Assembly: GCA_048886685.1 (NCBI GenBank)
Contig: JBHLKM010000016.1
Span: 45,082-109,081 of the forward strand
Direction: 5' to 3'
Source of the DNA: Candidatus Hodarchaeota archaeon
Lineage (GTDB): Archaea > Asgardarchaeota > Lokiarchaeia > Sigyniarchaeales > SOKP01
DNA: 64,000 nt
In this document: one piece after another, positions 1 to 64,000 of the stretch
How the letters are laid out: each line of letters opens with the position of its first letter
Position numbering within the stretch: the stretch's first letter is position 1
Program-made: the position numbers and the translations under genes
Notes under the pieces: generated by a model
Seen by the model: the letters and a program-made list of their open reading frames with translations, nothing else
Told to the model about the DNA's origin: nothing
Database searches by the model: none

Positions 1-140
1 ATAAATATGTCAGCAGCAGTCCAAACAGCTCCTCCGATAGTAATCAGACTAGCTAAAACAATCAAAATATAGAAAGCTCCTGAAACCTTTTTCTGCGTTT
101 TATTATATTCGCTAGTAGGGCCTGAAGAAAGTTCCTCCAT
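1..140 (-). CDS. Partial membrane protein (runs off the window start)
   Basis: Manual translation from ATG at 140: MEELSSGPTSEYNKTQKKVSGAFYILIVLA..., with a hydrophobic segment; open to the window edge. Confidence 0.6.
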   Translation of the reverse strand, partial: MEELSSGPTSEYNKTQKKVSGAFYILIVLASLITIGGAVWTAADIF

Positions 141-293
141 ATCATTCACAACTCATTTATTATTTTTTTATACAAGAGATGAAAATTTCGTCAGAATAAC
201 ACTATGTATTTATAATTAAAAAAAAAATAACAATTAAGATATATAAAATTGATGATTATGAGCTAGATATATTTATAAAATAAAATTAGGTAT

Positions 294-1832
294 CTATTTT
301 ATATCTAAATTATTAGATAAATCATTTAGCCTTTTATAAAGATTGTTCTTTTCTAAAAAATTGTACAATTCATTTGAGTATTTATAGAGTTCTTCATAGT
401 GTTTATGACGGTCCACATTAGAAACCCATTTTTTATCGATTTTACATAGACTTTCAGCAGCTTCTGATATATCTGGAAAAATTCCTGCCCCTGAAGCAGC
501 AAGTATGGCAGCACCAAGCGAGGTTGCTTCTTCTATAATATTTCTTACACATGTTATTCCTAAAACATCAGCATATATTTGATTCCATAAATCTGAACGA
601 GATCCACCACCAGTTAATTTTAATTCTTTTGGTTCAATTCCGATCTCTTTAAAAACTTCTATATTTTTTCGAATTTCAAACGCAATACCTTCTAATGCGG
701 CTCTATATAAATCCTTACGCTCATGTCCTAAAGCCAAACCAAATAAGACGCCTCTAGCATGAGGATTCCAGTGTGGTGCTCCTGCTCCTACTAAATGCGG
801 TATTAATAGTAACCCATTTGCACCCATTGGAGATTCTTCAGCTTCAGCAATCATGATATCATAAGGGTCTTGTCCTTTTTCTTTTGCAATCTCACTTTCA
901 GCCAAGCCAACTTGATCTCTAAACCATCTAAGAGTTGCTCCAGAAGTAAAAATACTTGCTTCTTGAACCCATGTCCCAGGAACAGCATGGCAACTACATA
1001 ATACACGCTTTTGGGGATCGAAATTTGGTTTCTCTAAAAATGCTAGAATAAAGCTTCCTGTTCCAGTTGTGCATTTAATTTCACCTGGAGAAACAACTCC
1101 AACACCCAAAGCAGCAGATTGTTGATCTCCTGCACCAGTAACTACTAATGTTTTTTTATCAAACAAAGTTTCATCTGTTGTCATTTCTCCTATATCTATT
1201 CCACTCTCTAATGTTTCTGGCATTTTATCTAAATCAATTTCTAATTCAGAGGCAATTTTGTCTGAATATTTCAAATTAGAAATATCAAACAACATTGTTC
1301 GTGAAGCGTTTGAGAAATCGGTACAAAATTTACCTGTTAATTTGTGAATGATGAAATCTGAGACAAGGAGAAATTTATGAGTTTTTTGATAAATTTCTGG
1401 TTTTTTATCCTTAAACCATAAAATTTTAGTTGCTGAAAAGTAAGGGTCGATTGTTAAACCTGTAGTTTTATAAATTTTATCTATCCCAACTTTGGTATTA
1501 ATAAATTCTACTTGATCAATCGTTCTTCTATCTTGCCAGACTATAGCATTATGAAGAGGATTGCCCTCTTTATCAACGGGTACAATAGTTTCTCTTTGGT
1601 TGGTTACAGAAAGGCTAACAATATCAGTTTTATCAATTCCACTTTTTTTGATCGCTCGTTCTATAGTTTTTTTAAGGGAATCCCACCATACATTAGCATC
1701 TTGTTCTACAAAAGAGGGAGAAGGGTAAAAACTTTGCCACTCTTGATAATCACTAGCAATTATTGTCCCTACTAAATCAAATATATACGTTCTACAACCC
1801 GTTGTACCTAAATCTAATGCGGCTACAAACAT
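294..1832 (-). CDS. FGGY-family carbohydrate kinase (xylulokinase/glycerol kinase-like)
   Basis: DLGTTG, TNQRET, WQDRR, GAGDQQ, TTGTG and GGGSRS motifs. Confidence 0.92.
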   Translation of the reverse strand: MFVAALDLGTTGCRTYIFDLVGTIIASDYQEWQSFYPSPSFVEQDANVWWDSLKKTIERAIKKSGIDKTDIVSLSVTNQRETIVPVDKEGNPLHNAIVWQDRRTIDQVEFINTKVGIDKIYKTTGLTIDPYFSATKILWFKDKKPEIYQKTHKFLLVSDFIIHKLTGKFCTDFSNASRTMLFDISNLKYSDKIASELEIDLDKMPETLESGIDIGEMTTDETLFDKKTLVVTGAGDQQSAALGVGVVSPGEIKCTTGTGSFILAFLEKPNFDPQKRVLCSCHAVPGTWVQEASIFTSGATLRWFRDQVGLAESEIAKEKGQDPYDIMIAEAEESPMGANGLLLIPHLVGAGAPHWNPHARGVLFGLALGHERKDLYRAALEGIAFEIRKNIEVFKEIGIEPKELKLTGGGSRSDLWNQIYADVLGITCVRNIIEEATSLGAAILAASGAGIFPDISEAAESLCKIDKKWVSNVDRHKHYEELYKYSNELYNFLEKNNLYKRLNDLSNNLDIK

Positions 1833-1935
1833 AATTGATTTACAGTTTATGATTCATAATTATAATAATAAGTTATAGATTGAATTATTGAATAAAATCC
1901 TTTTTGAAGGTTTTAATAAAATAGTCTTTTTTACA

Positions 1936-2613
1936 TCATGTTTCATACCCGCAATAGGGACACTTAAATTTTAGAAGTCCTACATTAAAGCCTTTTATTT
2001 GTGCGATCAGCTTATTACAATTTGAACAACGTGGAGAATACTCGGGAAACCACTGTCCTTTAATGTTTGGCATTTGTTTAAGCCTATCAATAAACTTCAG
2101 TTTTACCAATTCCTTCCTATCTACTTGGATTAATTGCTGTTCTTCAGCGATTGATTTTCCTTTAGGGGCTAAAACCATTACGAATTTCATTTTTTGTGGA
2201 TTATTGAGTAAAGACAACGTTCTTAAAATAGCTTCTTTTTTATATTCTTTGAATAGTTTTCCCAATTCTGGAGGTGCTAAAGCTACTAAGGTTGCTTGTG
2301 AATCTTTAAATTCATTTTTAACTTTTTGAAATAAAAATTGAAAAATTCTTCTTTCAATGTCCATTCCCCATACAAGATTCCATGGTTTGATATCGTAATC
2401 TTCGCCACTTGGACCCACAATTCGTTTGATACTTTCAACCCACGAATAATGTTTGAACTTATAAAGATTTGAGAGTGTATCATCAAAATATTCTGGTTCA
2501 ATTACAGGAAATGTTTTAAAGATATTTTTTAATGAATATAATTTCACTTCAGTTAAAGATTTTAAATTAAGCGAATCCCATGGTGTTAAAGTGAAAATAC
2601 TAAAGAAATCCAT
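1936..2613 (-). CDS. Hypothetical protein with C-terminal zinc ribbon
   Basis: 225-aa ORF ending CSNC...CPYC. Confidence 0.7.
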   Translation of the reverse strand: MDFFSIFTLTPWDSLNLKSLTEVKLYSLKNIFKTFPVIEPEYFDDTLSNLYKFKHYSWVESIKRIVGPSGEDYDIKPWNLVWGMDIERRIFQFLFQKVKNEFKDSQATLVALAPPELGKLFKEYKKEAILRTLSLLNNPQKMKFVMVLAPKGKSIAEEQQLIQVDRKELVKLKFIDRLKQMPNIKGQWFPEYSPRCSNCNKLIAQIKGFNVGLLKFKCPYCGYET

Positions 2614-2731
2614 TTGTTTTCATTTTTTTTTCATATAATAGAATATATTATCAATAGAGTCCATGTTTAAAAATTAATTTTATATTTTAAATTAACAATT
2701 TTTAAAAATTACATTCAATATAATATCTCGT

Positions 2732-3883
2732 ATGACTTCGATTTGGGATATTAAGGCTGATGTTGTTCAAAAAGGAGATAGATTAAGAGATGTCTCTCCT
2801 TTACATGATAAAACTATTGTGGATGAAATAGGTTTTACCCACTATATATTCAGTAAAACTTTATTTAATAATCCATGGTATAAAATACCTGATAATGACT
2901 TAGAATTGTTTAAAAACTTTTTAGATGGGGGATCACGAACATATCCTTCTGATGGGAGTATCCCATGTGATATAATAGCGGGAGAGGCAAGAAAAATACT
3001 TAATAGAATTGTAGATATTTCTAATGAACCTAATAATGTATTCTATAATGATGCGTGTGAAACACTTAAGGAAGGTAAATTTAATTTAGTCCGCGGTACT
3101 CTTAAATTATATTTAGGTAAATATACTACTAGAGATTGGAGGAGGAAAAGATTCACGGATGACATTGATTTCTGGGTCTTCAAAGTACACTTATTAGACC
3201 ATGTTTTAAGAGAAATGGGTTGGGTTAAAAATAAAGAAACTGGAGAATTTGAAAAAAGTGTAGATTGGGTTAATCCAGATACGGGAGAAACCAGACATGA
3301 AGCTCTTTGTGCTGCAAATAATCTAAATCAATTACTTGATTTCGGTGCTGGAAGTTATTTAGAAGGAACCAAGTTAAAAGAGATCTTTAATAAGAAGTTG
3401 AAAAGAGGTCATGATGTTGATCTAAGTGATATAATAAATGTGGCTTTGTACAATGATGAATCAATTGGGAGAAATAAAGATGAATGGAATGATGTTTGGG
3501 AATCATTTGAAGCCGCTACTAATACTAGAAATTCTAGAATTACTTCAAATATAATCAGTTTATGTCGTTATTCAATAGGTATTGCGGATCATTTAGAAAG
3601 GGTTAGTAGTGCTATAGCTAAATATCATGATAAAATTTTAGATAAAAATGAATATCCTGATGAAATATTAAAAAGAATCTGTAGAACATCAATCCATTGG
3701 ATAGATTATCTCAAAAGTAATGGTCCAGATGCGACCAGAAATATGTTACATGAATTCTTACTTGAACAAAAAGATGAAAAGGTTAGTCATGTGAAAAATT
3801 TAAGGTCATTTGTCGAAAAAATCCTTAGATTACTTAATTCCAAATATGAATATCTCAAAATTATATTTGAAATTGAGAATTAA
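2732..3883 (+). CDS. Hypothetical protein, possible AbiEii/Pol-beta-like nucleotidyltransferase
   Basis: GTLKLYLG...RFTDDIDF and KKLKRGHDVDLSDI resemble the G-T-A-L...R-x-S/T-x-D-I-D and K...R-x-x-D-x-x-D motifs. Confidence 0.5.
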   Translation: MTSIWDIKADVVQKGDRLRDVSPLHDKTIVDEIGFTHYIFSKTLFNNPWYKIPDNDLELFKNFLDGGSRTYPSDGSIPCDIIAGEARKILNRIVDISNEPNNVFYNDACETLKEGKFNLVRGTLKLYLGKYTTRDWRRKRFTDDIDFWVFKVHLLDHVLREMGWVKNKETGEFEKSVDWVNPDTGETRHEALCAANNLNQLLDFGAGSYLEGTKLKEIFNKKLKRGHDVDLSDIINVALYNDESIGRNKDEWNDVWESFEAATNTRNSRITSNIISLCRYSIGIADHLERVSSAIAKYHDKILDKNEYPDEILKRICRTSIHWIDYLKSNGPDATRNMLHEFLLEQKDEKVSHVKNLRSFVEKILRLLNSKYEYLKIIFEIEN

Positions 3884-5136
3884 TCATATAATATAATCAA
3901 TTCTTCCTTTATTGGTTCTATTTCTTTTAATAAGCGACGTTTAGTAGCACCATGAAGTAACCAAAATCCTGTCATTGATATTAGACACAGAATTCCGGCC
4001 AAATACCATACCCAGTTCGGACCAAGACGATCTATAATTAATCCCGCAGCTATAACCCCAAAAAGATTTGGTATCGCCCATTGGAAACCAAAAATAGCCA
4101 TATATCGTCCACGTTTATCTTCAGGAGCAAAAGACACTGCGGCCGCTTGAGAAACTGGTGTTACAATCATTTCTCCTACTGTGATAATTACCATTGCGAC
4201 AAAAAACAGGTATACAGCAGAGATAAAACCATACATTCCGAATCCAATCATATAAAAAAAAGTTCCAAGTATCATCATCTTCATCGGAGCATACTTTGAA
4301 ATCCTCTTGGTTATCCAGAATTGAAATAACACCACCATAAATGCATTCATGCTCAATAAGAAACCAAAATTCTGCGCTGAGAATTCATGAACATCCCGTA
4401 GAAATACTGAAAGCGTACTATTCATCTGTATATATACTAACACAGTTATCGCAGAGACTATGAGGAATAACATATATACCCAGTCCTTTAACACTTCTTT
4501 ATATCCGATAAGAGTTTTAATTACTGTTTCTTCTGGCTCATCATCTTGTCTTAGAGGTTTTGTCTCCGGAATAACAAGATATACAATAATAGCAGTGATT
4601 ATACTGCTCACAGCATCCGCAATGAATAGAAGAATAAACGACCGAGTTGCTAAAAATCCCCCAAAAATCGGACCGATAGCCGCTGAAAGATTAAATGCCA
4701 CCCGTAGAATTCCAAATCCCTCCGCTTGCTTCTCTGTCGGAAGTAAATCTGCTACCATAGCTTGCCGTGCAGGTCTTCCAAAATTACCTACTAGCCCTAA
4801 AAATCCCGCGATAAGGTAAAAGAGATTCAAATTATCAACTAATCCCATTGAAATATTACCTATCCCGCTAGCAACTAAACCCATTATCACCATCGCGCGA
4901 CGTCCATATTTATCGGCTAAGGCCCCTCCTATCATGCCACCAAATATATTTCCTGCTGAAAAGATTGAAAAGAGGATTCCCACTTGGGTCATCCCTACGC
5001 CAAAATGCTCAGTAATATACAACGCATAAAAGGGATGTAATAAAAAGGATCCTAGCATATCAATGAAAGTAGCTAGAGCTAGCACTTTAAATGCATTAGG
5101 GTATTCTTTAAACGCACATCGAATTTTTGTGAACAT
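3880..5136 (-). CDS. MFS transporter (multidrug/DHA-like)
   Basis: About 12 TM segments; motif A GALADKYGRR; DKRGRYMA. Confidence 0.92.
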   Translation of the reverse strand: MFTKIRCAFKEYPNAFKVLALATFIDMLGSFLLHPFYALYITEHFGVGMTQVGILFSIFSAGNIFGGMIGGALADKYGRRAMVIMGLVASGIGNISMGLVDNLNLFYLIAGFLGLVGNFGRPARQAMVADLLPTEKQAEGFGILRVAFNLSAAIGPIFGGFLATRSFILLFIADAVSSIITAIIVYLVIPETKPLRQDDEPEETVIKTLIGYKEVLKDWVYMLFLIVSAITVLVYIQMNSTLSVFLRDVHEFSAQNFGFLLSMNAFMVVLFQFWITKRISKYAPMKMMILGTFFYMIGFGMYGFISAVYLFFVAMVIITVGEMIVTPVSQAAAVSFAPEDKRGRYMAIFGFQWAIPNLFGVIAAGLIIDRLGPNWVWYLAGILCLISMTGFWLLHGATKRRLLKEIEPIKEELIILYD

Positions 5137-5510
5137 GTTGATATCATCTGTTAATAAGATTGTAATTACAACGTATAGAGTTATAATATATTCTATAATT
5201 ATGTTGAAAAGTATGTTTAGTAATGAATTTTGGATATTTATAGATGAAAAAGTTGAACTTCTATTGAAGTTTGAACTTAAGAAATTATTGTAACCAAATA
5301 AAAATCGACCTAATCGTTATTTTGGTAAAAAAAAATCTTCGTGAAAGATGCGTTTCACGTACTATTTACTACAAGCATTACCTCAAAACTCTTCTCATTG
5401 TCTTTTGATGAATGCATTTAATAAACTCATTCCGATAGTGTTCTTTTTCGTTTTATGATAGCAAAAAGAATTCCTCTGATTTCACCCATAATCTAACCTC
5501 ACGTGATTAA

Positions 5511-6720
5511 CTATTTTTGCTTTGAAAGGTATCTAATTTTTACGAGTAAATCTCGAAGTTCCATTTTATCATTGTCAGATGTTATGTATTTCTTTTTTAC
5601 TCCTTCTGAAAGCGGGATTGTTTCAATTTTATTTCCTTGGAGAGATACCATATTCCCAAATTTACCTTCTAAAACAAGTTTCATTGCTGCTAATCCAAAC
5701 CTTAATCCTAAAATCCTATCAAATGAATTAGGTGGTCCGGCACGCATGGTGTGACCAAGAACTACACTTCGACATTCGAAATCTACTCCATTTTTCTCAA
5801 ATTCTTGTTTTAAATCGTCTCTTAAGTTTAATTCTTCAACAATTATTTGGGACATATTCAATTTTACTAATAATGGATTACCAAATGTATCCTTAGGTAA
5901 TTTATCAATTGTTTCTTTAGATATGGTTTTAAAATCTCGGTTAAGAGATTCTAAATTCGGATAGGCTCCCTCTGATGTAGCAATTATATGATATTTATAG
6001 CCAGCATTAACTCTTTTTTTCAAAACATCAATAACATCTTTTTCTAAGTCAAATGGCGTTTCTGGGATTAATATTATATCTGCTCCAGCAGATATTCCGC
6101 TATACATTGTTAAAAAACCTGCATCTCTGCCCATTACTTCTACAACAAATACTCTTTGATGCGATCGAGCCGTGGTTGTAAGATTATCCATCGCGTTAGA
6201 GGCTAGTTGTGTCGAACTCCAGAAGCCAAACGTATAATGTGTTCCCTGCAGGTCATTATCAATAGTTTTTGGCACTCCTACTACTTTAGCATCAGCGAAT
6301 CTATACAAATTATCAGCCACTCCAAGAGTATCGTGTTCAGTTTAAAACAGAAGTTATTCTAAAACTCCACCGATAGCAATTAGAGCATCTATTCCTAATT
6401 CTTCAAACTTTTTGGTTAATTCTTTAGCTTTTTCCTCTTTTGCACTTACTCCCTTAAATGGATTCGTCCTACTTGTATATAGGATAGTCCCCCCCACAGT
6501 ATGTAGGTCATCATGTTCTGCTATATTAAGTGGAATTGTTTGGTTTTCCACAAATCCTTTCCATCCCTTAAGGATGCCAACACATTCAATCCCAGTATCA
6601 TAAGCTTTAAGCATGATTCCATAAAGTACGGAATTTAAACCGGGACAGTGTACGACAGTTAAGGAAACCTTTAGACATGGCTCCGCCGCCCGTGAGAATT
6701 CCAACTTTTTTAATTGCTAT
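5511..6720 (-). CDS. pfp: PfkA-family phosphofructokinase, probably PPi-dependent; three exons join(6720..6681,6649..6365,6334..5511), 382 aa
   Basis: Removing the 31-nt and 30-nt inserts restores GILTGGGDCPGLN and IGGDDTLG and gives one frame of 1149 nt. PKTIDND, EVMGR and LGH motifs are intact. GGDD plus PKTIDND is the PPi-type signature. Start appears to be ATA after a GAAGGTGA SD. Confidence 0.88.
6335..6364 (-). other. Putative BHB-like mRNA intron 2 of pfp (30 nt)
   Basis: UAUCG-GUGG-AG^U ... CUGA-AC^A-CGAUA: 9-bp inner stem, 5-bp outer stem, in-frame TAA; splits the Asp codon of GGDD. Confidence 0.8.
6650..6680 (-). other. Putative BHB mRNA intron 1 of pfp (31 nt)
   Basis: GCGG-AG^C ... 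UCGU-AC^A: 4-bp central helix, two 3-nt bulges, internal hairpin; splits the Asp codon of GGGD. Confidence 0.82.
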
Positions 6721-6854
6721 TTATAATCACCTTCATTAATTTTTATTTTTTTGACTAATTAATTAAGCCATTTTTGATTAAAAATGTTATTATGAAGTTA
6801 TATTTAAAAAGATATAAATGAAATTATCTTTCCATTCCTTTTTTTTTTAAAAAT

Positions 6855-7256
6855 CTATTCATTTTCATTATTTCCTAACCATTCTTTAAATGTTTTTTGA
6901 GGGATCATTTCCTGTATTGATATACCTGTCTGTTCTTTAAATTGCTTTTCTATCTCCCTCGTCCATAGCTTCTTATCTATCTGATCATTCAGCTTTATTA
7001 AGACTATACCTCCTCTTGCATCAAAAGCATCACGTTTAAATGAATCTCTTTGCCTTGTTTTGTATTTACTATGCCAATACATCTCCCAAAACTCATATAA
7101 TACCTCATATTTCTTTCCATTTATCAAAACACTGTTATATCCATCTACATGAGATCTCGGGTGAACTTTTTTATTCACTCCCTTAATTTTTATTTGATTT
7201 CCTACAATATTGCGTAAATGTGTATGATCAAATTTTACGCCAAATATTTTTTCCAA
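6855..7256 (-). CDS. Vsr/PD-(D/E)XK-like nuclease domain protein, possibly 5'-truncated
   Basis: VDGY...YEFWEMYWH...QRDSFKR...GIVLIKL pattern; begins immediately after the ZPR1 stop. Confidence 0.5.
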   Translation of the reverse strand: MEKIFGVKFDHTHLRNIVGNQIKIKGVNKKVHPRSHVDGYNSVLINGKKYEVLYEFWEMYWHSKYKTRQRDSFKRDAFDARGGIVLIKLNDQIDKKLWTREIEKQFKEQTGISIQEMIPQKTFKEWLGNNENE

Positions 7257-7264
7257 TAGTAGGT

Positions 7265-7834
7265 TTATTCTGATTCTTTTTTTTCAAATTTTTCAAATTT
7301 ATATTTTGATTTATCTTTTGGGATTATATAGCTCCCTCCTTCAGAATCAATAATTTTTAATGTAAATTCGAATTTTCCTTCTAATGCGTTTTTCAAATTA
7401 TTTAAAAGATCTTCAATCTCAGGTATTTCTGGGTCTCCTTCTTTGAGATTCTTCCTATATATTGAAACGGCACTTTCAAATCTATATAAAATACCTTCTA
7501 CATTAGTATAATAAAAATTGGCTCTGGGACCTGGTTCTACAATTAATTCGAGCTCAGGAATTTCTAATTTTCCTACAGGGGAACGGTAAATCTTTGATTT
7601 AAGGTCTTCTTCAGTTGTCACTTTCAAGGTCATAATTCCTGGATCCATATTTGTTGTTAAAGGAATTACATCATTTTTATGAAAGCTGCAAGTATCGCAT
7701 TCGAACTTCAATATGAGCATCTTGTCTCCATCAGGTAAATCATAGACATTCTTAATGATGTCTATTGTGCCATTTTCACATGAGGGACATTTAAATGAAT
7801 ATAAAATTTCACTATTTTTTTTCTCAGTAGACAT
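7265..7834 (-). CDS. zpr1: ZPR1 zinc-finger protein
   Basis: CPSC...CDTC, LEIPELELIVEPG, TNVEG, GGSYI. Confidence 0.9.
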   Translation of the reverse strand: MSTEKKNSEILYSFKCPSCENGTIDIIKNVYDLPDGDKMLILKFECDTCSFHKNDVIPLTTNMDPGIMTLKVTTEEDLKSKIYRSPVGKLEIPELELIVEPGPRANFYYTNVEGILYRFESAVSIYRKNLKEGDPEIPEIEDLLNNLKNALEGKFEFTLKIIDSEGGSYIIPKDKSKYKFEKFEKKESE

Positions 7835-8076
7835 AAGGATAATAAAAATTTCAAATTAGCTTAAATTTAATCTCAACTTATTTTAAAGTTACTCAATATT
7901 AATTTAAAATAAAGCAATTTCGAAAATAAACTATATATTAGAACCTTATTTTTAGATATAATAATTATAATTAAAAACTCTATATTATTGTTTAATATTG
8001 CAATTATAGGAGAAAAATCAAAAGAACTATCATTGATTAATTACAAAAGAACTCAATAATAAAAAGTTGGTTAAAT

Positions 8077-8655
8077 TTGTCTCTAGAAGAAAAAATAGTA
8101 GAAATCTCTATGCATTGTAGAGGCGGTCAAACATGTATAACTGCTAGTCAATTACTAGCTGAAATGGCATTCGAGGAAGGCTTTAAGGACACAATAGCGA
8201 TTCCCATAATTGGGGCTGAGCGAAGGGGCGCTCCTATCCAAGCATTTTCAAAAATTTCAAGAAGTAAATCGATTAAAACATACGATAGTGTAGTAAATCC
8301 AGATTATATTTTGATGTTTGATACCTCATTGCTGGAGATCCCGAGAATTAAAGAAAGCATAAAGGAAGGTGCAACATTAATAGCAAATAGCCCAAATCCA
8401 ATCGATACTACTGACTTTCCTAAAAACATAAAGATTTTTATTGTCGATGCTACAGGAATTTGCATCGAAAAAGATTTTATGCATTCTAGTGGTCCTATCC
8501 TAAATATTCCTATGTTAGGTGCTTTTGGAAAGGTTACAGGGTATTATGATCTTAAAAGCATGGAAAAAGTTATTAAAAAAGAATTTGGGGAAGGGAGATT
8601 GGAAAAAAATATGAGCGTCGCAAGAGCAGCTTATGAAACAGTAAAGGAGGTATAA
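8077..8655 (+). CDS. porC: 2-oxoacid:ferredoxin oxidoreductase gamma subunit
   Basis: [19 protein letters not shown]; operon context. Confidence 0.9.
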
Positions 8656-8657
8656 TA

Positions 8658-9005
8658 TTGACAAAATCTAAAAAATGGAAGAATATCAACAAGTCTGTTG
8701 AAGAGCGTCCAAAAGTCCAAGAGTATAAAGATTGGGAGGAATTGCCGCCTATTCCAATATCTTTGCCCATAGATGGAAGCATTGGTACCACTGGGGATTG
8801 GAGAACTTTTAGGCCTATTATCAAAGAAGGATGTAATCAATGTGGTATCTGTTGGATGTATTGCCCAGAAGGAGTAATAAAAAGGAAGCAAGATGGTTCT
8901 TTTGAAATAGATCTTAACTATTGTAAAGGTTGTGGGATTTGTGCGAAAGAATGCCCATCAGATAATATAGAAATGGTAAGAGAGAGTGATATAAAAGATG
9001 GTTGA
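8658..9005 (+). CDS. porD: 2-oxoacid:ferredoxin oxidoreductase delta subunit (2x4Fe-4S)
   Basis: [33 protein letters not shown]. Confidence 0.93.
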
Positions 9006-10254
9006 AGCTCAACAAGATTTTATTCAGGAAAGAGAAACAAAAATAATTAAAGGAAATGTAGCTGCTGCGTATGCTGCAAAATCAGCTCGAGTTCAAGTAA
9101 TCAGCGCATATCCAATTACACCACAAACTACTGTGGTTGAAAAGTTATCTGAATTTGCAGATAATGGAGAAATGCCAGGAACTCAATATATAAAAATGGA
9201 ATCAGAACATAGCGTTTTTGCTGCTGTAATAGGTGCAAGTAAAGCAGGCACTCGAACATTTACAGCAACATCCGGTCAAGGTATATTTTATGCACATGAA
9301 ATGATTCATTGGGCAGCAGGTGCCAGACTTCCTATTATTGTTGCTATTGCTTCAAGAGGACCAGCACCACCTTGGAATATTTGGGCAGATTTTACCGATG
9401 TGTTAAGTCAACGTGATACAGGATGGATGAGTTCGTTTTGTGCTTCTCATCAAGAAATATATGATGAAATCCTGATGTCATATAAAGTTTGTGAAGATCA
9501 TGAGGTTTTACTTCCCAAATTTGTTGCTTATGGTGGTTTTATATTATCTCATACTTCAAAACCAGTGATAATTGAAGACCAGGATCTTGTTGATAAATAT
9601 TTACCCTCATTGCCTGGTGAAGAAGGGTGGCCCCATATTTGGATGGATCCTAAGAGACCGATGATGTTTGGTAATCTTATTATGCCTTCGGGATTTTATT
9701 ACGAATTTAGAATGAAAATTCATGACTCCTTTATTCGAGCCAAAGAAAAGATCAAAAATGCAGCAAAAGAGTTTGAGAATGTTTTTGGGAGAAGTTATGG
9801 AAATGGATTAATTCAAGAATACCATATGGATGATTCGAAGGTGGGTGTTGTAATTTATGGTGATTTAGCATTACAAATGGAACAGGCTATAGATGATTTA
9901 AGAGAAGAAGGATATAAGGTAGGCATGGTGAAATTAAGACATTTCCGACCGTTTCCTGTAGAAGATATCCTCAATTCTATTAAAAAAGTGAAACTTATAG
10001 GAGTTATTGATAGAGCGACAGCGTTTGGATCACAAACTGGAGGCCCAGTTAGCTGTGAGGTTAAAGCCGCTTTGCATGAAACAAAAAATACCCCTACTGT
10101 ATTGCCTATAATAAATGGCTTGGGTGGAAGAGAAGTATCTTTAGAACAACAAAAAGATCAATTAAAAATGTTAATTAAATTAGAAGAAATTGGAGAATTA
10201 CCCAAAGATATGATACATGGAACTCTCTGGGATGGACTATTGGAGGTTGAATAA
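8998..10254 (+). CDS. porA: 2-oxoacid:ferredoxin oxidoreductase alpha subunit
   Basis: [30 protein letters not shown]. Confidence 0.93.
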
Positions 10255-10257
10255 CAA

Positions 10258-11199
10258 ATGGTTAAATTAAAAGAAGCATTAGATTCATGCCAAGAAGAAT
10301 ATTTCCTTCCAGGAAATTCTTGCTGTGCTGGTTGTGGTCTTGAAATTGCTCTTCGTTGGGCAATGAAAGCTTTAGGACCTAATACAGCATTGGTTACTCC
10401 AGCTTCATGTTTGAATGTAGTAATTGGGTTATGGCCAAAAACAGCACCAAATTTTCCTTTTACTAATATGGCTTTTGCAGCAGGAGCAGCGGCAGCCACT
10501 GGTATGGAAGCGGCTTTCAAGGCTAAAGCATATAAGTTCCCTAATAAAGGATGGGATGAAATAACAACTTTAGTATTTGCTGGAGATGGAGGTACTGCAG
10601 ATATAGGTATTCAAGGTCTCAGTGGAGCTGCAGAAAGAAATTCAAACATTATATATACTTGTTACGACAATGAGGCATATATGAACACTGGGATCCAACG
10701 ATCTTCGAGTACACCTCATGGGGCAATTACAACAACAACGACTCTTGGAAAGGAAAGATATAAGAAAAATCTTCCAGGTATTCTAGTTGCACATGACATA
10801 CCTTATGTTGCAACATGTAGTATAAGCGAACCACTTGATTTGTATGATAAATTTAAAAAAGCTAAATCAATTAAAGGTTGTAAATATATACACATTTTAG
10901 CTCCTTGTCCTCCAGGTTGGGGATTCGGTTCCGAAGAAGCAATAGAAATTGCTCGTTTAGCTGTTAAATCAGGCTCATGGATATTATATGAAGTTGAAAA
11001 TGGTATTATGAAATTATCAAAAAAGAGCAAGTCTTTATTAGAACCTTCTAAAAGAGTTCCATTAGTTGAATACCTTTCCAAACAAAAACGTTTTTCACAG
11101 ATTTCTGAGAAGGATTTAATAGAACTTCAAGAACGCCTAGATCATAATTGGGAGCGAATAAATGTTGAATTAAGTTGTCAAGAACAATATCCAAAATAA
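10258..11199 (+). CDS. porB: 2-oxoacid:ferredoxin oxidoreductase beta subunit (TPP-binding)
   Basis: CAGCG, GDGG...DNEAYMNTGIQRS, PCPPGW; substrate specificity not determinable. Confidence 0.93.
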   Translation: MVKLKEALDSCQEEYFLPGNSCCAGCGLEIALRWAMKALGPNTALVTPASCLNVVIGLWPKTAPNFPFTNMAFAAGAAAATGMEAAFKAKAYKFPNKGWDEITTLVFAGDGGTADIGIQGLSGAAERNSNIIYTCYDNEAYMNTGIQRSSSTPHGAITTTTTLGKERYKKNLPGILVAHDIPYVATCSISEPLDLYDKFKKAKSIKGCKYIHILAPCPPGWGFGSEEAIEIARLAVKSGSWILYEVENGIMKLSKKSKSLLEPSKRVPLVEYLSKQKRFSQISEKDLIELQERLDHNWERINVELSCQEQYPK

Positions 11200-11295
11200 T
11201 TTTACAATTCTTTTCCTAATGCAGTTGATTTCAGAATGAAAATATAATAGAAGAAAACCTTAGAGTACAATAAGGAAAAAATATTATATTTATTA

Positions 11296-11955
11296 ATGGG
11301 ATTTTTAGTAAAATTAGCAGGAAAAGAACTAAAAGAGATTGAGTTTTATCTAAAAATTGCGGTTGATTTTATAATTCAAGGAAAAGTGATTAGCTTCCCA
11401 ACCGACAGTGTTTATGGTATTGGAGGAAATCCTTTAAATTTAGATGTTGTTAATAGATTATATGATATCAAATTTCGAGACAGAGCTAAAGGGTTTCTTC
11501 TATTAGTCTCCGATTTTGAAGAGGCTTTAAAAATTGCAGAGTTTAATGAATTAGCTAAAAAATTAGCTAAACGATATTGGCCAGGTCAATTAACATTAAT
11601 TTTAAGAAAAAAGGAACGAAGTATAATTCCACCAGAAATAACTGCTTTTAAGAATACAATTGGCTTACGAGTCCCAGAGAACGAGATTATCTTGAAAATT
11701 TTGAGCCTTTTGAAAGCAGATGGACATCTCGGAGTTATAATAGGAACTTCCGCAAATTATTCTGGTGAACCTCCTTGTATTAGTGGAGAGGAAGTTGCAA
11801 AGAAATTATTAAGCCCTATTGATTTAATCATTGATGCGGGTAAATCTAAATCACAATTATCAACAACTATAGTTGATTGTACTACGTCAGAACCAAAATT
11901 TTTAAGAATAGGGATGATGCCTGAAGAAGAGATTTTGGATTTTTTATCAAAATAA
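11296..11955 (+). CDS. tsaC: L-threonylcarbamoyladenylate synthase (YrdC/Sua5, YrdC domain only)
   Basis: FPTDSVYG, KFR, WPGQLT, GLRVP, TSANYSG. Confidence 0.92.
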   Translation: MGFLVKLAGKELKEIEFYLKIAVDFIIQGKVISFPTDSVYGIGGNPLNLDVVNRLYDIKFRDRAKGFLLLVSDFEEALKIAEFNELAKKLAKRYWPGQLTLILRKKERSIIPPEITAFKNTIGLRVPENEIILKILSLLKADGHLGVIIGTSANYSGEPPCISGEEVAKKLLSPIDLIIDAGKSKSQLSTTIVDCTTSEPKFLRIGMMPEEEILDFLSK

Positions 11956-12488
11956 TGAGGAAGGTATATATGAAAAATTTTAATTTACTAATCTCAACAT
12001 CTAGATTTAATGAGACTAATGCCGCTACCGAAATGTGGTTTACCCTATTAATGTGTGGTGATAATTATCCTATTATTTCAAAATTAACGTTTCCTGGACT
12101 AATTTCTGCTTTATCTAACATAGATGCCAAAAAAGTAATTCTAAAAATACAACAAATATTGAAAAAAGATCCTCATTTTTTCCAATTTATCTTAAATATT
12201 ATTCCCATTGATTTTATTTGTGAAACTAATATAAAAATATTAGCAAATCTAATACAAGAAAATTCAAAAACTTATATAAAAGAAGGAGATTCTTTCAAAA
12301 TAGTATTAAAAAGAAGAAAGCATGAAAAAATAGAAAGGAATAATGCAATTGAACGAATTGCCAACCGAATAAATAATAAGGTTGATCTTGAAAATCCAGA
12401 TAAAGTTATTAGAATTGAGGTACTAGGTAATTTTTGTGCCGTGTCTTTTCTAAAACGAGATGATATTATTAAAATAGGGAATCTCTAA
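11955..12488 (+). CDS. THUMP domain RNA-binding protein
   Basis: SFKIVLKRR...KVDLENPDKVIRIEVL. Confidence 0.85.
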   Translation: MRKVYMKNFNLLISTSRFNETNAATEMWFTLLMCGDNYPIISKLTFPGLISALSNIDAKKVILKIQQILKKDPHFFQFILNIIPIDFICETNIKILANLIQENSKTYIKEGDSFKIVLKRRKHEKIERNNAIERIANRINNKVDLENPDKVIRIEVLGNFCAVSFLKRDDIIKIGNL

Positions 12489-12505
12489 AAGTTTTTTTTA
12501 ATTAT

Positions 12506-13186
12506 TTATGTCTTTTCTATGTTTACCAGAGCCATTTTCTCACAAATTAAATCAAATATTGCTCTAGACAAAGATTCTAAATCGTTTTTGAACTCTACTA
12601 AATCTTTTTCCTTATTCCCATAAGATTTTAAAACAGATTTGATTTGTGATGAATTTATATCAAATTTATCTATGATCGTGTTGATTTTTTCAATTCTTAA
12701 GTTATTTATTGTTAAATCTATCTCTTTGACGTCTAAAATTTGTATGAGCTCCTCATTAATTTTATATAGGTTATCATATGGTGAAACAATACAGATTATA
12801 ATGTTTCCTTCCTTTAAATCATAATAATCAATTCCGAAGGATTCAATAGCTTTACTGATTTGCCGATTTGAAGATAGATATAACAATAATTCAATATTTT
12901 TTTTATTTGATATATGTGTTTTATGAAAAAAAGCTTTTTGCATGTAATAACACGCAATAAAGATATGGTCTTGATTTAAAAGATATTTATCGCTAATAAA
13001 TTGTATAGTTGACTCTTCATATTTATTTTGGAGTTCCTCAATTATGTTAAATAAATAATTTAGAACTTTATCTTCACCATCTATGTCATTAGCTTTTAAA
13101 AATTGATTTAAGTCAAATTTAATTTGATTTACTCCAACAAAATATCTTAATTCTATTGTATCAAAATAAAAACTTCTTACAATCAT
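12506..13186 (-). CDS. cgi121: KEOPS subunit Cgi121
   Basis: ELLLYLSSNRQISKAIESFG, EKMAL; ATG at 13186 overlaps the ecfT stop (ATGA). Confidence 0.85.
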   Translation of the reverse strand: MIVRSFYFDTIELRYFVGVNQIKFDLNQFLKANDIDGEDKVLNYLFNIIEELQNKYEESTIQFISDKYLLNQDHIFIACYYMQKAFFHKTHISNKKNIELLLYLSSNRQISKAIESFGIDYYDLKEGNIIICIVSPYDNLYKINEELIQILDVKEIDLTINNLRIEKINTIIDKFDINSSQIKSVLKSYGNKEKDLVEFKNDLESLSRAIFDLICEKMALVNIEKT

Positions 13187-13950
13187 ACAGGGAGTCTCCA
13201 AGTAAACCAATCTGGCATTAAACTATATTGGATTCTAATGAAAATGAATGTTATAAGAAATAATATTAAATAAATTGTAAAAATCCAATCTTTTACTAAA
13301 AATTTAATTGTATAATAAAATGACCTTTCTTTCTCACTTCCAAAGGCTCTTGATTCTAAAGCTTCTGCTACATTAAAAGCCCTTCTAATTGAGCATATGA
13401 TTAATGGGATTAATAAAGGAAAGAGGTTTTTGATTTGATTAATAAGCCCTTTTTTTTCCATTTCATATCCTCTACTTTGTTGAGCATCGATGATATTTTG
13501 GGCTTCAGTAGCAATGGTTGGTACAAATCTAAACGCTAAAGAAAAAGAAAAAGCAAATTCGTATGGAAATTTCATAGATATCAAAGAAAGAGCTAAGTCG
13601 TTAGGATCCACTGTTAAAAAAAAGATTGAAAAGGCGGAAACCATGATACAAATTCTCAGTATCATAGCAATAGCAAACGATAAGGATAAGAATAATGTGT
13701 TTAATATAATTATAAAAACAACTAAAAATGATAAACCCCGAATACTCTTTATCCACTGTTTGAGGATTTTGCCAATGATAACTAAAGGGATTAAACTCAA
13801 AAAAATTATGAGTAAAGGAATAATTTGATTGAATAATAAAGCACTTATAGTGTATATTAGTGCAAATACCAGTTTAGCTCTTGGATCTAAATTATGTAAA
13901 AAAGAGTCCTTTTTCATAAATTTAAAAGCATTGAGAAATTCTAAAGACAT
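13183..13950 (-). CDS. ecfT: ECF transporter transmembrane component
   Basis: LDPRAK, AFRFVP, AQQSRG, ALESRAF. Confidence 0.92.
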   Translation of the reverse strand: MSLEFLNAFKFMKKDSFLHNLDPRAKLVFALIYTISALLFNQIIPLLIIFLSLIPLVIIGKILKQWIKSIRGLSFLVVFIIILNTLFLSLSFAIAMILRICIMVSAFSIFFLTVDPNDLALSLISMKFPYEFAFSFSLAFRFVPTIATEAQNIIDAQQSRGYEMEKKGLINQIKNLFPLLIPLIICSIRRAFNVAEALESRAFGSEKERSFYYTIKFLVKDWIFTIYLILFLITFIFIRIQYSLMPDWFTWRLPV

Positions 13951-13965
13951 ATACTTTTACTCCTC

Positions 13966-14832
13966 CTAAACACTAGTAGTTTTTTTTCTCAAAAATTTAA
14001 TTAGATATTCAGTAATTTCGCTTTTTGAAAAATACTTATTGATACCTTGGAATCCTATTTCTTGCAAAACTAAAGATAACTGCCGAGTTTGCGGGAGAAT
14101 TAAAGATGATCTTTCAGTTAAAAATCCATTACTTAATACATTATGAGTTGGACCATCTGCAATAATTTCTCCGCCCTCCATTAAAATTGTCCTAGGGATA
14201 AATTCATAAGCAAATTCAATATTATGAGTGATAATTATGATTGTTTTGCCTTGTTTCTTCTCATTATTGATTAGTCTTATAAAAGATTCAATTTCTCTAG
14301 CATCTTGACCTAGTGTAGGTTCATCAAATACTAAGATTTCAGGGCCTCTGCAAATTATTGAAGCAATAGCTAATTTTTTAGATTCCCCTCCTGATAAATT
14401 TAAAGGAGATCTATCGCGGTATTTGTCAAGGTTAAAATTTTTTAAGATTTCATTTGTTTTTAATTCAAGCTCCTCCTTGTTCATATTTAGATTTTTTAAA
14501 GAGAATTCAATCTCATCTTCAACAGTGTTAGCAAATAGCTGATGAGAAGGATTTTGAAAAATTAAACCTACTTTTTTAGATAACTCGGCTATACTTTTAG
14601 AACCAATGTTTTTATTGTTAATGTAAATATTACCTGATGTTGGTCTTATTAATCCATTCAAGGTTCGAATAAGAGTCGTTTTACCAGCTCCATTTTTACC
14701 CATTATTCCTAATAACTCTCCTTTATAAACATTTAAATTGATATCTTTCAATGCTATAGTACCATTTGGATAAGTATATTCGACATTTTCAATAATTATT
14801 AATGGAAAATCCTTCGATATCGTAATCACCAT
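13966..14832 (-). CDS. ecfA2: ECF transporter ATPase
   Basis: GKNGAGKT, FQNP, LSGGE, DEPT. Confidence 0.9.
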   Translation of the reverse strand: MVITISKDFPLIIIENVEYTYPNGTIALKDINLNVYKGELLGIMGKNGAGKTTLIRTLNGLIRPTSGNIYINNKNIGSKSIAELSKKVGLIFQNPSHQLFANTVEDEIEFSLKNLNMNKEELELKTNEILKNFNLDKYRDRSPLNLSGGESKKLAIASIICRGPEILVFDEPTLGQDAREIESFIRLINNEKKQGKTIIIITHNIEFAYEFIPRTILMEGGEIIADGPTHNVLSNGFLTERSSLILPQTRQLSLVLQEIGFQGINKYFSKSEITEYLIKFLRKKTTSV

Positions 14833-15677
14833 TAGTCCGATTGTAATTTTTTCATAGAATCTATTGCAGCTGGAATTGAGGCCGGAATTTTTCCAGAAAA
14901 TAAGTTTTCATTTTTTAATCTATTGAATATCGTATAAATTACAGGTTTATTTAACATTAAATTTTGAAAATGTTTCCCATTGAGCACATCATCACGAGAA
15001 CCATATTCAACAACTTCTCCGTTACTTATCAAGACCATTTGATCTGCAAAAGGAAGTACTAAGTCTAATCGATGTTCGCTTATCAGAATTGTAAGATTTC
15101 TCTCAACTTGAATTTCTTTTATCAAATTAATGATTTTTTTTGCCATATAAGGGTCTAATAAAGCTGTTGGTTCATCCAATATTAGAATTTTGGGTTCTAA
15201 GACAAGGATTGAAGCAATCGCAACACGTTGCTGTTCTCCACCACTTAATTCGAATGGTGCTTTATCCAAAATATGTTCAATTTCGGTTAATGAGGCACTT
15301 TCTTTTATCCTTTTTGAAATTTCTTTTGAAGGTATACCTAAATTTTCCAGTCCAAATGCAATTTCATGTTCAACATTCATAGCGATTAATTGATTCTCCG
15401 GATTTTGAAAAACTATGCCAACATCAGTGGATAATTCAGCAATAGGGGTATTACTTGTATCTTTTTCATTTATAAATACTTTTCCCTTATAAAAACCAGA
15501 ATAAAATTGGGGGATTAAACCGTTCATGCATCTAATTAAGGTTGTTTTTCCAGAACCAGTTTCCCCACATAACAAAATAAAGTTATCTTCTTCTATTATT
15601 AAATTAATGTTATTTAGGGCATATTCTTCATTTCCTTTATAACGATAAGAAAATCCTTCAAATCTTATTAAATCCAT
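14832..15677 (-). CDS. ecfA1: ECF transporter ATPase
   Basis: GETGSGKT, FQNPENQ, LSGGEQQR, LDEPT. Confidence 0.9.
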   Translation of the reverse strand: MDLIRFEGFSYRYKGNEEYALNNINLIIEEDNFILLCGETGSGKTTLIRCMNGLIPQFYSGFYKGKVFINEKDTSNTPIAELSTDVGIVFQNPENQLIAMNVEHEIAFGLENLGIPSKEISKRIKESASLTEIEHILDKAPFELSGGEQQRVAIASILVLEPKILILDEPTALLDPYMAKKIINLIKEIQVERNLTILISEHRLDLVLPFADQMVLISNGEVVEYGSRDDVLNGKHFQNLMLNKPVIYTIFNRLKNENLFSGKIPASIPAAIDSMKKLQSD

Positions 15678-15740
15678 ACTTAAAATGCATCCTTAATTCA
15701 GCCTTGAATAATAATAATGTGTAATGATTTAAAATTTAGA

Positions 15741-16745
15741 TTATAAAAATTGTTTTATTCTTTCAACGACTTTAAGAAGAACAGATTCTAAATCCGCATT
15801 AAAGGTTAAAGATGCTGCACCATCGTGTCCCCCACCACTTCCATTAGAATCTTCTGATATTTCTTCTAATATTTTCCCTAGATGTAATCCAGTTTTCATA
15901 CAAATACTTTTTTTTGCTCTACTATTAATTAAATTCTTACTTTTTTCCTTTGTATAAATAATACTTATATCACATCCAGTTTTTATTAACATTGATGCAA
16001 CACTGGCGCCAAAACTACTGACATTACTAATTCCAATTAAATAATCTCCTTTACGTATTAACTCAACTCTCTGTAGTCCTTTTATTTTAGCGATCTTTTC
16101 TGAAATATCCACTTCAGTTTTTAACATTAACTTTAGCTCCTGGAAATTTACTTCTCCATCTAATAAATCGCTTACTTTTTTAATTGTTTCATTATTTCCA
16201 TATTTAAAAAAACCAGAATCAGTTAAAATGGCAGCAACTATTAAATTTTTATAGGGGGGTGTTATATTCTGGTTGTAATAATTAAATAAATCTAAAATAA
16301 TTTCAGATGTTGAAATAGCATTATCATTAATTAAATTTAGTGAAGCTATGTTTCCGTTTTGTAATTTATTTTTATTAAAATGGTGATGATCTATAAACAC
16401 ATAAGGAATTTCTAATTTAATGACTTCACTACAACTGAATTGTATTTGACTCAGATCGTTTGTGTCTGTTATTATACATACATCAAATTCGGAAAATTTT
16501 ACCTCACTTTTATAATTAAAATTGAATTCAGGCAACTTTTCTGAGAAATTAAGCATAAAATTTTTTGTATGGTTCGAAAGTTCTGATAGTAAGATTGATA
16601 TTGGTTTGTTGGTGTGCTGGAGTAAAAAGAATTTTAAAGCAAAACAAGATACAAACCCATCAATATCGGCTAAATCATGAGTTGTAATAAGGATTTTTTT
16701 ACCTTTTAAGAAGGTTAAAAAATCTTCATATTTTGAATGCAACAT
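15741..16745 (-). CDS. DHH/DHHA1 phosphoesterase
   Basis: THDLADIDG, IDHHH, TDSG, GGGH. Confidence 0.9.
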   Translation of the reverse strand: MLHSKYEDFLTFLKGKKILITTHDLADIDGFVSCFALKFFLLQHTNKPISILLSELSNHTKNFMLNFSEKLPEFNFNYKSEVKFSEFDVCIITDTNDLSQIQFSCSEVIKLEIPYVFIDHHHFNKNKLQNGNIASLNLINDNAISTSEIILDLFNYYNQNITPPYKNLIVAAILTDSGFFKYGNNETIKKVSDLLDGEVNFQELKLMLKTEVDISEKIAKIKGLQRVELIRKGDYLIGISNVSSFGASVASMLIKTGCDISIIYTKEKSKNLINSRAKKSICMKTGLHLGKILEEISEDSNGSGGGHDGAASLTFNADLESVLLKVVERIKQFL

Positions 16746-16753
16746 GAAGCTGT

Positions 16754-17116
16754 TTAGGCGCTTTTATTTTGAAGATCAGCTTGAATTGAATTACTTAAAG
16801 TTGTAATTTGATTTTCTAATCTTGATTTTTTTTGATCTAAGGTTTTTAATCTCATTTCGAGAGTTACTTTTAAGCTTTTTTTCTCATCAAGGAGCTTATT
16901 CTTTTCACTTTTTACCAGTATTCCCCCAATTGACTTAAAAACCGGTGTATCCGCTTCTATTTTTTCCAATTCTTCTATTGCAAATTCGGTTTCTCTTAGA
17001 TGGGATTCTGTCTGATTTTTTTGGGAATTAATAATTTCATAGGTTTGTTGTAGGTTTGCTAAATTTTGGATTTTATTTCTTTGTTCCTCATCAAGATTAT
17101 TTAAATTGATTGACAT
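16754..17116 (-). CDS. pfdB: Prefoldin beta subunit
   Basis: Coiled coil with central VFKSIGGILVK hairpin; superoperon context. Confidence 0.9.
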   Translation of the reverse strand: MSINLNNLDEEQRNKIQNLANLQQTYEIINSQKNQTESHLRETEFAIEELEKIEADTPVFKSIGGILVKSEKNKLLDEKKSLKVTLEMRLKTLDQKKSRLENQITTLSNSIQADLQNKSA

Positions 17117-17180
17117 TTTATTTACTTCTTCTTATTCTCTACTTTATTTTATAATTGAATTGTACTAATATTTCTTTACT

Positions 17181-17453
17181 TTAAGAAATTTCTGCTATTT
17201 TTATGGTGCTATCAATGACTTTTCCAAAACTAATAATTTCATTCATACTAGCTCGAAATGCCGTGATATCACAAGATTCAACTTTAAAAACTAACTTACT
17301 ATCATCTTGTTTGTTTACCAATACTTTAGATCGATAAGTTTGTAATTTTTTAATTTCTGGAATAAAGGAGTTATATGATATATCTCTTATTTGAGAATCA
17401 TTAAAATTTAATTCTATTATTGATTTAATGGTAAAAGGTTTATTTATTTTCAT
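17181..17453 (-). CDS. pcc1: KEOPS subunit Pcc1
   Basis: PE...RSKV...DITAFRASMN; lies before pfdB. Confidence 0.85.
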   Translation of the reverse strand: MKINKPFTIKSIIELNFNDSQIRDISYNSFIPEIKKLQTYRSKVLVNKQDDSKLVFKVESCDITAFRASMNEIISFGKVIDSTIKIAEIS

Positions 17454-17734
17454 TATTCTTCAATTGTTTCTAATTCTCTTTGCTTACGTTTTGCGATTCT
17501 AAAAGATTCGGCACCTCTAGGAGTTTCAATAAAATATGCACCTCCTGTAAATCGAGCATCACATTTTCTGCAATGCCAAATGCCCGTTGATATTCTATGT
17601 ATAGATCCTCTAGTTTCACACCTAGGGCATTTAGTATCTCCTTTCATTTTTTCTAAAATTAAACGAGTTCTTTTGCGTAAGGTACTCCCATAACGAGCAC
17701 CGTATTTACCTGTGATTCCTGTTCGTTTTCCCAT
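17453..17734 (-). CDS. rpl37ae: 50S ribosomal protein eL43 (L37Ae)
   Basis: GKYGARYGSTLRK, CPRC...GIWHCRKC...FTGGAY. Confidence 0.97.
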   Translation of the reverse strand: MGKRTGITGKYGARYGSTLRKRTRLILEKMKGDTKCPRCETRGSIHRISTGIWHCRKCDARFTGGAYFIETPRGAESFRIAKRKQRELETIEE

Positions 17735-17922
17735 TTTAGTTCAAAATTAGTTTTTAATAATCGATGTTATATTAAAACTTAGGGTAAACTATAAATTTTT
17801 CTAAACAACAAGAGAACTTTTAGGGAGAATTTTATTTTTTCCCCGAGTAAAACAAATTACAAAGGAAATTTATAAATAAATAAGAATTTAACAATTAAAT
17901 TAATTATAATTTCTAATTTTTA

Positions 17923-20655
17923 TTGTCGTTTATGTTAAACAAGGTATCTTTTATTGCAGATTTAACTCAATTAGATATTGATAATGTAGAACTAGGAAAT
18001 AAGGCTACAAATTTAAGTAAATTAATTCAATATAATTTCTCTGTTCCTAAAGGTTTTGTTATTAAAACTAATGCATATGACGAATTTGTTAATTTTAATA
18101 ATCTTGATGGTATAATACAAGATTCCTTGGTAAAAATTGTGTTTGATAATTTTGAGACTATTGAAACGTGCTCTAAAACGATCCAAGACTCAATTGAAAA
18201 TGGTGAATTTCCCTTAGAAATAGCTAATGAATTGGAATTGAAATATAGAGAATTTTCATCTTATAATGTTGCTGTACGATCATCAGCCATAGCTGAGGAT
18301 CTACCATCTGCTTCGTTTGCTGGACAATATGACACATATTTGAATTTAGGGGATTTTGCCCAAATTCTTAAGTATATAAAGAAATGTTATGCGTCGTTAT
18401 GGACAAGTCGGGCGATTGTGTATAGATATAAAAACAAAATCCCTCATGAGAAGGTTAAAATTGCAGTTATTGTGCAAAACATGATAGATGCGAAATTTGC
18501 TGGTGTTCTATTTACTTTAAATCCAATAACTTCAAAGAATAACGAATTATTAATTGAGTCAAATTATGGATTAGGAGAGTCAATTGTATCAGGAAAAAGT
18601 AGCCCAGATCAATTTTTCATTCAAAAGTTAAGGAGGGGATCACTTAAAATCCTCAATAGGCGAATTGGCCGAAAAAAGTTAGCAGCATATCCTAAATATA
18701 AAGGGAATGATGAGGGTATTGAGTATAAGGAATTGTCTGAAGAATTAGCTCAACAATCGTCTCTTTCTGATGAAGCTATTATAAAAATTGCTAAATTAGG
18801 ACTTCAAATAGAAAAAAAATTCAACGGAATTTCTCAAGATATTGAATGGGCTATAGATAAGGATAATCGAATTAATATTCTGCAAACACGGCCTATCACA
18901 GCATTTAAAGCTGAAAGCATCCCCTCTGAAATATTATGGAGTAGAGGATATTCAGATGATTATTGGAATGATAATGTTACACCTCTTTATTTTGAACTTT
19001 TAGGCGATCCTATCACAAAAATAGTTAATATTGAATTAAACGACATTATGGGTTATAAGCAAATGGATATTGAATTACTAAAATTATATAAAGCTCATGT
19101 TTATTTCAATCTCAATGTGATAAAAAGAAAAGTAGAGAATGAAATTCCAAAATTTATTCGTAATGAAGACGTTTTAAACTATTTTCCGGAGGGGTCAGGA
19201 CCTTATGGAAAGAGTAAAGTAAAGGAGCTTCCGTTTCATCTTATTAGTCGAATAGTTGCAGAGCTCAGAATAAGTTCTTATGATCCTAATGGATCAATGT
19301 CTAAAACCGCTGAAGCTTATGAAAATTGGAATCAAGAAACATTTATTCCTTACTGTAAAAAATTCGAAAATCAACTAAAAGAATTTGATGATTTAACAAA
19401 CCTAATTAGATTAATTGAAGAATTAGATAGAATTATGATTGGGCATTTTCGACTCATTCGTTATGGGATTCCCGTTCATAATATAGGCATGAATTTATTA
19501 GTTCAATATCTTCTTACCCGTTTTATTGGCAAAGAGGAATGTTATAAACTATACCCAATTTTAATATCCGGACTTCAAAACAAGTTAACAGAAACAAATG
19601 ATCAAATTCATAATTTATCTTCTCTGATTAATAAATCTGAGGAGCTGAAATCAATATTTAATAATCAAGATTCATCAGAGATATATAATATTTTATTAAA
19701 AAACAGCACTCAGTCTTCTCAAAATTTCCTAAATGAATTTGTAACTTTTTTAAATGAACATGGGGTACGTGGATTTACGAGAGAAATTTTTTATCCCCGC
19801 TGGAAAGAACCACCAATGACTAATGTTTTTGATATTCTAAAATCATTAGTAATGGATAAATGGGAAGAATTGGATACGATAAAAGCAAAAAATTTGAAGA
19901 AAAGAGAACTAACTGAAATGATTGTAGAGAAAAAGATAAGATCTCAACGATTTGGATTATTAAAATGGAAGATTTTCTCTGTAATAATAAAAAATAGTAG
20001 AAAATACATATCATTTAGGGAAGATCAGCGTTTTAACCTTGATAAATGGATCACAATGAATAGAAATGCCTATTTAAAGATCGGAAAAGTTTTCACAGAA
20101 AGAGGTATAATACCAGATGAAAATAAAATCTTTTTCCTCTTTAAACGCGAAATTAAGGATTTAGCTTTGGGGAATTATAAAAGTCAAGAAATTCAACAAA
20201 TATCATCTAATGTTATTAAACGCTATGAAGAATTTAAAAGATATGAAAATAAGATACCTCCTAAATTCATTATGGGTTCAAGAGAATTTAATGATGAGTT
20301 AAAATACAATGATAAAAGTCAGATTTTTAAAGGGCTTCCCGCGAGTCAGGGCACTATGATTGGACCCATCCGTGTCATTCATGATATAAATCTCATCTCT
20401 ACAGTACGAGCTGGTGAGATCTTAGTTGTACCACAAACAGATCCTGGTTGGACTCCTGTTTTTTCAAAAATCGGGGGATTGATAACGGAAACTGGTGGTA
20501 TTCTTTCTCATGGAGCCGTAGTCTCACGAGAATTTGGTATTCCGGCGGTAACGAATATTATAAATGCAAGTAAAATTTTTACTACTGGTCAAATAGTAAA
20601 AATAAATGGTTATAATGGAACCGTTATACTTCAAAACTTAAATGAGAGAGGATAA
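17923..20655 (+). CDS. PEP-synthase-like phosphotransferase (rifampicin phosphotransferase/PigC architecture)
   Basis: N-terminal ATP-grasp (VRSSA.EDL..SFAGQ, DIEWA, LQTRPIT), helical middle, C-terminal His domain (TDPGWTP, LSHGAVVSRE). Confidence 0.88.
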   Translation: MSFMLNKVSFIADLTQLDIDNVELGNKATNLSKLIQYNFSVPKGFVIKTNAYDEFVNFNNLDGIIQDSLVKIVFDNFETIETCSKTIQDSIENGEFPLEIANELELKYREFSSYNVAVRSSAIAEDLPSASFAGQYDTYLNLGDFAQILKYIKKCYASLWTSRAIVYRYKNKIPHEKVKIAVIVQNMIDAKFAGVLFTLNPITSKNNELLIESNYGLGESIVSGKSSPDQFFIQKLRRGSLKILNRRIGRKKLAAYPKYKGNDEGIEYKELSEELAQQSSLSDEAIIKIAKLGLQIEKKFNGISQDIEWAIDKDNRINILQTRPITAFKAESIPSEILWSRGYSDDYWNDNVTPLYFELLGDPITKIVNIELNDIMGYKQMDIELLKLYKAHVYFNLNVIKRKVENEIPKFIRNEDVLNYFPEGSGPYGKSKVKELPFHLISRIVAELRISSYDPNGSMSKTAEAYENWNQETFIPYCKKFENQLKEFDDLTNLIRLIEELDRIMIGHFRLIRYGIPVHNIGMNLLVQYLLTRFIGKEECYKLYPILISGLQNKLTETNDQIHNLSSLINKSEELKSIFNNQDSSEIYNILLKNSTQSSQNFLNEFVTFLNEHGVRGFTREIFYPRWKEPPMTNVFDILKSLVMDKWEELDTIKAKNLKKRELTEMIVEKKIRSQRFGLLKWKIFSVIIKNSRKYISFREDQRFNLDKWITMNRNAYLKIGKVFTERGIIPDENKIFFLFKREIKDLALGNYKSQEIQQISSNVIKRYEEFKRYENKIPPKFIMGSREFNDELKYNDKSQIFKGLPASQGTMIGPIRVIHDINLISTVRAGEILVVPQTDPGWTPVFSKIGGLITETGGILSHGAVVSREFGIPAVTNIINASKIFTTGQIVKINGYNGTVILQNLNERG

Positions 20656-21640
20656 AAAAGTGGAGCCATTAACTCATATTGATCAATGTACAAACCATCC
20701 AGAATGGAATGAATCTTACTATTTTGTTTTTCATAGCAAAGAACATAATTTAGGAGGAATGACACGATTAGGATTTAAGCCCAATAAGCAAGAAGCAATG
20801 ACTTTTTTCTTCTTATTCTTACCTGATGGTTCAGCAGCAGGATATAATTTAGTTCAAAAAGTTAAGGACTATACAGATTCCCTTCAAGTTGGCGGGGTTG
20901 TTCATACTTGCAAAAATGGCTCACAATGGAACTACAGATTTCAAGGAAATATGATTGTTGTAGAGAATCCGGAGGATTTACCAAAAGTTCGAGAAAATCC
21001 TACATTGATTGCTAATACTGTAAAAGTAGAAATCGATATAGATTTTTATCCTTTTAGTACCGTTTATGAATATAGCGAAAATATGACTCCAGAATCATTA
21101 GAAATAGGTAAAAAAGCGGGAGATAAACACTGGGAGCAAATAGCTAATCTTTCTGGAAATATTCAGATCGATGATATAAATTACCCTATAGAAAATACTA
21201 TCGGACAAAGAGATCATACTTATGGTGTCAGAGATTGGACAGAAGTAGGTAATTGGTTATATTATGTAGTGTGGTTTGATAAAAATTTAGGAATAAATCC
21301 AGCAACTATAGTTACAGAAGATGGTCGTTTATCCACTGGAGGATTTTTGTTTAAAAATGGGGAAAATATACCGTTAAAAACAATAAAAATTGTTGATCAG
21401 AAATTTAGAGAAGATGGAATCTTTCCTGTTAGTTCAGAAATTGAAATTATTGATGTTTTAGGTGAAAACCATTTATTAAAAGCTTTTGTAGGACCAATTA
21501 TCCCAGTACCTTTTTTAGATAGTGAGGGAAACCAATCTATACTCGTTCAATCAATAGGTAATTTTGAATTGGATGGAAGAAAAGGTGGGTATGGAACGTT
21601 CGAAACCTTGAGAAAAGTGAAACGAAAAAAGATAGAATAA
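20642..21640 (+). CDS. Uncharacterised beta-rich protein (tocopherol cyclase/AttH-like)
   Basis: WNESYYF, HWEQ, GQRDHTYGVRDW motifs; overlaps the upstream gene. Confidence 0.65.
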   Translation: MREDKKVEPLTHIDQCTNHPEWNESYYFVFHSKEHNLGGMTRLGFKPNKQEAMTFFFLFLPDGSAAGYNLVQKVKDYTDSLQVGGVVHTCKNGSQWNYRFQGNMIVVENPEDLPKVRENPTLIANTVKVEIDIDFYPFSTVYEYSENMTPESLEIGKKAGDKHWEQIANLSGNIQIDDINYPIENTIGQRDHTYGVRDWTEVGNWLYYVVWFDKNLGINPATIVTEDGRLSTGGFLFKNGENIPLKTIKIVDQKFREDGIFPVSSEIEIIDVLGENHLLKAFVGPIIPVPFLDSEGNQSILVQSIGNFELDGRKGGYGTFETLRKVKRKKIE

Positions 21641-21692
21641 ATTCAAATTATTAAGATAACCGGAATAAAATAATAAAAAATATTAAAAAAAA

Positions 21693-22520
21693 TTATTTAA
21701 GGGAACACTTATATTGTAAAAGATTTAATTCTTTTCTTAGTTTCTGACCAATTTCTAGAGATTTTTTTCCTAACATCTTAATATCATCAATTGAAAATGT
21801 AGCCGCTCCGCTTTTTTGAATAGAGGTTATTTTTTTGTCAGTTACCGATATTGAGATTTTTCCCTCACAAATTAATTCTTCAGGTAAATTAGGATCTAAA
21901 AAGATAATTTCATCTATCTTTCCATAAGTTAAAACTAAGGGTAGTTCATTAACTAAATCGACACCTGTTAAATATTTTCCTGTCCATTCAAGGCCATTAT
22001 CTCCAATTATGCCCTCGGGAAGATGTGCTGAAAGTAATGTAGTTAAGGCACTTACTCCTCCAGCATCAATTAAATTTCCATCATGATTTATGACATACAT
22101 ATCAACAAATAAGATATAGACTGCTTCTTTTTCTTTAATACAGAGTTTTTGTGTTTGAATGCAATCAGCATGTCTGAGACCTCGATCAACAACTCTCGCA
22201 AGTTCTATAGATTGTTCATCTGGAGGTCCTCTTTCAAATAATGGAGATGCTAATGGAAGTAGTTCTGCCATTATAGTACAAACACCTTCATCTGGAATAT
22301 CTGGAAATGGTTCACCAATCTCATATTTTAAACCAGTAATAATCCTTGTATCACCTAATGATACATCAGCAGAACCTTCAGCTGAGGTAATTATATCGCT
22401 TTTAATTTTAAATTCGCGATGTTCCCATAATCCCCTCGCATCAATACGCTCTTCCTTCTTTAAATTTGCTTTAATATAACTTTTTTCTATCCGTGATACT
22501 ATTCGCTTAACATCCATCAT
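21693..22520 (-). CDS. rrp42: Exosome subunit Rrp42
   Basis: RIDARG, AEGSA, ELARVVDRGLR, DGNLIDA. Confidence 0.95.
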   Translation of the reverse strand: MMDVKRIVSRIEKSYIKANLKKEERIDARGLWEHREFKIKSDIITSAEGSADVSLGDTRIITGLKYEIGEPFPDIPDEGVCTIMAELLPLASPLFERGPPDEQSIELARVVDRGLRHADCIQTQKLCIKEKEAVYILFVDMYVINHDGNLIDAGGVSALTTLLSAHLPEGIIGDNGLEWTGKYLTGVDLVNELPLVLTYGKIDEIIFLDPNLPEELICEGKISISVTDKKITSIQKSGAATFSIDDIKMLGKKSLEIGQKLRKELNLLQYKCSLK

Positions 22521-22522
22521 CT

Positions 22523-23278
22523 TTACTTTTCACCCTCATTTTCTTTTAAGGTTAAATATTTACTTTTCAAGGAATCTAATTGGATTTGATATATTTTAGC
22601 TAAAGCATCTTTTGCTAGATCTAAGAATTCATTCATCTCATCTAAGTCCATATCTCCATCAAATTGTAATAATGAGATTTCTTCATTATACCATGTAATA
22701 GCGATCGGTAAGTCAGCCTCTCCCGCTTTATCTTCAATTCCAGAAAGATCTACTATTTTTTTACCATCTATTTTGCCAACTGCTACAGCCGAAACTAAAC
22801 TTCTCATAGGTATTCCTGCATCTGCTAAAGCTAATGCTGCTACAGTTGTACTGGCGCATCTAGTGCCTCCATCAGCATCCATTACGTCAATAAATACTTC
22901 AAAACTCGTACCCGGGTATAACTCAAGAAAAAGGGTTGGCTCTAAACAATCAGCCACAATCATAGAAATTTCTTTTTCTCTGCGACCGGGAGCAGGTCTC
23001 TTTCTATCAAAGACGGAAAATGTCGCCATTCTATAAAAAACTCTTAAAATTCCTCGATCTGGCTTAGCTAAATGGTGCGGGTGAACTTCTCTTGGTCCAT
23101 AAACGGCAGCAAAAATTTTATTATTTCCCCATTCCAGATATGCAGAGCCATCTGCACTTTTGATGACACCTACTTCCATTTTGATAGGTCTTAATTCCGT
23201 TACATCCCTACCATCAAGTCTTTTTCCATCTTTACGAAATAACTTCTCGGGATATTCATCCTTAATAATTAACGGCAT
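22523..23278 (-). CDS. rrp41: Exosome exonuclease Rrp41
   Basis: RLDGR, ADGSAY, YGPREVHP, ADGGTR. Confidence 0.96.
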   Translation of the reverse strand: MPLIIKDEYPEKLFRKDGKRLDGRDVTELRPIKMEVGVIKSADGSAYLEWGNNKIFAAVYGPREVHPHHLAKPDRGILRVFYRMATFSVFDRKRPAPGRREKEISMIVADCLEPTLFLELYPGTSFEVFIDVMDADGGTRCASTTVAALALADAGIPMRSLVSAVAVGKIDGKKIVDLSGIEDKAGEADLPIAITWYNEEISLLQFDGDMDLDEMNEFLDLAKDALAKIYQIQLDSLKSKYLTLKENEGEK

Positions 23279-24094
23279 TTATTCTATACCTCTTATTTTT
23301 TTCTCATTTGTAATAAATTCCTGTATTCGGTCAGTTAAACCCACTGTGTGTGCTTCTGTCGCAATTTTCTCTATCGATTCTACCAGTAATCTTTCATGAG
23401 CAATATCTTCACCTTTTAACCATATACGTCCATTTTGAGTAACAAAAATATTACTTTTTGTCAAATTTTTTAGCATTTTAATCATTGATCCATTACGACC
23501 AATAACCCGAGGAATTTTGGGAGGATCTATTGAAATTACGATACCATTGTTTTTCTTGCCCAAATATTTTCCAACAGTTGTTAATTCGGGCTTGTTTAAA
23601 CGATCAGCTGATAAAATTTTGACAATCAAGATATCTCCTATTTCATATTTTTCAGCCTCTTGTTCACCTCGTTGATAACTACCACCTCTCATTGATCTCA
23701 TTTTACCTCTTTTTATTGTGTTTTTTGGTTTAAGTGTGCCAAAATCCTTTGCATTAATATCACATTTATATTTCACAGGATTTTTATCAACAACAAGCGC
23801 TATAACTTTATCCCCAGGTCGAGGAGTATAAAATCCTCTAAGGGGAATCACATTTACATAATTTTTTCTTACTTGTTTTAACCCAATGTTTAAGGAAATT
23901 ATCTTAGTTCTGTCATTATTATAAATTGTGCCTCTACCTGGTAAAAAATTCTTAGTGTCTTCAATTAATACCTCTCCAGGCACCACAATATCTCTAGAAT
24001 CTTCATCGCTATCGTAGTCTTCGAAATCTTCATCCTCTTCGTTATTATTTTCTTCAGTTTCATCTATACCATCTTCATTTATTTCTTTCTCCAA
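23279..24094 (-). CDS. rrp4: Exosome RNA-binding subunit Rrp4 with acidic N-terminal extension
   Basis: IVVPGE, S1 domain, KH domain PRVIGRNGSM, QNGRIW. Confidence 0.93.
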   Translation of the reverse strand: MEKEINEDGIDETEENNNEEDEDFEDYDSDEDSRDIVVPGEVLIEDTKNFLPGRGTIYNNDRTKIISLNIGLKQVRKNYVNVIPLRGFYTPRPGDKVIALVVDKNPVKYKCDINAKDFGTLKPKNTIKRGKMRSMRGGSYQRGEQEAEKYEIGDILIVKILSADRLNKPELTTVGKYLGKKNNGIVISIDPPKIPRVIGRNGSMIKMLKNLTKSNIFVTQNGRIWLKGEDIAHERLLVESIEKIATEAHTVGLTDRIQEFITNEKKIRGIE

Positions 24095-24185
24095 AATAAC
24101 TCACACTCTTTTCTTAATTTATCAATTACTACCTAACCATTGCTAAAAAAATAACATAAACGAGAATTAATTAAAAACTTCTTGG

Positions 24186-24989
24186 TTAGGATTTTAAAAG
24201 TTTGGTTTGAACTCTCCCATGAGTAAGCTTGTTTAGTTTATCTATCAATTCCATTTGTAATCCTGCTGGCAAGCTAACAACAGAAACCCATGATCCATCG
24301 GATTGCCATTCTTCTTTTTTAATCTGTGCTAGTTGAGCCACAATATTATATCCTTTAGCAGTAAATGCTGAAGGAATTTTTATTGCTATCTCTACTTGTT
24401 CCATCCGAATAGGAATGATTGCTCGAATGCTCTTAACTACGTCTTCAACTTGTTCTTCAGCATTCCTCATTAAATCTATTTTTACTTTTGCTTCTTCAAT
24501 AGCTTTCTCTATTCTTTGATAAGGATGAGGTTTCTTATTCTGAGGATTAATCGCATTTTTACTAATAATTGTGATTATTTGTTTCAATTTTTTACTCTTT
24601 TCCTCTTCTCTTTGAGTTTTCGTCCAGTGTATTTCTCCATCAATTAGAATGTGTCCAGCTATTCTCATACCCTCTGTCGTATTAAAAACGGCTTCCATAT
24701 CTCCGTCTGTTGCCTTTTTACCTCTCCTTAAATCTTCAAAGACAGTAAAAGTTTCAAAAATTAGTTCTAAATCTATCTTATTATTATTCAGGATATCATC
24801 AATAGAAAGACGTGATTTTTCTGCTCCTGCTTTTAAACGTTTGTCGATTTCTTCCCGAATTAATTTCTTTGCTTCCCAAGCTTTCTCTGGATCCATTAGC
24901 ATCTCGAAACGTCTTCCAGATTTTTCAATTTTTCCAATAATATATCCGCCTAAATCAATTCTTGCTCTGTCAGTTGGTCGATCGATCAT
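24186..24989 (-). CDS. Ribosome maturation factor SBDS
   Basis: RFEM, INPQNKKPHP.QRIEKA, KKEEWQSDGSW. Confidence 0.93.
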   Translation of the reverse strand: MIDRPTDRARIDLGGYIIGKIEKSGRRFEMLMDPEKAWEAKKLIREEIDKRLKAGAEKSRLSIDDILNNNKIDLELIFETFTVFEDLRRGKKATDGDMEAVFNTTEGMRIAGHILIDGEIHWTKTQREEEKSKKLKQIITIISKNAINPQNKKPHPYQRIEKAIEEAKVKIDLMRNAEEQVEDVVKSIRAIIPIRMEQVEIAIKIPSAFTAKGYNIVAQLAQIKKEEWQSDGSWVSVVSLPAGLQMELIDKLNKLTHGRVQTKLLKS

Positions 24990-25108
24990 AATATAATTTC
25001 ACAACTGTGTAACTTGATTTTCCTTGATTTCTCTCTATTCCGTTCTTCTAACTTTGGATTACCTGATAAATATAATGGGCTGGAATCCTTGATTATGTAT
25101 ACAAGATT

Positions 25109-25831
25109 TTAGGAAGATTCTAGTTTATTTATTAATTCTTCCTTTTCTTCTACACTTAGAAGTTTGAACATTTTATCTTCTTTCAATATAAAAGCTATAT
25201 CACATGTATTTTTATTTAGATTATCACCCATTATTTCCTTCAGAGCTCTTAAGGGTAATAATTTTAATTCCTCATCACTCATATCTTCTTTATAATGTTC
25301 TTCAAGGTAAGCCCTTGCTTCTGTTGCACCCGATCCGATAGCGAATCCTTTATAGGCCCAAAATGCACCACTGGGATCGGTTAGAAATAAGGATGGACCA
25401 TTTGAGTCAATTCCAGCAACCAAAAGGGAAACACCGAAGGGACGTACTCCCGCATTCTGAGTGAATGCCTGTTTATATTCGCAAATATTTATTGTGCTAT
25501 CTTTTACTGAGATTTTCTCATCATAATTTAATAAATTGACCTGAGCCTGAATTCTTGCACGATCTATAAGCACTCGAGCATCACTGGTCAGTCCGGCTAT
25601 GGCGACCCCAATATGGTCGTCAATTTTAAATATTTTTTCTGAACCAATCGTTTCCTGGAGTTCAGAACTTTTCTTCTCAACAGCAAAAACTACTGATGCT
25701 TTATTCCTACATACAATGGCAGTTGTCCCACGACGTACTGCCTCTATAGCATATTCAACTTGAAATAGCCTTCCTTCGGGTGAAAATTGCGTAATAGCCA
25801 TATCATATCCGCGTCCTGCTTGCTGAAACAT
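25109..25831 (-). CDS. psmA: Proteasome alpha subunit
   Basis: YDMAITQFSPEGRLFQVEYA, RPFGVSLL, TDPSG. Confidence 0.97.
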   Translation of the reverse strand: MFQQAGRGYDMAITQFSPEGRLFQVEYAIEAVRRGTTAIVCRNKASVVFAVEKKSSELQETIGSEKIFKIDDHIGVAIAGLTSDARVLIDRARIQAQVNLLNYDEKISVKDSTINICEYKQAFTQNAGVRPFGVSLLVAGIDSNGPSLFLTDPSGAFWAYKGFAIGSGATEARAYLEEHYKEDMSDEELKLLPLRALKEIMGDNLNKNTCDIAFILKEDKMFKLLSVEEKEELINKLESS

Positions 25832-26088
25832 TTTTTACTAACCTCCTTAATTCGATTTTATATTTTTTTTAAAAACCTAAAGAATTTTACCAGAAAGGCA
25901 AACTCTCTTAAATTTTAAATTTTAATTAATTCTTTTTATTTATATTATTTTTTTGTTTTACTTAGTTAAAAAGTAGTAATAAATACTAAAATAAATATTT
26001 TGTTTAAATATTTTAAAAAAAGGGTAAAATTTGATTGAAAAAACAAGGTAGAGAAGGTTTGGATTATTTGTCTTAATCTTAACGGAAA

Positions 26089-26460
26089 TTATGACCATGC
26101 AACTTTATTAATGAAAATTGACCATTCTAGAATGATAAGGCCTTCATCTCTGGTGTGAGCAACTAAATAATCTCCTTCCTTTGTGATCGATCCAACGATA
26201 TTGCCCTTACCTCCACCAATATTTTTAGCAGCTAATTGGATATCATCATTTTTTAAAACAGCGAATCGATTGTTTTGAAACATGACGGCCGGTTCGTTTG
26301 TTTTCCAAGCAGTAAGAAGTGCCTTCCCTTCTTCATTAGATAATTGAAAATCTCCTGACTTGTAGACAACCTCTCCCTCACTGTTTAACAGAAATATTTC
26401 TTCTACTCCTTCTTGTTCTTCTAAAGCTTTGACTAACACTTGAAATCTTTGCTCTTCCAT
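26089..26460 (-). CDS. Profilin-like protein
   Basis: 123 aa; pattern of N-terminal helix, IFLLNSEGEVV, FQNNRFAVL, AKNIGGGKGNIVG and C-terminal helix resembles Asgard profilins (from memory, no search run). Confidence 0.65.
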   Translation of the reverse strand: MEEQRFQVLVKALEEQEGVEEIFLLNSEGEVVYKSGDFQLSNEEGKALLTAWKTNEPAVMFQNNRFAVLKNDDIQLAAKNIGGGKGNIVGSITKEGDYLVAHTRDEGLIILEWSIFINKVAWS

Positions 26461-26636
26461 ACTTTTTCATCTATCAAATTAATTCTGTTTTTTGTTACAT
26501 TGAAAAATAATAATTTAGTAATTTAAGTCTTTTTAGAACTAAAAAACCTATAGTTTGATGTGATAGGAAAAGTATTTTACCTTACAGAGATTAAAATATT
26601 TAAACTCCTTTAGTTTCTTGCTACTTTGTGTTCTCT

Positions 26637-27422
26637 ATGGTAAAAAATTTGGTTTTATTTGACAAAATCTATAATGTTTCTATGAAGAGAAAAAAGGAAG
26701 ATATATACCTGAGATATTTAAAGTATGTAAGAGAGCACGTTAAAGGATTCCCAAATACTACATTGAAAATAAAAAAATTAAGGGAATTTGATAAAAGATT
26801 CGAAATTAGTATAAGTGGTCCTGAAGAAGTTTTTGTGTTTAATCTCTTAAAAAATGAAATTGGGAGTATAACAGAGTTTAAGGATATCAAAGATGGCAAC
26901 ATTATTAAGGGTGTACTAACTGATGTAGGGAAAGTGGGTTTTGGTTTATTTATAGATTGCGGAGTTGTAAATCCTCAAGTTGATGTTTTAATAAATTTAC
27001 ATAAACTCAGGGAGCAGTTATGTAATAAACGTGAAAAATCTTTGACAGAAATTATTGAAGCCTATGATTTTATTGATCATTTCCCTTTAGAAGTTAAAAT
27101 CGTAAAAAAGAATAACGAAAACCATAGACTTCAGGGAGAAATTGCCCTGAATTCGCTAAACATCTTTGAAAAGATTATAAATGAGAATCTTGAGGCTATT
27201 TTTTTAAGTGGGGAAACTAAGGGTCAATTTAAAAAAGCTATCACACGAAAAGGCCATTTTAGGGATATCATTACCCTAAAGAGATTTGGTTTCTTAGAAA
27301 ATCTAGTCTTATTAAAAAAAGATTCCGATGCACCAGGGATCATCGCTCATATTGGAAAAGAACTTGAAAACTGTAAGTTTAGTGTCTTACAGCCGAAACG
27401 AATCAGAATGTTGTACAATTAA
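26637..27422 (+). CDS. DUF2110-like archaeal protein
   Basis: S1-like VGKVGFGLFID, DHFP, GHFRDI, DAPGIIAHIG. Confidence 0.7.
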   Translation: MVKNLVLFDKIYNVSMKRKKEDIYLRYLKYVREHVKGFPNTTLKIKKLREFDKRFEISISGPEEVFVFNLLKNEIGSITEFKDIKDGNIIKGVLTDVGKVGFGLFIDCGVVNPQVDVLINLHKLREQLCNKREKSLTEIIEAYDFIDHFPLEVKIVKKNNENHRLQGEIALNSLNIFEKIINENLEAIFLSGETKGQFKKAITRKGHFRDIITLKRFGFLENLVLLKKDSDAPGIIAHIGKELENCKFSVLQPKRIRMLYN

Positions 27423-27434
27423 TCTTAATAATAG

Positions 27435-27507
27435 TGGGCCAGGAGAGGATTGAACTCCCGACCTTCGCGGTGTAAACGCGACGTCATAACCACTAGACCA
27501 CTGGCCC
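27435..27507 (-). tRNA. tRNA-Val(TAC)
   Basis: Cloverleaf GGGCCAG/CTGGCCC; anticodon arm TCGCG-TTTACAC-CGCGA; GTTCAAT T-loop. Confidence 0.95.
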
Positions 27508-27522
27508 CAGATTTAATATAAG

Positions 27523-27605
27523 CGCAATCGGTGGGATTCGAACCCACGAATCCGTTGGACACTGGTTTAGCAGACCAGCGCTCTACCAGGCTAAGCGACG
27601 ATTGC
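27523..27605 (-). tRNA. tRNA-Ser(GCT)
   Basis: GCAATCG/CGATTGC acceptor stem; CTGGT-CTGCTAA-ACCAG; long variable arm. Confidence 0.95.
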
Positions 27606-27739
27606 TTGCTATATTTTAATAAAGGTATAATATATTACATTTTCAATATAACGATTCAAAATTTTAATATTTTATCATCTAACTAAATTGTTTGGAAAAA
27701 AAAAGAAAAATAAAAAGAAAAGATAATCTTCAATTTAAC

Positions 27740-28228
27740 TTATTCGGAGATTATCTCAAAAACCATTTTTTCGATGATAGGCTTTTTTGTATAGCGTTTA
27801 TCGTAATACCAACCAACTAGATGCGGTTTTTGCTCAGGAGTTTTGTTTGGTACTGGAGGGACAACAATAATCATAACACCATTTGAGAGATATTTTAAGA
27901 TCCGCTTATCTATAGTATGCAGCTTCTCGTTACCGCTAGGATGTGAATGCCATTGCCAAACTATATCAACTCCTAGCTCTTGCTTAAATTTCCGCATATT
28001 ATATATCTTGGATTTTTTATATCTCATCCAACTTCTCGGTTTTACATGAACTTTTGTTTTACGTAGGTCTGAATTCATAATAAACTGAGTGCAGATTCCA
28101 AAATTTTCTTTGCGATCAGCGAAAAGCCACCCATGACAAATTTGAGGATACTCCTCGGCAGCTTTTTGAGTTATCTCTTTAAATAAACTTTCTGGTATTA
28201 AGTAACGAAAATCTTTAGCCCCACTCAT
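27740..28228 (-). CDS. JAB/MPN domain protein
   Basis: WHSHP-x8-D zinc motif; upstream CHGWL. Confidence 0.75.
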   Translation of the reverse strand: MSGAKDFRYLIPESLFKEITQKAAEEYPQICHGWLFADRKENFGICTQFIMNSDLRKTKVHVKPRSWMRYKKSKIYNMRKFKQELGVDIVWQWHSHPSGNEKLHTIDKRILKYLSNGVMIIVVPPVPNKTPEQKPHLVGWYYDKRYTKKPIIEKMVFEIISE

Positions 28229-28377
28229 ATTTTACCATCACAATTAGACATCAATGTAGCATAAAATTTATATTTTTCTTTAAAGACAAGAGAGAACTAG
28301 GTATAGAACAATATAAAACAAAAAAAATTTATTATATTGAACATACTCTAATTTAATTACTAGATATCAAAAAATTA

Positions 28378-28479
28378 GCAGATGTAGCCTAGTTGGTAAG
28401 ACGCTGGCCTTGAGTAGAACTTACAATCAAGTGAGCCAGTGCGCGTGAGCGCTCGGGGGTTCGAGTCCCTCCATCTGCG
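28378..28479 (+). tRNA. tRNA-Ser(TGA) with 19-nt canonical 37/38 intron (28415..28433)
   Basis: GCAGATG/CATCTGC; BHB CTTG-AG^T ... CAAG-TG^A; long variable arm. Confidence 0.92.
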
Positions 28480-28501
28480 CTTTGTAAACTAGTTTTTGAA
28501 A

Positions 28502-28605
28502 GGGCTATTGGCGCAGGCAGGTAGCGCAGCAGGCTCTTAACCTGACGGTCGGGGGTTCGAATCACTCGTTTGGAAAAGACGAGTGCGAAATTCCCTCATA
28601 GCCCG
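28502..28605 (+). tRNA. tRNA-Lys(CTT) with 30-nt non-canonical T-loop (59/60) intron (28562..28591)
   Basis: GGGCTAT/ATAGCCC; CAGG-CTCTTAA-CCTG; BHB TTCG-AA^T-CACTCGT...ACGAGTG-CGAA-AT^T. Confidence 0.92.
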
Positions 28606-28722
28606 TTCTTTTTCTTTATTAATAGTAGACATTCCATAAAATCCTCTGGGTCTAAAGATTTATTGTTTACTCCAATCTTAATTACATTAAACATAATTCC
28701 TTTCTTTTTAGTTGAAATTCAT

Positions 28723-29556
28723 TTGAATAAAGAAGAAGCTAATAATAATAGGTCAAAATTAAGGATACATCCAAATCTTAGAGAAAATTTCTTTTATATT
28801 ATAGATTCAAAAGATAAGGCATATAGGCTAGGATTTTTATATGCAGATGGAGGAATAACTGTAGATAAACGAAATCTTGCTAGTTATAGGCTTAAAATTG
28901 AAATTAATAAGAAGGATGAATATCTAATTGATAGATTTTGTAACACTATAGGTTTTGAAAAAAAATATAAATCATATAGAAAAGATTCCAATACAGTCAG
29001 AATTCGTATAGGGAATAAAAAGTTAATCAATGATCTAGTGTCAAAGGGAGTTTACTTAAAAAAATCAAAAATTATTGAATTACCAGATTTGAATACTAGA
29101 GCCTTTTATTTAGCCTTCCTTTTAGGTTATTTTGATGGTGATGGTAAACAAGTAACCTCAAAAATTACATCTGGAAGTAGAAAATTCTTAGAACAAATTA
29201 AAAATTTTTTTAATTTACATACAAAAATTCATACAAAATCCGGTTATGGAAATGCATATGATTTGTATTTAGGGAGTAAACTATTCAATGAAATGATGGA
29301 TAATTATCAGTTTAGCTTACCAAGAAAGAGATTTAAGTTTCCTTCGAGAGAAGAAAGAATTAAGAAAATGAGAAAGAATGCATGGAAACATGGGAACAAT
29401 AGAAAATTGGTAATTAAAAAAGAAAAACTCGAAAAATTAGTTTGGGAAATATCTATATCCAAAATTGCAGAATTATATGATGTATCAGATACAACAATCA
29501 TAAATTACTGTAAAAGATGGAAGATTATTAAACCGCCTAGAGGATTTTGGATTTAA
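28723..29556 (+). CDS. Free-standing two-motif LAGLIDADG homing endonuclease-like protein with C-terminal HTH
   Basis: LGFLYADG and LLGYFDGDG motifs; ISKIAELYDVSDTTI HTH. The track start at 28570 lies inside the tRNA, so TTG at 28723 is preferred. Confidence 0.82.
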   Translation: MNKEEANNNRSKLRIHPNLRENFFYIIDSKDKAYRLGFLYADGGITVDKRNLASYRLKIEINKKDEYLIDRFCNTIGFEKKYKSYRKDSNTVRIRIGNKKLINDLVSKGVYLKKSKIIELPDLNTRAFYLAFLLGYFDGDGKQVTSKITSGSRKFLEQIKNFFNLHTKIHTKSGYGNAYDLYLGSKLFNEMMDNYQFSLPRKRFKFPSREERIKKMRKNAWKHGNNRKLVIKKEKLEKLVWEISISKIAELYDVSDTTIINYCKRWKIIKPPRGFWI

Positions 29557-29587
29557 TATAATTAAATGTTTTTTAATTTTTCTCAAA

Positions 29588-30544
29588 TCATAAAAATTGG
29601 AAAATTACTTCAAAGTCTGAGAAATCAAATGGTTTTAAAATATAGCCATCTGCCATAGTTTCGGACATTTTCTTCTCTACTTCGCTCCCAGGTATAGCAG
29701 TTAATAAAAAGACAGGTATTGCTTTATATTTCTGATGTTCCTTAATCATTTTACAGATTTCATAACCTGAAATATCGGGAAGAATAATATCTAGCAGAAT
29801 CAATTTAGGGACGCCACCCCTTAACTCATCGATACCTTTAGTCCCACTCACGACGCCTTTACATTTAAAACCTTTGCTTTCAAAATAACTGGTTAATAGC
29901 CGAATGGTCGCTAAATCGTCCTCAATTAATAGGATATCATATTGTGGCTCAATTTCTTCCGTTTTTATATCGTCTAGAATGTTAATAATCTTATTTTCAA
30001 GAAGCATACTTTGATCAAAGATATTTTTAATAGTTGATAATATTTCTTCATCTAGATCATCTTTATAGTTCTCTAAAAGTAGTTGGCTAAAACCTTTGAT
30101 GGTAGTTAATGGCTCCTTTAGAGCATGTGAAATGTTTGAAAGAGTTTTTTCATTCATTCCTTTTAATCCACCGCTCAGCAAATCTGACTTTTTCTCAATG
30201 TAATAATCCACGCTATCTCTAATTAATGCTGATATTGTTGAATAGTCATGAGATTCCTTAAAGTCTTGCCATTTGGTTTTGGTCTCTTCAGATACATATA
30301 AAGAAATCCGTTCCTTGTCTCGATCGTAGATTTTCTCTCCTTTTAACCACTTTTTAAACCCCTCAGTTATAGTTCCTCGCCAAATCGCATATCCACCGGT
30401 TTGGTCTTGATATATTTGCATTAATTTTTGTCCACGTGGGCTTTCAAGATCTAGTTTTGCAATCTCCTCATCAGTCATACTTATACGTTCGGGATCGCTT
30501 TCATCATTTTCTTCTTTTTTGTTTGGTTTTTTTTCGCCCGAAAT
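29588..30544 (-). CDS. RHH-HisKA-receiver fusion protein (paralog 1)
   Basis: RISLYVSEE...ISALIRDSV (RHH), SHALKEPL (H-box), EDD/LLD/KP receiver. Putative ATT start at 30544; first ATG at 30478. Confidence 0.82.
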   Translation of the reverse strand: MSGEKKPNKKEENDESDPERISMTDEEIAKLDLESPRGQKLMQIYQDQTGGYAIWRGTITEGFKKWLKGEKIYDRDKERISLYVSEETKTKWQDFKESHDYSTISALIRDSVDYYIEKKSDLLSGGLKGMNEKTLSNISHALKEPLTTIKGFSQLLLENYKDDLDEEILSTIKNIFDQSMLLENKIINILDDIKTEEIEPQYDILLIEDDLATIRLLTSYFESKGFKCKGVVSGTKGIDELRGGVPKLILLDIILPDISGYEICKMIKEHQKYKAIPVFLLTAIPGSEVEKKMSETMADGYILKPFDFSDFEVIFQFL

Positions 30545-30836
30545 TTTCTCTCCAACTCTCTAGGTTTTAATATTATTGATTTTATAAATTTGTAAAAGAA
30601 ATACTATTAATATTTTTGTATACTTCTTATTAAAATTTGTATCTAATATTATATTTGCTTTCTTTTTTTATAATAATAATCGTTAATAAAATGATTGTTT
30701 ACAATAATTTGTAAATTTTTATCATTTAATAATTCTTTTTTATTATAAATAGTAATGTGTTATGTAAGCATAGTATTAAAACTGAAAATCAGTTGTTTCT
30801 GAACTCACTTATAAGAAAAATATGGAGATTGTTCTA

Positions 30837-31817
30837 TTATTTTTTTTTACCCTTTAAGATATCAAAAATAACTTCAAAATTATTAAAATTAAAAGGTTTT
30901 AATATATACCCATCAGCATTAGTTTCTTCTAAATTTTTCTCCACTTCAGAACCAGCTATAGCTGTTAAGAAATAAACTGGAATATTTTTATATTCTTTAT
31001 CGGACTTAATGGTCTTGCAGATGTCATATCCACTTAAATCCGGCAAAATTATATCTAATAAAATTAGCTTGGGAATGGCATTTCCTAATTCTTCCAGTCC
31101 TTTAGAACCGCTAACAACACCTTTACATTTAAACCCTTTACTTTCAAAATAACTCTTAATAAGGCGAATTGTTGCTAAATCATCCTCAACCAATAGAACA
31201 TCATATTCAGGTTCTACCTTAATATTATCTAAAATATTAATTTTATCTAAAATATTAATTATTTTCTTTTCAAGTAGGATACTCTGTTCAAATATATTCT
31301 TTACCGTATCTAATACCTGTTCATTTAATTTTTCTCTGTAATTCTCGAGCAGTAATTGTGAATATCCTTTTATTGATGTAAGTGGTTCTTTCAGTGTATG
31401 AGAAATGTTAGAAATAGTCTCAGGATTTAACTTTCCTAAACTAGTACCTTTTAAATGCTCTTGACTCTCAATAAATGTATCTACTGCTTCTCTAATTAAT
31501 TTTGAAATAGTTAAATTACCATCATGCTTGGTATAATCTAACCATTTCAATTTAGTATCTTCAGAAACATATAAAGAAATCCGTTCTTTGTCCCGTTGAT
31601 AAATCTTTTCTCCTTTTTGCCATTTTTTAAAGCCTTCAGTTATTACTCCACGCCATACCGCATATCGATTAGTTTCTCTTTCATATTGTTTCATTTCCTC
31701 AGTTTTTTCAATGGAATTATTATCAATTTTTATTAAATCCTCATCTTCGAAGATGTCTTCTGTTTTGTCGGTAGTTTTATCTGTATTCTTTGAAGGCGGA
31801 ATTTTTTGACCACTAAT
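30837..31817 (-). CDS. RHH-HisKA-receiver fusion protein (paralog 2)
   Basis: Same architecture as paralog 1. Putative ATT start at 31817; first ATG at 31694. Confidence 0.82.
   Translation of the reverse strand: MSGQKIPPSKNTDKTTDKTEDIFEDEDLIKIDNNSIEKTEEMKQYERETNRYAVWRGVITEGFKKWQKGEKIYQRDKERISLYVSEDTKLKWLDYTKHDGNLTISKLIREAVDTFIESQEHLKGTSLGKLNPETISNISHTLKEPLTSIKGYSQLLLENYREKLNEQVLDTVKNIFEQSILLEKKIINILDKINILDNIKVEPEYDVLLVEDDLATIRLIKSYFESKGFKCKGVVSGSKGLEELGNAIPKLILLDIILPDLSGYDICKTIKSDKEYKNIPVYFLTAIAGSEVEKNLEETNADGYILKPFNFNNFEVIFDILKGKKK
31225..31260. repeat. Perfect 18-bp tandem duplication within CDS
   Basis: ttatctaaaatattaatt x2, giving INILDKINILD. Confidence 0.9.
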
Positions 31818-32104
31818 TGCTCTCGATAGTTTTTATTGAAAACCTAATAAAAGAACTTATATTTAACGTTTTTTTATTAGTTAAATTTTGAGGGATATGC
31901 GTATGAAAAAAATTTTCCACTCAGTATTGAACAATTAATAAAGATTTTTGTACACAAACAATAATTACACCATTTAATAAACTCCTAAAAAAAGTATTAA
32001 AAAATATGTAAATGAAATGAAATTGCTGATAGCCATAGTAAAACAAATAAAGATAAAAGATCTAATCTTAAAATTAAAAAAAATAATTTAATTAATATTA
32101 GTCG

Positions 32105-35100
32105 TTATTTTTTTCCTTTTTCTTGAGTTTTTAAATCAAAATATGCATCCTCAAGCACTTTTAGATATTCAATTAAAACTTTTTTTGCTTTCGATTTTTG
32201 TTCGTATGCTAATTTGATATTGCTTAAAAGATATTTTGGGAAGATATAATCAATGTACAGATCAGAGAGAAGGGTGTAATACTCAATATTGTTCTCATCT
32301 TTAAAGACTTTAATCATTTGAGTATCCCATAACATTTTCAGTACGCTATAGATATCTTCAACCCCTTTCTTTTTAAGCTTTTCAAAATCTTGTTTTGTGA
32401 TAATCGCCGTTCTTAATAATCGTAGTGTTTCATAAACTTGCGGATTGATCAATATCTCCACAATTCGAAGGTTATCTTCTTCTGAGGGATGATAATTTTG
32501 AAAAAATTTCTTTACTTCAGATGAATAAGCTTTAGCAAATTGAGTTGGTAAACCTTTAACTATTGGATTCTCTAACAAATTAATTGGGGGTACTCGAAGC
32601 ATAAAAAGATCTTTAGTAAGGAAAATTAATTCTGAAGGCATACCCTTTACTGAGACTTCTTTAATAATATCTCTTTTAATAAGATCAATTAAAATTGCAT
32701 CTAAATCGATGTAACTTTCAACATATTTGTCCTTAATCCAAATTTCTAATTCAGATTTATAGGCTGCACCATAATCCCTTAAATTTTTAATAATTATTCG
32801 TTTAAGTTCATTATAATAATTATTTGCTAAAATTTCTTCTTCACTAAGAGAGGGGTATACTGCTATTCGGTGAAAAAGTGAAGGGATCATATGTAAGTAA
32901 GAATCATCTGGTAAATTTTGTAATATTATATGAACAATATCTGACATTCCACCTTCATAAACATCAGGATCATCATCTAAATTTAAAAATAAAAGAAGAT
33001 AATATCCTGGTTCTGGTCCTGTATAGTATGATAGGATGTTTAGAGAGCCAGCAGTTAATGTAATTACTCCTTTTTCTTCACTATATTCATGGGCACTATA
33101 GACTTGCAATAGTGTTTTTTCAGAAATTTCAAAATTTTTAGGATATGTAGTAACGATTTCAGTCCCAATCCTTTCATCCCATTTCATCAATACCATTCCT
33201 ACAGGTTTTTTATCATGCTTTCTTGAAAATTCGGCGACTTCTCTCTCTTCTTTAGGTATCTTCTTATACTTTTCAATTTTGATCCCAAAAATATCTTCTA
33301 ACGATAATCCTAGCGTATCCCATTTTTCTCTTATTAATTCCCCTATAAAAGTTTCTTTATTGTGGTATAAAAGGGATTCTGGGATTATCTTATTTCCATC
33401 AATTGCTTTTTTCATGGATCTAATTTTTTTAACGAATTTAGGAATTGTAGCATATTTATAGACTCTATATCCAACTATACTACATATTGATGCAGCAATA
33501 GCAAAAAGGATTAATAGAAAGTAAAAGGTGGGCATTCCAGGGAAAACTTCTTCCATCTGAACTACAATGGTGATGCTAAATTCTTGAGTGATGTAATCTT
33601 GTTTTGAAACATTGATTTTACCAGTTAAAGTCTGAGCAGAAAAAAATGCATTTATATTATCTGTAGGAAAATTAAGTTTATAAATACCATTTCCAATTTC
33701 TTCAAATTCATATAAAATTCCTTTTATATCTAATATTACTGTAGCATTTAATAAAGGTAAATCACCTTTAGTGGGATCTGTTACCTCTATCTCAATTGGA
33801 ACTAATTTGCCCTGAACCACGCTTATTTGACTATCTTTAAATCTATCACTAAGACTGTAGCTAATCTCTCTTTTATTGATGAATAATGAAAAAATCACAA
33901 TTTTATAATCATAATTATCTTTATCGAAAAAAATTGTTATTACGTATTTTCCTACTGCTAATGTTTCAGTATTCAAATCTAAAACATATAAATCATCTGT
34001 AGTAGTGTTTAAGATTCCTCCACCACTTTCAATAACTTTATTCTCATCATCATACTTTTCCCAAGTAAAATCTTGATATTTCAAACCAATGATGTTTCTC
34101 CCTGTTAATTCGTCGGCGTATGAAAAAGTATAATTAATAGAATCCTTTACGTATATATTATCCATATGATATAAATAAATATTTGAACTCCCATTAATTA
34201 GAGTTAATCGGTTTAATATAATCAAATCTAAATATAGGTTTGCCTCTGATGAGTCATAATAATCTTTAATGGGGGAGAATATTAGGGTATACTTACCAGT
34301 ATTTATAATTGATGTGTCAATAGTTTTTATATAACATCCCAAGTTTACATTGTATTCAATAGTTCCATAAATGTAAGGTGCTTCTTGTATTTCATAAGAT
34401 ACTTTTCCTATAATATCATAACTTATTTTTCGTGAATATTGAATTGTAAAAGAAAGAGTAAAATTAACTGATTGATCCGCTTCTATAACTGCTGTATAAA
34501 GAATGTCTTTACTAAAATCTCTTAATGAGAATAAACCCTCTCCTGCCCCTCGAGGACTATCAGATATACTATATAATTGGCCTCCAATTGTAATTCTCAT
34601 ATTAATTTCTGATGGAAGAAGATAATCAGTACCATTATTTATTCCCTTGATCCACAATATAGCACCATCATCAAACCAACCATTCTCAACAGCACTAATT
34701 TGAAATACCCCACCATTATTAATATCCTTCTTATTCCTCGACAAATTAAGAATTTCTAGATATTGATTTTTATAAAACTCTTGAATATAATCAACCTTAA
34801 TTATAACATCAAATATTACATTAGTGTCGCTTTCAACATCAAATAAGAATTGATTGCTTTGAGGATAAATTATTCTATCATCTATTGTTAAAATTCCAGT
34901 CCCATTTGAATATCCCTGGTCTAAATTATATTTAAATCCCTCATTAGTAGTTATATTAATAGTTGTTGGATTAGATAAATTTACTTTACTCCATGTGGAG
35001 GTATTATAACAATTATATATCTCAAAAGAAATACGTTTAATTGCCCATCCTTCAACTTCAGTTAAAACAGATATAGTATCTGTTATATTAAATTCTGAAA

Positions 35101-38100
35101 ATTGAATATTAATTGTATCTCTTATAAAATAAGCATCAACTATGATATCTATAGACTCTGTAAAAGTACCGTCTATTTTAAAAGTAAAATTGTTGTTGCC
35201 AATTAGGCTACCTTTATTCAATGCAATTTCTAGATTATACCAACTCCCGTTATTCGCAATCGAATCATAATAATAATAATTACTATTACTAGTATTAAAA
35301 ATATGTTTCCCTCCATAATCATCAGTAATATTAAGATTGATATCTCCCTCAGGAACTCCGAAAGTTACATTATATACATTAAATACAATCCTAGATAAAT
35401 TAAAATCGTTATAAATGCTAGGGATGGAAAATGTGAAAGTATCACTATTATTTTTAACTAAATTTTTTTCAATCGTAAAACGTTCTGAAATTGCACCGTA
35501 AGTATTTACTGAAAAATTAACATTATCTGACCAATACACAGTTTGAGCAGAATAATCGTTTTCTGATTGGTTTAGTATTAACTCATTCTTTAAAATCTGT
35601 AATTGAAATATTAAATCTTGAGGAAGGATGTATCCAGATTTTTGAGCTGAGATTTTGATTAAATAATATGTACACTCTAATCCTGAAGTTTCAATTTTAA
35701 CTTGATGGACACCTATGTTATTTTCTTCAATAGGAATTATCTGTGATTGAATGAGAGTCGTACCTTCCAATATTTGATATAACATTGAATCGGCATAAGT
35801 AGGTCCTAAAAATGACTCATAACTAGATGGTACTTTGGTAACATTAAATAAAATTCTTAACTTTAATATTGATCCCCATTTGATAGCAATATTATCTGTT
35901 GGATTGAAGGATACTAAACTAGTCTCAAATTTTTCTAACTCACTCTGGGTAATATCAATCTTGATTTCATAAGTGATTTTTGCGTTAATTGAAAAATTAA
36001 CATCATAAACCATTCCAAGGGTAAGACCTGATATTTCAAATTGCCATTGCTTCCCATAAAAATCAAGATTTAAGGAATAATTTGAATTAATTCCAGAGGA
36101 ATTTAACCATCTAAAAATTGCATTTCCGTATAAATCCGTGGTTAAATTTACAATATTTTCTTCCGTGTTAGTATTATTTAATATTAATTTTACTCCACTC
36201 ACTGGTTGAGATGTATCAATTGTAATTACTGTAAAATTAACGGTTGTTAGTTCCACTTGTACTAGAACTGTTGAATTTACTGTATTTATAACACCTGTTT
36301 TAAGTTTAATAGTGTTAGGAGTATAATCGATATCTTTGTAAAAAATTGAGTAATTATATTGGTAAGGGGTTGTATTTACCCACCAAAATGTGGCATGCCC
36401 CACATTATCAATTGTACAATTTTGAAGATTATGTGAACTATTGCCAACAATTATCCACCCTGAATCAACAGGAATCCCATCAACGTCTAATACTTCAAAG
36501 AAATTTGTGCTAACATTACAAATTAGATTTATTATTTGAAAAGTTTTATCGATTAGAATTGCTGTTGACGTAGTATTTACTATTTCTTTATGGTTACCAT
36601 CATAAGATATTATTGTGACTGTAAAGTTATATTCTGCTTCAGTTAAATTAGAAAATAAAACACCTCCATTAATATCTGCGATATCAGTTCTAATTAATTT
36701 AGTATAATTGTACATAGTGATATTGGCATAAGGTATTGTATTACCATATAAATCAATAGCATTAACTTGAGCAGTATTAATCCCTACCAATTCAGTTTCT
36801 TGTTCCAATCCAAGAGAGAAAAATAAACTAGGATCATGTTGGTTATTGTATTCCGTTTCAATCCACCCAGGAGTGAGTGCAACATTAGATATTCGGATTT
36901 CGTCTAATAAACCATCTATACCGAATGTCACCCATGGAAATTGAAGATCTTTGGTATTACTAACGCCACTAACCCCACTGATGTCTGTACCTGTTCCATC
37001 TTCAATTCCATCTTTATAAATACGAATCTTATTATTAGCTCTATCAACTACTCCTGTAATATGGATCCATGAATCAAAAATGATATTGGTGCTTGGAGAA
37101 CCAATAACCGAAGTTCCGTCGGATATGCGAAAGCTAAGATAATTACCTGTTGTTGGTGTTTCAAAATCAAAACCTTTATCTCCTGCTGATGATGCTCCTT
37201 TATATAACGGTACTTGCCATGTTCCCAAACTATCATCAATATTAATCCAAAAACTAACTGTGAAACTAGTTAATCCAAAATCAAGATGGTTATCGTTAGG
37301 ATCTCCAACATTAACCGTCCCAGTAGAGCCTGTAGTCGCAAAATTAAAACCTCCGTTTACTTTACCACCAAGAACCCGGGAGACTGTCCCTGTAACTGTT
37401 CCGCTAGCATGATATTGAGTTGAGTCAAGAGCATCGCCACTTAATTCGGATAGGTGCCATACACCTTTATAATTAGAATTCCATACTCCCTCATGACTCC
37501 CTTGTGGATGTAAAGTTGAATTTCCATAAAACATACGAATTAATGTATCTGTAGAGGTCGAAAGAGAGGGAAACCGAACCCAAGCAATCAATTGAGCATG
37601 AGTAATATTATAATTTTGGTTAAATAATTCTATTTCATGATCAAGCCAGTCATTACCTAATGCAAATGCAATATCTTGACCATCAGGTTGGACATCATTA
37701 TGTAAATCTTGATCAGTAATAGAAATTAGAACAGGAAAATTAGTATGATCAACTAAACCCATAACCTTAGTATGATCGATTATTATCTCTTTATAATACT
37801 TAAAATCGTTAAAAGAAGGGATGTAAACTAAATTTGAAGTACCTATACTATAAAAACTATTAGGATTATATTGGTTATTATACCCTGTTTCAATCCACTC
37901 AGAACTGATTGCAATATTAGAGATACGGATTTCATCGAATAATCCTTTAAAGTGGTATGAAGTAGACCAATCTTCACTTAAATAAAGTGTCCTGGCAGAA
38001 TTGATATTCCCATTTGTGATAGAAGTGTCTGAATCTATCAACTGCCCATCTTTATAGATATAAGCTCTTCCAGCACTCCTATCTAAAACACCTACAAAAT

Positions 38101-39055
38101 GGATCCAGGTATCAACTGTTATGGCATTAGATGAATATACATTAAATACATTATTTATACCATCTCCACCAGAAAATCTAACAGCATTAGTTCCTTTGAA
38201 CCGCATTAACCAACCTTCATTATTATCCACATCACCATTCCCTTTAAAAATAGCACCATATTGATCTGAAGTCATTGTTCCGTCTCTATATATCCAAGTT
38301 TCTACCGTAAAACTACCTGTTCCAAAATCAAGGTGACCATCAACAGGATCTCCCATATCAACCTTACTATCTACCCCATCACAATAATAACCCCCATCTA
38401 TCTGACCAGAGGTTCCTTGAGTAACTCCTCCCGAAGGAGTACCATGAGTTGCATAAAAAGTCGAATCTCGAGCTAAACCACTTGATTCTGAAAGATGCCA
38501 CACACCCTTATAATTCGCATTCCACACCCCATTCGGATTTTCCCTACTACTCATAGTAGAGTTACTGTAATACATAGTTATTTGAGTATCAATAAGTGGA
38601 GATAATGAAGGAATTCTAACCCACGCAACTAAATGAGCATGTGTATTATTATAGGTTTGGTTAAATAACTCAATTTCATGATCAAGCCAAGTATCATTTA
38701 GCGCGAAAGCTATATCATCACCATCATTTTGGACTTCATAGCGTAAGTCTGAATCGTATATTGATATTAACAAGGGAAAATTAATATGACTACTTGTACC
38801 TATGACTTTAGTATGATCGATTGTAATTTCTTTAAAGAATTTAAAATGTTTTTGATTAGGAGGATTATTCGAAGAAATATAAATATTCGGTTCTCTAACT
38901 GTTTCTCTTTTATCATATCCGTGATTTAAGTTTCTATTTAAATTTAAAAACAATGATGTGTTAATAATTGTAGGGAATATTATAATAAATAGTAAAATTA
39001 CTAAAGATTTTAGTCTATACTTGAATCCTCTTGAAATTTTTCTAATGTTTTTCAT
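32105..39055 (-). CDS. Giant single-pass surface protein: 2x (DUF2341+LamG), Ig-like stalk, TM helix, about 450-aa cytoplasmic domain
   Basis: N-terminal hydrophobic anchor; repeated ITIDHTKV...DIAF...HEIE...WVRIP and GVWHL...DEIRISN; TM FYFLLILFAIAASICSIVGY. Confidence 0.85.
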   Translation of the reverse strand: MKNIRKISRGFKYRLKSLVILLFIIIFPTIINTSLFLNLNRNLNHGYDKRETVREPNIYISSNNPPNQKHFKFFKEITIDHTKVIGTSSHINFPLLISIYDSDLRYEVQNDGDDIAFALNDTWLDHEIELFNQTYNNTHAHLVAWVRIPSLSPLIDTQITMYYSNSTMSSRENPNGVWNANYKGVWHLSESSGLARDSTFYATHGTPSGGVTQGTSGQIDGGYYCDGVDSKVDMGDPVDGHLDFGTGSFTVETWIYRDGTMTSDQYGAIFKGNGDVDNNEGWLMRFKGTNAVRFSGGDGINNVFNVYSSNAITVDTWIHFVGVLDRSAGRAYIYKDGQLIDSDTSITNGNINSARTLYLSEDWSTSYHFKGLFDEIRISNIAISSEWIETGYNNQYNPNSFYSIGTSNLVYIPSFNDFKYYKEIIIDHTKVMGLVDHTNFPVLISITDQDLHNDVQPDGQDIAFALGNDWLDHEIELFNQNYNITHAQLIAWVRFPSLSTSTDTLIRMFYGNSTLHPQGSHEGVWNSNYKGVWHLSELSGDALDSTQYHASGTVTGTVSRVLGGKVNGGFNFATTGSTGTVNVGDPNDNHLDFGLTSFTVSFWINIDDSLGTWQVPLYKGASSAGDKGFDFETPTTGNYLSFRISDGTSVIGSPSTNIIFDSWIHITGVVDRANNKIRIYKDGIEDGTGTDISGVSGVSNTKDLQFPWVTFGIDGLLDEIRISNVALTPGWIETEYNNQHDPSLFFSLGLEQETELVGINTAQVNAIDLYGNTIPYANITMYNYTKLIRTDIADINGGVLFSNLTEAEYNFTVTIISYDGNHKEIVNTTSTAILIDKTFQIINLICNVSTNFFEVLDVDGIPVDSGWIIVGNSSHNLQNCTIDNVGHATFWWVNTTPYQYNYSIFYKDIDYTPNTIKLKTGVINTVNSTVLVQVELTTVNFTVITIDTSQPVSGVKLILNNTNTEENIVNLTTDLYGNAIFRWLNSSGINSNYSLNLDFYGKQWQFEISGLTLGMVYDVNFSINAKITYEIKIDITQSELEKFETSLVSFNPTDNIAIKWGSILKLRILFNVTKVPSSYESFLGPTYADSMLYQILEGTTLIQSQIIPIEENNIGVHQVKIETSGLECTYYLIKISAQKSGYILPQDLIFQLQILKNELILNQSENDYSAQTVYWSDNVNFSVNTYGAISERFTIEKNLVKNNSDTFTFSIPSIYNDFNLSRIVFNVYNVTFGVPEGDINLNITDDYGGKHIFNTSNSNYYYYDSIANNGSWYNLEIALNKGSLIGNNNFTFKIDGTFTESIDIIVDAYFIRDTINIQFSEFNITDTISVLTEVEGWAIKRISFEIYNCYNTSTWSKVNLSNPTTINITTNEGFKYNLDQGYSNGTGILTIDDRIIYPQSNQFLFDVESDTNVIFDVIIKVDYIQEFYKNQYLEILNLSRNKKDINNGGVFQISAVENGWFDDGAILWIKGINNGTDYLLPSEINMRITIGGQLYSISDSPRGAGEGLFSLRDFSKDILYTAVIEADQSVNFTLSFTIQYSRKISYDIIGKVSYEIQEAPYIYGTIEYNVNLGCYIKTIDTSIINTGKYTLIFSPIKDYYDSSEANLYLDLIILNRLTLINGSSNIYLYHMDNIYVKDSINYTFSYADELTGRNIIGLKYQDFTWEKYDDENKVIESGGGILNTTTDDLYVLDLNTETLAVGKYVITIFFDKDNYDYKIVIFSLFINKREISYSLSDRFKDSQISVVQGKLVPIEIEVTDPTKGDLPLLNATVILDIKGILYEFEEIGNGIYKLNFPTDNINAFFSAQTLTGKINVSKQDYITQEFSITIVVQMEEVFPGMPTFYFLLILFAIAASICSIVGYRVYKYATIPKFVKKIRSMKKAIDGNKIIPESLLYHNKETFIGELIREKWDTLGLSLEDIFGIKIEKYKKIPKEEREVAEFSRKHDKKPVGMVLMKWDERIGTEIVTTYPKNFEISEKTLLQVYSAHEYSEEKGVITLTAGSLNILSYYTGPEPGYYLLLFLNLDDDPDVYEGGMSDIVHIILQNLPDDSYLHMIPSLFHRIAVYPSLSEEEILANNYYNELKRIIIKNLRDYGAAYKSELEIWIKDKYVESYIDLDAILIDLIKRDIIKEVSVKGMPSELIFLTKDLFMLRVPPINLLENPIVKGLPTQFAKAYSSEVKKFFQNYHPSEEDNLRIVEILINPQVYETLRLLRTAIITKQDFEKLKKKGVEDIYSVLKMLWDTQMIKVFKDENNIEYYTLLSDLYIDYIFPKYLLSNIKLAYEQKSKAKKVLIEYLKVLEDAYFDLKTQEKGKK

Positions 39056-39430
39056 TGAAATTCAATGTTTTTTTTAAATAAATATATAAAATTACATAGA
39101 AATGTTTTTACTTTGTTTTTAAAACAAATTAAGAATTAGAAGAGAATTTTGATTTATATTTTTTTGTTCATATAAATTTTATAAGCAGATAAGTTGAGGG
39201 GGATATTGCATTAATTTTAAGAGATTATACCTGCAATTATAAAAGATGATATGAAATATTATTATTGGATTCCTTAATATAAATATTACTGTTTAATATA
39301 TAAAAAAAGTTTATTTTGTGAATTTATCAATAGTCACCCTTCCTACATATTTTCCTTGTTCCAGCTCTTCAAATACCTAAATTTTTATAAAGATTACCTA
39401 ATTAAAACTAAATTAAGGTGAAAACTGTTT

Positions 39431-39946
39431 ATGGTAAAGGAAATAAAAAATGTGTCTTTTATAGATGCAAAAACACAAGTCGAAGTCGCAATTACAAGGA
39501 TCGCATTGTTGCACTTAGCTTTCTCAAGAACTTTAGTCGAGCAGTTAGGTCAAGAAAAAGGGAAAGAATTAATTCTTAAATCTATTATGGAATATGGTAA
39601 AATGATTGGTGAAAGAACAATTCAACGTAAACAGGACCTTCCTAAATATGGCGTTCACGAGAAATTTGAGGGAGGAAAAGTCCATGGTTGTATTTTTGCA
39701 AAAATTTTTCACGAGTATAAGGAAGAAGATCTAGGATGTTTGTACTGCTATGTTGATGCTGCTAAATCTATGACAGTAAATCCAAAACGCAAACTCATTC
39801 ATAAAGAGTGCGATGCGTGTGGCGACGATTATTGCGTTTTTGAATCGATCCCTACCACGGAAAAAGAGCAAATTCAATTTGTCGAGAAAGATGTAGAATG
39901 GAAAAATGTCGATCCTCGGCTTGTTGAAGGTATAAAAAGAGGTTGA
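39431..39946 (+). CDS. L-2-amino-thiazoline-4-carboxylate hydrolase-like (V4R/HNOX-like) protein
   Basis: CIFAK...LGCLYCYVD...GDDYC. Confidence 0.75.
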   Translation: MVKEIKNVSFIDAKTQVEVAITRIALLHLAFSRTLVEQLGQEKGKELILKSIMEYGKMIGERTIQRKQDLPKYGVHEKFEGGKVHGCIFAKIFHEYKEEDLGCLYCYVDAAKSMTVNPKRKLIHKECDACGDDYCVFESIPTTEKEQIQFVEKDVEWKNVDPRLVEGIKRG

Positions 39947-39953
39947 AAAATAT

Positions 39954-40790
39954 ATGAGTGAACAAAAAATTTATGGGTACAATAGAGAGCAATTAATGAA
40001 AATAGAACCAGGAATTCTGAGAACTTTCATTCATGAGAGAACACACCATGGGATTGAAGTATTAATTTATAGGATTCTTGCAGGGAAAAAGAAAAAACCC
40101 AGAAATTTTGGATATCAAGCAAAATTGCTTCTCGAAGTATGGAAAGAAAGAGGATTGTCCATAGATGCTCCCGATCTTCAATGGTCCGCAAGATATGTTG
40201 AGTTAGCAGATAGGTTGAATGCAGGTGAGAGAATATCGCTTGAAGAAAAATTACCCCTGCCATTTTCAGAACAGGAGATAATTACGGTTAAAAAGTTACT
40301 ATATGAGAGAAGATCTATACGGCAATTCCTAAATAAGCCTGTTCCAGAAGAAATGGTAAATGAAATCATGAAAGCAGGATTGATGGCTCCTCAAGGCTGT
40401 AATGTTGGTTCCACACGATTCATTATTCTACGGGATCCTAAAGAAATGAAGATGTTGGCTAGCGACATACCCATTGAAAATGGTGTGATGATCGTGGTTT
40501 GCCAAGATATGCGAGTTTATGAATGTCTTAGGTTCGACGAATTCGTTCCTCAAAACATTTATTTTGACGCTGCCGCTGCTGCTGATCATATGGTATTAAT
40601 GGCTCATGCATTGGGTTTAGGTGCTTGTTGGTTAACTCATGGATCAGAGACCCAGAAGAAGATCCAGCAATATTTTGGACTACCAGAAACTTTTATAAGT
40701 CGATGTCATATCATCTTGGGATGGCCCGATGAAGCTCCAATAAAGTCTGGAAGAATGAAGCTAAAAGAAGCAATTATCGAGAAAAAATAA
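39954..40790 (+). CDS. Nitroreductase family protein with N-terminal extension
   Basis: ERRSIRQF, APQGCN, AHALGLGACW, LGWP. Confidence 0.9.
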   Translation: MSEQKIYGYNREQLMKIEPGILRTFIHERTHHGIEVLIYRILAGKKKKPRNFGYQAKLLLEVWKERGLSIDAPDLQWSARYVELADRLNAGERISLEEKLPLPFSEQEIITVKKLLYERRSIRQFLNKPVPEEMVNEIMKAGLMAPQGCNVGSTRFIILRDPKEMKMLASDIPIENGVMIVVCQDMRVYECLRFDEFVPQNIYFDAAAAADHMVLMAHALGLGACWLTHGSETQKKIQQYFGLPETFISRCHIILGWPDEAPIKSGRMKLKEAIIEKK

Positions 40791-40884
40791 CACATAATAC
40801 GCAAATAATGTAAAAGTAAAAAAAAAAGAAAAAAAAATTGAAACATCTGAATACTTGATAAAATCTACTCAAAGATTAGTTTTC

Positions 40885-41451
40885 TTAACTTCCACTGCTT
40901 TCGCTCCCAGATGCTTTTGCTTTTTCTTCTGCTTTTTTTTGTTTAGCTTGTTTTTTTGCTAATTTAACATCCCCAAATGAAGGAGTCAATTTTGAGCCTT
41001 TTACCGGTAATATGCACGTTCCATCTTGTTTTACAGATCCTCTAGAAGCAACCATTGCTGTTTTTTGATTAAAGTGTAGCTCCAAGCGCCATTGATTATA
41101 TATGTCATCTTCTTTTCCCTTGCCCTTTTTTTTTTGCCATGTTGGCAATTTAATCTTAAAAGGATATTCTTTTGTCTCGCCTGCCTTTAATTTCTCACCA
41201 GAAGCAATGTCCCATTGCTTTAATTCCTTCTTTCGATCTCTCCAAGCTTCAGTTTCTTCTCCAGTTTCAGGATCCGTAGAAGTGACAAATTCTTTATATA
41301 TATCATATAATTCAATAAACAACTTTTTTAACTTTTTATCCTTTTTTTCTCCGTTGGTTATTATGATCTTTCCTCCAATTTCATCATTGGGTTTAACGAT
41401 TAGTGGAGGATCTTTAATCTCATATGCTACATGAACTTTTGTTCCAACCAT
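40885..41451 (-). CDS. Arrestin-N/SpoOM-like beta-sandwich protein
   Basis: PNDEIGGKIII...LKAGETKEYPFKIKLP pattern. Confidence 0.5.
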   Translation of the reverse strand: MVGTKVHVAYEIKDPPLIVKPNDEIGGKIIITNGEKKDKKLKKLFIELYDIYKEFVTSTDPETGEETEAWRDRKKELKQWDIASGEKLKAGETKEYPFKIKLPTWQKKKGKGKEDDIYNQWRLELHFNQKTAMVASRGSVKQDGTCILPVKGSKLTPSFGDVKLAKKQAKQKKAEEKAKASGSESSGS

Positions 41452-41566
41452 AATTTTTGCACCAAAAATGTAATATATTTAGACTTTATAAATGCATTTG
41501 GAATTAGTATATTAATGCTTTCAAGGAGTCAAAATCTAAAAAAAAAAAGGAATATATTAGTTCTTA

Positions 41567-42307
41567 TTATTTTGAATTTTTCTTGAGTATTTCTGCTACT
41601 TTAGCTATATATTTATCCATTTTAGGTCCTTTTTTGACAATCACGGTAATATTCATGTCAGTAACTTTTTCTTTCCCTTTTTTATCGGTGAAAGGAACGT
41701 CTACTTTATACTTGATAACACCTTTTTTAATCTTCTTCTCTTCTATGTCATAATTGTCCTTAAATGGATAAATATGGCCATAATTCAAGATATTAGATGC
41801 CTCCATATCTGCTGCCACAGATTTAGCGATGGAATCTGATACTGACTTGTGAACAGCATACGACCCAAGCCTAATAAATTCCAAACCCATTCCACTTAAT
41901 CTCGCTTGTTTAATTTCCTTCTTTCCCGAAGCAATAATCCTAAAATTCGAGATGTAAAGCATCCCAGTAATTTCCGAATTGTCGTCTTGGAGCCATCCCT
42001 CTGTAATTACCTTAAATTCCTCACCTGGAAGTTTACAAAATTTCTTAATGAAATGCGTTTCAAAATCAACCAGTTTTGGTCCATATCTCGCTGATGCCAT
42101 GAACATAAATCCTTTATATATTTTATCATTGAACTGCTCTACGTCCGCTTCGATAATAGCCTTGAAAATCTCACCCATCGCATCATATTCATCGGGTACA
42201 AGCTTTTTAAATCCCCCTAACAACTTCTTTACGACATTTCCGTGCTTTTTATTAGCAATAAGATCTAATACCTCATCTTTAAGAGCAACATAATCAGTTG
42301 GTGCCAT
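41567..42307 (-). CDS. Hypothetical protein, possible PH/GRAM-like domain
   Basis: LPGEE...GMLYISNFRII. Confidence 0.5.
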   Translation of the reverse strand: MAPTDYVALKDEVLDLIANKKHGNVVKKLLGGFKKLVPDEYDAMGEIFKAIIEADVEQFNDKIYKGFMFMASARYGPKLVDFETHFIKKFCKLPGEEFKVITEGWLQDDNSEITGMLYISNFRIIASGKKEIKQARLSGMGLEFIRLGSYAVHKSVSDSIAKSVAADMEASNILNYGHIYPFKDNYDIEEKKIKKGVIKYKVDVPFTDKKGKEKVTDMNITVIVKKGPKMDKYIAKVAEILKKNSK

Positions 42308-42603
42308 AAAATTTGCCTCATTTCGATTAAATTTCTAAAAATATGAAAGACGGTATGAAGAATACTCTCAACCTTTTTCATAATTTTTTTTCAAATTACT
42401 AATAACATGATAAGTTTAATGTTTAAATGTTTGCAAAGTCTTTTTTTTAAGTTGGTTTGATTTCCGAAAACATTAAGGTTCTAATGTAAAAATTTTTTTT
42501 CTTCTTTTTTCTTGAAATCTGGTTTCTCTGTGTATTAATTTCTATTTATTAGCTTCAAAATTAATGTTTTAAAAACTTTGAAATAGTTCAATTATTATAG
42601 GAT

Positions 42604-43284
42604 TTATTTTTTATAATTATCTAAAACTTGTTCAACTTCACGTTTGCCAAGCAATTTTTTTAAGATTGGGATTGCTAAAGATTTAGAGAAAAACTTTGGA
42701 TTGAAATTGTTATCAACCCATTTTTTTAATTGATTAATGACACTTTTTAAGTCTTGTGAAACTTTATGTATACCTCTGGTTGGCTTAGAAAAAGAGACAT
42801 CTTCTACTGGTAATCCATCCACGTATACCATAACCTTCCATTGTAATTCTTTTTTTCTGAAGGTTTCCCCCTCTACATGGATTATATTTACCTCTATTAG
42901 TTTTCCAATATAATAATCATTTCCGAAACCAAATTTATCCACAAAAGAAGTAAAGTACTCTACTGGTAATGAAGCAAATGCATCGTATAGCTCAAGAATA
43001 TTAATGTCTACGCACAGTCCATGAAATACGTTGTCAAGATCTCCCGTCTTAAGCTCTGCTATTGAAAAATAGCGTAAATATCCAAGATTTGCAAGTAAAT
43101 ATCTCATTAGAGCAGGATCATACTGAGAAAAAACCTCAATAAATTGCTGTTTAAGTTGAGGAGATGGTTCTTTATCCTGTTCCAAAACGTTTAAATAAAG
43201 TGATCTTAACTCTAAGGCTCTTTGTTTTAAAATCTGATCAGAAACTTCTTCTAGGATTTCCTTCTCCTTATCAGTGAATTTCAT
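42604..43284 (-). CDS. Hypothetical protein
   Basis: 226-aa ORF with no recognised motif. Confidence 0.65.
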   Translation of the reverse strand: MKFTDKEKEILEEVSDQILKQRALELRSLYLNVLEQDKEPSPQLKQQFIEVFSQYDPALMRYLLANLGYLRYFSIAELKTGDLDNVFHGLCVDINILELYDAFASLPVEYFTSFVDKFGFGNDYYIGKLIEVNIIHVEGETFRKKELQWKVMVYVDGLPVEDVSFSKPTRGIHKVSQDLKSVINQLKKWVDNNFNPKFFSKSLAIPILKKLLGKREVEQVLDNYKK

Positions 43285-43386
43285 AAGTAATTATATCTAA
43301 TTTTTCCTTATGAATCTATAGAGATTAGCTATTTCCTAAAGAATTGAAAATAATTTTTAGTATATGATTCAATGCTTCAATTTGTA

Positions 43387-43790
43387 CACAAATTGTGAAA
43401 TTTCAATTTTTTATCTCAAAAATACTTTCATCCTCAAACCTATTTTTTTACATTTTAGTAGTAAATTAACGATTATAACACATCAATTATCTAAAAAGCG
43501 ACAAAAATAACTATTAGCATGTGTTTCTTATAAAAAATAGATATCACAAAACTATTATAACACTTTTTTTATCATTGCATTGCATAAAAAAATTAAGATT
43601 GTTTTCTCTAGATACTTTTTTATACAAATCACAAAGATATTGTGCTCATATATAAATACAATTTTTACAACAAAACATTTATATATGAGATTGTGATACT
43701 AATATTATAACTAAGAATGATTTTTTCACACAAATGTTTCTCACAAAAGTTTTGTGTACAAAAAAATCTGACTAAATAGCGGTTGTGCGT
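43387..43790. promoter_or_regulatory. Cluster of CACAA/TTGTG inverted motifs upstream of tfb
   Basis: Palindromes at 43387-43397, 43630-43644 and 43742-43756, plus several half-sites. Confidence 0.4.
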
Positions 43791-43846
43791 TAAAAAAAAT
43801 TTTTTAAAAATTACCTTCATAAGATTTGGGCTAAGGTTAGGGAATA

Positions 43847-44746
43847 ATGGTTGTAAGAGATATTGAAATAAGTCCTCAGGCGAGTTTTTGTCCTGAATGT
43901 GGCGGGGGTACAATTTCAATTCATCAAAAAGGGGAAACAGTTTGTCAGCAGTGTGGCTTAGTAGTGAATGAGAAAGAAGTTGATATTTCTCATAGTGGAA
44001 TTAGAGCGTATTCAAAACAGGAGAAGGATAAAAAAGAACGAACAGGCTGCCCTATATCCATTTTAATGCCGGATATAGGATTAAGTACTATTATAGATAG
44101 AACAAAGATAAAGAATCCTGATTTAAGAAGGGCAGCTAAGTGGAACACGCATTTATCATGGGAAAAGAGAAATATGCTTATAGCTATAACAGAATTAAAG
44201 AGAATTGGCGGCAATTTAAATTTCCCTGAGCGTGTCAAAAAGGCAGCAGTTCGTCTTTATAAAGAGGTATTTAAGAAGAATTTATTACGGGGGAGGTCAA
44301 TAAATGGGATGATTGCAGCATGTGCGTATTATGTATGCAAACAAGAGAGAGTACCTATTACACTACAGGAAATCTTAGATGAGGCGTCTATAAACGATAA
44401 CATAGTAAAAAAGTGTTATAAAATTTTAGTACGAGAACTGAACCTAAAATCTCCACATATCGATCCAATTGCATTGATTCCGAGATATTGTGCAGATTTA
44501 GGATTAAATATCAATATTGAGAAGGAAGCAATAAAAGTATTAAAAAATTTCATAGAAGCTACTTCCATCTGCGGTAAAGATCCGAAAGGGTTATGTGCAG
44601 GAGCGATTTATTTAGTAGCAAAGCTAAAGAACCGAAAAGTAAGTCAGAAAGATATTTCACGGGTGATAGGGGTTACAGAGGTAACCTTACGCTCGAGGTA
44701 TAAAGAATTTTTACAACACGTTAGTTTTAATTTTAATGCAAACTAA
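43847..44746 (+). CDS. tfb: Transcription initiation factor IIB
   Basis: CPECG...CQQCG Zn ribbon, LLRGRS, GKDPKG, VTEVTLRSRYKE. Confidence 0.96.
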   Translation: MVVRDIEISPQASFCPECGGGTISIHQKGETVCQQCGLVVNEKEVDISHSGIRAYSKQEKDKKERTGCPISILMPDIGLSTIIDRTKIKNPDLRRAAKWNTHLSWEKRNMLIAITELKRIGGNLNFPERVKKAAVRLYKEVFKKNLLRGRSINGMIAACAYYVCKQERVPITLQEILDEASINDNIVKKCYKILVRELNLKSPHIDPIALIPRYCADLGLNINIEKEAIKVLKNFIEATSICGKDPKGLCAGAIYLVAKLKNRKVSQKDISRVIGVTEVTLRSRYKEFLQHVSFNFNAN

Positions 44747-44992
44747 ATTTTTCTTTTTACATTTCCAATAGAGTTTGAGGAGACTCATCTCCTCATTTTA
44801 ATTTAACTCTGATATTCCCACTGATAGATCAACGATTTTTACTCTCGTAACATTTTCAGAAGCAATATCCCTCGATTTTGATTAAATATTTAAATAAAAA
44901 ATCAATAATAATTACTTGAAATCTAATTTAATGTTTTATGATTTAAAATCAAATTTTCAATTAAAAATAAAAAAAGAGGGTGTTGCTAAATC

Positions 44993-45304
44993 ATGGCAAT
45001 TTTTATGCTTACTTCTTGGTTTCCATTCAATAAAGCTATAGAAGTTGGGAATTTAGTAACGAAATATACTAAACTTCCTGATTATATAACAAAATGGCGA
45101 ACTTTCTCAACAGCTGATGGTCCCGAAGGAATGAAAGTTTACAATCTAATATATGTTAAAGATGATAAGATTGTGGAAGCAGAGCTTTATGTTGCAAGGT
45201 TAATGCGAGAGTTTACTGATGGGATTAACGGATATACATATAAAGTAGAAGTAGTTTTGAGTGGTACAGATACTCGAAAATCTCTAGATGTAAAATTGTT
45301 GTAA
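44993..45304 (+). CDS. Small hypothetical protein
   Basis: 103-aa ORF with an upstream GAGGGTG SD-like site. Confidence 0.7.
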   Translation: MAIFMLTSWFPFNKAIEVGNLVTKYTKLPDYITKWRTFSTADGPEGMKVYNLIYVKDDKIVEAELYVARLMREFTDGINGYTYKVEVVLSGTDTRKSLDVKLL

Positions 45305-45588
45305 ACATAAAATCAATTATCTTTTTTTTTAAATTTAAAATTAGAATAAGAATAGTAGATGGATTTTTTTTCTAAAAGAATTTGGAATTTGAACCAGAAT
45401 AGTTTTATTATTATTTACTTTAAAGATTTTTCTATCTCTATCAAACTTTAAAAAAATTTAAATAATAGCTCTTTCATAATAGAGGTAAAAATTAGATTGA
45501 AAAAAAAATTATAATATTTCTAGGGTGAAGTTTTATATCAAATTTATTTTCGATTATATTTTTAGCAATTGGAGCTTTAATTTTTATT

Positions 45589-46494
45589 TTGATTATAAGA
45601 TATATAGTCATTACAACAAGATGTTCTAAGTGGCCAGTTGTTGTTGGTGAGATTATTTCGTCAGAAATGAAGCCAAAATATAAAAAATTAGCTGAATTTA
45701 CTGAAGCAGTCCACACGGTCGCTGGGATTTATCAACCAGATATAACCTATACCTATGATATTGATGGAGAGAAATACACTAATAATATGGTGAGACCAGT
45801 CGGAAGAAATGTGTATAAAGATAAACCTTTGGTACAGCGGGTATTAAATTTGTTTCCGGTAGGTTACAAGGTCTACATTTTCTACAATCCTAAAAATCCT
45901 CATAAATCAGTACTGGATCCTTGGATACGTTTTTCTCCAGTAGCAATTACGATACCTACAGCTCTAATTTTCCTAGGTTTGGGATTTTCTTTTAGTGGAT
46001 TTAGTTTATTAATTCCAATAGGGATAAATTTTATTTCATTTGCATTATACGTTGTTTCTGTGCTAATTATTGGACAAAATTTTAGATATTTAGTGAAAGC
46101 ATTGAAAAGTAAAAAATGGCCCTATGTGGAAGGAGAAATACAAAAAGTAATGGTATATAGAAAACAAGAAGATCAAGCTGTCTCTTATAATGTGGACGTA
46201 ACCTACACTTATGAGGTTCAGGGACAAAAATTTACTAATCATCAAATAAAACTCGATTTCGTACATGGAACTCGAACATTCGTACCAAAAATCTTTGCTA
46301 TGATGAAAGTAGAAAAATATGAAGAAGGAAATAAAATTAATGTTTTTTACGATCCTCACAATCCCAATGAATCAATACTGGAGCGTGGCCTAAGTTACTT
46401 TACATTTTTCCTGATGTTGATTGTAGGTATTGGATTATTCTTTTTTGGCTTTTTCGTAATTCAATTAATGATTTATAATATTTTACTTGGATAG
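45589..46494 (+). CDS. Membrane protein with two DUF3592 domains (start uncertain)
   Basis: Two repeats of WP.V.GEI...TY.Y.V.G..Y/FT...VFY.P.NP..S.L. Confidence 0.8.
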   Translation: MIIRYIVITTRCSKWPVVVGEIISSEMKPKYKKLAEFTEAVHTVAGIYQPDITYTYDIDGEKYTNNMVRPVGRNVYKDKPLVQRVLNLFPVGYKVYIFYNPKNPHKSVLDPWIRFSPVAITIPTALIFLGLGFSFSGFSLLIPIGINFISFALYVVSVLIIGQNFRYLVKALKSKKWPYVEGEIQKVMVYRKQEDQAVSYNVDVTYTYEVQGQKFTNHQIKLDFVHGTRTFVPKIFAMMKVEKYEEGNKINVFYDPHNPNESILERGLSYFTFFLMLIVGIGLFFFGFFVIQLMIYNILLG

Positions 46495-46706
46495 ATCTTA
46501 TCTTAATACGTATGTAAGCAGAGACCAATTCTATTAAAAAAATGTCGAATCTTAAAATCTGATTTTTATCCATTTTTTTTAATCTGCAGGAAATGATTAA
46601 TTACTCTAATATTCTTTTTTTTAGTAATCTATAAAATCTGAATTATTCCAACAATAAAGAATGGGAAATATATTTTCCACAGTAAATTTAATTATGATGT
46701 AGCTTT

Positions 46707-47828
46707 ATGTTTTTCAATCACACTTACTTAGTAAAGGGGTCATTATTTTTGGAAGAGAATTGGAAAGATAATATTCCTACACCTGCTCTTATATTGAATT
46801 ATGATAAAATGGTTGAAAATATTGAGTTAATGGCAAAATTTGCGAAAAGTGATAAAGTAAATTTACGTCCACACGTAAAAACACATAAATGCCCTAAAAT
46901 TGGTCAGTTGCAATTGAAGGCAGGGGCTAGAGGGATATGTGTTGCCAGGATTGGAGAAGCCGAAGTTTTTACTCAAAATGGTTTTGATGATATTTTAATA
47001 GCAAATCAAGTAGTTGAAATTAATCAAATAAAGAGATTAGTTAGCTTAAATAAGCATTCCTTGGTTAGAGTCTGTGTTGATTCAGAGAAAAATATAGTAG
47101 ACCTAAGTAAATTAGCATTAAAAGAAAATGTTGAATTAGAAGTGTTAATAGAGGTAGATGTTGGTTTAGGGAGAAATGGTGTTAAGCCAGGTGACCCTGC
47201 ATTAGAGTTGGGAAACTTTATTAAAGTCCAAAAGGGATTAAAGTTGGTTGGAATTCAAGGCTATGAAGGACATTTAATATCAATAAAAGATCCAGAACTT
47301 AGAAAACAAAAAACCGAAGAATGCATGGAAAAATTAGTTCAAACGAGAAATTTACTAAATGATAATGGATTTAACATTGATTATATAACCGCTAGTAATT
47401 CGGTTACCTATAAGCATTCTGCTAAAATTGATGGTATCACTGAAATTCAACCGGGAACTTATATTTTTAATGATGAGCACCATTCTCAATTAGTTCCAGA
47501 ATTCAACATCGCCACATCAATTTTGGGTACAATAACAAATATCCCAGGGAATAGAATATATACTCTAGATATCGGAATGAAAGCGGCTACTAATGACAAT
47601 GGGTATCCTGTTTTTAAGGATTATCCTAAATGTAAGATAAAAGTAATGATGGAGGACCATTCAGTTTTTTTATCTGGAAAACAGGATAGCTTTGAAATCG
47701 GACAAAAAATTGAACTTATCCCTTCACACATTTGTACAACCGTAAATTTATATGATTTCTATACCGTGATTAAAAATGATGAAGTAATTGCTAAATGGGA
47801 TATTTTAGCGAGAGGGAAAAATTATTAA
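46707..47828 (+). CDS. PLP-dependent D-threonine aldolase/D-serine dehydratase (DSD1) family, alanine racemase fold
   Basis: PTPAL, RPHVKTHK, GYEGH, PSHIC; start may be TTG at 46749. Confidence 0.9.
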   Translation: MFFNHTYLVKGSLFLEENWKDNIPTPALILNYDKMVENIELMAKFAKSDKVNLRPHVKTHKCPKIGQLQLKAGARGICVARIGEAEVFTQNGFDDILIANQVVEINQIKRLVSLNKHSLVRVCVDSEKNIVDLSKLALKENVELEVLIEVDVGLGRNGVKPGDPALELGNFIKVQKGLKLVGIQGYEGHLISIKDPELRKQKTEECMEKLVQTRNLLNDNGFNIDYITASNSVTYKHSAKIDGITEIQPGTYIFNDEHHSQLVPEFNIATSILGTITNIPGNRIYTLDIGMKAATNDNGYPVFKDYPKCKIKVMMEDHSVFLSGKQDSFEIGQKIELIPSHICTTVNLYDFYTVIKNDEVIAKWDILARGKNY

Positions 47829-47893
47829 TTATAGTGATTTGCTATAAATAAAAGAATTCCTATTTGAAACTTAAGCTAGGAATAGATTTTTGA

Positions 47894-48622
47894 CTAATTT
47901 TGATGCCCAGTTCTTCTTGCTGCTATTTGGCCAACTTTCCTTCCGGGTGGACGATTTCTGCTGGTTGTGGTAGATTTGTGAGGAGATTGTTTTGCACCAC
48001 CTCCATAAGGGTGGCTAACCGCATTCATAGCCACTCCTCTAGTTACAGGCCACTTTTTCGCTTTAGATTTATTATAATGGAACTTATTACCCGCTTTTAG
48101 GAATGGTTTATCTGTACGACCTCCTCCAGCAACCACACCTACAGTTGCAAGGCAATTTTCATTTATCCATTTGGTTTTCTTTGATCGAAATAGGAGTTCA
48201 ACTTTACTCCCAGATCTATTTCTTACAATTGCAGCAACGCCAGAAGCTCTAGCAAATTTACCACCATCCTGTGGGGTTGACTCGATATTAAAAACCAATG
48301 TCCCTAATGGCATTTTTTTCAAAGGCAGAATATTTCCAACCTCTACTGCCTGACCATATCCGGTTTTTGATTGGATAAATTCTTGTCCTATATAAATTCC
48401 CTCTGGGGGAAGCCAATATCCTTTCTCGCCATTATCGTATTGAATTACCGCTACGGGAGCACCTCGTCCCGGTGAATGGATGAGATCTATTACTTTAAAT
48501 GCAAACAGTTTCTCGTTTTTTAGGAATGGACGATATTTTACAGCTCCAATGTGACGATGTGAGGGTGATCGAAAGGGTAAAGTCCCTCTACCTTTCCGTT
48601 GAGCAAGTATACGTTTTCCCAT
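47894..48622 (-). CDS. rpl2: 50S ribosomal protein uL2
   Basis: MGKRILAQRKG, PGRGAP, RGVAMNAVSHPYGGG. Confidence 0.97.
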   Translation of the reverse strand: MGKRILAQRKGRGTLPFRSPSHRHIGAVKYRPFLKNEKLFAFKVIDLIHSPGRGAPVAVIQYDNGEKGYWLPPEGIYIGQEFIQSKTGYGQAVEVGNILPLKKMPLGTLVFNIESTPQDGGKFARASGVAAIVRNRSGSKVELLFRSKKTKWINENCLATVGVVAGGGRTDKPFLKAGNKFHYNKSKAKKWPVTRGVAMNAVSHPYGGGAKQSPHKSTTTSRNRPPGRKVGQIAARRTGHQN

Positions 48623-48749
48623 ACGTCTTCACGATATTTTCTGAATATAATTTTAAATTATTTAAACCTTAAATTTTTTATTGTTTTCAATGAAATTTAA
48701 GAAATGATTAAGAAAAGAATTTATCAAAAACTGCCATGAATCAGGGATT

Positions 48750-50108
48750 TTAGAGTTTATTATTTTTCAAAAGTGTATCAATATCATAGTTAAAAGCAAT
48801 TGGTAATTCTCTATCAATAAATTCGCCTGCGATATTTTGGAGCAATAATTTTTTAATTTCTTCGGGATCACTCGTTTGTCCTAAAACCCAGCCTAATTTG
48901 ACATATCCAACCTCTGGCAACAAATTTTTACCTGGTATTATGCCCAAATCTAATAGTTCGCGCCCCGTACTGTAAACTTGCATACCAACAAAACCGTGTA
49001 AAGTTTGTGTAGTCATAAGAATTGTCATTCCCTCTTGTACGGCTCTTTCTATCGAGTTATAGAGATTGGTAGGTAAATGACCTAATCCTGTTCCAGCAAA
49101 GACAATCCCTTTATATCCTTTATCGATATAGAAATCAATCACTTCTGTATCAATTTCAGGATATGAATATATAAGAGCTACCTTGTTTTCAAAGTTAGTA
49201 GAAGCTACTGTATTTGAATTTGATCTTCTTTTATAATCTTTGGTAAACATCTTAATTTTTCTATCCCGAACCATTCCAAGAGGTATATTATCGATTGTAC
49301 GGAATGTATCTCTTACAGAAGAATGCATTTTTCTTACAGTAGTGCCTCTATGGATTAAACCATAATCATGTGAAGTAGAACCTAACATTGAAACAACCAC
49401 TTCGGCGATGTCAGAACCAGCTACAATGGCGGCGTTGATTAAATTTAAAGCAGCATCAGAAGAGGGTCTATCAGAACTTCTCTGGCTTCCAACTAACACT
49501 ACAGGGATTGAAAGTTCCTTTAGCATGAATGATAGTGCCGCACTCGTAAAAGACATAGTATCTGTTCCATGGCCAATCATAATGCCTTCAATTCCAGAAT
49601 GTGCTGCTTCTTCAATTTTCTTAGCTAATTTTTGCCAATACTCATGTTTCATATTCTCAGAGAGGATTTCAAAAACCATTTCACACTCAAGATTGCATAT
49701 TTCTGCCAATTCTGGAACTGTGCTAAATAATTCTCCTGGAGTAAAAGAGGGTATTACAGCTCCTGTAGTATAATCTAATCTTGAGGCAACTGTTCCGCCT
49801 GTACCTAATAATGTAATAATTGGGAGATTTTTGTTTTTTGGAAACTTTTTTTCTGGAATCTTATAAACTGCTTCTCTTTTTCCAATTTTTTTGATCTCTT
49901 GAACCTCAGAGACTTTTATTCCAATATTATAATTATTTTCTAGCTTAAGATTAATGAAGTTGGGAGCCGAATACTCGCTTCTTGGCAATATAATGCCTTC
50001 ATAATTGGTTTTTGATGTTTTAATTTGAACGATATCCCAGATTTCTATTTTATTCTCTTCTAAAAGTTTTTTTCCTTCTGCTTTATATCCTTTTAATTTT
50101 TCACTCAA
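48750..50108 (-). CDS. gatD: Glu-tRNA(Gln) amidotransferase subunit D
   Basis: GTGGTVASR, HGTDT, GSQRSSDRPSSD, RKMHSS. Confidence 0.96.
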   Translation of the reverse strand: MSEKLKGYKAEGKKLLEENKIEIWDIVQIKTSKTNYEGIILPRSEYSAPNFINLKLENNYNIGIKVSEVQEIKKIGKREAVYKIPEKKFPKNKNLPIITLLGTGGTVASRLDYTTGAVIPSFTPGELFSTVPELAEICNLECEMVFEILSENMKHEYWQKLAKKIEEAAHSGIEGIMIGHGTDTMSFTSAALSFMLKELSIPVVLVGSQRSSDRPSSDAALNLINAAIVAGSDIAEVVVSMLGSTSHDYGLIHRGTTVRKMHSSVRDTFRTIDNIPLGMVRDRKIKMFTKDYKRRSNSNTVASTNFENKVALIYSYPEIDTEVIDFYIDKGYKGIVFAGTGLGHLPTNLYNSIERAVQEGMTILMTTQTLHGFVGMQVYSTGRELLDLGIIPGKNLLPEVGYVKLGWVLGQTSDPEEIKKLLLQNIAGEFIDRELPIAFNYDIDTLLKNNKL

Positions 50109-52034
50109 TTATTTCAACTCCTCTAATTTTTCTTTTATAGCAATTTCCAATTCCTTAGAAACAATAGCACCATCAATTTTACCTCGGGCTTTTTTCATGA
50201 CTTCTCCCATTAATGGTCCTTTTGCCCTCATTTCTTTTTCTTTTATCAATTTAGAGTTGTTTTTTATAATCTCTCCAATCATTTCTTTTAGATCTTCTAA
50301 AGAAAGTTTTTCGATTTTTAATTTCTTTTTGATTTGATCAATAGAGAGGTCTGGAGAGTCAGCTTTCAAGCCCATTACTTCTTCAATTGCTTCTTTACTG
50401 ATTTCTTTTCTCTTCAATAACGTAAATATTTCAAGAAAATCATTATCACTAATATTTTCTACATTTTTCCCCTCTCTTCTAAGAGCTGTCGTAGTTTCTA
50501 ATAAAGTTGTTAATATTAAAGAGGGATTTTCGGGATATAATTTAATTAAATCATCAAATAAACTGAGTTTTCCCGTAAAAATTAGGTCTTTTATAATTCT
50601 TTCTTCAGTTTTATATTTTTTAGAATATTGTTTTATTGTTATCCATGGGTATTCAGGCAGGCTTTTTTTAATTTCATTAATTTCTTCTTCTAAGTTAAAT
50701 ATAGCTTCTGTATCTGTATCAGGATATAGTCTTGCGCCTCCATGGAGTTCTCTTAAAAATTCGGTATTTCCCGTTTCAAGGGCTCTTCTGGTTTCAGGAG
50801 GGACACCTTCAAATGCAAACTTCACCCGATTAATAATCACTTTCATAGCTTTTTTTATTTCTTTATTAGAACCTAATATTAAAACAAAACAATCATCTTC
50901 TTTAGATGATAGTTTTTCTTTTATTTTCTTAATATCTTCATTTGAAAAATTGTATTTACTTAAATCCTCATCAGAATGAATTATTCCTTTTAACCCTGAT
51001 ATAACTTTTACTTTATTACTAACTTCCGTTCCAAATCTATAATCCTCCATTAATTCCTTTCCAAATATGCCTTTAAATCCACTAAAATTGATACCTGATA
51101 ATGTTTTTCCAGATTTAATACCTTTGGCAATAAAATTAGATTTTGTTTTCTCAAAAGCCCCGGATAAATCTATATAATTCTCCTGAATTGTCTCTTCATT
51201 TAACTTACTCTTAATAAGTTCTTCTTTTATTTCGAGAAGTTTTAATTGCCGTGAGATCTCATGATTGATTAAGATAGGAATCCAGTCTAGTTTTTGAACC
51301 CCTTTTATTTCAATTCTAGTTCCTGCCTTAATACTCACATTAATATCTTGTCTAATTGATCCAAGAACTTTCTTTACATTTGTAGACCACAATAATAATC
51401 CAATTCTCTCAGCAGCTTCTCGACATTCATCAGGGCTTCTAATATCTGGTTTGGTTGTAACTTCCACTAACGGAATTCCTAATCGGTCTAGGCGAAAATA
51501 ATTAGTTTTTTCCTCTGTTTTAATTTTTCTGGCAGCATCTTCTTCTAAACTAAGTATATCGATTCCAATTTTTTTTCCATTTTCTAATTCTATATATCCA
51601 TCTGTTCCAAGGATCATCGTTCGTTGAAAACCACATGGAACACTTCCGTCTAAATAGTTTTTACGGCAAACATGCATTTCTTCGATAATATTGGCATTAA
51701 GCAGCATTGCAATTTGTAGTGCTACCTTTCTAGCTTCTGTGTTGCAGGCGAAAGGCGGTGTATCGTCCAGCTCATATGTACATACAACGTCATTGTAACC
51801 TTCATATGTAATTCCCATACCTTTCTCGTATTCTGTAAGCATTGCCTCATCATAAGTGCCCATTTCACCCAGAACAGGTCTCATTCCTCGATTTACAGTA
51901 AAATCTGGCTGACGAGCTCCTTGAAGCTCGGTTGGACACCGACAGAATAGCTTGGTTTTTGTGGCAAGTTGCTGATGGAGTTCTATCCCGCATTTAAGGC
52001 CCAATTTTTCATAGTCGTTATCTTCCATTACCAA
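50109..52034 (-). CDS. gatE: Glu-tRNA(Gln) amidotransferase subunit E
   Basis: GIELHQQL, LEEDAAR, DRLGIPLVE, IRQDINVSI, GVPPETR, YPDTD. Confidence 0.96.
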   Translation of the reverse strand: MVMEDNDYEKLGLKCGIELHQQLATKTKLFCRCPTELQGARQPDFTVNRGMRPVLGEMGTYDEAMLTEYEKGMGITYEGYNDVVCTYELDDTPPFACNTEARKVALQIAMLLNANIIEEMHVCRKNYLDGSVPCGFQRTMILGTDGYIELENGKKIGIDILSLEEDAARKIKTEEKTNYFRLDRLGIPLVEVTTKPDIRSPDECREAAERIGLLLWSTNVKKVLGSIRQDINVSIKAGTRIEIKGVQKLDWIPILINHEISRQLKLLEIKEELIKSKLNEETIQENYIDLSGAFEKTKSNFIAKGIKSGKTLSGINFSGFKGIFGKELMEDYRFGTEVSNKVKVISGLKGIIHSDEDLSKYNFSNEDIKKIKEKLSSKEDDCFVLILGSNKEIKKAMKVIINRVKFAFEGVPPETRRALETGNTEFLRELHGGARLYPDTDTEAIFNLEEEINEIKKSLPEYPWITIKQYSKKYKTEERIIKDLIFTGKLSLFDDLIKLYPENPSLILTTLLETTTALRREGKNVENISDNDFLEIFTLLKRKEISKEAIEEVMGLKADSPDLSIDQIKKKLKIEKLSLEDLKEMIGEIIKNNSKLIKEKEMRAKGPLMGEVMKKARGKIDGAIVSKELEIAIKEKLEELK

Positions 52035-52153
52035 TCAAATCTACTTAAATAAGTTTAGTTTAAACAATGTCAGATAGTTTAACTAATCAAGTAATGAATT
52101 TTATAATTATTGTCAAAAAAAGTTTTGGATATTTTAATTCGCCAGATTTAGTA

Positions 52154-53233
52154 TCAATTTAAATAATAAAGTCCATCAGTTTGAGAAACTTCCGAATGTT
52201 CAGAAAGGTAATTCATAATCAATTGTTTTTGTTCCTGATTATTTTCAATAAAATCCTCAATTTGAAAAGAAAGATTTTTTAAACTTTCAAGACGAATCCA
52301 GTGAATTTTACTGAAAAATAACAAGATTTTGTGAAGAAAATTATCATGATTGCCGTATTTTGTTAAATCTTCTTCAATAGATTTGATCCATTTATTGAAA
52401 GCATTTTTATTCCTAAAACATACACATAATTCGTTGTCTTCCGCTAAATTCATCCAAAGATACATATCTTTATCATCAAGCATTCTATCGTAATTTATTA
52501 TAAATTTTACATTTTCTTCAAGAAGTTTTATTCTTTCATTTTTTGCTAATTCTCTTCTGAATAAAAGTTCTGTTTCAATTAATTCTAGTCTCCCATAATA
52601 ATCTTCTGGTGAATAAATAAAATCAGTAACTCTAGCACCGAGAAATCCTAATATGGCTGCAAAGAATTTACAATTTTCGTAATGTAAATTTCTATCCGTT
52701 CCAATAAATTCCAAAATTCCCCTAATTGGGCCCTTTTTTTCATCAGTTATCAATTCTAATCTCCAGTCTTTAGAAATATTGGAAAGATTGACTCTAGTTT
52801 TTATTCTCTCAAATAATATCATGAGCTCACCATAAGTACCAGACTTAATCTGTCTTCTTAAGAACCTAAAATAAGTTAGAATAAAATGAGTAACTAATTC
52901 AAACGAAAAGGGGGTATATCTATTTGATTCTGACACCATTTCGTAAAGGGGTATCGTGGCTCTGAAAGTGAATGGTTCAAAGAAATCTTTAACCTCTTTA
53001 TCTTCCACTCGCTCAAAATCATTCAATGTTTTTCCTTTTTCAAATAATTCAAGAACTTTCCACATTACAGAAGTATAAAAATTCGATACGCTTTTAAATA
53101 TCTCTTCATTAGGATTTTTCCTCCGGTTAACATTTACATATCTGGTTACCCAATCTTTAAGTACCGGTGATATTGATATCGTTAGTTGAGAAGTTTTCTT
53201 GCTTGAAAGATACTTTTTTGATGTCATAATCAA
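52154..53233 (-). CDS. Hypothetical protein (tandem paralog A)
   Basis: Aligns by eye with the next ORF (KKT.Q.TIS.SP.LK, ENCK..AAI.G.LG, YLWM..AEDN). Confidence 0.8.
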   Translation of the reverse strand: MIMTSKKYLSSKKTSQLTISISPVLKDWVTRYVNVNRRKNPNEEIFKSVSNFYTSVMWKVLELFEKGKTLNDFERVEDKEVKDFFEPFTFRATIPLYEMVSESNRYTPFSFELVTHFILTYFRFLRRQIKSGTYGELMILFERIKTRVNLSNISKDWRLELITDEKKGPIRGILEFIGTDRNLHYENCKFFAAILGFLGARVTDFIYSPEDYYGRLELIETELLFRRELAKNERIKLLEENVKFIINYDRMLDDKDMYLWMNLAEDNELCVCFRNKNAFNKWIKSIEEDLTKYGNHDNFLHKILLFFSKIHWIRLESLKNLSFQIEDFIENNQEQKQLIMNYLSEHSEVSQTDGLYYLN

Positions 53234-53594
53234 CTAAATGAAATTAAATTTTTAAAATTATATTAGTTCATAACTCTAAAAAAAAAGTCCAAAATTAAAC
53301 TCAAACGAATTAATTATGCCAATTTTAAAAAATTTAAGTACATTTTTTTTAATATCTTTCTATGATTTAATTTTTCATACAATTCTTTACACCAATCATT
53401 TAAAATCAATTTCATTGATTTGTATTATCATTATACATGTTTAAATATTATCTGGAAAAAATATAATTGGGCAACTTTAGGCAATAAGAATAAAGGGGAT
53501 TGATAGGAAACACTACCATAAATACAAAATTAAGGGGGGAAAATATCACGGGGAGAAAGAGGACGAGATCCTATTTTCTTCTTAAAGATTATTT

Positions 53595-54677
53595 TTAGCT
53601 GATGGTTTCTAGATAATATTTCCCATCATTTTGAGATACTTTCGATTTTTTGGAAAGAAACTTCAATAAATGTTGTATATCATCATGATTTTTCACCTCT
53701 GATAATCGAATACGAAATGTTAATTCTCTTTCGCTTTCAATATCAATCCAATGTAATTTTTGAAAAAATTTTAATAGGTTGAGAAGGTAGTCTTCCTTTT
53801 CACTATATTTTTCAAATTCCATTTTAATTAGATCAAACCATTCTTTTCTAGTCTCAGAATTGTTAAAAGAAATGAAGGCATTATTATCCTCAGCTATTTT
53901 CATCCAAAGATAATAATCATTATCATTAATAATTCTACTATAATTGATTAATTGAGAAAGATTATGGTTTATGAGCTTTACTCTCTCTGATCTTACCAAT
54001 TCCTCCCTGAAAAACAAGTCTGTTGCTTTTAAATCAAATCTACAATACACTTCTTTTTCTGAATACAAACAGTCATCTATTTTGACTCCTAACAAACCGA
54101 AAATTGCAGCCATATACTTACAATTTTCAAAACTTAAATTCCGATAAATCCCCCTATACTCGAAGATTCCGGTTAAATCAGTTTTGTTTTTACCAGTAAA
54201 GAGATCGAGATTCGACTCTTTTGTTAAATTATTAGAAAGAAGATAATTTCTTAATCTATTATATAAATTCTTTATAGTTTCGGTATCATAAGGATCCATT
54301 ATGGATAAATATAATCTTCTTATTGTTAAGTAAAAAAAAGGCAACTTTTTAAAAGTTGGATCCATGTATTTATTTGGTTTAACAGCATTCTCATAATAAG
54401 GAATTAGAGCTTTCCAAGAAATTTTATCAAAAAAATCTTGAATTGTACTGTCAACAAACGTGTCAAAATCATCTAGAGTTTTGCCTTTATCAAAACAATC
54501 CATAGTTTTCTCCAGCACATAATTATGAAAAGCAGAAATACTTTTAAATCTATTATCGTCCGGATTCATTTCATGATTTTCTTTCACATACTCTTCTATT
54601 CGAGCTTTGAGCGCTGGTGAAGTTGAGATAGTTTGTTGAGTAGTTTTCTTTTTTGATAATTGTCTTTCGGAAGTCAT
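53595..54677 (-). CDS. Hypothetical protein (tandem paralog B)
   Basis: Same shared motifs as paralog A. Confidence 0.8.
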   Translation of the reverse strand: MTSERQLSKKKTTQQTISTSPALKARIEEYVKENHEMNPDDNRFKSISAFHNYVLEKTMDCFDKGKTLDDFDTFVDSTIQDFFDKISWKALIPYYENAVKPNKYMDPTFKKLPFFYLTIRRLYLSIMDPYDTETIKNLYNRLRNYLLSNNLTKESNLDLFTGKNKTDLTGIFEYRGIYRNLSFENCKYMAAIFGLLGVKIDDCLYSEKEVYCRFDLKATDLFFREELVRSERVKLINHNLSQLINYSRIINDNDYYLWMKIAEDNNAFISFNNSETRKEWFDLIKMEFEKYSEKEDYLLNLLKFFQKLHWIDIESERELTFRIRLSEVKNHDDIQHLLKFLSKKSKVSQNDGKYYLETIS

Positions 54678-54865
54678 ATTACTAAACCCATTAAAAATTT
54701 TGACAAAATTATAATCTATACTATCTTGTACATGAAAATTTAAAAAAATAAATATTTATTTTTAGACAGTTTACTTCTGTTTTGAACAAAATAAAATTTT
54801 TATTTATTCTATTACCTAGAATTTTTTTGACTTTTAGGTATTTTTTTATCATTTTTGAAATAGAT

Positions 54866-56482
54866 TTAAAGAGCTTTTGAAACATAAACTCCGTCTAATT
54901 TATAACCCATTTCGTAGAACCAATCTCTTACACCAATTCCCGATATAACAGCTAACTTTTTAGCATCAAATTCATCCCTTGATATAGCTTCAGCATTTTC
55001 CATTAATAACTTTCCATAACCTCGATGTTGAATTTGGCTGAAACGACTTGGTTTTAAATCTTTTGGGACCATTTCCCCAACTACCTTTATTTCCCTTACG
55101 ATTAATGTTTTTCCATCATTTAATTCAGGTCTATGAGCAAATTTAGAAGGTTTTCTTAAGCGAAGATATCCGATTAAGTAATTTTCTATTTGATTTTCAT
55201 AAGATAAAAAAATTTCTTGTCCTTCAGATGCTTCATAATCTTGTCGATATAGTTTTATTTCATCAAAATTTATATCTCTTTTGCTAAGAAGACCAACCTC
55301 CCGACATCTGATACACTTACAGTTTTCTTTCATTTCCAATAATCTTTCTTGTACCAACTGTCTTAAGTTGCTATTCTTACACCCTGCTTCAATTAAAGTT
55401 GCGGGTATATCCCTCATAATTCTTTGAATTCTCACATATGAGGGAAGGTTTATTTTAACCTTTGCAATTAGATCGATTAAATCTTCGTCTAGATATGGAG
55501 AATACGTTCCAGCTTTCCACCATTTATACAATTCTGTCCCATTAATTACTAATGTGGGATAAATCTTCAACATGTCAGGTCTATATTCTGGATTAGAGAA
55601 CAAATTATCAAACAATTCTAAATCTTTATCGAGGCTAGAACCTGGTAAGTTTGGCATTATATGGGCATTGATTTTTAATCCCGCATCTTTAGTAATTCTT
55701 ATTGCTTCGATACTGTCAGCAATTGTATGTCCTCTCCTAACTAAGTCATAGATTTCATTATAAATGGTTTGGATACCAATTTCAACTCGAGTAGTTCCAA
55801 AGTTTAATATATTATCGATATGTGTTTCCTTACAATAATCTGGTCTTGTTTCAACAGTAATACCTACAATCCTTCTTTTAGATTTTTCAGCTACTTTCTT
55901 GACTTCTTCTAAGCTCTCTAATTTTTGTTCTATTATTCCTTCTAATGCTCCCTTAACGAAATTTTTCTGATATTGAAGATTTGTTGATAAAAAGGTACCT
56001 CCCATTATAATTAACTCAACTTTATCAACAACGTGACCAATAGCTTCTAAATCCTTTATTCTACTTTGTACTTGAAGATAGGGATCATAATTATTGTGAA
56101 TAGACCTCATGGCTGCTGGTTCTCTACCGGTATATGACTGAGCTACTTTTTCACACGGTTGTGAATCAGATCCAGGACAGTAAATACAAGTTCCTGGACA
56201 TGGAAGTGGTTTTGTCATAATAGCTATGACAGATACACCAGATAAAGTTCTGGTTTTTCTTCTTTTAAGAATTTGAGTAATTATTTCTTTTTCTTCTTCT
56301 GTGGCAAAATTTAAAATAGTAGCATTTTTAATGACTTTACTGTAATTATATTTCTTACCTATTCGTCCTTTAAGATTTGTAACTTTATCTTTAGAAATCT
56401 GTGGATTCATAATTAAATATTCTATTATACCCCTTGAGATATGTCTGATTTTTTCAGAGTTCTTAGCATCTAATGTTCCCAT
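54866..56482 (-). CDS. elp3: Elp3 tRNA U34 acetyltransferase (radical SAM + GNAT)
   Basis: RTLSGV, CPGTCIYCP, QSYTG, ETRPD, QHRGYG, ISGIGVR. Confidence 0.96.
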   Translation of the reverse strand: MGTLDAKNSEKIRHISRGIIEYLIMNPQISKDKVTNLKGRIGKKYNYSKVIKNATILNFATEEEKEIITQILKRRKTRTLSGVSVIAIMTKPLPCPGTCIYCPGSDSQPCEKVAQSYTGREPAAMRSIHNNYDPYLQVQSRIKDLEAIGHVVDKVELIIMGGTFLSTNLQYQKNFVKGALEGIIEQKLESLEEVKKVAEKSKRRIVGITVETRPDYCKETHIDNILNFGTTRVEIGIQTIYNEIYDLVRRGHTIADSIEAIRITKDAGLKINAHIMPNLPGSSLDKDLELFDNLFSNPEYRPDMLKIYPTLVINGTELYKWWKAGTYSPYLDEDLIDLIAKVKINLPSYVRIQRIMRDIPATLIEAGCKNSNLRQLVQERLLEMKENCKCIRCREVGLLSKRDINFDEIKLYRQDYEASEGQEIFLSYENQIENYLIGYLRLRKPSKFAHRPELNDGKTLIVREIKVVGEMVPKDLKPSRFSQIQHRGYGKLLMENAEAISRDEFDAKKLAVISGIGVRDWFYEMGYKLDGVYVSKAL

Positions 56483-56905
56483 TTCAAAAACAATAATATA
56501 CTTTTCTTAAAATATTTGATTATTATTTAGAATAGTTTAGAGTGAAAAAATTAGTGTATATCTTAATTTTAAAAAATTCATAGAAGCCATACCAAGAGGT
56601 TTTATTCAAAATTATTTAGGGTTTAATTATATAAATTTTCCCAAATCTCAGTTTTTAAATAATAAAATCATTATTTTTGCATCATTGGTGGATAGGAAAA
56701 AAACAGGGTTTAGTAATATCGATAAAATGACCGCTAAAGATAAAGGTAATATAGTAAAAGAAATCTTTGAAACGCTTAAAAGTAGTTTGACAAGAATTTT
56801 GATTGAAGCGAAAAAAATACTATTATTGAAAGAAGTTATTAAAGATGCAACCAAATTCTATATGGATTTTTTTACTTATCGTTAAAATATTAATTATAAA
56901 AGAAT

Positions 56906-57745
56906 TTATTCTAAAAGAATTTTTTTACCAGTAAAATCCCGAGTAAACTTACCAAAATCTTCAATTTTTTTTAATTCTTTAGAGCCAAATACAGGGCCAT
57001 CTTTACAAACTAATAGTCCTAGTGGATCTAATGTGCATAATCCACACAAACCACAGCCACATCTCATAATTCTTTCAAGGCTGGCATAAAATTCGATATT
57101 ATGCTTTTCACATATTTGGAATAATTTATATATCATTAGTTCAGGACCACATGAATATACGACGGTATTCTTGAATTGTTTCTGTGTGTAATTTTTAATG
57201 GTGTTTTCAAATAAATCCGATGCGGTTCCTTCTTCACCATAACTTCCATCATCTGTGCAAAAATGAAATTCTGATCCTTCTCGGTCATAATCAAGCAATT
57301 CATCCATATATAACAAATCGCTTTCCATTTTGGCTCCTTGTATAATTTTAAAATTATAACCAGAATTATTTAAATCCCGGGCTAAAAATCTAAGTGGTGC
57401 CATCCCTATACCCCCGCCAACCAAAAAGATGTTGTTATTTCTATCCGTTGGTACTTTAAAGTAATTGCCTAATGGACCACGCACTCCAATATAATCATTA
57501 ATTGTAAGATCATATAGTGATTGGGTACATTCACCAACAATTTTAACAGTAATAGCCCAATTATTTCCCTCGTCACAAGCCGAAATAGACATAGGTATCT
57601 CATCTACACTGGGAACCCAAATCATCGTGAATTGACCTGGCTTTGGTTTTAGGTCCGTCGGATTCTTGAAAATAAATGTTTTAACACCTAAACAATCATT
57701 TATTACTCTACTGACTTTTACTGTCTGAATAGTGTTTTCAGTCAA
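56906..57745 (-). CDS. pyrK: Dihydroorotate dehydrogenase electron transfer subunit
   Basis: PGQF, RGPLG, GGGIG, CGPE, CGCGLCGLC...CKDGP. Confidence 0.94.
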   Translation of the reverse strand: MTENTIQTVKVSRVINDCLGVKTFIFKNPTDLKPKPGQFTMIWVPSVDEIPMSISACDEGNNWAITVKIVGECTQSLYDLTINDYIGVRGPLGNYFKVPTDRNNNIFLVGGGIGMAPLRFLARDLNNSGYNFKIIQGAKMESDLLYMDELLDYDREGSEFHFCTDDGSYGEEGTASDLFENTIKNYTQKQFKNTVVYSCGPELMIYKLFQICEKHNIEFYASLERIMRCGCGLCGLCTLDPLGLLVCKDGPVFGSKELKKIEDFGKFTRDFTGKKILLE

Positions 57746-58664
57746 AATCAGGCACCTCTTGAGTTATGAACTGATGGCTCAAACCTTTGATATCGTTTAT
57801 TGATTTATATTCACCCTCTTTAAGATATTTAACCACTCCTTCATTTATTTTAGTAATAATTTCGGTACCCTTATATAAGGCTGTACCAATTTGTACTGCA
57901 GAAGCTCCTGCTAGAAAGAATTCAACGACATCCTGCCAGGAATCTATGCCCCCGCATCCAATAATAGGTATTTTCAAAATTTTGTATAAATCATAGACTT
58001 TTTTAACTGCTATAGGGTGTATCGCTTTTCCAGAAAGACCCCCACTTCCATGAGATAAGATAGGTCTTCTTGTATTAACATCAAGTGCCATAGCTGCTAA
58101 TGTATTAATCGCTACAACGCCATCTGCTCCACCTTTTTCGGCAGCCAAGGCGATTTCATTTATATTTGTTACATTAGGATTTAGTTTCACAAAAAGAGGA
58201 ATAGTTAATTTTTCTTTCAAAAATTTGACAACTTCAAATGTTAAGTCTTTATCAATACCGATTGAAGCAACTTCAGCATGAGGACATGAAATATTAATCT
58301 CAATGGCATCAGCACCAGCTTTTTCAGCTTTAGTAGCTACATCAAGGTAAACGTCATTAGTATCCCCAAAAACACTCACAACTAACGGAATTTTAAATTT
58401 CTTAATTTCTTTTATCTCAGAGATAAAATCGTCTATTCCAGGATTCCCAAGACCAACTGCATTTAAAAATGTCCCTGGATAAACTTCAATTATAGATGGA
58501 TTTTTATATCCTTTCCTTGGATTTGGACCAATAGATTTGGTTGTAACAGCCCCCGCTCCAGCATTAATTACTCTCTTCATTGAAGAAAAAGATACACCTA
58601 AAATTCCCGAGGCTAAAATGAGTGGGGATTTTAATTTTAAACCGGAGAGATTTATTTCAAGCAT
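57738..58664 (-). CDS. pyrD: Dihydroorotate dehydrogenase 1B catalytic subunit
   Basis: TKS, NISCP, GGLSG, AVQIGT. Confidence 0.95.
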   Translation of the reverse strand: MLEINLSGLKLKSPLILASGILGVSFSSMKRVINAGAGAVTTKSIGPNPRKGYKNPSIIEVYPGTFLNAVGLGNPGIDDFISEIKEIKKFKIPLVVSVFGDTNDVYLDVATKAEKAGADAIEINISCPHAEVASIGIDKDLTFEVVKFLKEKLTIPLFVKLNPNVTNINEIALAAEKGGADGVVAINTLAAMALDVNTRRPILSHGSGGLSGKAIHPIAVKKVYDLYKILKIPIIGCGGIDSWQDVVEFFLAGASAVQIGTALYKGTEIITKINEGVVKYLKEGEYKSINDIKGLSHQFITQEVPDFD

Positions 58665-58980
58665 TTTTTTAAGAAAATAATGATTATAATTTTATAATAA
58701 TTTTTTGTATGAAATAAATTAGAGGGTAATAGATTTCGATTTTACTGCTAAATTATGAAATTATACTTTATTTTTTGCTAAACACCCTTTTTTTTATATA
58801 AAATTCAATAAATTTCTTATTTGAAGTTTATTTTTATTCTTTTTCAAAAAGGGTAATAAAAATTTAAATTGTAATATTTTTATTACTTTTTTGTATATTG
58901 AAAATCTAATAACAAAAGGGGAATGTGATGGAAAAAAAAAAAAAATCATCTAAATAATTATAATATTCTTATAAAAAAAG

Positions 58981-61900
58981 GTGAGAATTATAAGAAAGTT
59001 AAAAAATAAAAGAAAAATTCTTGCAGTACTATTATTTATTCTAATTCTGCCAACAATAATTAAGATTTTTAATGGAATAACAAATTACACAAATCAAGAA
59101 AATATTGGAAAGGATCCAATCAGAGAATCACTACTCTCTACCTCTTCAAATGGGCTTCCTAATGCAAATCATTTTAGTTATTATAAAGTCATAACAATTG
59201 ATCATACAAAGGTTAATGGAACAGGGGAACTTATTAATTTTCCTGTGTTAATTTCTATTATTGATTCAGACTTACAGGACAAGGCTCAGTCTGATGGTGA
59301 TGATATCGCTTTTGCCAATAATACTGCTTGGCTAGATCATGAAATAGAACTATATGATCCAAGTTATAGTTATACTCGTGCTCAACTAATAGCGTGGGTT
59401 CGGATTCCTTTGTTATCAACTTCTATTGATACTATTATATTCATGTTCTATGGAAATTCCACCTTAGGACCCCAAGAAAATCCAACGGGAGTTTGGAATT
59501 CTGACTATAAGGGTGTATGGCATTTAAAGGAAAATCCTGGTCCTGGAGATCCCGGAGACATTAAAGATTCAACTTCTAATAGTAATCATGGAACTGCTGA
59601 TGATTCAATGAGATCATATGATCAGATTTCAGGACAGATTGACGGTAGTTTAGATTTTGATGGATACAATGATCATGTAAGTGTGGGTAATGTCGGAACA
59701 GGAATAAAAACTATTGATTTTTGGATGAATCCTCATTCGCTTCAAGGTTATAATTATAGTGATACTGGTTATAGGAGTCCAACTGCGACTGGGGAAACCT
59801 ATAATAATTGGACCAACCCAACTGGCGCTTATACAAGCGATAATAATAGAGCATCAGCATCTACAAGTGGACTAGATCAAGATTGGTACAACTTTGGTTT
59901 TAACATACCAAATTATACTATTGAAGGAATTGAGGTATCCCTTGAGGGGAACGCTGATGATGATGAGGGAGTTCGAATTAGACTCTCTTGGAACGGCGGA
60001 ATTAATTATACTAGCGATAGATCAATTACTTGGGACAGTTCTTATGATTCATATAAGTCGACAGGTGGTCCAACAACAGACTGGGATAGGGAATGGAGCC
60101 CTTCTGAGTTTAGCGATCCTAACTTCAGAATTTGGTTAGAAAAGAGAGGATCCGACGATCCGACAAACATTGATCATATTCGGGTTAAGGTCTATTACTC
60201 TCAACCCGCAAATATGTCATTAATTGATATAGACGGCACAGATCAAATAATAATTGATAGCGTTAGTGGTGAAATAAAAACTATTGGTTTTCCCGGCACA
60301 CTAGTGATTTATATTAATGGAATAATAGGATCTATCGTATCCACAGGAGCATGGTACCATATAGTAATTATTGATACAAGTGGAGTTAGTGCTGATGCAA
60401 TGGACATTGGTAGAGCTTCATCAGTCTCCTTTAATGGAATTATTGATGAAGTTCGGGTTTCCAACGTGACTCATACAGCAGATTGGATTGCCACTGAATA
60501 TAATAACCACCAGGATCCCGCTAGTTTTTACTCTGTAGGAGGGGAACGGATTTCAGTTACCGATCTTCAAGTTAATGCGATTGATTTATACGGCAATTTA
60601 ATACCAAACGTAAATATTTCTATGTATGAAAATAATAATTTAATTAGAAGTGGTATTACACTCGCTAATGGAACTATTATGTTTGAAGATATAGTGTCAA
60701 TAGAATATGAATATAACTTCACAGTATCCATGACATCAAATCTTCCTCCATATTATACAATAACAATTAATAAAACATCTGAAGCAATTCTAATAGAAGG
60801 AGCAATTCAAATTATTAATTTAATTTGCAATGTCAGCAGAAACATCTTTAATATCGTAGATGTAGATGGAATTACCGTAGATTCTGGATGGATAATAGTT
60901 AGTAATAGTTCAGGTTCAATTCAGAATTGTACGATTGGCAATACAGGACAAGCGACATTTCGATGGTTAAATACTACTCCTTATCAATATAACTATTCGG
61001 TATGGTATCGAGATATTAATTACAATGCGACCGAAATTATTGTAGCATCAGGTGATATACTCGCACCAAATTCTGTTGTCAATGTAACTACACTCTTAAC
61101 AACAGTCAATTTTACCGTTCTTACATCTGATACATCTCAGTTTGTTAGTGGAGCAAAATTAATATTAAAACATTCTGTCTTAGATTATTATATAGTCAAT
61201 TTAACCACGGATTTGGATGGAAAAACAACTTTTAGATGGGCAAATTCCTCTCTAATAAATTCAAATTATTCTTTAAGTATTGATTTTTATGGAGGATTGG
61301 TGCCTTTTGAAATAATTAATCTTACGGTTGGAATGAAATATCAGGTTAGTTTTAATATCAAAGCGAAAACCGCTTATACTATTAAGATTGATATAACACA
61401 AACTGAACTAGAAGAATTTAAAACAGAAATCGTGTCCTTAAATCCGTCAAATAATATCATTATTGAAATGGGTTCGAGATTAAAAATAAGAACTTTATTC
61501 AATGTTACTAAAGTAACATCAGGGTATGAAAATTTATTAGGTCCAGCCTATGCAGATTCAATGTCATATGAAATAATAAAAGGAACAACACCCGTTCGTT
61601 CAGGAACATTGCAACAAGAAAATGATTATATCGGAAGACATCAAGCAGTTATTGAAACCGATGAGTTAGAAACTGAGATAATTTATACAATTAAAATACA
61701 AGCTTACAAATCTGGATATGTTCTACCTCTGGACTTAATAATGTCATTATTCCTATTAAAAAATGAGTTAATGTTAAACCAGTCGCAAAATGATGATTCA
61801 CCTCAATCGAAATATTGGCAAGAAAGCGTCAATATGTCAGTAAAACCTTACGGGAAAATTTCTGAAGATTTTACTATAGAATATAATATTTATAATAGTA

Positions 61901-64000
61901 TAGACAATACATTTAAGGTTTCGATTCCAGATATCTCAAACGATTGGATTTTATCGCAGATTAGCTTTAATATTTATAATATTTCGTGGAACGTTGCCGA
62001 ATCTGACATAAACATTACTATTGTGGATCCTTATGGTTCCTTTAAGATGTTTCATTATAATAATCATAGTGGACATAATTATACTCTTGGCACCTGGACA
62101 GGACTAAAGCTTAACCTAGAGAAAACTAGTCCCACAAGTGATAACAATTTTGAGTTTACTATTGGAGGTTCATTTGATGGCAATATAGATATTAATGCTG
62201 ATGTCTCTTTTATTAGAGAAAAAATTAATGTTCAATATTCAAGATTTAACATTACAGAGATGCTCTCTCTTTTAACGGCAGTTGAGGGATGGGCAATTAA
62301 AAACATAACTTTTGAGATTTATAATTGCTATAATAGATCCACATGGAGTAAAGTAGATTTAACATCCTTAAAAAATTTAAATATAACTACTAATGAGGGT
62401 TATGAATATTCACTGAATTATGGAGACATAAATGGAAATGGAATCCTAACCATCGATGATAGAATTATTTATCCTTTAGATAACCAATTCTTATTCACCA
62501 TAGAAAGTACCACGAATATTATGTTTGATGTTATAATTAAAGTCGAATACATCCAAGAATTTTACCAAAATCAATATCTAGAAGTAATTAATTTCTCTAT
62601 AGCTAGACAAGATTTTAGCAAAGGAGGAATTTTTCAAGTCAGTGTTGTCGAGAAAGGATGGTTTGAGGATTATGCAACATTATTAATTACTGGAATATCC
62701 AATGGTGTCGAGGATTTACTTCCATCAGAATTAGCAATGACTATTACAGTAGGAGGGCAAATATATAATATTTCAGATGTTGTTTCCGGACAAGGAGAAT
62801 TTTCATTAGAAAACCTTGATAAAGATACTATATACACAGGAGTTATAGAAACAAATCAATCCGTTATATTTAATCTTTCTTTCATAATAAAACATTCAAG
62901 AATAGTAGCTTATGAAACAAAAGGAACAGTTACTTATTCTATAACAGGTAAACCGGAAATATCCGGAACAGTTCAATATTATAAAGAATTGGAGTATTAT
63001 CTACAGACAATAAATACATCCTTACTAGATGCTGATGATTATATTATAAGTTTTACTGTTACTAAAGAGCATTATATACCAGCAACAAAGAATTTGGATT
63101 TGATTGTATTAAATCGTCTAACAATGATTAATGGTTCATCGATATTCTTTAAACAAATTGAAACCATTTATATACAAGATGCTGTTAATTTTACATTCTT
63201 ATATACTGATGCGATAAAAGGCACAAAAATTACTAATTTAGGTAGTCAATATTATATATGGGAGCAATACGACAGTGTAGGGAATGTAATTGCTAGTGGT
63301 CAAGGAACTTTAATCCCTACTGTTGATAATTTATATATCTTAGATTTCAATACTGAAACTTTAACAATCGGAGAATATTTACTAATTATTACACTCGATA
63401 AAGATAATTATGAACATAAAAATGCCATAATTTCTTTAACTATCAATAAAAGAATAATTGATTATCGTCTCAATGACGGAAATAATCAAATAAATGTTAA
63501 AAAAGGAGAAACGGTTATTATAAAATTAGAATTAACAGATCCTACGAAAGGAAATATTCCTTTAATGAATGCAGCCATTTTAATGACAATAGGTGGAGTT
63601 GAATATGAGTTTGAGGAGTTTGCAAATGGGACTTATATATGTAATTTTCCTACGGGAAATATAGATGCTTTCTTTACTTCAAAAACTCTTACGGGTAAAA
63701 TCAATATTACTAGAGAGGATTACATCTCCGAGGAATTTAGGATTACCATTGTGGTTGAGATTGAAGAGATCTTCCCTGGAATGCCAACTTTTCATTTCAT
63801 ATTAATTATTTCTGCCATAATTGCCGTTGTGGGTAGTATTGCTGCATATAGAATTTATAAACATGCGACTATTCCAACATTTGTTAAAAAAGCGAGAGGG
63901 ATGCAAAAAGCAATTAAGGGAGATAATGTAATATCAGAGTCTCTTCTATATCGATCAAAAGAGGCTTTTGTTGGAGAGATAGTAAGAGATAAATGGGTTA
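58981..64000 (+). CDS. Partial giant surface protein, paralog of 32105..39055 (absent from the ORF track; runs off the window end)
   Basis: Frame of GTG 58981 spot-translated: NHFSYYKVITIDHTKV, DGDDIAF, DEVRVSN, EEIFPGMPTF, FVGEIVRDKW, colinear with the 2316-aa paralog. Confidence 0.88.
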   Translation, partial: MRIIRKLKNKRKILAVLLFILILPTIIKIFNGITNYTNQENIGKDPIRESLLSTSSNGLPNANHFSYYKVITIDHTKVNGTGELINFPVLISIIDSDLQDKAQSDGDDIAFANNTAWLDHEIELYDPSYSYTRAQLIAWVRIPLLSTSIDTIIFMFYGNSTLGPQENPTGVWNSDYKGVWHLKENPGPGDPGDIKDSTSNSNHGTADDSMRSYDQISGQIDGSLDFDGYNDHVSVGNVGTGIKTIDFWMNPHSLQGYNYSDTGYRSPTATGETYNNWTNPTGAYTSDNNRASASTSGLDQDWYNFGFNIPNYTIEGIEVSLEGNADDDEGVRIRLSWNGGINYTSDRSITWDSSYDSYKSTGGPTTDWDREWSPSEFSDPNFRIWLEKRGSDDPTNIDHIRVKVYYSQPANMSLIDIDGTDQIIIDSVSGEIKTIGFPGTLVIYINGIIGSIVSTGAWYHIVIIDTSGVSADAMDIGRASSVSFNGIIDEVRVSNVTHTADWIATEYNNHQDPASFYSVGGERISVTDLQVNAIDLYGNLIPNVNISMYENNNLIRSGITLANGTIMFEDIVSIEYEYNFTVSMTSNLPPYYTITINKTSEAILIEGAIQIINLICNVSRNIFNIVDVDGITVDSGWIIVSNSSGSIQNCTIGNTGQATFRWLNTTPYQYNYSVWYRDINYNATEIIVASGDILAPNSVVNVTTLLTTVNFTVLTSDTSQFVSGAKLILKHSVLDYYIVNLTTDLDGKTTFRWANSSLINSNYSLSIDFYGGLVPFEIINLTVGMKYQVSFNIKAKTAYTIKIDITQTELEEFKTEIVSLNPSNNIIIEMGSRLKIRTLFNVTKVTSGYENLLGPAYADSMSYEIIKGTTPVRSGTLQQENDYIGRHQAVIETDELETEIIYTIKIQAYKSGYVLPLDLIMSLFLLKNELMLNQSQNDDSPQSKYWQESVNMSVKPYGKISEDFTIEYNIYNSIDNTFKVSIPDISNDWILSQISFNIYNISWNVAESDINITIVDPYGSFKMFHYNNHSGHNYTLGTWTGLKLNLEKTSPTSDNNFEFTIGGSFDGNIDINADVSFIREKINVQYSRFNITEMLSLLTAVEGWAIKNITFEIYNCYNRSTWSKVDLTSLKNLNITTNEGYEYSLNYGDINGNGILTIDDRIIYPLDNQFLFTIESTTNIMFDVIIKVEYIQEFYQNQYLEVINFSIARQDFSKGGIFQVSVVEKGWFEDYATLLITGISNGVEDLLPSELAMTITVGGQIYNISDVVSGQGEFSLENLDKDTIYTGVIETNQSVIFNLSFIIKHSRIVAYETKGTVTYSITGKPEISGTVQYYKELEYYLQTINTSLLDADDYIISFTVTKEHYIPATKNLDLIVLNRLTMINGSSIFFKQIETIYIQDAVNFTFLYTDAIKGTKITNLGSQYYIWEQYDSVGNVIASGQGTLIPTVDNLYILDFNTETLTIGEYLLIITLDKDNYEHKNAIISLTINKRIIDYRLNDGNNQINVKKGETVIIKLELTDPTKGNIPLMNAAILMTIGGVEYEFEEFANGTYICNFPTGNIDAFFTSKTLTGKINITREDYISEEFRITIVVEIEEIFPGMPTFHFILIISAIIAVVGSIAAYRIYKHATIPTFVKKARGMQKAIKGDNVISESLLYRSKEAFVGEIVRDKWV

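What the first reader, a model, noticed from the sequence alone, without database searches (positions are those of the whole stretch)
6650..6680. pfp intron 1: near-canonical BHB in the GGGD motif
mRNA sense: ACGGGCG-GCGG-AG^C-CAUGUCUAAAGGUUUCCUUAACUG-UCGU-AC^A-CUGUCCCG. The central helix GCGG/UCGU is fully paired (two G-U). Bulges are AGC and ACA, and there is an inner AAGG-UUU-CCUU hairpin. The outer exon helix is imperfect. At 31 nt, retention frameshifts the gene to an early TAA.
Basis: seen in the sequence. Interest (0 to 1): 0.85.

Follow-up and report, generated by a model that had tools for sequence, protein, structure and literature searches.

The report
Mobile tRNA-type intron in Asgard phosphofructokinase
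A 31-base insert shaped like an archaeal tRNA intron breaks the phosphofructokinase gene of a Loki-type Asgard archaeon inside a conserved motif, so the message very probably has to be cut and rejoined before the enzyme can be made (published for only one other archaeal coding gene, cbf5), and the insert seems to spread between species alongside a selfish DNA-cutting gene.

Summary
Confirmed. 6650-6680 (minus) is a 31-nt insert between bases 1 and 2 of the Asp codon of TGGGD in the genome's only PFK-A match. Removing it and a second 30-nt insert (6335-6364) gives a 382-aa enzyme; keeping it stops translation at 6609-6607. Thirty of 133 family genomes carry a 30-32-nt insert at this site, 81 have none, none has both. 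In 28 of 29 analysed the 4-bp central helix is complete (4% in shuffles), with compensatory changes. Synonymous exon bases forming the motif are nearly fixed only in insert-bearing alleles, and downstream dN/dS is about 0.1. EndA (two subunits) and RtcB are present. In this allele the BHB is not the lowest-energy fold, and no RNA run was listed, so splicing is inferred, not shown. The insert is scattered on the gene tree (16 changes). A LAGLIDADG homing-endonuclease gene or remnant lies just upstream in 8 of 29 insert-bearing alleles and in 0 of 40 intronless ones. This scan has reported the same pfk intron and many like it on other DNA; papers I could search confirm only cbf5.

The parts
6650..6680 (-). 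Intron 1, 31 nt, inserted in the G^AC Asp codon of TGGGD; frameshifting
6683..6686 (-). Central helix, exon strand (GCGG)
6652..6655 (-). Central helix, intron strand (UCGU)
6680..6682 (-). Bulge 1 (AG^C); predicted 5' cut between 6681 and 6680
   Evidence: AG fixed in all 29 insert-bearing alleles
6649..6651 (-). Bulge 2 (AC^A); predicted 3' cut between 6650 and 6649
6656..6679 (-). Inner intron stem with the AAGG-UUU-CCUU hairpin (6671-6661)
6687..6691 (-). Outer exon helix, 5' strand; pairs with 6648 and 6646-6643, with 6647 bulged
6681..6720 (-). pfp exon 1 (40 nt); probable non-AUG start ATA at 6720-6718, 6 nt after AGGTGA (6732-6727)
6365..6649 (-). pfp exon 2 (285 nt)
6335..6364 (-). 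Intron 2, 30 nt, in the G^AC codon of IGGDD; in-frame stop; 5-bp outer and 9-bp inner helices, 3 of 4 central pairs
5511..6334 (-). pfp exon 3 (824 nt with stop)
6855..7256 (-). 133-aa ORF inserted between ZPR1 and pfp; 76-78% identical to the C-terminus of a >=633-aa protein that abuts pfp in G136; probable remnant of a homing-endonuclease-like gene (weak family evidence)
7265..7834 (-). ZPR1-family gene, the usual upstream neighbour of pfp

Best explanation
6650-6680 is a tRNA-type (bulge-helix-bulge) intron in the mRNA of a working phosphofructokinase gene. The pre-mRNA folds so that exon bases -6 to -3 pair with intron bases -6 to -3. The two-subunit splicing endonuclease EndA cuts after the second base of each 3-nt bulge, and RtcB joins G to AC, rebuilding the Asp codon of TGGGD; intron 2 is removed the same way. 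SHOWN: the insert, its exact boundaries, the frameshift, conservation and covariation of the motif, purifying selection downstream, and the presence of EndA and RtcB. INFERRED: transcription, cleavage by EndA, ligation by RtcB. Secondary inference (about 0.55): the intron spreads at DNA level by gene conversion together with its flanking exon bases and the 5' leader, driven by a free-standing homing endonuclease inserted between ZPR1 and pfp, against which the intron protects the allele.
For: Only this register restores the orthologous junction, and 81 family genomes have the uninterrupted motif. 30 genomes in 5 genera carry a 30-32-nt insert at the same base; no genome has both states. Central helix complete in 28 of 29 vs 4.0% of shuffled introns. 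93% of cells paired vs 33-51% in slid controls; 6 pairs with two-sided changes, including a synonymous exon base against an intron base (C-G 23, U-A 3). Synonymous exon bases track the insert: third Gly GGA 26/26 vs 19/39, second Gly GGY 26/26 vs 14/39, Asp GAC 24/26 vs 5/39; synonymous identity away from the junction is the same in both classes. dN/dS downstream: median 0.097 with insert, 0.072 without. All 29 retained readings stop within 6-41 codons. EndA paralogues, one with a Tyr/His/Lys-like motif and one lacking the His, plus RtcB. Same phase in an Asp codon as the cbf5 intron (PMC2738675). Mobility: 16 changes on a tree built without the junctions, one clade rejected (p-AU 4e-117); an identical 31-mer in alleles with dS 1.2-1.4; extra DNA upstream in 12/29 vs 0/40 alleles (independent pairs 6-8 to 0, median p 0.03), LAGLIDADG gene or remnant in 8 of them.
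Against: No spliced RNA was seen for this gene. In this allele the BHB is 3.6 kcal/mol above the MFE and the central pairs have near-zero probability in the thermodynamic model, so it would need the enzyme to capture a minor fold. The covarying changes come from a few related intron subtypes, so they are fewer events than cells. A homology-free descriptor scan was not discriminating. This genome has no match to the LAGLIDADG gene at E<=1e-30; its upstream ORF is a different, truncated, weakly classified protein. 17 of 29 insert-bearing alleles have no upstream insertion.
Confidence: 0.87

Rival explanations
1. The insert is removed from the RNA at these boundaries, but by another activity (a different nuclease or ligase), the BHB shape being kept for that enzyme.
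For: The fold of this allele is weak and no cleavage was tested; which ligase acts is not shown.
Against: The geometry (4-bp helix, 3-nt bulges, cuts after base 2) is exactly the EndA rule and predicts the boundaries in all 29 alleles and at intron 2. EndA and RtcB are present.
Confidence: 0.04
2. Translational bypass or programmed frameshift: the ribosome skips the insert on an unspliced mRNA.
For: A hairpin and an early stop follow the site; bypassing is known elsewhere (own knowledge).
Against: The insert splits a codon. The triplet 31 nt after the last GGA is GUA, so take-off and landing codons do not match, and a hop would give His rather than Asp (read). Lengths of 30, 31 and 32 nt occur at the same site, which one frameshift rule cannot serve. 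The conserved pairing joins exon to the intron's far end, which a ribosome would have melted.
Confidence: 0.04
3. The gene is a pseudogene, or the insert is a selfish element tolerated because PFK is dispensable.
For: Two inserts, a non-AUG start and a truncated ORF upstream; gene callers return only fragments.
Against: dN/dS about 0.05-0.13 in insert-bearing pairs and no other lesion in 26 reconstructed genes. Whole subclades (genus g16, 4 of 4) keep it with compensatory change. It is the only match to the exon-3 query in this genome. The non-AUG starts recur in other genomes.
Confidence: 0.03
4. Assembly artefact, or excision at DNA level in part of the population.
For: The genome is a metagenome bin with 8.4% contamination.
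Against: The same insert site in 30 independent genomes with diverged sequences; no terminal repeats or recombinase sites at the boundaries; no genome holds both states.
Confidence: 0.02

Closest known systems
cbf5 pre-mRNA intron of Crenarchaeota (Watanabe 2002; Yokobori 2009, PMC2738675)
   Same: Short (16-44 bp there), BHB-like boundaries, inserted between bases 1 and 2 of a conserved Asp codon, patchy among relatives, no ORF, needs EndA.
   Different: Here a central-metabolism gene in Asgard archaea, two introns in one mRNA, no RNA proof yet, signs of lateral spread with flanking exon bases, and a neighbouring free-standing endonuclease gene.
Archaeal tRNA introns, including the many Asgard ones (bioRxiv 10.64898/2026.10.13.758758)
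   Same: Same BHB geometry and size range; EndA is widespread in Asgard genomes; repeated gains.
   Different: [quoted passage not shown] That preprint never mentions mRNA (0 occurrences) and found no general route of arrival.
HVO_1309 5' UTR intron of Haloferax volcanii (PMC7714728)
   Same: An mRNA-borne BHB intron cut by the splicing endonuclease.
   Different: That one is 46 nt, outside the coding sequence; this one breaks the reading frame.
Collaborative or trans homing of phage group I introns by free-standing endonucleases (PMC2988022)
   Same: An ORF-less intron in a conserved motif, a nearby free-standing homing endonuclease, and co-conversion of flanks.
   Different: The intron is a protein-spliced 31-mer in a cellular archaeal gene, not a ribozyme; the enzyme's target has not been shown.

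Membership tests
BHB (EndA-spliced) archaeal intron | 4-bp central helix between the exon end and the intron end | tested here: met
   4/4 pairs with two G.U here; complete in 28 of 29 orthologs vs 4% shuffled
BHB (EndA-spliced) archaeal intron | Two 3-nt bulges with the splice sites after base 2 | tested here: met
   Boundaries from intronless orthologs equal the predicted cuts
BHB (EndA-spliced) archaeal intron | Flanking helices h and h' | tested here: met
   Both present but each with a 1-nt bulge; 92-93% of cells paired
BHB (EndA-spliced) archaeal intron | The BHB is the fold adopted by this RNA | tested here: inconclusive
   3.6 kcal/mol above the MFE here; equal to the MFE in 4 orthologs, median gap 2.2
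BHB (EndA-spliced) archaeal intron | EndA and a ligase are encoded | tested here: met
   Two PF01974 genes and one RtcB
BHB (EndA-spliced) archaeal intron | Precise removal from RNA in vivo, and cleavage by EndA | not testable with these tools
   No RNA holder was listed; no biochemistry
cbf5-type coding-sequence intron | Interrupts a conserved codon of a gene under purifying selection | tested here: met
cbf5-type coding-sequence intron | Host gene is cbf5 of Crenarchaeota | tested here: not met
   Host is a PFK-A family gene; homologues are labelled Promethearchaeota/Lokiarchaeota
Group I or group II self-splicing intron | Ribozyme core of hundreds of bases | tested here: not met
   31 nt with one hairpin
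Collaborative homing pair | Free-standing endonuclease gene linked to the intron-bearing allele | tested here: inconclusive
   LAGLIDADG gene or remnant in 8/29 vs 0/40 alleles; in this genome only a truncated ORF of another, weakly classified type
Collaborative homing pair | The endonuclease cuts the intronless site and spares the intron-bearing one | not testable with these tools
   Needs a cleavage assay
PPi-dependent PFK (pfp) | Asp at position 104 (GGDD) and Lys at 124 (PKTIDND) | tested here: met
   Motifs read in the spliced frame; the rule is from my own knowledge. An intronless ortholog passes the NCBIfam PRK03202 cut-off and no PPi equivalog cut-off, so the donor is not settled

The most novel reading that the evidence does not exclude
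Loki-type Asgard archaea splice tiny tRNA-type introns out of core metabolic mRNAs, and this pfp intron is a mobile hitch-hiker: it is spread between species by a neighbouring free-standing homing endonuclease that cuts intronless alleles, while the host's tRNA-splicing enzymes make the insertion harmless. That would be a route by which endonuclease-spliced introns invade protein genes in the closest prokaryotic relatives of eukaryotes.
Probability: 0.45. Interest if true: 0.9.

Novelty: new variant of a known kind. Interest (0 to 1): 0.76.

Why it matters
Papers I could search confirm endonuclease splicing inside an archaeal coding sequence for cbf5 only. A glycolytic gene that needs two such events in Asgard archaea means mRNA splicing is part of ordinary gene expression in the lineage nearest to eukaryotes, and that such genes are being mis-annotated as fragments (database entries of 265-269 and 357 aa, and N-termini read through the intron). 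The link to a homing endonuclease offers a testable answer to how ORF-less BHB introns arrive and persist, a question the recent Asgard tRNA-intron preprint leaves open. A 50-nt substrate and two small proteins make the test cheap.

Tried and rejected
RNA evidence: no RNA holder listed for window 5400-6900, so no reads could be laid; this says nothing either way. A scan of JGI metagenome contigs for the joined junction with the insert-type exon bases gave 16 hits, all 54-74% GC, those with a PFK match being distant genes of 36-53% identity. Seven full-length PFK proteins from Logan, ENA or JGI contigs carried ordinary intronless junction codons, so they are not candidates for spliced copies; the closest relative P0001 lies on a contig that starts after the site. 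A homology-free genome scan for BHB plus frame restoration found 144 candidates against 112-142 in shifted controls, so it cannot count introns here. Single-sequence folding gives no signal for this allele. The tblastn used a wrongly framed query and is not used; one search is the valid paralogue search, and other PFK types were not searched. No copy of intron 1 elsewhere in the genome within 8 mismatches. G005 is masked at the site; L039 is a chance pattern match. The upstream ORF has no Pfam hit and only an E = 0.5 match of its G136 homologue to PDB 3r3p. Four literature searches found no paper on Asgard mRNA introns; most subscription papers are outside the library.

Full report
Observation. 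The window is C16:45082-109081 of a 4.4-Mb, about 31% GC genome whose PFK homologues are labelled Promethearchaeota/Lokiarchaeota. On the minus strand, 6680-6650 is 31 nt between ...GGC GGC GGA G and AC TGT CCC. Removing it and a 30-nt insert at 6364-6335 gives 1149 nt, 382 codons and one stop, with TGGGDCPG and IGGDDT rebuilt. The parts match PFK-A profiles, and an exon-3 query finds one match in the genome. Retained, the frame ends at TAA 6609-6607.

Chance. This allele alone is unremarkable: z = +0.5, the BHB-constrained fold is 3.6 kcal/mol above the MFE, and the central pairs have near-zero probability. A loose genome-wide descriptor did not beat controls. The case therefore rests on relatives.

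Relatives. A pattern search of 159 genomes of the class found an insert at this base in 30, all in the window's family, in 5 genera. The uninterrupted motif is in 81 of the 133 family genomes, never in the same genome. In the 29 loci analysed, lengths are 31 (22), 32 (6) and 30 (1, with an in-frame stop), and every retained reading stops within 41 codons. The central helix is complete in 28 of 29, against 4.0% when introns are shuffled. Over 15 named pairs, 93% of cells pair (33-51% when slid); six pairs change on both sides, among them a synonymous exon base with an intron base (C-G 23, U-A 3) and both pairs next to the bulge. These come from a few intron subtypes, so they count few events. 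In four orthologs the BHB is the MFE. Synonymous exon positions in the motif are nearly fixed only with the insert (GGA 26/26 vs 19/39; GGY 26/26 vs 14/39; GAC 24/26 vs 5/39), while synonymous identity elsewhere is equal between classes. Downstream dN/dS has median 0.097 with the insert and 0.072 without. Intron 2 behaves alike: 12 alleles with perfect 5-bp outer helices, long inner helices and the same exon signature, occurring with or without intron 1.

Mechanism. The geometry is the EndA rule (PMC2738675; preprint). The genome has two EndA genes, one with a Tyr/His/Lys-like motif and one lacking the His, which fits a two-subunit enzyme (residue roles from my own knowledge), and an RtcB. I infer cleavage after base 2 of each bulge and ligation to G-AC. 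Shown: insert, boundaries, selection on structure and protein, enzymes present. Not shown: the RNA event; no RNA run was listed. A ribosomal hop is unlikely because the insert splits a codon, take-off and landing triplets differ, and three lengths occur at one site.

Mobility. On a tree built without the junction codons (65 genes), intron 1 needs 16 changes, 13 forced by well-supported branches, and a single clade is rejected. Close sisters that differ in state differ strongly at the junction codons (12-62% synonymous identity vs 50-83% elsewhere), and one 31-mer is identical in alleles with dS above 1.2. This points to replacement of short DNA tracts rather than precise loss through a spliced copy; the direction (gain or loss) is not settled. 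Following a lead from e1-5562717, I examined the upstream region. ZPR1 abuts pfp in 40 of 40 intronless alleles, while 12 of 29 insert-bearing alleles have extra DNA there (independent pairs 6-8 to 0, median p 0.03). Eight of these hold a double-motif LAGLIDADG gene, intact (4), frameshifted (1) or as a C-terminal remnant (3), and its four best matches in the class all sit before an intron-bearing pfp. This genome has no match to that gene; it carries a 133-aa ORF 76-78% identical to the end of a >=633-aa protein that lies tail-to-tail with an intron-2-bearing pfp in G136. More distant members hit PHROG homing-endonuclease families, which is only a lead. The window's 5' leader resembles insert-bearing alleles of other genera more than its nearest kin. 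This fits collaborative homing (PMC2988022), but no target was tested.

Comparison and verdict. It works like the cbf5 intron, down to the phase in an Asp codon, and meets every BHB feature testable from sequence. It differs in host gene, lineage, number per mRNA and apparent mobility. Besides cbf5, papers list only the Haloferax 5' UTR intron. This scan has reported the same pfk intron and many others on other DNA, some with RNA support that I did not check. Verdict: real; EndA-type mRNA intron 0.87; new variant of a known kind; interest 0.76.

Noticed in passing
window 6335-6364 (-): Second BHB-type insert, 30 nt with an in-frame stop, in the IGGDD motif; present in 12 of 65 reconstructed alleles plus G136, independently of intron 1.
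   Followed up: yes
window 6718-6732 (-): The start position holds ATA behind AGGTGA. Orthologous positions show ATA in four more genomes, ATC, ATT, TTG, and ACG in two intronless ones, so near-cognate starts seem to be in use; the ATH forms occurred only in insert-bearing alleles.
   Followed up: partly
window 6855-7256 (-): Truncated nuclease-like ORF between ZPR1 and pfp, related to a >=633-aa zinc-finger-like protein abutting the 3' end of pfp in G136 (L148/L159).
   Followed up: partly
G000:C5:244014-244245: Orphan pfp fragment of about 230 nt (95% identical exon part) that keeps intron 2, with an intron identical to that of G008: a DNA-level copy, not a spliced one.
   Followed up: partly
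L045:254-1372, L047, L050, L060, L053: Free-standing double-motif LAGLIDADG genes directly upstream of intron-bearing pfp; related genes occur at other loci in about ten more genomes, some in frames above 1000 aa.
   Followed up: partly
L131:3941-4042 (G147): A second copy of the last 34 codons of pfp lies just after the gene.
   Followed up: no
window about 27434-27605 and 28378-28480: tRNA-Val, tRNA-Ser and a tRNA-Thr with a 19-nt intron; ARAGORN calls introns in many tRNAs of this genome.
   Followed up: no
P0080, P0090, P0112; 265-269-aa and 357-aa entries: Database proteins whose N-termini appear to be read through the intron or started after it: systematic mis-annotation of this gene.
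   Followed up: no
genera g12, g14, g19 (G050-G054, G056, G070): Neither the interrupted nor the uninterrupted pattern matched; the motif may differ, hold a longer insert or be missing.
   Followed up: no

What the first reader, a model, noticed from the sequence alone, without database searches (positions are those of the whole stretch)
6335..6364. pfp intron 2: relaxed BHB with an alternative fold, located in the phosphate-donor specificity motif
mRNA sense: UAUCG-GUGG-AG^U-UUUAGAAUA-ACUUC-UGUUUUAAA-CUGA-AC^A-CGAUA. The 9-bp inner and 5-bp outer helices are strong, but the central helix is weak (G-C, G-U, U-G, G.A mismatch). A competing register (AGUUU/AAACU) would sequester the 5' bulge. 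The intron is in frame but contains TAA. Inference: splicing may be slow or conditional and so act as a regulatory step, and it implies an EndA with relaxed specificity.
Basis: partly seen in the sequence, partly recalled or inferred. Interest (0 to 1): 0.78.

Follow-up and report, generated by a model that had tools for sequence, protein, structure and literature searches.

The report
tRNA-type intron in Asgard phosphofructokinase
A 30-base insert with stop codons breaks the active-site motif of the only phosphofructokinase gene found in this Asgard archaeon and is very probably cut out of the messenger RNA by the tRNA-splicing enzymes, but the proposed alternative fold is not conserved, so there is no sign that it works as a regulatory switch.

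Summary
The intron is real; the regulatory switch is not supported. Window 6364-6335 (minus strand) is a 30-nt insert in a Promethearchaeota (Loki-type Asgard) PPi-phosphofructokinase gene. Removing it, together with intron 1, restores a 382-aa protein with GGDDT. I found 44 copies at this site. All are 30 nt and contain an in-frame stop. About 97 of 117 family genomes lack it precisely. Synonymous sites in the exon arms of the BHB are frozen in carriers (identity 0.93, against about 0.5 beside them). A relaxed central helix is normal: 43 of 44 copies, and about 9 of 25 tRNA introns of this genome. The slipped register is the computed minimum-energy fold here, but substitutions keep the BHB register and break the slip in 6 copies at three or more places on the tree. 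A tRNA-Ser intron has an equally unfavourable fold. The cut splits the first Asp of GGDD, not the specificity Asp, and no junction gives GGDG. The (alpha-beta)2 EndA with its broad-specificity loop is present, as already published for Asgard. No RNA reads were available. The scan noted this intron before in other genomes; papers I could search report only cbf5.

The parts
6335..6364 (-). Intron 2, 30 nt, in frame with two TAA; splits the first Asp codon of GGDD (G^AC)
   Evidence: same 30-nt insert in 44 loci; only this junction restores GGDDT
6365..6375 (-). Exon 2 arm of the BHB: outer helix strand (6375-6371), central helix strand (6370-6367), first two bases of the 5' bulge (6366-6365)
   Evidence: synonymous positions frozen in carriers, free in intronless genes
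6341..6363 (-). Inner helix, 9 bp (6363-6355 with 6349-6341) and 5-nt loop
   Evidence: 97.8% of cells paired in 30 distinct copies; one pair A-U to G-C in 5 copies
6334..6340 (-). 3' strand of the central helix (6340-6337; G.A mismatch at 6337) and the 3' bulge (6336, 6335 ^ 6334)
   Evidence: first bulge base A in 44/44, second bulge base free (all four letters), A at 6337 in 42/44
6329..6333 (-). Exon 3 arm: outer helix strand, 5 bp
   Evidence: 98% of cells paired; third base of the split Asp codon is C in 20/20 genome carriers, 5/42 non-carriers
6339..6366 (-). Slipped register (6366-6362 with 6343-6339): computed minimum-energy fold in this copy, not conserved
6365..6649 (-). Exon 2 of pfp (285 nt)
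5511..6334 (-). Exon 3 of pfp; carries the second Asp of GGDD and PKTIDND (PPi-type signature)
6650..6680 (-). Intron 1, 31 nt, frameshifting, splits the Asp codon of GGGD; central helix 4/4, weak flanks
6681..6720 (-). Exon 1, probably starting at ATA (6720) behind a GGTGAT ribosome-binding site (6731-6726)
   Evidence: ATG, GTG, TTG, ATA or ATT at the same position in relatives

Best explanation
Intron 2 is a working tRNA-type (relaxed BHB) intron in the mRNA of a PPi-dependent phosphofructokinase. The long inner and outer helices hold the two junctions together. The (alpha-beta)2 EndA cuts after the second base of each bulge, accepting a 3-bp central helix closed by G.A, and RtcB joins the exons to rebuild the Asp codon of GGDD. 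Splicing is a housekeeping step and the intron is a tolerated, often lost passenger. The slipped fold is a by-product of pairing an intron CU with the purine run GGAG that the protein motif dictates. Shown: the insert, its conservation, selection on the exon arms, the pairing pattern, the enzymes' genes. Inferred: cutting by EndA, ligation by RtcB, near-constitutive splicing.
For: 44 copies, all 30 nt, all with a stop. Precise absence in about 97 of 117 family genomes, read from open-frame lengths and checked by sequence in 42. Only the BHB junction gives GGDDT; slides of 4 nt either way give H, V or worse. Third-position identity among carriers is 0.93 in codons -4 to +1 and 0.45-0.5 directly outside, across three genera. 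Exons are under purifying selection: 107-136 synonymous against 28-39 amino-acid changes. It is the only full PFK found; no class V FBPase or ADP-PFK was found. EndA alpha and beta and RtcB are present. BHB register: covariation score 0.124 against 0.081 for the slip. About 9 of 25 tRNA introns have 3 or fewer central pairs. At least 14 gains or losses on well-supported branches.
Against: The Turner model puts the BHB fold 8.0 kcal/mol above the ensemble in this copy, near the top of its own family (2.7-8.1, median 4.3) and of the tRNA introns (0.2-10.7, median 4.5). RNAalifold predicts only the outer and inner helices, neither central register. 38 of 44 copies can still form the two-pair slip. 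The covariation counts are few and come from related sequences.
Confidence: 0.8

Rival explanations
1. The slipped fold is a selected switch: it hides both cut sites until temperature, a ligand, a protein or ribosome traffic shifts it, so splicing gates PFK synthesis.
For: The slip is the computed minimum-energy fold, and both bulges are predicted paired (0.99, 0.95). The enabling U is kept in 38 of 44 copies. Retention always truncates the protein at about 111 aa. A regulatory role was once proposed for the cbf5 intron (PMC2738675).
Against: U-to-C at that base in 6 copies, at three or more places on the tree, breaks the slip and strengthens the BHB. In all 38 U copies the next base is A or G, which pairs only in the BHB register. 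The pair that hides the 3' site forms in 8 of 30 distinct copies, and the U at the intron start is A in 12 of 30. tRNA-Ser(CGA) has 3/4 pairs and a gap of 8.2 at the canonical site. The gap changes smoothly, 10.1 to 7.3 kcal/mol from 4 to 50 C, with no crossing. Most relatives lack the intron.
Confidence: 0.1
2. The insert is never removed and the gene is dead or dying in carriers.
For: No RNA evidence. This copy has the least favourable BHB of its family, and two changes against the fragment copy on C5, one of which weakens the inner helix.
Against: Exons are intact and under purifying selection in 20 genomes of three genera; exon arms are frozen; the insert length is invariant; no other PFK was found.
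Confidence: 0.03
3. The insert is skipped at another level: ribosomal bypass or readthrough, or excision from DNA.
For: It is in frame and forms a hairpin.
Against: Readthrough would put 10 residues inside GGDD, and the stops differ in place and number (1-3) among copies. There are no matching take-off and landing codons or terminal repeats. The conserved features (A first in both bulges, free second base, exon-exon helix) are those of EndA substrates, as in this genome's tRNA introns.
Confidence: 0.04

Closest known systems
cbf5 pre-mRNA intron of Desulfurococcales and Sulfolobales (Watanabe 2002; Yokobori 2009, PMC2738675)
   Same: Short BHB-type intron in a coding sequence; cut between the first and second base of an active-site Asp codon; often relaxed motif; host has a heteromeric EndA; precise secondary losses; a regulatory role was proposed but, in the passages read, not shown.
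   Different: Asgard host; a central-metabolism enzyme; two introns in one mRNA; several other mRNAs of the genome are interrupted; loss is far more frequent; splicing not yet shown by RNA.
Non-canonical tRNA introns of Asgard archaea (PMC11291895; bioRxiv 10.64898/2026.10.13.758758)
   Same: About 30 nt, hairpin inside, relaxed three-of-four central helix is a recognised class, repeated gain, same enzyme.
   Different: Lies in mRNA; exon arms are held by codon choice. No similar sequence was found among this genome's tRNA introns. In the passages read, these papers do not report mRNA introns.
HVO_1309 5'-UTR BHB intron of Haloferax volcanii (PMC7714728)
   Same: An mRNA substrate of the splicing endonuclease whose removal seems to matter for expression.
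   Different: Untranslated region, not coding sequence; a different lineage and, from my own knowledge, a homodimeric strict EndA.
PPi-dependent PfkA-family enzymes (GGDD and PKTIDND; PMC12203962; PDB 9CIR/44XA)
   Same: The spliced product has both signatures; an intronless relative matches 44XA at E 1e-145 with contiguous GGDDT.
   Different: The gene is split twice. Donor use was not assayed here.

Membership tests
Archaeal BHB (EndA-spliced) mRNA intron, cbf5 type | Insert interrupts an otherwise intact coding sequence; exact removal restores a conserved motif | tested here: met
   382 aa, GGDDT, one junction only
Archaeal BHB (EndA-spliced) mRNA intron, cbf5 type | BHB or relaxed BHB geometry at both junctions, cuts after the second bulge base | tested here: met
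   relaxed class (3 of 4 central pairs, both flanking helices); A first in both bulges
Archaeal BHB (EndA-spliced) mRNA intron, cbf5 type | Host encodes a broad-specificity EndA and a ligase | tested here: met
Archaeal BHB (EndA-spliced) mRNA intron, cbf5 type | Spliced mRNA, or cleavage by EndA, demonstrated | not testable with these tools
Canonical strict BHB (hBHBh') | Four central base pairs, including the pair next to the 3' bulge | tested here: not met
   G.A in 42 of 44 copies; 4/4 in only one (L065)
(alpha-beta)2 EndA with L1/CSL loop | One catalytic and one structural paralogue; loop with the conserved Lys in the catalytic subunit | tested here: met
   L031 ORF aligns end to end with PDB 3P1Z chain B, loop and Lys included, Tyr/His/Lys kept; L032 ORF lacks the His; loop described in PMC5829648
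Regulatory RNA conformational switch | Both folds conserved, each with compensatory changes | tested here: not met
   No slip-specific pair has a two-sided change; they are broken in 5, 12 and 22 of 30 distinct copies
Regulatory RNA conformational switch | Condition-dependent change of fold and output | not testable with these tools
   Only a computed temperature series, which shows no crossing
PPi-dependent PFK | GGDD and PKTIDND signatures | tested here: met
PPi-dependent PFK | Measured use of PPi | not testable with these tools
   No assay

The most novel reading that the evidence does not exclude
The slipped fold is a real kinetic trap in lineages such as this one, so that splicing of intron 2 sets the level of the only PFK according to conditions: regulated intron retention in an mRNA of a close prokaryotic relative of eukaryotes.
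Probability: 0.1. Interest if true: 0.85.

Novelty: new member of a known kind. Interest (0 to 1): 0.58.

Why it matters
In the papers I could search, an endonuclease-spliced intron inside an archaeal coding sequence is reported only for cbf5. This intron, with intron 1 and similar inserts in purA, trx, uvrB, cobO, cdhA and a GH38 gene, indicates that Loki-type Asgard archaea splice several housekeeping mRNAs with their tRNA enzymes. That bears on whether mRNA splicing existed in the host lineage before the spliceosome. It also means gene callers split pfp in about one in six genomes of this family. The 44 natural variants give a ready series for testing how weak a central helix an (alpha-beta)2 EndA accepts. 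The regulatory idea adds little on present evidence.

Tried and rejected
2. Donor switching by alternative junctions: no slide gives GGDG. 3. Intron copied from a tRNA or another mRNA: the only full-length similar sequence lies in a duplicated pfp fragment on C5. 4. Recent spread of intron 2 with a long co-converted tract: synonymous identity drops to background directly outside the BHB arms. Old or very short tracts are not excluded. 5. Link to an upstream endonuclease gene: inserts between zpr1 and pfp go with intron 1; alleles with intron 2 alone have zpr1 adjacent wherever it could be placed. 6. Genome-wide census of mRNA introns without outside homologues: too noisy (19,347 raw candidates). 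I used only cases recognised by motif; Pfam placed four downstream exons in mid-domain. This set is biased towards conserved motifs. 7. tRNA intron boundaries were set by hand with a 3-nt window; Glu-CTC, Gln-CTG and Arg-TCT are uncertain, and two multi-intron tRNAs were left out. 8. The metagenome pattern fixed the 5' exon arm, so exon statistics use only the 20 genome-derived carriers. 9. Literature searches found no report of Asgard mRNA introns; the library lacks most subscription papers.

Full report
Observation. The pairings are as written: 9-bp inner helix, 5-bp outer helix, three central pairs and a G.A mismatch beside the 3' bulge. The 76-nt region folds better than all 200 shuffles (z = -3.2). 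The slipped register is the computed minimum-energy fold.

Gene and host. Both large exons match PfkA-family models. The relatives are Promethearchaeota, i.e. Loki-type Asgard archaea. The gene has exon 1 at 6720-6681 (probable ATA start), intron 1 at 6680-6650, exon 2 at 6649-6365, intron 2 at 6364-6335 and exon 3 at 6334-5511. Removing both inserts gives 382 aa with GGGDCPG, GGDDT and PKTIDND; keeping intron 2 stops the protein at 111 aa. GGDD and PKTIDND are the published PPi signatures (PMC12203962). It is the only full PFK found in the genome; class V FBPase and ADP-PFK were not found.

The insert is a maintained intron. I collected 44 copies at this site: 20 from GTDB genomes of three genera and 24 from metagenomes. 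All are 30 nt and all contain one to three in-frame stops. About 97 of 117 family genomes have an uninterrupted frame there; 42 checked by sequence have a scar-free junction. It was not found in the other families searched. Carriers and non-carriers are interleaved: well-supported branches force at least 14 changes. In carriers the synonymous positions inside the exon arms are frozen, for example the third base of the split Asp codon is C in 20 of 20 against 5 of 42. Third-position identity among carriers is 0.93 in codons -4 to +1 and about 0.5 just outside. The exons evolve under purifying selection. This is what is expected if the RNA structure must form for the enzyme to be made.

Which register is selected. 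In the BHB register the outer and inner helices are 98% paired and one inner pair changes from A-U to G-C in 5 copies. The first base of each bulge is always A, and the last intron base takes all four letters. Intron base 26 pairs with G in the BHB register and with A in the slip. Its only substitution, U to C in 6 copies, improves the first and breaks the second. These copies sit at three or more places on the tree (L065, L085-L088, L089). In all 38 copies with U, base 27 is A or G, which pairs only in the BHB register; the two alleles with exon C have G there. The pair that would hide the 3' cut site forms in only 8 of 30 distinct copies. The covariation score is 0.124 for the BHB and 0.081 for the slip. 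These counts are small and the sequences are kin, so they favour the BHB register without proving it. RNAalifold calls neither central register.

Is the weak helix unusual? No. One copy has 4/4 central pairs, 38 have 3/4 and 5 have 2/4; the G.A is kept in 42. Among 25 tRNA introns of this genome about 9 have three or fewer central pairs (three boundaries uncertain). The computed cost of the BHB fold is 8.0 kcal/mol here, 2.7-8.1 across the intron family, 4.4 for intron 1, and 0.2-10.7 (median 4.5) for tRNA introns. tRNA-Ser(CGA), with a canonical 37/38 intron, has 3/4 pairs, both bulges predicted paired and a cost of 8.2. Nearest-neighbour models penalise bulges and ignore the bound enzyme (own knowledge), so such a gap does not imply a switch. 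The window's copy is at the weak end of its family, so slower splicing here is possible. The candidate introns in trx and cdhA have a mismatch at the same position.

Position in the motif. The cut splits the first Asp of GGDD, D103 in Bacillus numbering, a metal ligand by established knowledge. The specificity residue is the second Asp, in exon 3. No junction within 4 nt gives GGDG, so splicing cannot switch the donor. Intron 1, the purA insert and the published cbf5 intron also cut after the first base of an active-site Asp codon. Inserts in trx, cobO, GH38 and uvrB also lie in conserved motifs. The site is therefore typical of this intron class, although my sample is biased towards motifs I could recognise.

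Enzymes. The genome has two EndA paralogues. One aligns end to end with the crenarchaeal catalytic subunit 3P1Z chain B, with the L1/CSL loop, its lysine and the catalytic Tyr, His and Lys; the other lacks the His. RtcB is present.

Mechanism. Most likely the two long flanking helices align the junctions, EndA binds the relaxed motif and cuts both bulges, and RtcB ligates. The insert, its conservation and the enzyme genes are shown; cutting and ligation are inferred. Precise, repeated loss could come from recombination with a copy of spliced mRNA or with an intronless allele; my data do not separate these, nor loss from repeated gain.

Comparison and verdict. It works like the cbf5 intron and meets every testable feature of that kind; spliced RNA could not be tested. 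It fails the strict BHB definition and the conservation test for a two-state switch. Papers I could search report only cbf5 in coding sequence and HVO_1309 in a 5' UTR. The scan has noted the same intron in other genomes; those notes are not independent support. Verdict: a real relaxed-BHB mRNA intron, new member of a rare known kind, interest 0.58. The regulatory reading has about a 10% chance.

Noticed in passing
window 6720-6718 (minus strand); loci L035-L089: pfp probably starts at ATA behind a GGTGAT site. ATA or ATT starts were seen only in alleles with both introns (about 18 loci), never in intronless ones. ATA/ATT/ATC/CTG-only starts follow 31 of 172 such sites genome-wide.
   Followed up: partly
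G000 C5:244014-244245 (L115): A 232-nt copy of pfp, 95% identical, covering most of exon 2, intron 2 and a few codons of exon 3. Its intron equals that of L006 and differs from the window's at two bases.
   Followed up: partly
window 6855-7256 (minus strand): A 133-aa ORF between zpr1 and pfp, not found in the other loci; no Pfam hit, Atlas look-alikes include DUF559 and DUF2726 clusters, so a possible PD-(D/E)xK nuclease.
   Followed up: partly
L043, L045, L074, L012, just upstream of pfp: ORFs with LAGLIDADG-like motifs lie upstream of intron-1 alleles; inserts between zpr1 and pfp go with intron 1, not with intron 2 alone.
   Followed up: partly
window 6650-6680 and L036, L037, L043, L046, L066, L073, L089, L091, L109: Two different sequence families of intron 1 occupy the same site; in the second, exon C-to-U goes with intron G-to-A in the central helix.
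   Followed up: partly
window about 28378-28480 and 28502-28605 (plus strand): tRNA-Ser(TGA) with a 19-nt anticodon-loop intron and tRNA-Lys(CTT) with a 30-nt T-loop intron; both are missed by the default tRNA scan of the window.
   Followed up: partly
G000 C2:178230, C1:288858, C3:215413, C17:95399, C18:88180, C20:41204 (L117-L122); weaker C13:42, C21:13639, C12:133611: Candidate 29-34-nt BHB-type inserts in purA, trx, uvrB, cobO, cdhA and a GH38 mannosidase; weaker candidates in glyS and two unnamed genes.
   Followed up: partly
G000 C1:218424-218598 and C1:17820-17981: tRNA genes that seem to carry three or more introns; boundaries not resolved.
   Followed up: no
L003 (G005): The pfp start and intron-1 site read as N in this genome, so its intron-1 state is unknown.
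   Followed up: no
pfp tree: In several sister pairs the intron-2 carrier has the shorter branch (L001/L095, L006/L003, L008/L009, L075/L014); two pairs show the reverse. Not tested.
   Followed up: no

Follow-up and report, generated by a model that had tools for sequence, protein, structure and literature searches.

The shared exon context of two introns in an Asgard archaeal pfk gene probably reflects conserved-motif location and BHB shape, with proposed collaborative homing of one of them

The pfk locus and its two inserts

The window analysed here, a stretch of 64,000 nucleotides, comes from a 4.4-Mb, 31%-GC genome whose relatives' proteins are labelled Promethearchaeota/Lokiarchaeota. 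On its minus strand, running from 6720 to 5511, lies pfk, the sole full-length PF00365 phosphofructokinase gene in the assembly. The gene is interrupted by two short inserts, and the region from pfk to zpr1 is laid out as follows.

5511–6334, minus strand: pfk exon 3, PF00365
6335–6364, minus strand: intron 2, 30 nt, BHB-like, in frame with stops, within the GGDD motif
6365–6649, minus strand: pfk exon 2, 285 nt
6650–6680, minus strand: intron 1, 31 nt, BHB, frameshifting, within the GGGD motif, with 4/4 central-helix pairs
6681–6720, minus strand: pfk exon 1, 13 codons plus 1 nt, with no in-frame ATG
6727–6790, minus strand: upstream/promoter block common to intron-1 alleles of unrelated hosts, travelling with exon 1 and intron 1
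6855–7283 (ORF 6855–7256), minus strand: EDxHD/Vsr-like nuclease relic, the C-terminal 133–142 aa of a free-standing family of about 620 aa
7265–7834, minus strand: zpr1, the ancestral upstream neighbour of pfk

Precise removal of both introns restores a single Pfk of 382 aa with intact GGGDCPG and GGDDTLG motifs, and intron-less orthologues exist. The probable start codon, judged from the sequence, is an ATA 6 nt behind an AAGGTGA ribosome-binding site at 6733–6727; eight intron-1 alleles have ATA, ATT or TTG there, preceded by the upstream block that they share. In some intron-1 alleles an out-of-frame ATG lies just upstream of the pfk start (window 6718–6733). Standard gene calls cut genes with such introns short, and 357-aa Pfk calls occur among homologous loci.

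The original prediction for this locus described two unrelated introns in one and the same exon context, and the description holds. Read on the minus strand, each intron is preceded by GG(C/T)GGAG and followed by AC, and each splits an Asp codon after its first base (phase 1), behind Gly-Gly. The two introns resemble each other no more than shuffled sequences do (P=0.37). Their bulges in this genome are AG|C and AG|T on the 5' side and AC|A on the 3' side. Neither intron has a target-site duplication: the terminal repeat is zero and neither junction can slide, while at the other sites surveyed below the slide is at most 3 nt, on one side.

Both introns fit the BHB geometry, a 4-bp central helix between two 3-nt bulges at the exon–intron borders, and keep their structure across an allele set of 17 intron-1 and 11 intron-2 alleles. 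In intron 1 all four central-helix pairs are kept in 17/17 alleles, and exon position −5 co-varies with its intron partner (C-G in 14, T-A in 3). Position +2 pairs with exon G(−7) as G-C or, where two alleles have GAT instead of GAC, as G-U. Intron 2 has a 5-bp exon helix, a 9-bp inner stem and a folding z of −3.4, and its central helix has three of four pairs (relaxed, with a G-A mismatch) in the alleles read. Across its alleles 130/130 cells are paired, with one-sided changes only; because no intron 2 pair changes on both sides, the covariation support rests on intron 1. The genome encodes two EndA-family genes (PF01974) and one RtcB gene (PF01139). By every testable feature the pfk introns appear to belong to the archaeal BHB class, and EndA and RtcB most likely cut both out of the pfk mRNA.

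Intron junctions across 20 sites

Besides the two in pfk, this genome carries 14 further coding-sequence introns, in purA, thioredoxin, cdhA, acetoacetate-CoA ligase, GH38, cobO, uvrB, uL11, RNase HII, a thiolase (two introns), an Fe-S oxidoreductase, a PAC2-like gene and a gamma-carbonic-anhydrase-like gene. The resulting 16 are a lower bound, the sites having come via gene-overlap filters, motif inspection and orthologue checks, and all 16 junctions were checked against intron-less orthologues. Four sites in relatives, namely three relative-only sites and one distant locus judged by motif and geometry only, bring the survey to 20. The introns of the PAC2-like gene (L089; G000 C2 6605–6635) and the gamma-carbonic-anhydrase-like gene (L090; G000 C5 86550–86580), both confirmed against orthologues, are 31-nt BHB introns. 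Ranking de novo BHB scans by folding energy alone gave mostly noise (operon junctions, antisense frames and selenocysteine UGA genes), and the BHB candidates C40+203, C11-37537, C15+74130, C20-9424 and C4-169349 proved ordinary or antisense and were discarded. The tRNA introns were set aside as a junction comparison, automatic boundary calling being too ambiguous for them.

The original prediction had named in advance what would refute a shared target: a larger set of such introns with no junction consensus. Across the 20 sites we found no such consensus, only the BHB signature, and a shared target sequence is refuted by that criterion. Phases are even (7/6/6 among 19 sites). Of these 19 sites, 18 have A at exon position −2 (P=1.7e-7); G is over-represented at −4, −3, +2 and +3, and there is no significant base preference at −1 or +1. 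The first bulge base is A at 19/20 sites on the exon side and at 20/20 on the intron side, four of the 20 sites having come from scans that demanded A at intron −2. What the 20 sites share is structural: A first in both bulges, GC-rich helices and highly conserved motifs.

Spliceosomal proto-splice sites read MAG|G. The archaeal junctions resemble them in the A at −2 and in exons that often end in AG or AA, but they have no +1 consensus and no phase bias, and their −2 A is the bulge base read by EndA (PMC12397907). This first 5' bulge base is held in a cation-pi sandwich by the splicing endonuclease (PMC12397907).

A preferred proto-splice sequence was one of the two explanations first offered for the pfk introns. 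Excised linear or circular introns would re-enter mRNA or DNA at GGAG|AC, or at a looser G-rich A-N|N-G, the route envisaged being reverse splicing by EndA/RtcB and then reverse transcription. GGAG|AC is found at 3/20 sites, all Gly-Asp: the two in pfk and one in purA, a site that played no part in defining the pattern (P about 0.02–0.04). About 0.02 such sites are expected from the other 17 (a post hoc figure), and a column shuffle gives P=0.04; a mild, post hoc excess of GGAG|AC may exist. Two of the eight in-frame GGY-GGA-GAC sites in the genome are also occupied, though these are the very two from which the pattern was drawn. On the other side, 17 of the 20 sites differ, with AA|TG (four sites) commoner than AG|AC (three); this genome has 223 in-frame GGA-GAC sites without an intron; and two intron-1 alleles have GAT where the pattern has GAC. 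The full exon context is present in 26/28 intron alleles and in only 2/81 empty alleles (1/38 at site 1, 1/43 at site 2). Introns 1, 2 and purA are mutually unrelated, and none has another copy in the genome apart from one pfk DNA fragment. Given the general composition of the sites, the 8/9-base likeness of the two pfk sites is within chance (P=0.30, column shuffles) and is mostly coincidence plus structure. We therefore regard insertion at a preferred sequence as unlikely.

The pfk fragment just mentioned is an isolated 232-bp copy on contig C5 of G000 (244014–244245; L338:1533–1764), 95% identical to window 6552–6321. It spans exon 2, intron 2 and 14 nt of exon 3; intron 2 is still in place, unspliced, and matches the G008 allele exactly. 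The copy is a stray DNA-level patch or contamination.

All 14 sites scored against orthologues are more conserved than the median of their gene, and their mean rank is the 87th percentile (P=5e-4), although this test is likely biased, many gene leads having come from recognisable motifs. The pfk sites score 0.92 and 0.89, and the values for three sites from relatives that are free of this bias are 0.95, 0.95 and 0.67. Such a preference is the pattern of homing elements (inteins and group I introns), not of group II or spliceosomal introns (PMC2814812). Both pfk sites are Gly-Gly-Asp because in Pfk both motifs of this kind are glycine-rich loops with Asp at the end, and this determines six of the nine shared bases.

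Alleles in relatives and the nuclease genes beside pfk

We compared 55 non-redundant pfk loci from the genus and from metagenomes. Intron 1 is present at the identical base in 13 and exactly absent from 38, and intron 2 is present at the identical base in 11 and exactly absent from 43; site 1 of G005 is masked and was excluded from the counts. Same-base presence and precise absence across these loci indicate that the inserts are not assembly noise. The pfk introns were not seen in other readable genera of the order. Carriers are scattered over the pfk tree and are more alike than non-carriers only within about −25 to +9 nt of the site.

All 17 intron-1 alleles are 31–32 nt long. The AC ending that the original prediction listed as common to both introns is real in this genome but is an accident of it, since only 1/17 intron-1 and 4/11 intron-2 alleles end that way; other pfk alleles end in AT, AG, AA or TT. 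The first intron base is variable, and the penultimate A is present in all but two of the 28.

The DNA upstream of pfk differs with the state of site 1. Among the 38 loci without intron 1, zpr1 lies directly before pfk in 37, and the remaining one is rearranged; extra DNA separates the two genes in 10 of the 13 carriers (Fisher 3e-8, overstated as the loci are related), the exceptions being L008, L030 and L065. In G022, L071 and L074 this slot holds one LAGLIDADG family (56–61% identical; PF14528, E 8.8e-9), and G004 retains the last 29 codons of it. LAGLIDADG sequences thus lie upstream in 4/13 carriers and 0/38 non-carriers (Fisher 0.003, likewise overstated by relatedness). As a forward test, we examined the five closest database homologues (63–78%). 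All five lie in a zpr1–pfk slot, and all four of the contigs that show pfk have intron 1 and lack intron 2. In total, the eight loci with a LAGLIDADG gene or remnant are all intron-1 positive, against none of the 38 empty alleles. This association between the LAGLIDADG family and intron 1 is an observation; cleavage of the empty site would be the activity behind it.

A more distant homologue (47%, 608 aa) lies directly before a 2-oxoacid oxidoreductase gamma gene with a BHB intron of its own, so related nucleases pair with different genes and junctions. That insert (L345:4490–4530) is a 29-nt perfect BHB in the GFGGQG motif, and its sequence is unrelated to the pfk site. In the upstream slot of the L067 intron-1 allele lies a restriction-endonuclease-like ORF (L067:820–1536) with a PD-(D/E)xK motif recognised by eye.

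Sister pairs (L062/L067, L003/L006 and G035/G022) show sharp recombination borders round the intron-bearing segments. G022 and its empty sister G035 part at the zpr1 stop codon and match again just past intron 1. L067 matches the intron-less L062 at the end of zpr1 and again from about pfk nt 420 on (mostly 93–98%), but across the intron-bearing part the two are only 67–83% identical. The foreign upstream block of intron-1 alleles has a strong ribosome-binding site and then the ATA, ATT or TTG start. Intron 1 thus shows both a co-occurring free-standing nuclease and co-conversion of flanking DNA, two signs of collaborative homing, with cutting presumed.

In the present genome the slot holds a different element. 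The EDxHD-like relic lacks the N-terminal 480 aa or so of its family, along with the first conserved acidic motif, and is not a complete gene. Pfam gave no match for it, and ESM Atlas gave weak DUF559-type leads only. A fold search with the catalytic domain of the family returned I-Bth0305I as the top match (Z 8.9, rmsd 3.2, 96 aligned), followed by Ngo0050 (Z 7.9) and Vsr (7.7); the model, built from five sequences, has a pLDDT of 69. By predicted fold, the family is EDxHD-like. I-Bth0305I is itself an EDxHD homing endonuclease (PMC3239194), intron-encoded in phage recA, whereas genes of the relic family stand alone next to pfk, and the copy in this genome is truncated.

The relic is absent from the zpr1–pfk slots of relatives except L048, where the gene has the same upstream position (92% over 473 nt). 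The family adjoins pfk in four of its five database members, and in L067 and L069 as well. In five loci an EDxHD-like gene is convergent at the pfk 3' end, two of them with displaced old pfk 3' pieces beyond the nuclease. These pieces (L040, L041) suggest that the EDxHD-like nuclease enters through the 3' part of pfk, and the arrangement suggests, more broadly, that genes inserted downstream of pfk may be 3'-end replacement cassettes. Duplicate pfk 3' fragments beyond a gene inserted downstream are found at L040:1–64, L041:1–57 and L061:4994–5188. The EDxHD-like gene accompanies intron 2 in G000, L067 and L069, and as L049 has the gene without the intron, no partnership with intron 2 is shown.

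The second explanation first offered was that the pfk introns are the legacy of homing introns that target the most conserved motifs and later lost their endonuclease. The location in conserved motifs is borne out, while the lost endonuclease is not: the nucleases are free-standing neighbours of pfk. The longer, endonuclease-encoding inserts expected at the two positions in relatives were not found, all 28 pfk alleles being 30–32 nt, and no ORF-bearing insert was found at the other sites examined, about 240 orthologous loci. Classical homing introns that once held the endonuclease in their loop and shrank to 30 nt, a course proposed for cbf5 and observed in Aeropyrum rRNA introns, with the neighbouring nucleases as later arrivals, are not without precedent: archaeal rRNA introns are known to have deletion derivatives (PMC2738675), and turnover of the HEG has been published as another way in which collaborative loci may originate (PMC10448857). 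For pfk we nonetheless find such an origin quite improbable.

The introns could also be old and vertically inherited, repeatedly lost by precise conversion, with the nucleases merely surviving beside intron-immune alleles. Carriers share sequence only close to the site, the three carriers named above have no cassette, and two empty alleles, L011 and L057, keep a carrier-type 5' context, all of which would fit. Third positions are near saturation, and an old gain followed by precise loss on several occasions would likewise account for part of the pattern. The sharp borders in the sister pairs, the foreign promoter block common to unrelated carriers and the confinement of the introns to one genus among those readable argue the other way, and we hold this history to be very unlikely. 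That the inserts are unspliced, leaving pfk a pseudogene or a gene read by frameshifting, is scarcely credible: this allele has no ATG start, but it is the only pfk copy, the exons are intact in all carriers, pairing is kept in every allele and the same geometry recurs at 20 sites.

A proposed route of spread and its relatives

The reading we consider probable is that the shared exon context arises from conserved-motif location combined with the BHB shape, not from a common target, and that intron 1 spread by collaborative homing. Two filters would act on the sites. By the first, introns persist in the most conserved motifs, which in Pfk are the two Gly-Gly-Asp loops; by the second, the BHB would set the third positions left free, with −2 as the bulge A, +2 pairing G(−7) as C or as a U wobble, and −5 pairing an intron purine. 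Selection after insertion and structural preference at insertion would leave the same trace in comparative data, which cannot part them. For intron 1, a LAGLIDADG nuclease encoded between zpr1 and pfk would cut the empty site, and donor-templated repair would copy the nuclease gene, promoter, exon 1 and intron 1 in one conversion tract, the intron conferring immunity to further cutting. The nuclease gene would later be lost, decay or be replaced, as by the EDxHD-like relic that fills the slot here. Intron 2 may ride on longer tracts or have its own separate driver.

We lean slightly towards a broader version, in which free-standing homing endonucleases of several families, each for one conserved motif, form a general intron-delivery system of Lokiarchaeia. 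If so, a module of promoter, first exon and a 30-nt EndA-spliced intron moves between lineages with the intron as its immunity part, and protein genes in the closest prokaryotic relatives of eukaryotes gain multiple introns without self-splicing or an intron-encoded protein.

On a narrower question the locus is decisive: the sites have no target sequence in common and share only the shape that EndA requires, together with a preference for catalytic motifs. It also lends itself directly to tests of how introns spread, since the nuclease is named, a target of about 30 bp is predicted, and both empty and occupied alleles occur naturally. Were cutting and splicing confirmed, it would provide a concrete route by which Asgard protein genes gain several introns.

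In the literature searched, cbf5 is the only archaeal coding sequence with a BHB intron (PMC7714728, PMC2738675), and we found no Asgard mRNA BHB introns there; how Asgard tRNA introns arrived is left open in a 2026 preprint about them (10.64898/2026.10.13.758758). The cbf5 pre-mRNA intron of Desulfurococcales and Sulfolobales (Watanabe 2002; Yokobori 2009, PMC2738675) is likewise a short ORF-less BHB intron (16–44 nt) in a coding sequence, gained and lost across relatives like those of pfk. It occupies one site in one gene, whereas here there are two introns in one metabolic gene, at least 16 in one Asgard genome and adjoining nuclease genes; splicing has been shown for cbf5 and is inferred for pfk. 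The archaeal rRNA BHB introns with LAGLIDADG genes, and their deletion derivatives, share BHB splicing, the nuclease family and site-specific mobility, but there the endonuclease lies inside the intron and the host is rRNA, and no such long form was found at pfk.

In phage collaborative homing (Bonocora and Shub 2009; Zeng 2009), as summarised within PMC10448857, a free-standing endonuclease acts with an ORF-less group I intron. To the extent of that summary, the likeness to pfk lies in the nuclease gene beside the intron-bearing gene, their co-occurrence and the conserved-motif targets. The pfk system differs from what is summarised there in its 30-nt, protein-spliced BHB intron, its archaeal chromosome and its LAGLIDADG nuclease, and in a tract that also replaces the promoter and start codon. 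The pfk introns are not members of the proto-splice class or of the ORF-bearing homing introns, and the system behind them is one of known parts in a new arrangement.

Several other genes in the survey have features of their own. The RNase HII intron (L172–L192) occurs in essentially all genus members read and is absent from other genera, whereas the pfk introns are patchy. LAGLIDADG genes or remnants adjoin the intron-bearing cobO, acetoacetate-CoA ligase and GH38 alleles (L230, L326, L082). The uL11 gene has up to three introns in one relative, and a second thioredoxin site, with a 25-nt intron, occurs in G010 and G028 (L136, L313, L314).
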